Positions 1 through 39,614 of a stretch of DNA of 39,614 nucleotides are shown here, piece after piece; positions within the stretch are counted from its first letter, which is position 1, and every line of letters starts with the position of its first letter. A program made the position numbers and the translations under genes. This stretch comes from Octopus bimaculoides (Eukaryota). The notes below the pieces were generated by a model that saw only the letters and a program-made list of their open reading frames with translations, was not told the origin of the DNA and did no database searches. The stretch lies in assembly GCF_001194135.2 (NCBI RefSeq), contig NC_068994.1:45869250-45908863 (forward strand), given 5' to 3'.

Positions 1-157
1 GGATGCCGGGGTGGGAACCCACGCAGCCATCTCTTCAGTTATCTGGCCATTGAAAATTCCTGTGAAAAATGACCGTTGAACAAAGGGAAATTACTGTGGT
101 TGACCGTTATTAAGACAAAAGAGCTATAGATCGCTAAGTAAGGGGAGGGAGTAAAGG

Positions 158-872
158 TAAGGGAGTAGAAAAGTCTATAGTGTTCGCGTAAGCGCACCTA
201 TCCGTACATTCGCTTACACGAACACTATGTACTTTTCTACTCTGTTTTCTTTTTCCTTTTTCCTTTAGCACACTTAATATTTTATCGGTTGTTGGATTAT
301 AGCATGCCTCAGCAAAAACTTTGTTCGCTGAATGTATAAACATGAGCCATAAATTCTAGTCAGATTCACTATTCTGAAGAGACATAGAGATGCCGAAACA
401 CGGGTTCCCAAAGTCCTGAATCGTATGTGTTATGAACATAAATTCGTCTTACTTTACGCATATTACTATTAAGAAACTAAACTCGACTGTTTTATATTTT
501 CATCTGTTTTCACATAGATAGTTTCAAATAAATATGTATATCCATGCAACTGTTGAAAACTCATTTCCTTATTTTCCAATTCCATAGCAATATAACTCGG
601 TATCATCTCAACTCTTATTCTTACAATTTGCTCCTAATTGATAATGTCGGATGATAGTGTTCATTCTATTATTATTATTATTATTATTATTGTTCAGTAG
701 TTTTATTTTTATAACGTGCTTTCACTTCACTACCGAGCGCAGCTCTGTGCGCCTTGGGTATGTGCTAAAAGAAAAAGGAAAAAGAAAACAGAGTAGAAAA
801 GTATATAGTGTTCGTGTAAGCGAATGTACGGATAGGTGCGCTTACGCGAACACTATAGACTTTTCTACTCCC

Positions 873-875
<3 letters not shown>
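158..875. mobile_element. Element bounded by 115-bp inverted repeats (158-272 and 761-875); each arm contains a 32-bp hairpin; MITE/fold-back or Penelope-related
   Basis: Reverse complement of 761-875 matches 158-272 with 2 mismatches, and both outer ends are TA. Within the left arm, 163-194 pairs with 211-242 (3 mismatches, 16-nt loop). The right end runs into (TTA)n. Confidence 0.75.
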
Positions 876-951
<76 letters not shown>

Positions 952-953
952 CA
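874..953. repeat. (TTA)n microsatellite
   Basis: Direct reading; explains the poly-L/poly-I ORFs 651-992 and 836-1108. Confidence 0.95.
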
Positions 954-1499
954 TTATTGTTTGCTCCTTTTCGAAGTCTAAGTTCCAGCTAAACAATCTA
1001 GAGCTATTTTTTTTTTTTTTATATTTTATAATCTACTCTGTTATACACTTCAGAGTTTTATCTTTACGCTGTTTAAGCTTCAAGTCCTCCCAATTCTTTT
1101 ACAGTTAATTATTTATTATTTAGATTTTACCGGGTTTCATTCCAAATATCGGTCTTTATTTATACATTTATTTATATATTCCAATTCCTTTGTCACCGAT
1201 ATTTTATCGCGCCCCCGTCAACAAACACTTTAAATTCTGCGCCTTTTAAAATAGAACACTATTTTTTCCACATCCTTTTCATTCTTTCTCTCCTTCTTTC
1301 TTTCTTTCTTTCTTTCTTTTTCTCTCTTCTGTAAAGTACTTATCCATTTACACATTTTCATTGTCATATAAAAAATCTCTTTAACTTACTCAAAAAGACG
1401 CAGGCACAAACACAGACATATACTGCGCGCTCACACACATAGATTTATATANNNNNNNNNNNNNNNNNNNNNATATAATATAGTCGCCATGATTGATCG

Positions 1500-1655
1500 C
1501 TAAATCCACGAATCTTTTCTTCTCTCTTTCTTTATTTACTCGTGTTCCTTTCTGTTGAAGAGCGTAGGCTCGAAACGTAAACTTTCCCCAGCGTCAAACT
1601 AATACACCTGCTTGTTGTTTATACACTTGTCTTCGTCTTTTGTTTTTCTGTAAAT
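1500..1655 (+). repeat. Dispersed repeat with a TTGAAGAGCGTAGGCTCGAAACGT core; second copy at about 23955-24095 on the minus strand
   Basis: CCTTTCTGTTGAAGAGCG..G.TCGAAACGT...AGCGTCAAACT...CACTTGTCTT.GTCTTTTGTTTT is shared with the reverse complement of 23955-24095. Confidence 0.7.
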
Positions 1656-2367
1656 GCAAAGGGCATGTCTACTAAATATTAAATATTCACATTATAACAA
1701 CTAACAAATAATTTGAATGCATAATTTCAGATTTAAATAAATTTTAATGATTATAAGGGTGTCTATTTACTTCTTTCATGTCTTTGTATATTTATATATG
1801 AAAGTCTATGAGGATTACTTAAAACAGTTTTGAAGTGTGAAGGTGACTTTTTTTCTTTAAAAAAATACTACGTTTCAAAAATATGTTATGAAATCTTTTA
1901 TCAGGATGTTACTAACAGTGTTTGGGAAGAAGCTTTTTTCTAGTGTGTGAGCACTTTCGTTTAATCAAACCCAAGGAGTCATATCTATTTACTTGTATTA
2001 TTTTCTATATATCCGCTCACTTGGATTCCTCTTATAACCACTCGTTAACCCACTGACTTGGGGACCCGGTAAAGATTTCGACATGTAAGTTCAAATTTTT
2101 TTAACGCAGCTGAGTGTTTCCTATATAGAGATTCTCTTGACATCCGTATACGCTACACACATAAAAAATGTCCGAGTATATCCTTATATACATTTATCAT
2201 ATCCTTCACTCACTTCACTTCCCCCTCCCTAGTCGTGCAAAGCAGTTCGTCATTTCTCTGCCTCAAATATCATTGTATTTCATATCTCCATCCATCCTCT
2301 CTAGAACTGTTTAGGCTGGAACAAACTAGATATATCAATTGCTCAGATACTGAAACCGCTCCAGTTT

Positions 2368-2403
<36 letters not shown>

Positions 2404-2624
2404 TCCTCATATCTTTTCTTTTTCCTTTCTTTCTAGTTGTGTGTTGGTGGTGTGTCACCAGATATTTGAGAAATGAATCTGGTTCCAGAAAGTTTCCATC
2501 GAGACCTCAATTTCATCGAATGTGCTTCTAGCTATATTTTACTGTCTAAAATTTCACTCGGCAAACAGCCAGACATAATTATAGATCATACTTGTCGTTG
2601 TGGTCGACGTTATTGTTGTTGATC

Positions 2625-2720
2625 TTCTTCTTCTTCTTCTTCTTCTTCTTCTTCTTCTTCTTCTTCTTCTTCTTCTTCTTCTTCTTCTTCTTCTTCTTCT
2701 TCTTCTTCTTCTTCTTCTTC
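2625..2720. repeat. (CTT)n microsatellite running into an assembly gap (2721-3439)
   Basis: Direct reading. Confidence 0.95.
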
Positions 2721-3719
2721 NNNNNNNNNNNNNNNNNNNNNNNNNNNNNNNNNNNNNNNNNNNNNNNNNNNNNNNNNNNNNNNNNNNNNNNNNNNNNNNN
2801 NNNNNNNNNNNNNNNNNNNNNNNNNNNNNNNNNNNNNNNNNNNNNNNNNNNNNNNNNNNNNNNNNNNNNNNNNNNNNNNNNNNNNNNNNNNNNNNNNNNN
2901 NNNNNNNNNNNNNNNNNNNNNNNNNNNNNNNNNNNNNNNNNNNNNNNNNNNNNNNNNNNNNNNNNNNNNNNNNNNNNNNNNNNNNNNNNNNNNNNNNNNN
3001 NNNNNNNNNNNNNNNNNNNNNNNNNNNNNNNNNNNNNNNNNNNNNNNNNNNNNNNNNNNNNNNNNNNNNNNNNNNNNNNNNNNNNNNNNNNNNNNNNNNN
3101 NNNNNNNNNNNNNNNNNNNNNNNNNNNNNNNNNNNNNNNNNNNNNNNNNNNNNNNNNNNNNNNNNNNNNNNNNNNNNNNNNNNNNNNNNNNNNNNNNNNN
3201 NNNNNNNNNNNNNNNNNNNNNNNNNNNNNNNNNNNNNNNNNNNNNNNNNNNNNNNNNNNNNNNNNNNNNNNNNNNNNNNNNNNNNNNNNNNNNNNNNNNN
3301 NNNNNNNNNNNNNNNNNNNNNNNNNNNNNNNNNNNNNNNNNNNNNNNNNNNNNNNNNNNNNNNNNNNNNNNNNNNNNNNNNNNNNNNNNNNNNNNNNNNN
3401 NNNNNNNNNNNNNNNNNNNNNNNNNNNNNNNNNNNNNNNTGTGTGTGTGTGTGTGTCTACGAGTGTGTGTGTGTGTGTGTGTCTACTTGTTTATTTTCCA
3501 TGTATATCCATGGCGAGGACTTTCCTCCTTTTGTTGTTGTTAATGATGATGATTATGATGATGATGACGGCGGCGGCGGCGACGAGCTTTGATGTCGGTA
3601 ATGGTGATTATGATGATGATTATGATGATAATGATGATGGTGATGATGGTGATCATCATCATGATTATCATGATGATAATGATGATGACGACTACGATGA
3701 CAATAACAACGACGATGGC

Positions 3720-3750
<31 letters not shown>

Positions 3751-4644
3751 GGATGATAAGAATGACGATGATGGGGATGATGGTGATGGGGAGGAGGAGG
3801 AGGAGTATGATGAGGATGATCACAATGATGCCGATGATGATGGCATGTTGATTATTAATTCCTATATATGGCATTTTGATATTCACTGTTTTGTGGTTCG
3901 ATATAAATGATTTTGTTCGTTGTTTTTCTATTTTCTGTGGTGTAAATTCTTCGTGTTACATTTACAAGGAAAGTCATGAAGACAAGAGAAATGCAGAGGT
4001 GGAAGGAAACACAGTAATACATAAATAATTAATTTTATGGGAATTATACATACCATGCAGACGTACTAAAACGCGTCTAAATACTGACATGTCTTCTATG
4101 ATTATATATATTTGTATGCACACGCACACACATTCATCTAAATATGTGTCTATGAAGACAGACGAATATAGTATGTTTATACATGCATATAAGTATACAT
4201 GTATGTGTATATTGATGCGCATGTGTTTGTATACATGCATGTCTCATGTGTGCATTGATGTAAGAGTATTTTTGATACTCTTGTTAATAATGATGAGTAA
4301 ACGTGCGCATTTAATCGCATTCGTGAGTCGTATATGATGACGTTATATACATAAACACACACATGCAACGGCACGAAGTTTGTATGTGTATTGAGATTTC
4401 AACTGTAAGTGGGTGTGTGTGTGTGTGTGTGTGTGTGTGTAGCTATGCGTGACAATGTATGAGAGTGTGTATGTATGTATGTCTGAGTATGCTTGAATGT
4501 GAGTGCGAGTGTACATATGTGCATACACACGTGTATATTCACGTCTACAAATATACATTCTTGTCTCTCAATCTGAATCTTTATCTAATTATCACATCAA
4601 TACAGACCATGCCCGTATGCATATATATATACATATATATACAT

Positions 4645-4708
<64 letters not shown>

Positions 4709-4780
4709 GAAAATATAAATATTATTAAAATAATATTAATATTCAACAAGAATAAAGCACCATATTGGTAGAATTGTAAA

Positions 4781-5178
4781 TATGTAGGAGTGGCTGTGTG
4801 GTAAGTAGCTTGCTTACCAACCACGTGGTCCCGGGTTCAGTCCCACTGCGTGGCATCTTGGGCAACTGTCTCCTACTATAGCCTCGGGCCGACCAAAGCC
4901 TTGTGAGTGGATTTGGTAGACAGAAACTGAAAGAAGCCCGTCGTATATATGTATATATATGTATGTGTTTGTGTGTCTTTGCTTGTCCCCCCAACATCGC
5001 TTAACAACAGATGCTGGTGTGTTTATGTCCCCGTAACATAGGGGTTCGGCAAAAGAGACCGATAGAATATGTACTAGGCTTCTAAAAAATAAGTCCTGGG
5101 GTCGATTTGCTCGACTAAAGGCGGTGCTCCAGCATGGCCACAGTCAAATGACTGAAACAAGTAAAAGAGTAAAAGAGT
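4781..5178 (+). mobile_element. tRNA-derived SINE (Octopus-type), near full length
   Basis: A-box-like TGGCTGTGTGGTAAG, B-box-like GGGTTCAGTCCC, internal TA/TG-rich tract, 3' GGCGGTGCTCCAGCATGGCCACAGTC and (GTAAAAGA)n tail. Confidence 0.85.
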
Positions 5179-5679
5179 ATATCTAAAGAAGATGTACACG
5201 AAATACGATCATTGCTAAAAATAGCAGCCGGTAAGTTTACGGTCCTATGTACAACTTCACTGAATATAATATTTACAGGCAGAGATGTGTGCAGGCGGTG
5301 AATATAGGAAAATTCTGTCTTACCTCTACGGAGACCGCTAGAGGAATAAAGGATAACCCAATACTGCAGTTTTAACCTCTTCAGATCACGTGCTTGAGCG
5401 CGAATCTGATTAGTTATCGTCAGTTGAGTCTATCATGAACGACTAAATTTTAAAATATCCGCTACATCTCTGCCTGTTTAGTCAAAGTATGTATGTTAAA
5501 GATGGCAAGGAGTAACCTTTCTTGAATTTTCGAGGATGCATATAAGTTTATGATAGGATTCTATGGTGTTCATTCATTTGTTATTTTGTTGGGTCTCGAA
5601 GCTATGGGCCTTACCTGTCATACATATGAGAATTCGACAGCTTTTTGTCGCGAGAAATAGATATTTAGAAACCGCACGG

Positions 5680-5935
5680 CCTAGTGGTTAAGGAGTGTTA
5701 CACTCAAGATCGTAGGGTCGTGGTTTCGATCCCTGAACCGGATGTGCATTGTGTTCTTATGCAAACACTGCATCTCACGCTGTTTTTGTCCACTCAGCTG
5801 TAAGTAAGTTCCAGTAATTGCTGGGCAGATAACGCTGTGATGGACCAGCATACAGTTCAGGGTTTGGGGTTATAATCTCCCTCCCTTATACGTCACGAGA
5901 ATCGGGTCAAGCTCTAGCCTGATCTGCAAACAGAC
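5680..5935 (+). mobile_element. tRNA-derived SINE with CORE-like domain, degenerate
   Basis: GGCCTAGTGGTTAAGG (A box), GGTTTCGATCCC (B box), GTCCACTCAGCTGTAAGT CORE-like segment. Confidence 0.7.
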
Positions 5936-6784
5936 CTAAACATAAAATAAAATAAGAAATAGATATTTTAGTGCTGCGATATCTTGATATATATAGGGTC
6001 ATACAAAATCATAAACTATTCATTCAAAGTAATTTTGTGATTTGTAAGTGTCCCTCAGAATTTCCACTATTTTGATTCCCTTATTGCTTATTTATTTCTT
6101 TACTTATTTGTTTTTCTAGTGGACGGAACGGATCAAAAGCGTAGTCTAAGTAGAAGACGCTTATTTTCCCTTTGAGCATCTGTCATCTTTAGTTTTTTTT
6201 GTTTGTTTTTTTTTTGTTTCTTTTGTCGGTTAACTCTTCGAGAAATTTCTGAGTAGAACATTTGTTTGGCATTACAGTGGAAGTATGTTCTTTGAAGTTG
6301 TAACGTTTGGTGTGATGCGACTATTATTGTTGTTGATGTTGCTGCTAATTACACTGTGAGATGTTGCTCTTTAATGATTTATGTTGGATACAAACGTTTG
6401 CTGCTTTTGTATTTTCTCAGCCTATTTATTCATTTATTTATTTATGTATTTTTATTACTTCCTTGTTTAATTATTTAGTGCAAAATTTAATTTTGCTTGT
6501 TTGTGGTTTTAGTTCGTTTTGTTTTAGACAGTCTTTGTTTATTTTTAATGTCGTCTATTTTTTTATTCGTAATTAGGGTGGTATTTTTATTTTGTTTTGT
6601 TTCGTATTTTTTTTTTTTTACTAGAGTGCCTATTGTTCTTTTAGTGAATATATATACCGCAGTGTTTATGTATAAGATCGTGGTGTGTTTAAATCTGAAA
6701 AAAAATTCTTTTGATAGAGCATGCTCTGTCGTGTCTCTTTTGAAGTTTGTAGAAGTGTTTGAACTATTTTTCTCTCACGTGTGA

Positions 6785-6935
6785 GTACGTTACCATTATA
6801 ATTAATAGGTGACCCGAGAAAAACTGGAAAATTGCTTACGAAGGTATGTATTTCAAACTCCTTTGATATGTACGTTACGAATATAATTAATAGATGACTT
6901 AAAAAACGTCGAGGAATCGTTTACTAAGGTATATA
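6785..6935. repeat. Imperfect direct dimer, period about 86 bp
   Basis: GTACGTTACcatTATAATTAATAGgTGAC... at about 6785 recurs as GTACGTTACgaaTATAATTAATAGaTGAC... at about 6870, and both continue to TTAC.AAGGTAT.TA. Confidence 0.65.
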
Positions 6936-7144
6936 GGGGGGAAAAAACGATGTCTGGAGCGAGCGATTTTTGAAGCTGGCTTGGTGAAGAATGTACGTAG
7001 GTTAGTATGAGTTGATTAAATTGTAAATGAATTTTAGTTACGACGCTGTTAAGTCACCTCTTTTGTTATTCGCATTATTTGAGATCCAGGAAATGCTAAT
7101 CGCATTGAATTCTTCCCTTACAATGGTGTTTGTGTGTGTGAATA

Positions 7145-7440
7145 CACGTGGCTTAGTGGTTAGGGTATTCAGCTCACGATAGTAGGGTCATGAGTTCAAT
7201 TCCCACTGGCACATTGTGCTCTTGAGCAAGACACTTTATTTCACGTTGCTCCAGTTCATTCAGTTCCCAACAATGAGTCCTACTTTGTAAATCAAAGGGG
7301 CCATCCATGTCGCATTTTGTGTCACGTTGAATTTCCCTGACAACTAAGGTTAAGGGTACACGTGTCTGTGGAGTGCTCAGCCATTTTCACATTAATTTCA
7401 TAATTATATTGGATCAACCGGAATACTGAGGATGACAATG
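7145..7440 (+). mobile_element. tRNA-derived SINE, same family as 28689-29035
   Basis: GTGGCTTAGTGGTTAGGG, GAGTTCAATTCCC, and shared body CACGTGTCTGTGGAGTGCTCAGCCA...TTGGATCAAC.GGAA. Confidence 0.8.
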
Positions 7441-7539
7441 GGTGTGGAGGTGCTGGTGGTGGCGGCGGCAGTAGTAGCAGCAGTAAAGGTCATGATGATG
7501 ATGATGATGAAGATGATGATGATGAAGATGATGATGAAG

Positions 7540-7665
7540 ATAAGTTGATTACATCGATCCCCAATACTTAACTGGTACGTATTTTACCAATCCTGATAAG
7601 ATGAAAGGCAAAGTCGAGCTCGGCTGAATATGAACGTAAAGACAGACAAAATGTTGTTAAACATT
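7540..7665 (-). mobile_element. tRNA-derived SINE, TAAGGCGGCGAGCTGGCAG family, partial
   Basis: GATTACATCGATCCCC...AACTGGTAC...GATGAAAGGCAAAGTCGA matches the 10222-10432 copy. Confidence 0.7.
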
Positions 7666-7824
7666 CTGCAACATGTGCTCACAATTCTGTCAGCACGCCA
7701 CCTACACATCAAATATAATATTACTGTATTTTGGCGTTTTGTGGTTCGATGTGATGTATTTAAAGATATTGCAATCTTTAGTTGTTGTTGCCATGTTGTT
7801 GTTCTTGTTGTTGCTGTTGTTGTT

Positions 7825-7836
7825 CTTCTTCTTCAA

Positions 7837-7888
<52 letters not shown>

Positions 7889-7960
7889 TTCTTCTTCTTC
7901 TTCTTCTTCTTCTTCTTCTTCTTCTTCTTCTTCTTCTTCTTCTCCTCCTTCTTCTTCTTC
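7825..7960. repeat. Compound (CAT)n-(CTT)n microsatellite
   Basis: Direct reading; source of five spurious homopolymer ORFs. Confidence 0.95.
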
Positions 7961-7984
7961 CATTTCTTCGTGTTTAAACTCAAG

Positions 7985-8073
7985 TTGAGAATTACATCTC
8001 ATCTTGAGAATTACATCTCATCTTGAGAATTACATCTCATCTTGAGAATTACATCTCATCTTGAGAATTACAT
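7985..8073. repeat. Perfect 19-bp tandem repeat TTGAGAATTACATCTCATC x4.7
   Basis: Units at 7985, 8004, 8023 and 8042, plus a partial unit at 8061-8073; no spacers. Confidence 0.95.
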
Positions 8074-8789
8074 TAAGGTTACACTTGTCTGTAGAATGGT
8101 CAACTAGTTACAACTTTAATTTTACGGGCAAGAACTCTGCTAGTCAAAGAGGTTGAAATGCTCATTGCTGTGTCCACCGAAAACATCACCACATTTGTCT
8201 TAACGTATATATTTTTATGAAAATAAAGCATTATTTTAAAAAATGGTTTAACAACTATTTCCAGCAAACCGATACACCACAGAGAATTATCATTCCTATT
8301 TATGTGTCTGGAAAATTGTCTACTCATTTGGTAATTGACATTGGCATAAATTCGCTGGAAGCTATAACACACATCGGTTAACGTCCTTTGATCAAAGAAC
8401 TAAACATAATACATATGTTAACGAATACAGCACTACTTGTAGCTACACTCACCCAAATCAGATACGACCCGTATAACGTGCCACCCACGGAGATTCAGAT
8501 AAATATATTTTCTAGAGTTTTTTTCTTTTTTTATCATGATTTCTCTATCTTTACCTTTTAACAAATTCATTGTGTGCCATTTCATATTTTTTATTTCGTA
8601 TTTTTTTATATTTTTTTAATTTTTGTGTAGTTCAGCATTTTGGTTGCTTGTTGCGAAGCCATCATGAACAATATATATGTATATATATACACATACACAC
8701 ACAAATATATACATTTACATATGTATCATATTACATAAAAAGGCGGTTTTATTTTATTAGTTGTATCCACATAAATGTAAATGCATTAT

Positions 8790-8943
8790 ATATATATATA
8801 TATATACATGTTTATATGTGATATATATATATATACACCCACACGCATACATCCAAGCATATATATATATATATATATATACATGTTTATATGTGATATA
8901 TATATATATACACCCACACGCATACATCCAAGCATATATATAT
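8790..8943. repeat. Tandem duplication of a roughly 70-bp TA-rich unit next to a gap
   Basis: CATGTTTATATGTGA(TA)nCACCCACACGCATACATCCAAGCA occurs twice; could be an assembly artefact. Confidence 0.8.
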
Positions 8944-10221
8944 NNNNNNNNNNNNNNNNNNNNNNNNNNNNNNNNNNNNNNNNNNNNNNNNNNNNNNNNN
9001 NNNNNNNNNNNNNNNNNNNNNNNNNNNNNNNNNNNNNNNNNNNNNNNNNNNNNNNNNNNNNNNNNNNNNNNNNNNNNNNNNNNNNNNNNNNNNNNNNNNN
9101 NNNNNNNNNNNNNNNNNNNNNNNNNNNNNNNNNNNNNNNNNNNNNNNNNNNNNNNNNNNNNNNNNNNNNNNNNNNNNNNNNNNNNNNNNNNNNNNNNNNN
9201 NNNNNNNNNNNNNNNNNNNNNNNNNNNNNNNNNNNNNNNNNNNNNNNNNNNNNNNNNNNNNNNNNNNNNNNNNNNNNNNNNNNNNNNNNNNNNNNNNNNN
9301 NNNNNNNNNNNNNNNNNNNNNNNNNNNNNNNNNNNNNNNNNNNNNNNNNNNNNNNNNNNNNNNNNNNNNNNNNNNNNNNNNNNNNNNNNNNNNNNNNNNN
9401 NNNNNNNNNNNNNNNNNNNNNNNNNNNNNNNNNNNNNNNNNNNNNNNNNNNNNNNNNNNNNNNNNNNNNNNNNNNNNNNNNNNNNNNNNNNNNNNNNNNN
9501 NNNNNNNNNNNNNNNNNNNNNNNNNNNNNNNNNNNNNNNNNNNNNNNNNNNNNNNNNNNNNNNNNNNNNNNNNNNNNTATATATATATATATATATACAT
9601 ACAGTATATTTACATATACCCTGACAAACACACGTGTGTGCACACTTATATAGGACGGAACATAAAGGATATGACAATGTAAAAAAGCATATAACGCAGT
9701 AATATCACTTACAATATAACAGAATGCAATAAAAATAAGCATTGATCGCTTCTCACCATTAGCTAAGCCCACCCAGAAATAATTATCCGATACGATATAA
9801 AATTTTACAATAATACATTGGTATAGCTCACCACTTCACAATAAAGCCAGCGATACAGAAAATCCATAAGTTTATATGCATAATGGTGAGTTTATTATGT
9901 ATTAAAGAATGAAAATAATAAAAGGAATGATTTGCGGGAAAATTGTGTATAATGGTATAATAGAATGGTGTGAATGGTACACATTGGTATGGAATGGTTA
10001 TAAGGAACAGGAATTTTATTGGAAATACAAAAAGGAAAACAGTCAGAGAAAATCGAAAAATATAAAAAAGAGAAATGAAATAGAAGGAAGGTGAACAGGA
10101 AAGGAAAAATAGAAAACATATAAAACATAATATTAATAATAATAGTAACAGAATTTTTTAAAAATTAATATGAATGATGATCATGGTGGTGCTGATTAAG
10201 ATAATAATAATAATACTTTCT

Positions 10222-10432
10222 AGTATAGGCACAAGGCCTGAAATTTGGTGCGAGGGGTTAAGTCGTTTACATCGACCCCAATACTCCACTGAGACTTAAT
10301 TTATCGACCCCAAAAAAGATGAAGGGCAAAGTCGACTTCGGCGGAATTTGAACTCAGAAAAGTAAAGTCGGACGAAATGGTGCTAAGCATTTTTGCCCGG
10401 CGAGCTTAACGATTCTGCCAGCTCGCCGCCTT
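10222..10432 (-). mobile_element. tRNA-derived SINE, full length (reference copy of the 11-member family)
   Basis: Minus strand reads TAAGGCGGCGAGCTGGCAGAATCGTTAAG (A box)...GAGTTCAAATTCCGCC (B box)...GGGGTCGATAAATTAAGT...AAATTTCAGGCCTTGTGCCTATACTAGAAAG, then (ATT)n. Confidence 0.9.
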
Positions 10433-10456
10433 AATAATAATAATAGTAATAATAAC

Positions 10457-10539
<83 letters not shown>

Positions 10540-10880
10540 AAGGAGAAGTAATAATAGCAGTATAAAGATTTATTGAAATTCTCTCAAAGCAATTATGAAT
10601 TTGAAAGATAACATTTTCATATTATATTCATAATTTTAATAGGTTTTTTTTGTGCTTTATCATTATTTATATATTTCTTCCTATATTTTTTACATTAGAA
10701 TTTTTTTTGTGATATATTCTTACGTGAATTTTTTTTTCAATGGGTGTTTATTTAATTTAGCTATTTTTATGAGAATACGCAAGGTCTTTTAGATTTCTTT
10801 AAAAAACGTATGCGAAAGATTTCCAAAAGAATAAGAATAAAATATAGGAATAATAACGTCTCAAAAAATTATTTACATTC

Positions 10881-10931
<51 letters not shown>

Positions 10932-11269
10932 TATAATATTATAGTATTGTATATGAACTTTTGCATGTTCGTGTGCACGTGTGTTTATATGCATACGTAC
11001 ATACAAACATATATATAATATATACATAGTCATTTATTGTTTATTATTTGTGCGTGGGTGTCTATATATATCGAGAGATAGATATATATAAAATGTAGGT
11101 AGGGAGACCTCCAGTCTGTGTCCTCTTGAAGTACATGTGCTTATTCTACTATTACAATCCAGTATGTAGTTGTGGTATTGATGTGAGATACACATTAGAG
11201 TTGAAAATTCTGGAAATATTGTTTTCGGAGTAATATAACAATACCGGAAATTTCAATATTTTTGAGTAC

Positions 11270-11494
11270 TATTTATTCACTATTACACATGTTTCATTTG
11301 CGAATGGGAATCACAAAATTGTACATGCAGGATAAACATGTAAGAAATTTCCTATTGGAAGTTCTTCAGAAAGAAAGAAAATAATACGCTATGTAAGAAG
11401 AATTTCTAATAAGAATTTTCTTGCATATTGATTTAACATATATAACTTTCTGATATATATTAGCAAATGAAACATGTGTAATGGTGAATAAATA
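11270..11494. mobile_element. 225-bp fold-back/MITE-like palindrome with TA ends
   Basis: 11272-11305 and 11459-11492 are inverted with 2 mismatches; an inner inverted pair 11342-11366 / 11398-11422 has 4 mismatches. Confidence 0.7.
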
Positions 11495-12499
11495 TGTATA
11501 TANNNNNNNNNNNNNNNNNNNNNNNNNNNNNNNNNNNNNNNNNNNNNNNNNNNNNNNNNNNNNNNNNNNNNNNNNNNNNNNNNNNNNNNNNNNNNNNNNN
11601 NNNNNNNNNNNNNNNNNNNNNNNNNNNNNNNNNNNNNNNNNNNNNNNNNNNNNNNNNNNNNNNNNNNNNNNNNNNNNNNNNNNNNNNNNNNNNNNNNNNN
11701 NNNNNNNNNNNNNNNNNNNNNNNNNNNNNNNNNNNNNNNNNNNNNNNNNNNNNNNNNNNNNNNNNNNNNNNNNNNNNNNNNNNNNNNNNNNNNNNNNNNN
11801 NNNNNNNNNNNNNNNNNNNNNNNNNNNNNNNNNNNNNNNNNNNNNNNNNNNNNNNNNNNNNNNNNNNNNNNNNNNNNNNNNNNNNNNNNNNNNNNNNNNN
11901 NNNNNNNNNNNNNNNNNNNNNNNNNNNNNNNNNNNNNNNNNNNNNNNNNNNNNNNNNNNNNNNNNNNNNNNNNNNNNNNNNNNNNNNNNNNNNNNNNNNN
12001 NNNNNNNNNNNNNNNNNNNNNNNNNNNNNNNNNNNNNNNNNNNNNNNNNNNNNNNNNNNNNNNNNNNNNNNNNNNNNNNNNNNNNNNNNNNNNNNNNNNN
12101 NNNNNNNNNNNNNNNNNNNNNNNNNNNNNNNNNNNNNNNNNNNNNNNNNNNNNNNNNNNNNNNNNNNNNNNNNNNNNNNNNNNNNNNNNNNNNNNNNNNN
12201 NNNNNNNNNNNNNNNNNNNNNAGAGATCTGTCATTTAGTATAAATCAATTTCAGAGTGAAATGACGAACAAAACGACACATGAAAAATATAAATACCTGT
12301 ACAGTAACAGTACTGTTTTTATAGCCATTGGCGTTATCAAGGATTGAAACTGGAATCAATAAACAGCAATCTCAATATTGTTTTTTTTCTATGAGTAAAT
12401 CCTTACAATAAGAACACCTAATCTGCCATAGCAGTTTTTCTTTAATTCACTGTTTGCACCGTATTATTTATAGCTCTATCTACATCGAGTTCCATCATA

Positions 12500-12900
12500 A
12501 TAATAACCTCGGATTTATGAAGAAATTAAAATTTTATAAATATTAGTGACAGGAATTAATATTCCAAAATTATGAAGAAAATATTTTTGTGTAACGTTTA
12601 ACGATGTGCTAAATGAAATTGAATAAATCATCTGGTTTTCAAATATAACTTTCACATAAAAAGCAACGATAATTGTTGCGATTGCTGAAATTTTCCTCTT
12701 GATCAACCAACCATATGTAGTGAATGAGTATTTAATTTTCGTAGAGAAGTTGTTCATTTAAATCTGGTTATTCTGTGTCTAGAACGTTCTATGATTAAAT
12801 AAATAGTAAACCGATCAATGAGTTGAATATATGCTAATAACTGATGGAGGGAGAAAGTGTAGTATTTGTGACATTTTTCAGAGTTCCTGGCGTTGGTGAA
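12500..12900 (-). pseudogene. Possible highly decayed hAT-type transposase fragment
   Basis: KYSFTTYGW resembles the hAT catalytic SxTTDxW motif with D lost. Weak, single-motif evidence. Confidence 0.25.
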
Positions 12901-13199
12901 AGACACAGGGCCTCCGTCGGTCAACGCTGATCATGCTTTCTGCTCCTGTATTCGCAAGCCTGGGCAATTTATATTTGTATTTATTTATTTATTTATTTAT
13001 TAGGAAGACTATCAGTACTTCATGCATGAAATTGTCTTTTTTCCGCATCACTCCCTGTTTATCCAAAGGAAAAGCCGCTGATTTCTGTCCCAATAACTAA
13101 AAACTAATATCGTTAGAGTTGCTGCTGAGAGAATACAAGGACCTAAAACAGATGCCGCATGGTATCTCTCCCGGCTCTCTAACAGTTTCGCTTATCCAA

Positions 13200-13347
13200 C
13201 GGCCTGGATTGGTACTTATTATCGATCCCGAAATGGTAAAATGTGCAGTTGATTTGGTATGATTCGAACTTAGATCCCAGAGAGCTGGAATAAATACTGC
13301 GAAACATTCTAACCAATACTCTAACGACTCTGCCAGTTCGCCACCTT
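13200..13347 (-). mobile_element. tRNA-derived SINE (10222 family), degenerate
   Basis: TGGTACTTATTATCGATCCCGAAA...TAACGACTCTGCCAGTTCGCCACCTT. Confidence 0.7.
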
Positions 13348-14187
13348 TTTTTGATGGCAGGACGAGATGAAATTATGTCTAAATTGGATGATGGTTCAAT
13401 TACTCATAACATAGTAGTGGACTCTACTGCTGGTACCCAAAGAACAAATATTGGTGTTATACTGGTGTCTGATTAGGTCTTCATTTCAAACATATTAGTG
13501 AGTTTGTCAAATGATGTTTGACTACTGTTATCAGCATTTCGAGCAACAGAAGTTCTATCATTAGAAGCGAAGTGTCATTTTAAAAGAACTCAATATCAAC
13601 AAAACGAATAGTAAAGAGTTTGATAAAAGAGATTTTACTGCACTGGGAGCTTAAATGAGAGAGATTGGACTTGATGGATTAGGGAATTGGTTGAGAGACT
13701 AGATTATATTGTGTTAGATGAGAAAAATTAGGCTTCCTGAGAGAATTAATTGAGAGAGAGAATTAAATGCAGCCCTTACATCTCGAGAAAATGCGTTAAA
13801 GTTTTCTCGTGTATTTGTGGTTGGGTTTTTTAAAATAAATTTGGAAGTTCAGGGAAGAAATCTCATTGCAATTTTCAGCTACTGAAGTGACTGCAATGAA
13901 GTTAATTCATTCGTTCTGTAGTCTTCGTTTTAAAACAAACATGATAAATGGTACGCGGATGCAACTTCAGTGGCCTATTTGGACCTCATTAAAATGTGTA
14001 GGGAGTTTAATTAGTGAAATGTAATGGCTCGTTGAGAGAACATTGCTTTCTGATGCGTTTATGCTCCGAATTTTAAAGGAGTTATGCTACTGCTTGTTGT
14101 CAACCGATGCAAATAAAGGCCTCTCTCTACCTTTCTCTCTCTCCCAATCTTGAGAGAGAGGGGGAGGGATAAATAGGTGGTGAGAGA

Positions 14188-14259
<72 letters not shown>

Positions 14260-14322
14260 NNNNNNNNNNNNNNNNNNNNNNNNNNNNNNNNNNNNNNNNN
14301 NNNNNNNNNNNNNNNNNNNNNN

Positions 14323-14388
<66 letters not shown>

Positions 14389-14679
14389 ATTGTTGTATTC
14401 AGTAGGTTGAATGACTAGAAACTCTCACAAGCCGAATGAAATACAGTTTTCACTCACATGATTGAATAAATTACAGGACAGAAATAAAAATATTCGATAT
14501 TGAATGTTTTTATTTTTTCTATGTTATGTTAATGCTTTTCTTTTTCATGGCGTGGCCCCCATCATGGTACAATCTCTAGCTCAAACACTTAACAATAAAA
14601 GTAAAAATGAACAAGAATTGTAAAGTGGAAATATATTGATAGGATCTCGCAATTAAATCACTTGTGCTATGTAATTTAT

Positions 14680-15740
14680 TTTAATATGGGGTAGGACCGC
14701 CTTTGGTAGTAATTACAGCTTCAATTCTACGAGGTATGGACTGGTACAGTTTGAATTGTTTCCAAAAGAATTTTTGTCCATTCTTCAGCTAAAATAATCT
14801 CCAGTTCTTATAATGATGATGGTGGAGGATATTGACTCCTTGCTTGTTTTTCTAAATGCACCATAAATGTTCAATAATATTGAGATCTGGGGACTGTGGT
14901 GGCCAGATAAGATGTTCAACGTCACTAGAATGTTTCTCATGCCATTCAGTAACAACTTTAGCTGTGTGAATTGGTGCATTATCATCCTGAAAGATTGCGT
15001 TTCTCTCCGGATATAGTTCCGCAAGCATAGGATGAATTTGATCAGATAAAATGTTTAAATAGTCTTGACTATTAATTCTGCCATGAAGGGAAACTATTGG
15101 GCCGGCGGATTTCCAAGGTATAGCTCCCCCCTCCAGATCATCACAGATCTCCCTCCATGTTTAATAGCTGGAAGAAGTCAGTCGGGGTCAAATGCTTCTT
15201 GTGGCTGTCTCCACACGCATACTCGGCCGGTGGTCAGAAATAAGATAAAGGATGTCTCGTTCGAGAAAATAACATTCTTCCACTGCTCTAGGGACCAATT
15301 CTGTAGGTTTTTACTCCACTCTAAAAGCTTTGCAACGTTTTTTTTTTGAAAATAGTGGTTTTCTGATTGCAGCTTTCCCGTGAAATTCGGCTTTGTGCAG
15401 CTCCCGGCGAACAGTTTTTGTGAAAACTGGGTTCTCGAGGTGGTGATTAACCTCTGCAGTAATTTTGGGGCCTTACTTTTGTGATCGTTTCTAACAATTC
15501 GCGTAAGAGTCTGACGGTCCCTATCTGAAAGTTTTAGTTTTCTTCCGGAGTTTTGTTTCTCAAAGGAGCAAGCGACATTGAGAGCTCTGCGAAGTGAATT
15601 GTACATTAATCATAATAACAGTTCCTTTGAATATTTGTCCCAAGACCAGTACTTTCTAAGGGGTGTGGAAGTCGATCACATCGGCCTTAGTACCCAAATT
15701 GTATTACTTCAACAACCCCGACATTTTGTCCGGCCTGCCA
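14680..15740 (-). mobile_element. Tc1-like transposon; frameshifted transposase pseudogene
   Basis: ORF 15178-15606 has HTH-type SGRKLKLSDRDRQTLTRIVR and WSLEQWKNVIFSNETSF (first D of DDE degraded). A shifted frame near 15000-14850 reads QDDNAPIHT...WPPQSPDLNIIEHLW, typical of Tc1 DD34E. Confidence 0.9.
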
Positions 15741-15759
15741 ACTCACCGTCTTGTATAGT

Positions 15760-15769
15760 AATAATAGTG

Positions 15770-15824
<55 letters not shown>

Positions 15825-15833
15825 CAATAATAA

Positions 15834-15918
<85 letters not shown>

Positions 15919-15940
15919 TGTTGTTGTTGTTGTTGTTGTA
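15760..15940. repeat. Compound (AAT)n-(AGT)n-(GTT)n microsatellite
   Basis: Direct reading. Confidence 0.95.
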
Positions 15941-16647
15941 ATCTATTCTATAATCGAATGAAACATGATTAAGAAAAATGTCTATGCAAATTTTACTCCA
16001 GAATTCTGAAGTGAATAAGGAATTTTCAAAATTCCAGTTTATACGTAGTTTTTCTTTTTTAAAATATGGGTCTCTCTCTTCTTTTCTCAGTCAAATCATA
16101 AAACTCATTCCTATTCACCACGATATCTACTTCCTGTCTTCATTTTTTTAAAATCATGTTCTTTTTCACTTCCGGTCGATATTAAAATATCACATGATGC
16201 GTATGCAATTTTCACATTAACGTCTCGTACATGCAAATGCACAGTAATCGTTAATAAATCATAACAAAACACCAACAAAAGGATAAATAATTATGACATT
16301 CATAATAATTTTGCCTTTATATTTATTATAAAATTTAATTATGGCAATAATGTACAAATACGAATTCCTTTTAACATGTCATTTTGATTCAGTTAATGAA
16401 TGATATGAATAATAATAACGACTCAGGTATAATAATTTCAAACAAATCGGTTAGTTTAGCGTGTGACTGGAACGAAAGTAAAATGAAAACACGAAAGGAA
16501 ACAATGAAATATACTTCATTTCTGTATAATTTATAAATGTAATTTGAATATATCAGGGACCAGCGGTGAACAGCTTATACTGAGCAATGTATATATGTAT
16601 ATATATATGTAAATGTGTGTGTGTGCGTGCATACATATGCATACATG

Positions 16648-16698
<51 letters not shown>

Positions 16699-16787
16699 AT
16701 TATATATAGTATATATATAAATATATAAATATATATATAAATATATATTTGCATATTCGTTGTATTAACATCCTCTCTACAATAGAT

Positions 16788-16955
16788 AGAAGGCCTGAAA
16801 TTTTGCGGGAGTAGGTCTGACGATTTTAGCAATCTCATTATTTAACAAATACTTATTTTACCGCCTCCCGCCCCCTAAAGGATGGAAGGCAACGTTGGTC
16901 TCGACGGAATTTGAACTCAGAACGTAAAGACGGACGAAATGTCACTCAGCATTTT
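16788..16955 (-). mobile_element. tRNA-derived SINE (10222 family), partial
   Basis: AAGGCCTGAAATTTTG...GGAATTTGAACTCAGAACGTAAAGACGGACGAAATG. Confidence 0.8.
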
Positions 16956-17739
16956 TCTATCATGGAAAAGACTCTACATGATCGTCACTTTCTTCGTTGT
17001 ATTATTATCAATACACTGTAATATTTCCATGAGAGACTTACGTAAGAGAAAAAAACTATGTTGTGCGACTATATTTCATGTAATATATATATAAAATACT
17101 ATATATATAACATTATTTAATGATTGATTATTATTTTGTCGGTAGCAAAATTTTCCACATTTAGCATGGTATCAAATTATTTGGTTACGTATTATATCAT
17201 AAGCATATGTAGAAATTGGGAACAGTTTGTTGTTTGCATTTCCGCTTCCGTTTCGTGTTTTCTTCTTTGTTCTTTTACAGTTGTTTCTTTACGTATATGT
17301 GTTTTAAATTACTGTTTTAGTTTGCAATTGAAAAAAAAGTAAAATTTGAAATGTGAAAATGCAAAATCGTAACAAATAAAACTACTTATTATTTATAAAT
17401 GTATAGGAAATACATACATACATACGTACGTACATACGTACGTACATACGCGCGTACGTGCGTAATGTATGTATGTATGTATGTATGTATGTATGCAGGA
17501 GACAACCAATGTGTAGATTATATATGCAAGCACGTTATAAATATACTTCTTTGTATACATTAACATCGATAAAATCTAATGTATATGCATACTGCAGCAA
17601 AAATTTGTTTAGATTAGTATGAACGTAAAAATGAAAAATTTTTAATCTGGTATAGCAGAATAGATGTGAATTTATTTTTTAGGGTTAATCTTGAGTTATG
17701 TTGTTCTAGTAACTGTAGGGGTATCATTATTACTACTAC

Positions 17740-18850
17740 TACTGAGCCAAGTCTTTATTACATACATTTAGTTCTATAATTACAGATGTCACCAATCTGA
17801 GTCACTTCAACCGCCATAAAGTCTTTACTATCATCACTGGGCTGCCTTCATTGCAATCACCATTGAGTCGTTGTAACTATCAATGATTAGCTTTATTATT
17901 ATCCTTTTTATTATAGGCACAAGGCCTGAAATTTTAGTGACGAGGCAGGTCGATTACATCCACTCCAGCGCTGATTCAATGCTTATGTTATCGACTCCGA
18001 AACGATGAAATGCAAAGTTGACCACGGCAGGATATGTAATCAAATCGTAAAGAGCCGGGGCGAAATGATGGTATTTTCTCTGATGTGCTAACGATGCTCC
18101 CGTCTCACGCCTTTGAGCTGCATTATTATAATTACCACTGATTTGTGCCATTAGAATCACCACTGAGCTTTCACAACCATTATTGAGCTTTTTACTTCTG
18201 ATCATTACCGAGTTTTGTCTTTAAAACCACCATTGAGTCTTTACAACCATCGCTGAATATTTACAACTATTACTGAGTCTTTACAAGTATCATTGAACCA
18301 CTTCGTTATTATCAATACTGAGCCTTGTCATTACAGCCGTCACTGAGTTGTGTCTTTACAACAAGCGTTGAGTTTTCACATGCTTCATTGAACTGTTGTT
18401 TCATTATGATAACCACTTACAACTACACACCTTCCTGTCATTGAAACCATTACTGAGTTCTGTCATTAAAACCTCCATTAAACAGTTTTATTATTACGAA
18501 CAACACAGAGATGTAATAATATAGCCATAAAGTAACCAGAATTAAGCTGCTTTATTAGATCAGCCGTCGAGTTCACGTTGCGATCATTGCCGAGATCTTT
18601 CATTGCAATCAATTGAGTTAGCATTACAAGCACAAATTATTTGCTTTATTACAACTAACGTTGATCTATGTCATTCAAGCAACTACAAACAGAGCTATTT
18701 CATTATAACTAGCACCAAGATATGTCATTTCATCCAATACGGATCTTTCGTTGCAAGTATCGTTGAGTTGTTTCCTTAAAAACAAAATTCATCTGTCGCT
18801 TGGCATAAGGTGTAGCTATCATTACAACCATTAAACTGCTTCACATCAAA
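17740..18850. repeat. Old degenerate minisatellite of 20- and 25-bp units (consensus about CTGAGTCTTTACAACCATCA), interrupted by a SINE
   Basis: Consecutive units TTGAGTCTTTACAACCATCG, CTGAATATTTACAACTATTA, CTGAGTCTTTACAAGTATCA (about 18234-18293), plus 25-bp variants with an extra TGTC block. Confidence 0.7.
17912..18120 (-). mobile_element. tRNA-derived SINE (10222 family) inserted in the minisatellite
   Basis: TATAGGCACAAGGCCTGAAATTTT...GATTACATC...GCAAAGTTGACC...GCTAACGATGCT...CGCCTT. Confidence 0.8.
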
Positions 18851-18949
18851 TTCTGCTAGTTCGTTAGAACCAATACGATTTGTGTCGTAAAAGCGGACAC
18901 AGAGGTAACAGTGCAAATACTGCTGAACTTACAATTTTGATCAAATTAT

Positions 18950-19760
18950 TTGATTCTGTGATGTTTGTTCTGATGTATTTCAGAATTTCATTGACATCTT
19001 TTTTTTCTTTTTTTTTTTTTCGTTTCTTGGTTCAATTTCCATCGATCAACCTTTTTAAGGTTGCAAATAATATCGCTATCGTTCTCCTGTAGTCTTACCT
19101 TTATTCTGTTGTAGGTTGGCTTTTGTTCATCTGCCATATCGCTAATAGGTTTATCGTCTTCTTTTAGATCGTCTATATGTCCCTCATCAAATAAACTACC
19201 ACTGCTCCTTTCCTCTGCTATGAGATTACTCATATTAGTAAGAACTGTATCTTCATTCTTATCTATGCTGCTATTGTTCATGACCCGTCTTTTGATAGCT
19301 TCGAGCTCTACTTCTGTGAAATAACACAATTCTTTTCTTATTGCTCTAGCTTGATCACATGGTCGCTGTTCCGTGAGTTGAAACAATCCCTTTTCTCTCC
19401 AATGATCATATATACGTTGTCGGTAACCCCTAATTTGAGCATCAGTTTCATCTACCGAGTTGCTCAGGTAGTAACACTCTATGACCACAGCATTAATTTG
19501 TTTGTTCCATCTACGCCGTGTGTGGTGGTCCCTTTCTGGATATCGACAGGCTGGAGCCGGACCAGAATCTTTGAGCCTACCGGGTGTATCACTGTCACCG
19601 TCATTGGCTTCAGTTTCATTACCTCTATTATTCACAATATTTTGTTTTTTAATTGTCACTCATATGAGGTAGCGATTATCAGGTTGCGCAATTAACGGTG
19701 TTTTTATTGTGACACCATCACTAGATGTATCATTTTTAGCCCATAAGGAGACTCCACCCG
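18950..19760 (-). mobile_element. R4/Dong-clade non-LTR retrotransposon, N-terminal ORF fragment
   Basis: ORF 18988-19659 contains RRRWNKQINAVVIECYYLS...RGYRQRIYDHWREKGLFQLTEQRPCDQARAIRK, the Myb-like N-terminal block of R4/Dong ORFs. Its 5' side abuts (TAA)n in sense. Confidence 0.75.
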
Positions 19761-19879
19761 TTTCCTTTCATTATTATTATTATTATCATTATTATTATTA
19801 TTATTATTATTATGATAAATAATGAGAAAGATGAGGAAGAGAAGCATAAAGTTGACAATGAAGATGTAAAAGTTGTTGG

Positions 19880-19920
<41 letters not shown>

Positions 19921-19930
19921 NNNNNNNNNN

Positions 19931-19976
<46 letters not shown>

Positions 19977-20469
19977 ATGAGTGCGCTCTTCACAATATGA
20001 TTAATTTTTGGCAGAGTGGTTATCAGGGGTTGTAAGGAGTAAGGGACGGGTGTTATCATTCGCATGTAAGCACTGAAGTGTACAAGAAGTTAATGGACGG
20101 TAATGAGGTGATAATGAGGTGATAAAGACGTGATAATGAGGAGGTAATGAGGCAAAACGGACACGTTAATTAATTTTTGCCACAATCAATAAATACTATG
20201 TGGTTCACTTTGTTCATGCTCACCAGTTCCCGTGTACGGGTACAAAACAACAAAGAAGATTAAGTGTTTCTTCAATAGTGCATGTATCACTCCTGTCTGA
20301 CCCTTCCTTAATGCATCATGGCTGATGTCTCGTAGCGCGGTGCATTTAGGGGCATTGAATGTGATGCATGCATGCATGTATATGAATATATGTATGTGTT
20401 TGAATATACGTAGTCTGATCAATAAGTATCCGGACTGTTGAATCTCAGGGAAATTCAGCATGACACAGA

Positions 20470-20645
20470 GTGTGATAAGGCTGTCCCTTTGAAATACAGA
20501 TTCAACTCGATTTTACCAGCTGAGTGGTCTGAAGCAATGTGAAATAGAGTATCTTGCGTAAGGATACAACGCGCTGTAGGGAATCGAACTCGCGATCTTG
20601 CGATCCTGAATCGGATACTCCAACCACTTAGCCACGCGCCTTCAC
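20470..20645 (-). mobile_element. tRNA-derived SINE with CORE-like domain
   Basis: Minus strand: GCGTGGCTAAGTGGTTGG (A box), GAGTTCGATTCC (B box), CACTCAGCTGGTAAAAT. Confidence 0.75.
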
Positions 20646-20769
20646 TGTATGGTCCACCCTGTTCATATACATGCCACTAGCCCCTCGTAGTAATATCTTT
20701 CAGCTTATTTCTCTTTAAGGTGTCTTTCATATGTGTGTGTGTGTGATTTGAAAATGTCTTTTTCTTTAA

Positions 20770-20960
20770 TTAGGCACCAGCCCAGTAATTTTCCGATGAG
20801 AAGGTGAGTCGATATCATCGACCAAAAAATTTGCTACTTTATTTTATCGAACCATAAATGTCGAAAGAAAAAGTTGACCTCGGTGCAGTTTGAACTCAAA
20901 ATCTAAGGATTTGGAATAAATATCCTGAAGCAATTTTACGACGCTCTAGTGACTCAGTGT
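20770..20960 (-). mobile_element. tRNA-derived SINE (10222 family), degenerate
   Basis: TTAGGCACCAGCCC...GTCGATATCATCGACC...AAAGTTGACCTCGG...TTTGAACTCA. Confidence 0.65.
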
Positions 20961-21104
20961 GCTTGCTGTCTTCATGTACTAGCACTTTGCATGATGGATT
21001 GTACCGTTCATATCGCCTTTGCTCCCAGCACAACCATAATCCAATATTTGAAACCGTATTAAAAATCATAGAAAAATCATAACTAAATAATACTTTCAGA
21101 TGTT

Positions 21105-21304
21105 GATACAAGGCCAGAAACTTCGGAGTAGGGGATAAGTTGATTACATCGACTACAATACTCAAGTGGTACTTATTTTATTGACACCGAAAAGATGAAA
21201 AGTAAAGTCAACCTTGGCGGAATATGAATTCAGAATAGAGCGACGGCGAAATGCCGCTAAACACTTTACCCTGCGCAGAAACGATTCTGCCAACTCACCG
21301 CCTT
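21105..21304 (-). mobile_element. tRNA-derived SINE (10222 family), just 3' of the distal terminal exon
   Basis: AAGGCCAGAAA...GATTACATCGAC...AAAGTCAACCTTGGCGGAAT...ACGATTCTGCCAACTCACCGCCTTA. Confidence 0.8.
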
Positions 21305-21353
21305 ATAAATTATAGTAAAATAATAAAAACAAAGACCATATTTGTTTAACGGG

Positions 21354-21402
21354 TTTATTTCATTCCGTTTCTGCTTTTACTTTATACATGTGTGTGTTTA
21401 TT
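21354..21402 (-). terminator. Two AATAAA poly(A) signals of the distal terminal exon (21397-21402 and 21354-21359)
   Basis: TTTATT on the plus strand, about 70 and 113 nt after the stop; both positions are conserved in the duplicate copy. Confidence 0.65.
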
Positions 21403-21471
21403 GATTTTCTTTACTTCTTTCTTATATCCGAATCACCAGATGAGAGCGACTGGTGTCTCTTCATGTAACGT

Positions 21472-21773
21472 TTAGGAATAAATGCGATCCATACTATCAC
21501 CTAGAAAAGAATTTTGGAAGTTGCCGCCTAACGTTCCTCCATTGGCTTGGGCCAAAGTGATTCTCTGCAACTTCACACTATCTCCCAGCATTTTATAGGA
21601 ATTTGCCATCATCATGTACGCTTTGAATTGAGCGTACATAGATTTAGTCAGCAGTTCCTCTAGGATTTTCTTCTTGTGGTCACTTTTCGATCCTGATTTT
21701 CCGCCATGTCCGCTGTCCATATCGCTATCCCAAAAAGAACCTGGTCTATCGTTGTTCCATCTTTTGTCACCGT
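21472..21773 (-). CDS. Terminal coding exon copy B (distal) of an uncharacterised secreted peptide/protein precursor
   Basis: Acceptor TTTAACAG|AC at 21775-21774; phase 1. Reads (D)GDKRWNNDRPGSFWDSDMDSGHGGKSGSKSDHKKKILEELLTKSMYAQFKAYMMMANSYKMLGDSVKLQRITLAQANGGTLGGNFQNSFLGDSMDRIYS*. No frameshifts. Confidence 0.75.
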
Positions 21774-21793
21774 CTGTTAAATTTTATTGAAAA

Positions 21794-21847
<54 letters not shown>

Positions 21848-21869
21848 TAATAATAATAATAATAATGAT

Positions 21870-22074
21870 TTCAAGTTTTTGCCACAAGGGCTGCTTAGGG
21901 GAAGGGATTAACTCGAATTCATCGACCCCGGTTCGTAACGGTACTTATTTAATAAATACTCCGAAAGGATGGAAAGCAAAGTCTTCGGTGGAATTTGAAC
22001 TCAGAACGTGCAGGCGGACAAAATATCGCTAAGCATTTTGCCCGGCATGCTAACGATCCTACCAGTTTGCTGTC

Positions 22075-22076
<2 letters not shown>
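21870..22076 (-). mobile_element. tRNA-derived SINE (10222 family) embedded in (AAT)n between the two exon copies
   Basis: TTTTGCCACAAGGG...ATCGACCCC...GGAAAGCAAAGTCTTCGGTGGAATTTGAACTCAGAACG...GCTAAGCATTTTGCCCGGCATGCTAACGAT. Confidence 0.85.
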
Positions 22077-22106
<30 letters not shown>

Positions 22107-22159
22107 TATTATTATTATTATTATCATTATTATTATTATAATGATAATAATAATCCTTT

Positions 22160-22344
22160 CTACTAAAAGCACAATATCTGAAATTTGGTAGCGGGGGACT
22201 AGTCTATTACACTGACCCCCCAGTGTTTCACTAATACTTAATTTTTCGACCCCGAAAGGACGTAAGGCAAAGTCGACTTTGGTGTAATTTGAACTCAGAA
22301 AGTAGCGAAATGCCGGGAACTATTCTGCCGATTCACCACCTTAT
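22160..22344 (-). mobile_element. tRNA-derived SINE (10222 family), just 3' of the proximal terminal exon
   Basis: CCTTTCTACTAAAAGCACAA..CTGAAATTTGG...CGACCCCGAAAGG...GGCAAAGTCGAC...ATTCTGCCGATTCACCACCTTA. Confidence 0.8.
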
Positions 22345-22392
22345 AAATTATAATGAAATAATAAAAAACAAAGACCATGTCTATTTAACGGT

Positions 22393-22441
22393 TTTATTTC
22401 ATTCCGTTTCTACTTTTACTTTATAGATGTCTATGTTTATT
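22393..22441 (-). terminator. Two AATAAA poly(A) signals of the proximal terminal exon (22436-22441 and 22393-22398)
   Basis: TTTATT on the plus strand at positions homologous to those of copy B. Confidence 0.65.
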
Positions 22442-22538
22442 TATTTTCTTTACTTCTTTCTTATATCCGAATCACCAGATAAGAGCGACTATTGAAACAC
22501 ATTAGTCTGCATCACAGAACTATATCTTCATGTAACGT

Positions 22539-22840
22539 TTAGGAATAAAACCGATCTAGGCTATCACCTAGAAAGCTATTCCGGAAGTTTCCGCCTAACG
22601 TTCCTCCATTGGCTTGGGCCAAAGCAATTCTCTGCAACTTCACACTTTCTCCCAGCATTTTATAGGAATTTGCCATCATCATGTACGCTTTGAATTGGGC
22701 GTACATAGATTTAGTCAGCAGTTCTTCTAGTACTTTCTTTCTTTGGTTACTTTTCGAGTCGGATTTTCTGCCGTGTTCGCGGTCCATACCACTATCCCAA
22801 AAAGAACCTGGTCCATCGTTGTTCCATCTCTTGTCACCGT
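22539..22840 (-). CDS. Terminal coding exon copy A (proximal) of an uncharacterised secreted peptide/protein precursor
   Basis: Acceptor TTTAACAG|AC at 22842-22841; phase 1 matches the exon 1 donor. Reads (D)GDKRWNNDGPGSFWDSGMDREHGRKSDSKSNQRKKVLEELLTKSMYAQFKAYMMMANSYKMLGESVKLQRIALAQANGGTLGGNFRNSFLGDSLDRFYS*. Confidence 0.85.
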
Positions 22841-22861
22841 CTGTTAAATTTTATTGGAAAG

Positions 22862-22863
<2 letters not shown>

Positions 22864-22925
<62 letters not shown>

Positions 22926-23070
22926 GGAAGAAGAAGAAGAAGAAGAAGAAGAAGAAGAAGAAGAAGAAGAAGAAGAAGAAGAAGAAGAAGAAGAAGAAGA
23001 AGAAGAAGAAGAAGAAGAAGAAGAAGAAGAAGAAGAAGAAGAAGAAGAAGAAGAAGAAGAAGATAATAAT
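22864..23070. repeat. Compound (TAA)n-(GAA)n microsatellite in intron 1, directly upstream of the proximal acceptor
   Basis: (TAA)n at 22864-22925; (GAA)n at about 22927-23062. Confidence 0.95.
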
Positions 23071-23071
23071 A

Positions 23072-23460
23072 AGTAAGCAAACAATGCTGGATCATAGATA
23101 TAGCATGCCCAACTGACAACAAGGTATGCGATAAGGAAGAAAGAAAAGTCGATAGATATGACAGGTTAGCTTGGGAAGTTAAGCAGTTGTGGTCGATGAA
23201 AAAGGTAGCAGTAGTACCAATAATAGTCGGAGTCCTGGGAACAGTGAGTAAAATCTTGAGAAGTACGTGGAACAAATAGTGGCTGCAGTAAGGGTGGTAC
23301 ACTTGCAGAAAACAGCACTGCTTGGAACCGCTCGAATACTCCAGATGGTGCTCGAAAAATAAGGGGTCTTACCATAGTTCCCTGGTAGGGGACAGCTGGC
23401 ACCGCAGTGCATTTCCAGCGATAGAAGATGGGCAAAGATAATAAATAATAATAATAATCA
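23072..23460 (+). mobile_element. R4/Dong-clade non-LTR retrotransposon, 5'-truncated 3' end (restriction-like endonuclease and 3'UTR) with (TAA)n tail
   Basis: Translates as CWIIDIACPTDNKVCDKEERKVDRYDRLAWEVKQLWSMKKVAVVPIIVGVLGTVS, then after a frameshift LQKTALLGTARILQMVLEK*. This is the PD-(D/E)xK-type RLE C-terminus of R4/Dong. Confidence 0.85.
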
Positions 23461-23464
23461 TTTC

Positions 23465-23590
23465 TATTATAGGCACAAGACCTGAAATTTTGGAGGAGTA
23501 GGTAAGTCGATTACGTTGACCCCAGAGCGTAACTGATACTTATTTTATCAACCCTTAAGAGATGAAAGACAAAGTTGACTCGGAACGTAA
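23465..23590 (-). mobile_element. tRNA-derived SINE (10222 family), partial, abutting the mariner fragment
   Basis: TATAGGCACAAGACCTGAAATTTTGG...GTCGATTACGTTGACCCC...GATGAAAGACAAAGTTGAC. Confidence 0.75.
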
Positions 23591-23932
23591 AGACTTCTGA
23601 ATTTTGCAAACCATCTTCTGCAAGTTCTTTCATTCAAACATTCTTTCCCATAAACTGAGTGTATGTTTCGAGTCGCTTCGGCTGCAGAGTTTCCTTTTTT
23701 GTACTCATAAAGCATTATGTGTCTCAAATGTTCTTTAAACACTTCCGTGTTAGAAAGGGTTTTAATCAAAGAAATTTTAATTCTATTATTCTGTAAAATA
23801 ATATTTAATTAGTTTAAATGTACACAAATGCATAAAAATAATTTTTAATTCCATTAGACATACTAAAATACTACTAAATTTCATTCAATTTTAAAAAAGG
23901 TAAAATCGGACAGAACTTATGGGATATCATTA
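23586..23932 (-). mobile_element. mariner-type transposon 5' fragment (TIR and N-terminal HTH of transposase)
   Basis: KEHLRHIMLYEYKKGNSAAEATRNIHSVYGKECLNERTCRRWFAKFRS is the Mos1/SETMAR-like N-terminal HTH. TIR-like ATCCCATAAGTTCTGTCCGAT sits at the right end next to (TA)n. Confidence 0.85.
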
Positions 23933-23954
23933 TATATATATATTATATATGCAT

Positions 23955-24095
23955 GGTTCAAAGATACAGAAAACAAAAGACAAAGACAAGTGAGAGAACA
24001 ATAAGCATCTAAATCAGTTTGACGCTAGGGAGAAAAGGAAAGGTCTTTGACGTTTCGACCCTGCGCTCTTCAACAGAAAGGGACGAGAGAAAAAA
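23955..24095 (-). repeat. Second copy of the 1500-1655 dispersed repeat
   Basis: Minus strand reads CCTTTCTGTTGAAGAGCGCAGGGTCGAAACGTCAAAGAC...AGCGTCAAACT...CACTTGTCTTTGTCTTTTGTTTT. Confidence 0.7.
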
Positions 24096-24249
24096 ACGCG
24101 TCGGTCTTAATGGTTAGGCAAGCTGGAATGGTGAACAGAAGACAAAAGAGAGAAAATAGCAAATTTATTAACGTAGGAAATGTATAAGTTCGAAAGTTCG
24201 AAAAGTTCAGAGGGTACAAGAAGTCGTGGTAGATTTGTATGATGTTGAT

Positions 24250-24333
<84 letters not shown>

Positions 24334-25701
24334 NNNNNNNNNNNNNNNNNNNNNNNNNNNNNNNNNNNNNNNNNNNNNNNNNNNNNNNNNNNNNNNNNNN
24401 NNNNNNNNNNNNNNNNNNNNNNNNNNNNNNNNNNNNNNNNNNNNNNNNNNNNNNNNNNNNNNNNNNNNNNNNNNNNNNNNNNNNNNNNNNNNNNNNNNNN
24501 NNNNNNNNNNNNNNNNNNNNNNNNNNNNNNNNNNNNNNNNNNNNNNNNNNNNNNNNNNNNNNNNNNNNNNNNNNNNNNNNNNNNNNNNNNNNNNNNNNNN
24601 NNNNNNNNNNNNNNNNNNNNNNNNNNNNNNNNNNNNNNNNNNNNNNNNNNNNNNNNNNNNNNNNNNNNNNNNNNNNNNNNNNNNNNNNNNNNNNNNNNNN
24701 NNNNNNNNNNNNNNNNNNNNNNNNNNNNNNNNNNNNNNNNNNNNNNNNNNNNNNNNNNNNNNNNNNNNNNNNNNNNNNNNNNNNNNNNNNNNNNNNNNNN
24801 NNNNNNNNNNNNNNNNNNNNNNNNNNNNNNNNNNNNNNNNNNNNNNNNNNNNNNNNNNNNNNNNNNNNNNNNNNNNNNNNNNNNNNNNNNNNNNNNNNNN
24901 NNNNNNNNNNNNNNNNNNNNNNNNNNNNNNNNNNNNNNNNNNNNNNNNNNNNNNNNNNNNNNNNNNNNNNNNNNNNNNNNNNNNNNNNNNNNNNNNNNNN
25001 NNNNNNNNNNNNNNNNNNNNNNNNNNNNNNNNNNNNNNNNNNNNNNNNNNNNNNNNNNNNNNNNNNNNNNNNNNNNNNNNNNNNNNNNNNNNNNNNNNNN
25101 NNNNNNNNNNNNNNNNNNNNNNNNNNNNNNNNNNNNNNNNNNNNNNNNNNNNNNNNNNNNNNNNNNNNNNNNNNNNNNNNNNNNNNNNNNNNNNNNNNNN
25201 NNNNNNNNNNNNNNNNNNNNNNNNNNNNNNNNNNNNNNNNNNNNNNNNNNNNNNNNNNNNNNNNNNNNNNNNNNNNNNNNNNNNNNNNNNNNNNNACATA
25301 TATATATATATATATATATACATACATTCATACATTCATACATACATACATACATAAATACATACATACAGACATATTACATATATTATATTATATATTA
25401 CATTCTGCGGATTCGCGATAAGAAATTCGCTCCACCGGCTAATCATTTCCGGGTATATATATTGATATATGTGTGTGTATGTGTGCGTGTGTGCATGTAT
25501 GTGTCTTTCTGTCCCTTTATCTGCCTGACTGTATGTATTATGCATCTAATTCTCTATTTGTGCACGCGTATATATATATATATATATATACATGCGTGTA
25601 TGTGTATAAATATATATATATATGTATGTATGTTTGTATGTATGTATATGTAAGCATATGGACACATCCTAACGCACATACAAACTGGAAATATAACTTA
25701 C

Positions 25702-25783
25702 CGTATCCACCTAAGAAATTGAATGCTTCAGATGTCAGCACAGACGCAGCTAGAAAGCAGAATAGAATGCTTAACGAGTTCAT
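25702..25783 (-). CDS. First coding exon: signal peptide and N-terminal peptide of the secreted precursor
   Basis: ATG at 25783; MNSLSILFCFLAASVLTSEA|FNFLGGY with hydrophobic core and S-E-A cleavage site. Ends TAC G|GTAAGT, a strong phase-1 donor; G+AC gives Asp in frame with both terminal exons. Confidence 0.85.
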
Positions 25784-25820
25784 ACTGAGAGCAGTGTTGA
25801 TTGTATTCGAACCAATGAAC

Positions 25821-25869
25821 GAATGATGGATAATGATGCGATTATGACTGTATTTATAGTAGTTACGCA
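25821..25869 (-). promoter_or_regulatory. Core promoter: TATAAATA (25858-25851), Inr-like TCATTC (25826-25821), bZIP-like TTGCGTAA (25869-25862)
   Basis: TATA box lies about 31-34 nt upstream of an initiator-like element and about 75 nt upstream of the ATG. Confidence 0.6.
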
Positions 25870-26594
25870 ATAGACCGTCCTATTAGATAAAACAATATTA
25901 GCAGGTAATTCCTGCTAGACGAAATATACATATGATAATATATATGTAATATGTACTGAGATTAATGTCGGACAGGTGAGTCAACAAAGCAGATGGTAAT
26001 TTGTTGGTAATGGAGTATAAACAAACTAGTTTATAGATCGGTTGGGAGAAGGGATGAAGAAAACAGACGATCAGTTTGTGGTGGGTGAAGAATGAACAAA
26101 ACAGACGATAAATAGAAAAGCGAACGATGGGGAAGGAGAGACAATGACAAGATAAAGAGTGAAGGAGAGAAAGAGTGAGGTTAAGGGATCACAGGAACTA
26201 AAGTCTTTTGTAAACAGTATCCCATCATATAGTTTAAATTGTAAATAGAAAAAACTATTCACGGACATTTTACATTATACACACTAATTGATACTTTCAA
26301 ATAGTTTCCTTCTGCTTATTTTTGTTTTAACTGCCTATGATTAAGTGTAGAACTTTTACTTCGTAACGTAGTTGAGAATTTCTCACGCTACAGCATTCTT
26401 TTTCGAGTACTACTGTATTCTGAACATGTGGCACTGGTCTAGAATCTTACAGTTATGTTAGAGTTTACTATATAGAACATTGCAAACGTGTACGGCACAT
26501 GAATCATTTGCCTGTGGTGTTACACTGTGTACCATCTCATTTCACAATACCCTTCTAGATACTGCATTGCTAATCCCTTGTATATGTGGCATTG

Positions 26595-26761
26595 TTACAT
26601 TTTGCTAGCTGTGGGAGGTAAATGATCCACGAGTGGCTGCAGTTTTTTGCTGAATGTGTGTCGCAATAACTGAGTCATCTGCAAGTTAGGTGTCGCTGAT
26701 AAGCGCTTTGTAGAGTCTGGTGTTTCGTTTTGACATTGAAAAAATTGTAAAGTCTGTTTTT

Positions 26762-26850
<89 letters not shown>

Positions 26851-26944
26851 GCAATGCAAAGAACATAATGTAGGAAGTCCCAATGAAGGAGCAAGGTTCA
26901 TTGGTCTGAAGAAGACAAGCTCCTTGAAACAGATCCCAGAAGGT
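26595..26944 (-). mobile_element. RTE-clade LINE, inverted 5' segment (RT domain), interrupted by (CT)n
   Basis: Minus strand reads RNTRLYKALISDT*LADDSVIATHIQQ/KLQPLVDHL, a decayed RT5 (F/Y)ADD region of RTE/BovB type. Confidence 0.7.
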
Positions 26945-27720
26945 TCTACATGACATGCGCCCCCATCGATAATTATAAGATGGTGGTTGTCCACCAATTC
27001 ATCTACTTTGGGCTGACCATAAGTAGTAACTGTAGCAACCTCCTCTTGGATATAGAAATCTATAACAGGATTAGGAATTCAACAGCGTTCGTCAGTTTCA
27101 CTAAACGGAAGAATGCAAACAGCAAGCTAAAGGTCATGAAAGACTAAACAGTAGTGTACAACAACATTACTGTTTGACCACAAGCTTCAAAGAGTAAGGT
27201 GTGGACAACCTATATCAGATAGGAAAGAAGGTTTACCTTCTGAGATTATCTGAGATTTTCTCACTGCATAATGAGTATATTTTAGCAAGATAAAATGACC
27301 AACACTATGGCTATGACTCACATTGTCAACTCCAGCATGTACATATTTCTTAGAAGTGCAGGCTACGCTGGCTGGGTCACCTCAGGTGTATGGCGGATGT
27401 CTGCGTGTCCAAAGACTTCCTCCGTGCAAAATAATAACAGGAAGAACATGAAAACACTGGGCATTGGCTCCAAACGTAGAGAGGCTTTTACTGCTGACCG
27501 AGTAAGGTACTTATAACACTTTCCACAAACACCTGTTAATGAGAGAGGGAAAGTGATGGATATTGCAGTAGGTAAAAAACAAAGATCGCAGAAACGGCTG
27601 TTCCTACACAGACTCGGAACTTCACACAAATGTGATCTCTTCGATAATAATTGTCATTCTTACATGGAACGCCACAGCTCTGAGAAACTCCACCTTGAGG
27701 GACAGACTAAGAGGACGTGA
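26945..27720 (+). mobile_element. RTE-clade LINE, 3' segment, decayed
   Basis: IDNYKMVVVHQFIYFGLTISSN and KCRLRWLGHLRCMADVCVSKDFL match the RTE/BovB RT C-terminus (F.YLGS.IS and RRLRWLGH..RM). Confidence 0.85.
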
Positions 27721-28603
27721 TAATCACAGTTAACCTTGATCCACGGGGGGCGTATAGATTACATGATTATCTGCCATAACTTATCTCTCACCGATGGTAT
27801 CGATACAGTTTAAGTAATTTTGTATACGTATTTTATTTCGTTTACAACATGATACAAATGGCATTGCTGGGTTTTAATTTTGTAGTGGGATTATAGTTCA
27901 CTGAATAGGATATTACCACAATCTGGGACATGTAATATCGATATGATCTTGTATGCATATAAAATTTAGAGTTCACTGGATGTTGTATTGTAACATTCCA
28001 GTATATGTGGGTCTGCTAAGAGTTCGAACATGTAGCAATTATGCGTTCCCATATATGTTTTAACTTTAACGACCTGTGTTCGACATCTTGCTACTACATT
28101 TTTACATCAACAGTAGAAGAGAGCACGAGAGGGTAAGAGGATTTGAGAGAAAAAAATAAGCGAACAGAAATGAAAAGAAAAGGACAGAAATATTAAAACG
28201 TGGTGCTTAACAGATATGGCGAGAAGCTGAAGTTAAAGACTATATTAAACAATCCACAATCAAGCATGGCTCGCTTGTAAACAATAATTGTAAACGACAA
28301 ACAATTTTCCATTTAACTTTAACTCATCTCTGTCTATTTTAATCTCATACCAGCCAATGTTTACTCTCCATTAACGTATTTGCCAATGTAAACAGATACA
28401 TATCAACCTTAGATTTCTCACGGGAAGGTTTTAATAACAAAAGATCTTCAACGAATTTTATTGAAGCTTCCAATGGAGACCAGATTTTCTAAACTTGTCA
28501 AAAATTGACTTGAGTAAAAACCTGCGTTATATGTGACCCTGCTCAGAAGGATCAACAAGAAATGTATGTGATGGTGGTGCCTATGAATGCGTGTGTATGT
28601 ATT

Positions 28604-28688
<85 letters not shown>

Positions 28689-28690
<2 letters not shown>

Positions 28691-29035
28691 AGGCGCAATG
28701 GCCCAGTGGTTAGGGCAGCAGACTCGCGGTCGTAGTGTCGCGGTTTCGATTCCCAGACCGGGCGTTGTGAGTGTTTATTGAGCGAAAACGCCTAATGCTC
28801 CACAAGGCCCCAGCGAACCTTGCTATACTATTTCAAGACAACTTTCTCTCACTCTTTCTTCTTGTTTCTATTGTACCTGTATTTCAAAAGGCCAGCCTTT
28901 TCACACTCTGTGTCACGCTGAATCTCCCACGTGTCTGTGGAGTGCTCAGCCACTTGCACGTCAATTTCACGAGCAGGCTGTTCCGTTGATTGGATCAACT
29001 GGAACCCTCGTCGTCGTAACCGACGGTGTGCCGTA
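28689..29035 (+). mobile_element. tRNA-derived SINE, near full length
   Basis: GGAGGCGCAATGGCCCAGTGGTTAGGG (A box), GGTTTCGATTCCC (B box), 3' end GGATCAACTGGAACCCTCGTCGTCGTAACCGACGG. Confidence 0.85.
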
Positions 29036-29036
29036 G

Positions 29037-29069
<33 letters not shown>

Positions 29070-30267
29070 TAGGCATGCATACATCCATATATCAAATACA
29101 TCCATATGTGTGTATGTGAGCAGGCATATACATATGTATATATAGATAGATACACACACAAGCACACTCACATATACATACATGCATACATACATATATA
29201 CGCAGAGAGAGGGGGGGGAAGGAGAGTGAGATGTATGTATGTTTGAATATAAGTGGAAAAGCAAATCAGAAAAATTGTTACGGCTAAAACATTTAAAAAC
29301 ACACTCTACAAATACGTACATACATACATACACAAATGTATATACAGATATNNNNNNNNNNATATATACATGTATAGATAGATGAGTATAACGTATTCAT
29401 ATATATATATATATGCAAGTGTGTGTGTTTATAATTTATTGTAGTATATGTTATATACATTTAATAATAGTGTATTAGTATATCTTGGATAAATTCCTAT
29501 TGTTCTATGTTCTGTCGTCTGAAAAATACTTTAAAAGAGACATTGTCTTACGATGTAGCAAATTATACTCTTTTGAAGAAAGGTTATTGTAGTTTGTATA
29601 TTATAAAATATAAACATATTATATAAACATTTTAAGCGCTTGATGGTAGTATCGTTAGAGACATTATCCTCACCACCACCACCACCACCACCTCCAGCAC
29701 TATCCAAGTTGCTGTAACGCATTAATTACGATTGTTTGCATTGCAGTATTAAATTCGAGCATTAAAGGAAAATAAAAATAAGGGGATCAAATACAATGGT
29801 GGCTTTTAGAATGAAACAGGGCTTGCAATACGTTCCTGGCCGTTTTAACTCGAGCAAATACGACAGGTATGTGTGTGTGTGCGTGTGTGTGCGTGTGTGT
29901 GCATGTGTATATGCATATATGTATGTATGCCATTATTCGGTTTATTCCAAGATTTCCTGCCAATAGAGAAAGAACCGGTTTCCAATCCAGATCCAACATC
30001 AACAACAGAGTATTTTTGTTTGTATGCATGTCATTATTAAGTTTACTTTTGTACCAAACCAGTGTGTGTGTGTGCGTGTGTGTGCGTGTGTGTGNNNNNN
30101 NNNNNNNNNNNNNNNNNNNNNNNNNNNNNNNNNNNNNNNNNNNNNNNNNNNNNNNNNNNNNNNNNNNNNNNNNNNNNNNNNNNNNNNNNNNNNNNNNNNN
30201 NNNNNNNNNNNNNNNNNNNNNNNNNNNNNNNNNNNNNNNNNNNNNNNNNNNNNNNNNNNNNNNNNNN

Positions 30268-30307
<40 letters not shown>

Positions 30308-30485
30308 ATGCGCGCGTGTGTGTGTGTTTGTACGTTATTAAATATTTGACTCGTATGACTCGGATGGAATGTTTCCTTTACAGTTTATCAAACGTTAAGA
30401 AGAATTTCCTGATGTTTGTGGGAATCTTATTTTTCCAGGTTAAGATTTCTAATTTGGACTCTTTTGAAGTAGTGATGTTAACTTG

Positions 30486-30780
30486 GCATAGTGTTTAGCA
30501 ATGCGATACGTTTTACAGCAGAGACGAAGTTCAATTCTCATTGCAGATATTACAATTTTTTTTTCCATCATCTTCTGCATTAGATATATAAAATACCGTA
30601 CCGGGATGGTAACTGTGTTCCTAGCTGATAAGCCGCTTGTATTAGCTTGAGGTTAAGGTTTCGAATTTGGATACCTGAAGTTCTGATATCTCTATTTTTG
30701 TAGTGGTTAGCAGGGGACTACACCTTACTGCAGATACAAGGTTCGACACTCGAAGGCAATGTTACAACTTTTCTTCGTTT
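30486..30780 (+). repeat. Two homologous tRNA-like Pol III modules of about 75 bp (30486-30562 and 30700-30778)
   Basis: TAGTG(T/G)TTAGCA...TTAC.GCAGA.AC.A.GTTC.A..CTC...TTACAA.TTTT in both; A-box- and B-box-like motifs followed by a T run. Confidence 0.5.
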
Positions 30781-30785
30781 CCGAT

Positions 30786-30845
<60 letters not shown>

Positions 30846-31088
30846 CACACACATAGAATAAATAGTGAGGGTTTATCAAACCGGGCAAAATACTTCATAA
30901 GTTCTCTGTTGGTACATCAGGCTAACAACATTACTTAAATTGGGGAAGAACTCCAAGTTATCTTTTTTGTAGGATTCAAAGTTATGGTTCATCACAATTC
31001 TATATTGTTAATCCGTGGATGGGCCTCAGATAGACTGGTTTTTACAGAGTGATATATAATAGACAAGTTAGAATAATGGTCATTACAA

Positions 31089-31359
31089 ATAATTCCTTTA
31101 TTATAGCAAATTTGGTTTACAGATGTTTCCAGTAGTCATTATAGATAGGTTTATTCCATTGGTCTATTGTTCAACTGCGATAAATTGAAAGACCTAAGAA
31201 AATTAATGATACCTCCGACAGCAGCTCTGACGAAGGTATCATCAGTTTTCTTCGGCCTTTCAATTTACCTCAGTTGAACAATAGACCAATGGAGTAAACC
31301 TATCTATAATGATTACTGGAAACAGCTGCAAGCCAAATTTACTATAATAAAGGAATTAT
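31089..31359. repeat. 271-bp near-perfect palindrome (126-bp arms)
   Basis: 31089-31214 pairs with 31234-31359 with 12 mismatches and no indels; pairing continues imperfectly into the 19-nt centre. Confidence 0.92.
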
Positions 31360-31394
31360 GTGTTAAGATCATTATTCCAACTTGTCTATTATAT

Positions 31395-31486
<92 letters not shown>

Positions 31487-32527
31487 NNNNNNNNNNNNNN
31501 NNNNNNNNNNNNNNNNNNNNNNNNNNNNNNNNNNNNNNNNNNNNNNNNNNNNNNNNNNNNNNNNNNNNNNNNNNNNNNNNNNNNNNNNNNNNNNNNNNNN
31601 NNNNNNNNNNNNNNNNNNNNNNNNNNNNNNNNNNNNNNNNNNNNNNNNNNNNNNNNNNNNNNNNNNNNNNNNNNNNNNNNNNNNNNNNNNNNNNNNNNNN
31701 NNNNNNNNNNNNNNNNNNNNNNNNNNNNNNNNNNNNNNNNNNNNNNNNNNNNNNNNNNNNNNNNNNNNNNNNNNNNNNNNNNNNNNNNNNNNNNNNNNNN
31801 NNNNNNNNNNNNNNNNNNNNNNNNNNNNNNNNNNNNNNNNNNNNNNNNNNNNNNNNNNNNNNNNNNNNNNNNNNNNNNNNNNNNNNNNNNNNNNNNNNNN
31901 NNNNNNNNNNNNNNNNNNNNNNNNNNNNNNNNNNNNNNNNNNNNNNNNNNNNNNNNNNNNNNNNNNNNNNNNNNNNNNNNNNNNNNNNNNNNNNNNNNNN
32001 NNNNNNNNNNNNNNNNNNNNNNNNNNNNNNNNNNNNNNNNNNNNNNNNNNNNNNNNNNNNNNNNNNNNNNNNNNNNNNNNNNNNNNNNNNNNNNNNNNNN
32101 NNNNNNNNNNNNNNNNNNNNNNNNNNNNNNNNNNNNNNNNNNNNNNNNNNNNNNNNNNNNNNNNNNNNNNNNNNNNNNNNNNNNNNNNNNNNNNNNNNNN
32201 NNNNNNNNNNNNNNNNNNNNNNNNNNNNNNNNNNNNNNNNNNTACCAATTAGAAAACACTGCTACACGTCAGAAGTAGGTAACAACACCGCCACCCTGCT
32301 ATCCTTTTACCTCATTTCAGAAGAGAATAAATCTTTGTTCAGTCATTCATCTGCTTGAAAGATCTGTCTTAAAACAACTAAATAGATTTGTTTCTTCTTT
32401 AGAGCCAGCAGAGACCAGCAAACATGTATCATGCTTTCACTAATTATTTTAGATGCCTTTGTAGTCGTGAGCCGACATAAACCAACCCTTCTCGACTGAC
32501 CCAACGAAACGTCCAGGATGTGACCAC

Positions 32528-32577
<50 letters not shown>

Positions 32578-32589
32578 GACTGTCAGAGT

Positions 32590-32745
32590 GAGTCGCGGGC
32601 GTACTCAGACGGTACTCATTTTCAGCTGAATAGACTGAAGCTACGTGAAATGAAGTACGTTGATCATGGATGTAACGCATCACTCGATCCAGAACTTGAA
32701 CACCCGATATTATGGTTGTGAGTCGATTATCTTAAGTCACTATGT
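32590..32745 (-). mobile_element. tRNA-derived SINE with CORE-like domain, degenerate
   Basis: Minus strand reads GTGACTTAAG...GTTCAAGTTC...TTTCACGTAGCTTCAGTCTATTCAGCTGAAAATGAGTACC. Confidence 0.6.
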
Positions 32746-32941
32746 CACGTGCCGTCACGAAATGAAGTCCTTTACGTGGAAATAAAAACAGAATGTCAAG
32801 ACAAGAATGTTTTTCATCATGGGATAACTTGATCAGGGCGTAATCACTAGCAATAACGAAAATGCCGATTTGGTTATAGTCCAATACTTGATGAGCTCTC
32901 ATTTTATTGCTGCCCCGAAAATTTTGCTAAAAGTATACATA

Positions 32942-33003
32942 GCACGGTGGTGCTCCAGCATGACCACAGCCACTTGGCTGAAACCCATAAATAAATAAAT
33001 AAA
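32942..33003 (+). mobile_element. 3' end of the 4781-type SINE
   Basis: GGTGGTGCTCCAGCATGACCACAG...GCTGAAAC followed by (AAAT)n. Confidence 0.65.
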
Positions 33004-33559
33004 TACTTCCGAGACCTACTCACAGAAACCCACAAGAACTACAGTCATCCTGATAACTGAAGCTATAACGCTACACTAGTTGTTTTTTTTTTCGGACCAC
33101 GCCAGTTCGCTCGGACCGTACTCGTTACCCTCATTCATCTTTCAACAATTTACCGGGAGAATCACTTCCCTCTCCCGCTTCTCTTTTTTTCAAATTAAAC
33201 ATGGGAAAGTAAATGAGAAATTGGCCAAAGGAAAAGGCGTCTGTAGTTGGCCTTTCCAATCTGGTCCATCACAACCTCATTTTATAAGGCCACCAGTCGG
33301 ATAAGCATCACCTGTCCTTCCAGTCCAAATGAAAATGGTTGGAAGATCATTGTAAAGGACACAGTTGATAGCCAGATCTATCTGGTACCTGACAATATGC
33401 GTTCTACATAAATCCACAAGTTAGCATTGGACGAATGCGTCCAGAAGTTTCGTCTCCCTGCATGTATCTCGGATAGGTCCGGCTGATGGCGCATTCGTGC
33501 TTGTGGAGTTTATATTACATTGTCAATGCCACCCCTCCCCACACACACACCGGTAGCAC

Positions 33560-33800
33560 TGCCAGGTCAGAGATTTCTGGAATTTAGTTACAGTTCCCGG
33601 CCCGAAAAAACTCCTTCAGAATAGACCAGTTAGTTAATTTTCATCTACGTCCAGATTTCGAGAAACTCCACGCTTTTGTTCGCCATTAATACTTTATTGA
33701 ACGCCAATGTGAAACTTCCACCAGCCGCAACGCCCGACTGGTAGTGGGCTGCGATTGTTTAACGACATTCTAGATGCCAAGTATGTCAATAATAATAGAT
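33560..33800 (+). mobile_element. Decayed L1/Tx1-like APE endonuclease fragment
   Basis: With a frameshift, reads TSRNARLVVGCD/FNDILDAKY, resembling the APE motif xLVLxGDFNxxLD. Confidence 0.35.

Positions 33801-39614: not shown

What the first reader, a model, noticed from the sequence alone, without database searches (positions are those of the whole stretch)
21300..22865. Tandemly duplicated terminal exon: two alternative last exons sharing one signal-peptide exon
Seen: two copies 1067 bp apart, both with the same acceptor (AATAAAATTTAACAG|ACGGTGAC), intact frame, same stop position and two poly(A) signals each. No second promoter or signal-peptide exon lies between them, only SINEs and (AAT)n. 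The proteins differ at 15 of 100 residues, 10 of them in the first 38 residues; the 27-aa core is invariant. Synonymous changes occur (GAA/GAG, GCC/GCT, GGA/GGC, AAG/AAA, and an AGC/TCT serine codon switch). The 3'UTRs differ by an indel of about 28 nt while the CDSs have none. Inference: both copies are under purifying selection and are used as mutually exclusive last exons, giving one secreted-peptide gene two cargo variants.
Basis: partly seen in the sequence, partly recalled or inferred. Interest (0 to 1): 0.85.

Follow-up and report, generated by a model that had tools for sequence, protein, structure and literature searches.

The report
Duplicated alternative last exon, octopus gene
A small octopus-only secreted-protein gene carries two tandem copies of its protein-coding last exon behind one shared signal-peptide exon, which is a real, conserved but ordinary case of alternative last exons that public annotation already lists as isoforms X1 and X2.

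Summary
On the minus strand, two 302-nt coding exons lie 1067 bp apart (22840-22539 and 21773-21472). They have the same acceptor, phase, length and stop. They differ at 15 of 99 residues, and the 27-aa core is invariant.

The shared signal-peptide exon is at 25783-25702. The interpretation matches public annotation: Octopus bimaculoides LOC106884277 isoform X2 is exon 1 plus the proximal copy, and X1 is exon 1 plus the distal copy.

Gap-free assemblies of O. sinensis and O. vulgaris hold the same two copies, with proximal matching proximal and distal matching distal. That rules out a mis-assembly and a hidden first exon. A spliced octopus cDNA, found as a contaminant in a Campylobacter assembly, joins exon 1 directly to the distal-type exon.

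The selection claim holds only in part:
- **Proximal lineage:** constrained (omega about 0.3).
- **Distal lineage:** not distinguishable from neutral (omega about 0.86). It stays intact and is transcribed.
- **Gene conversion:** it has partly homogenised the copies.

Use of the proximal exon rests on gene models only. The protein belongs to an octopod-restricted orphan family, and its function is unknown. This is a new member of a known kind, of low to moderate interest.

The parts
25851..25858 (-). TATAAATA box upstream of exon 1 (putative core promoter)
   Evidence: Read directly. It lies about 42 nt upstream of the first base covered by the cDNA L005 (window 25809). Its function is inferred.
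25702..25809 (-). Exon 1: at least 26 nt of 5'UTR, then ATG at 25783, 27 codons (MNSLSILFCFLAASVLTSEAFNFLGGY) and 1 nt of a split codon. Donor is G|GTAAGT, phase 1.
   Evidence: tblastn finds one hit at 25783-25703 and no other copy in the window. Sequence read. cDNA L005 nt 1-108 match 25809-25702 at 96%. It is the N-terminus of both P0001 and P0002.
22841..25701 (-). Intron 1 up to the proximal exon. It contains a 962-N assembly gap (24334-25295), a mariner HTH_48 fragment (23551-23769) and (GAA)n/(AAT)n at 22856-23070.
   Evidence: The orthologous O. sinensis intron is 6.8 kb, has no gap and has no second exon 1.
22539..22840 (-). Proximal terminal exon (copy A), coding part: 2 nt of the split codon, 99 codons and TAA. 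Used in isoform X2 (P0001).
   Evidence: Orthologous to O. sinensis L001:16882-17180 and O. vulgaris L006:17722-18023.
22370..22538 (-). 3'UTR of copy A, with AATAAA at 22445-22436 (two overlapping) and 22398-22393 and a T-rich downstream element. The end coordinate is approximate.
   Evidence: The poly(A)-signal block is conserved in position in all Octopus copies and in a third octopod.
21774..22369 (-). Spacer, which acts as an intron for the distal isoform: SINE-like element (core at 22281-22299), (AAT)n/(ATT)n at 22060-22165, second SINE-like element (core at 21987-22005), (ATT)n at 21790-21870.
   Evidence: No N. No credible first exon. Collinear with the O. sinensis spacer at 86% over 1140 nt.
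21472..21773 (-). Distal terminal exon (copy B), coding part: same acceptor, phase, length and stop position as copy A. Used in isoform X1 (P0002).
   Evidence: Orthologous to L001:18037-18338 and L006:18873-19174. The distal-type exon is spliced to exon 1 in cDNA L005.
21330..21471 (-). 3'UTR of copy B, with AATAAA at 21402-21397 and 21359-21354. It is 28 nt shorter than that of copy A. The end coordinate is approximate.
21170..21329 (-). SINE-like element downstream of copy B, in register with the one downstream of copy A, so it is part of the duplicated unit.
   Evidence: (families D6-D8).

Best explanation
This is a two-exon gene on the minus strand, Octopus bimaculoides LOC106884277. It encodes a 127-aa secreted protein with no cysteines, from a family seen only in octopods.

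Exon 1 supplies the 5'UTR, the signal peptide and the first residues of the mature protein. It ends in phase 1. The second exon carries the other 99 codons, the stop, the 3'UTR and the poly(A) signals. A block of about 0.7-1.1 kb holding this second exon, a flanking SINE and a microsatellite was duplicated in tandem. This happened before O. bimaculoides and the O. sinensis/O. vulgaris lineage split.

Each copy kept its acceptor, phase, reading frame, stop and poly(A) signals. The single exon-1 donor can therefore be joined to either copy:
- Splicing and cleavage at the proximal copy gives isoform X2.

The two exons exclude each other by construction, because each ends in a poly(A) site.

The copies evolve unevenly. 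The proximal one is constrained. The distal one changes fast. Gene conversion homogenises parts of them from time to time.

Shown here: the duplication, its conservation and orthology, both intact frames, a shared exon 1, and a spliced transcript for the distal type. Inferred: use of the proximal exon (gene models only), any regulated or tissue-specific choice, secretion, and the protein's function.
For: - Anatomy.
- Gene models: two public models share the start. One ends at the copy A stop and the other at the copy B stop.
- Other species: O. sinensis and O. vulgaris have both copies intact, in gap-free sequence, with one exon 1.
- Orthology: the copy A unit matches the sinensis proximal unit (86% over 1140 nt, 1326 bits). 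The copy B unit matches the distal unit (88% over 955 nt, 1239 bits). Cross matches are weaker (716 and 690 bits).
- Age: N-terminal-half dS is 0.14 between orthologues and 0.33-0.44 between paralogues. The SINE flank differs by 0.23-0.33 between paralogues and 0.08-0.12 between orthologues. The duplication is therefore about 2-3 times older than the species split.
- Transcript: cDNA L005 nt 1-108 match exon 1 at 97%. Nt 108-557 match the distal exon at 95.6-97.3% without gaps, and the proximal exon at only 85%.
- Proximal lineage: 13.5 synonymous against 16.5 non-synonymous changes, omega about 0.30, p = 0.0009. Copy A also has an AGC serine codon where all other copies have TCT.
- Distal lineage: an intact frame in both species lineages has a joint probability of roughly 0.006 under strict neutrality (0.18 x 0.035).
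- Indels: the only coding indel in any copy is an in-frame 3-nt deletion in the O. sinensis proximal copy.
- Poly(A) signals: the blocks are conserved in position in every copy.
Against: - No transcript using the proximal exon was seen here. Its use rests on predicted models in one species.
- No proximal-type protein exists in the 5.8-billion-protein collection for O. sinensis or O. vulgaris. Their annotations use only the distal copy.
- The distal lineage has omega about 0.86 (11 synonymous, 38 non-synonymous; p = 0.38), so dN/dS alone shows no constraint.
- Gene conversion is evident. The O. sinensis distal C-terminus equals its proximal copy, while O. vulgaris and the cDNA differ. There are 7 species-pattern against 12 orthology-pattern sites. 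The bimaculoides 3'UTRs are closer to each other than to their orthologues. Conversion could help keep a little-used copy intact and weakens pairwise A-B inference.
- All counts are small and the parsimony tree ignores conversion.
Confidence: 0.75

Rival explanations
1. Only one copy matters. The distal exon is the working last exon in all sampled tissues. The proximal copy is a rarely used or unused duplicate that prediction pipelines picked up and that gene conversion keeps intact.
For: Every transcript-level or annotation record outside O. bimaculoides is of the distal type: P0003, P0009 and the cDNA P0010/L005. Gene conversion between the copies is evident.
Against: The proximal lineage carries the clearer signal of purifying selection (omega about 0.30, p = 0.0009) and keeps the ancestral core residues. 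Its N-terminal half shows orthologue-specific divergence, so conversion did not maintain that part, yet it has no stop or frameshift. Two records of the proximal isoform exist for O. bimaculoides, one in RefSeq and one in UniProt from the GenBank submission.
Confidence: 0.17
2. The distal copy is a decaying duplicate. It is still transcribed, but its protein is no longer under selection.
For: Distal-lineage omega is about 0.86, and there are non-conservative changes in the otherwise invariant core in O. sinensis and O. vulgaris (YAQF to YNQF, KLQ to KSQ, GGN to GSN).
Against: It is the isoform captured as spliced cDNA and chosen by three annotations. The frame, stop position, acceptor and poly(A) blocks are intact in all four distal sequences. 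The joint neutral expectation for that is about 0.006. A high omega also fits a fast-evolving secreted protein.
Confidence: 0.05
3. The duplication is an assembly artefact (two haplotypes or paralogues collapsed in tandem), or there are two separate genes and copy B has its own unassembled first exon.
For: The window comes from a gappy assembly (4368 N), and a 962-N gap lies in intron 1.
Against: There is no N between the copies. The same tandem pair, with orthologous flanks and spacer, is present in gap-free O. sinensis and O. vulgaris assemblies with one exon 1. The cDNA joins that exon 1 to the distal-type exon. The copies differ by 11% and pair with different orthologues, which two haplotypes would not do.
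Confidence: 0.02

Closest known systems
Tandemly duplicated, mutually exclusive terminal exons, for example the eight homologous terminal-exon clusters of Drosophila pipe (review PMC9013439)
   Same: Homologous last exons arranged in tandem behind shared upstream exons. One is chosen per transcript. The origin is tandem exon duplication.
   Different: There are two copies here, not eight. The whole mature protein apart from its first residues is swapped, rather than one domain. The gene is an orphan secreted-protein gene. No competing RNA structure or regulator has been identified.
CHH/CHH-L and ITP/ITP-L peptide-hormone genes of crustaceans and insects (PMC7560641; PMC11035804)
   Same: One signal-peptide-bearing 5' part is combined with alternative 3' coding exons, so one gene gives two secreted products.
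   Different: In those genes exon 3 is included or skipped ahead of exon 4, and the products share 40 mature residues but differ strongly after that. Here the two exons are close homologues (85% aa identity), each with its own poly(A) site. The protein has no cysteines and is not a member of the CHH superfamily.
Vertebrate CALCA gene, calcitonin and CGRP (my own knowledge: Amara et al. 1982; not checked with a tool)
   Same: The choice between a proximal coding exon with its own poly(A) site and a distal one gives two secreted peptides from one signal-peptide exon. Tissue-specific choice is the classic mechanism.
   Different: Calcitonin and CGRP are very divergent peptides with different receptors. 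Here the conserved core is identical in both isoforms. There is no sequence relationship.
Mutually exclusive internal exons derived from tandem exon duplication (PMC9741552 and PMC8373072, listed)
   Same: The duplicated exons are homologous, equal in length and equal in phase, so the isoforms differ only by substitutions.
   Different: Those are internal exons that need a mechanism to prevent double inclusion. Terminal exons exclude each other automatically.

Membership tests
Alternative last exons from tandem exon duplication | Two homologous exons in tandem, in the same orientation, within one transcription unit | tested here: met
   Copies are 89% identical over 300 nt with spacing 1067. 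The duplicated block covers 718 aligned columns.
Alternative last exons from tandem exon duplication | Each copy has its own 3' splice site in the same phase, its own stop codon and its own poly(A) signals | tested here: met
   Identical acceptor TTTAACAG|AC, 99 codons plus TAA in each, and AATAAA blocks conserved in position.
Alternative last exons from tandem exon duplication | One shared upstream exon and donor, with no first exon or promoter between the copies | tested here: met
   Each of the window, L001 and L006 has a single exon 1. The spacer has no N and no credible ATG-to-donor exon.
Alternative last exons from tandem exon duplication | A transcript joining the shared exon to the distal copy | tested here: met
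   Spliced cDNA L005 from an O. vulgaris-group animal joins exon 1 to the distal-type exon. The O. bimaculoides X1 model agrees.
Alternative last exons from tandem exon duplication | A transcript joining the shared exon to the proximal copy | tested here: inconclusive
   Only predicted models exist (XP_014791055 and A0A0L8I3Z1). No proximal-type protein or cDNA appears in any collection searched.
Alternative last exons from tandem exon duplication | Regulated (tissue- or stage-specific) choice between the exons | not testable with these tools
   No expression data were available.
Neuropeptide or prohormone precursor | N-terminal signal peptide | tested here: inconclusive
   By inspection only: a hydrophobic stretch LSILFCFLAASVL followed by SEA|F, which fits the -3/-1 rule. 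AlphaFold models residues 3-23 as a helix at low confidence. No signal-peptide predictor was available.
Neuropeptide or prohormone precursor | Conserved peptides flanked by dibasic cleavage sites, often with a Gly amidation signal | tested here: inconclusive
   A KR/KK site after FNFLGGYDGD is conserved in Octopus and Argonauta, and RKK/KKK precedes the helix. No conserved Gly-dibasic amidation site is present. The O. vulgaris genome lacks FNFLGGY through a 15-nt in-frame deletion.
Neuropeptide or prohormone precursor | Homology to a described peptide family | tested here: not met
   No Pfam hit at E <= 10. No PDB hit. Profile searches of 1.84 and 5.8 billion proteins return only Octopus and Argonauta proteins, all uncharacterised. 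No paper contains the accessions or the peptide strings.
CHH/ITP superfamily | Six conserved cysteines and the CHH fold | tested here: not met
   The mature protein has 0 cysteines and no Pfam match.

The most novel reading that the evidence does not exclude
This octopod-only family of two-exon genes (signal exon plus cargo exon) may diversify mainly by duplicating single exons rather than whole genes.

- Octopus has a conserved pair of cargo exons that evolve unevenly: a constrained proximal copy and a fast distal copy with omega near 1.
- Argonauta hians has a second cargo exon 3 kb downstream. It is in phase but very diverged, and it lacks the 15-aa centre of the core.
- An Argonauta paralogue has instead duplicated its signal-peptide exon.

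If the fast distal exon is under diversifying selection and the choice between exons is regulated, this would be an exon-cassette system for varying a secreted effector, as seen in venom, immune or reproductive peptides.
Probability: 0.2. Interest if true: 0.5.

Novelty: new member of a known kind. Interest (0 to 1): 0.3.

Why it matters
It matters modestly. It is a clean, datable example of how tandem duplication of a terminal exon creates alternative isoforms of a lineage-restricted secreted protein. The duplication arose before Octopus species split, both copies were retained, they evolve at different rates, and gene conversion continues between them.

Three practical points follow:
- The O. 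sinensis and O. vulgaris annotations lack a possible proximal isoform.
- Argonauta hians has an unannotated candidate alternative exon.
- A 'Campylobacter fetus' protein record is really an octopus transcript.

None of this opens a long-standing question. The isoform pair itself has been in RefSeq and UniProt since the 2015 genome.

Tried and rejected
- **Family identity:** Pfam, a PDB sequence search, a profile search of 1.84 billion representatives and a wider-profile search of 5.8 billion proteins found only uncharacterised octopod proteins. One repeat protein (P0007) I judged spurious.
- **Structure:** the AlphaFold model was too weak to compare with structure libraries (mean pLDDT 51.5, one long helix at 56-104), so I ran no fold search. 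The hydrophobic moment of the helix is unremarkable.
- **More transcripts or genomic copies:** scans of bacterial genome contigs and metagenome contigs found nothing.
- **Literature:** searches by locus name, accession and peptide string found nothing.
- **Structured RNA:** the Rfam scan of 20000-26500 found nothing.
- **Hidden first exon in the spacer:** one chance candidate with a poor donor, rejected.
- **Looping-out by microsatellites:** the bimaculoides spacer has an (AAT)n/(ATT)n inverted repeat that could pair with the (ATT)n tracts upstream of the exons. The O. sinensis spacer has only (ATT)n/(GTT)n (alignment), so the feature is not conserved and I dropped it.
- **Family members elsewhere:** the paralogues P0006 and P0008 are not in the window. 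No counterpart of the diverged Argonauta exon lies downstream of copy B in any Octopus locus.
Full report
**Observation.** The feature is on the minus strand. The repeat finder reports a 300-nt direct repeat (21458-21757 and 22525-22824, 89% identical, spacing 1067). It also reports a 127-nt repeat (92% identical, spacing 1039) covering the 3'UTRs. Read in gene orientation, both copies start after the same acceptor, AATAAAATTTAACAG|ACGGTGAC. Both run for 2 nt of a split codon plus 99 codons to a TAA at the same position. Copy A, the proximal one, is 22840-22539. Copy B, the distal one, is 21773-21472.

The copies differ at 33 of 302 nt and 15 of 99 residues. Ten of those residues lie in the first 36. 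The core LEELLTKSMYAQFKAYMMMANSYKMLG is identical. The 3'UTRs differ by a 28-nt indel and the coding parts by none. Minus-strand AATAAA sites follow both stops. The hexamer is common in this AT-rich window, so the useful point is that these sites are conserved in position across copies and species. The duplicated block is wider than the reported interval: 22925-22235 against 21858-21170. It includes the upstream (ATT)n tract and a SINE-like element downstream of each 3'UTR.

**Gene model and public annotation.** A protein search with the exon translation returned two Octopus bimaculoides proteins of 127 aa. They are 'uncharacterized protein LOC106884277' isoform X2 (100% to copy A) and isoform X1 (100% to copy B). 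Both start with MNSLSILFCFLAASVLTSEAFNFLGGY. That sequence is encoded once in the window, at 25783-25703. It is followed by one more base and a GTAAGT donor in phase 1, and it has a TATAAATA box upstream. The split codon G|AC gives Asp with either copy.

In the public chromosome record (CM046614.1), two coding models share the start and span 3245 and 4312 nt. Those are exactly the distances from 25783 to the two stops. The same two proteins are UniProt A0A0L8I3Z1 and A0A0L8I541. I found no paper that mentions the gene.

**Not an artefact, and not two genes.**
- The 765 nt between the copy A stop and the copy B acceptor contain no N and no exon-1-like sequence. They hold only one chance ATG-to-GT candidate with a poor donor.
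- The gap-free loci of O. sinensis (L001) and O. vulgaris (L006) each have one exon 1 and two intact cargo exons about 1.15 kb apart.
- The copy A unit with the whole spacer aligns to the sinensis proximal unit (86% over 1140 nt). The copy B unit with its downstream flank aligns to the distal unit (88% over 955 nt). The cross matches are clearly weaker.
- A 557-nt contig in a Campylobacter fetus assembly, annotated there as a hypothetical protein, is an octopus cDNA. Its nt 1-108 match exon 1. Its nt 108-557 match the distal exon of O. vulgaris at 97.3% without gaps, and the proximal exon at 85%. So the shared exon 1 is spliced to the distal-type exon, skipping the proximal one, in at least one Octopus species.

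**Age and selection.** In the N-terminal half of the exon, dS is 0.14 between orthologues and 0.33-0.44 between paralogues. In the SINE flank, divergence is 0.08-0.12 between orthologues and 0.23-0.33 between paralogues. The duplication is therefore about two to three times older than the bimaculoides-sinensis split.

The pairwise A-B omega is 0.26 (15 synonymous, 18 non-synonymous changes; p = 0.0008). The two lineages behave differently, however:

| Lineage | Synonymous | Non-synonymous | Omega | p |
|---|---|---|---|---|
| Proximal | 13.5 | 16.5 | about 0.30 | 0.0009 |
| Distal | 11 | 38 | about 0.86 | 0.38 |

The distal copy still looks maintained. Given the substitutions it has taken and the indel rate of the flanks, an intact frame has a probability of about 0.18 in bimaculoides and 0.035 in the sinensis/vulgaris lineage if it were neutral. 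The only coding indel anywhere is an in-frame 3-nt deletion in the O. sinensis proximal copy.

The N-terminal spacer (residues 8-36 of the exon) evolves almost neutrally in both lineages, with omega 0.8-0.9. That explains why the differences cluster there.

Gene conversion complicates all of this:
- The O. sinensis distal C-terminus (HNSFLGGSMDRFYS) equals its own proximal copy, whereas O. vulgaris and the cDNA have HNPFLGGSLDRHFS.
- Site patterns are 12 orthology-type, 7 species-type and 2 other. The species-type sites cluster from the mid coding region into the 3'UTR.
- The bimaculoides 3'UTRs are closer to each other (0.090) than to their orthologues.

**The wider family.** Profile searches found only octopod proteins: the orthologue in Argonauta hians, a paralogue 43 kb away in Argonauta (P0006), and a paralogue in O. 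bimaculoides and O. sinensis (P0008, P0011). All have the same two-exon plan. There is no Pfam domain, no solved relative, no cysteine, and a low-confidence model with one long helix.

Argonauta has one conserved cargo exon. About 3.1 kb downstream it has a second, much diverged one (L002:14444-14637). It has the same TTATTAAC..AAG|ACGG acceptor, the same phase, 63 open codons, a stop and then AATAAA. Its flanks are collinear with those of the first copy. Either the duplication is older than Octopus and conversion has kept the Octopus copies alike, or the exon was duplicated twice independently. The Argonauta paralogue has a tandem duplicate of its first exon instead.

**How it most likely works.** One promoter and one donor serve two competing acceptor and poly(A) units. 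Use of the proximal unit ends the transcript there and gives X2. Bypassing it lets the polymerase reach the distal unit, and exon 1 is spliced to it, giving X1. The two exons exclude each other automatically because both are terminal.

Every record outside O. bimaculoides is of the distal type. This suggests the proximal unit is often skipped in the tissues sampled, so its use is probably weak or restricted. That step is inference.

The two proteins share the signal peptide, the N-terminal FNFLGGYD and the identical helical core. They differ in the spacer and at five C-terminal residues. The functional difference between the isoforms, if there is one, is probably small, or it lies in the 3'UTRs. 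The protein's function is unknown. A processed secreted peptide is possible, since the KR/KK and RKK sites are conserved, but it is not demonstrated.

**Comparison with what is known, and novelty.** Tandem exon duplication giving mutually exclusive exons is well described, including terminal exons such as those of Drosophila pipe (PMC9013439). Peptide-hormone genes that pair one signal-peptide 5' part with alternative 3' coding exons are classic. Examples are CHH/CHH-L and ITP/ITP-L (PMC7560641) and calcitonin/CGRP (my own knowledge). The octopus gene works like these but belongs to none of those protein families. I rate it a new member of a known kind. The isoform pair itself is already annotated. 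What this work adds is the cross-species orthology, the unequal rates, the conversion tracts, the transcript evidence and the Argonauta exon.

**Limits.** I could not access expression data, so use of the proximal exon and any regulation are unverified. The substitution counts are small. The parsimony tree ignores conversion. The third octopod (Logan contigs L003 and L004) is unidentified, and its contig is too short to show whether it has a second copy.

Noticed in passing
L005 (GCA_016612875.1, JAENPS010000051.1, 557 nt): A contig in a Campylobacter fetus subsp. venerealis assembly, annotated as hypothetical protein MBK3487724.1, is a spliced Octopus mRNA made of exon 1 and the distal-type exon. 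It is a eukaryotic cDNA contaminant in a bacterial genome record.
   Followed up: yes
L002:14444-14637 (Argonauta hians): A second, highly diverged tandem copy of the cargo exon lies 3.1 kb downstream of the annotated one. It has the same acceptor motif and phase, 63 open codons, a stop and then AATAAA. It lacks the TKSMYAQFKAYMMMA centre of the core and is not annotated.
   Followed up: partly
L007:10001-10147 and 10374-10520 (Argonauta hians paralogue P0006): In the paralogous gene the signal-peptide first exon is tandemly duplicated (86-88% aa identity to the query) and the cargo exon is single.
   Followed up: no
L006:~10100-10114 (O. vulgaris exon 1): The O. vulgaris genome has a 15-nt in-frame deletion that removes FNFLGGY at the end of exon 1 (SEAFD|D...). 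O. sinensis, O. bimaculoides, Argonauta and the contaminant cDNA all keep it.
   Followed up: partly
L001:18290-18335 compared with L001:17135-17177: The O. sinensis distal exon carries the C-terminal sequence of its own proximal exon, unlike O. vulgaris and the cDNA. This looks like a recent gene-conversion tract that arose after the sinensis-vulgaris split.
   Followed up: partly
L001:~16995: The O. sinensis proximal exon has an in-frame 3-nt deletion inside the otherwise invariant core (LEELL becomes LELL). It is absent from O. vulgaris.
   Followed up: no
window 22856-23070: A long (AAT)n tract followed by about 50 units of (GAA)n lies directly upstream of the proximal acceptor. On the transcript this reads as a (CUU)n polypyrimidine tract followed by (AUU)n. 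O. sinensis has only AAT/ATT repeats there.
   Followed up: partly
window 24334-25295: A 962-N assembly gap sits in intron 1. The intron is 2.9 kb here and 6.8 kb in gap-free O. sinensis, so several kb may be missing from this assembly.
   Followed up: partly
window 23551-23769 (-): A mariner/Mos1 transposase HTH_48 fragment (Pfam E = 1e-23) lies inside intron 1. Two other ORFs, at 15181-15606 (-) and 18991-19659 (-), have no Pfam match.
   Followed up: partly
window 22850-22855 and 21783-21788 (-): An AATAAA hexamer sits 9 nt upstream of the acceptor AG of both copies. It is also present before the distal copy in O. sinensis and O. vulgaris, but not before their proximal copy. Its significance is unknown.
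   Followed up: no
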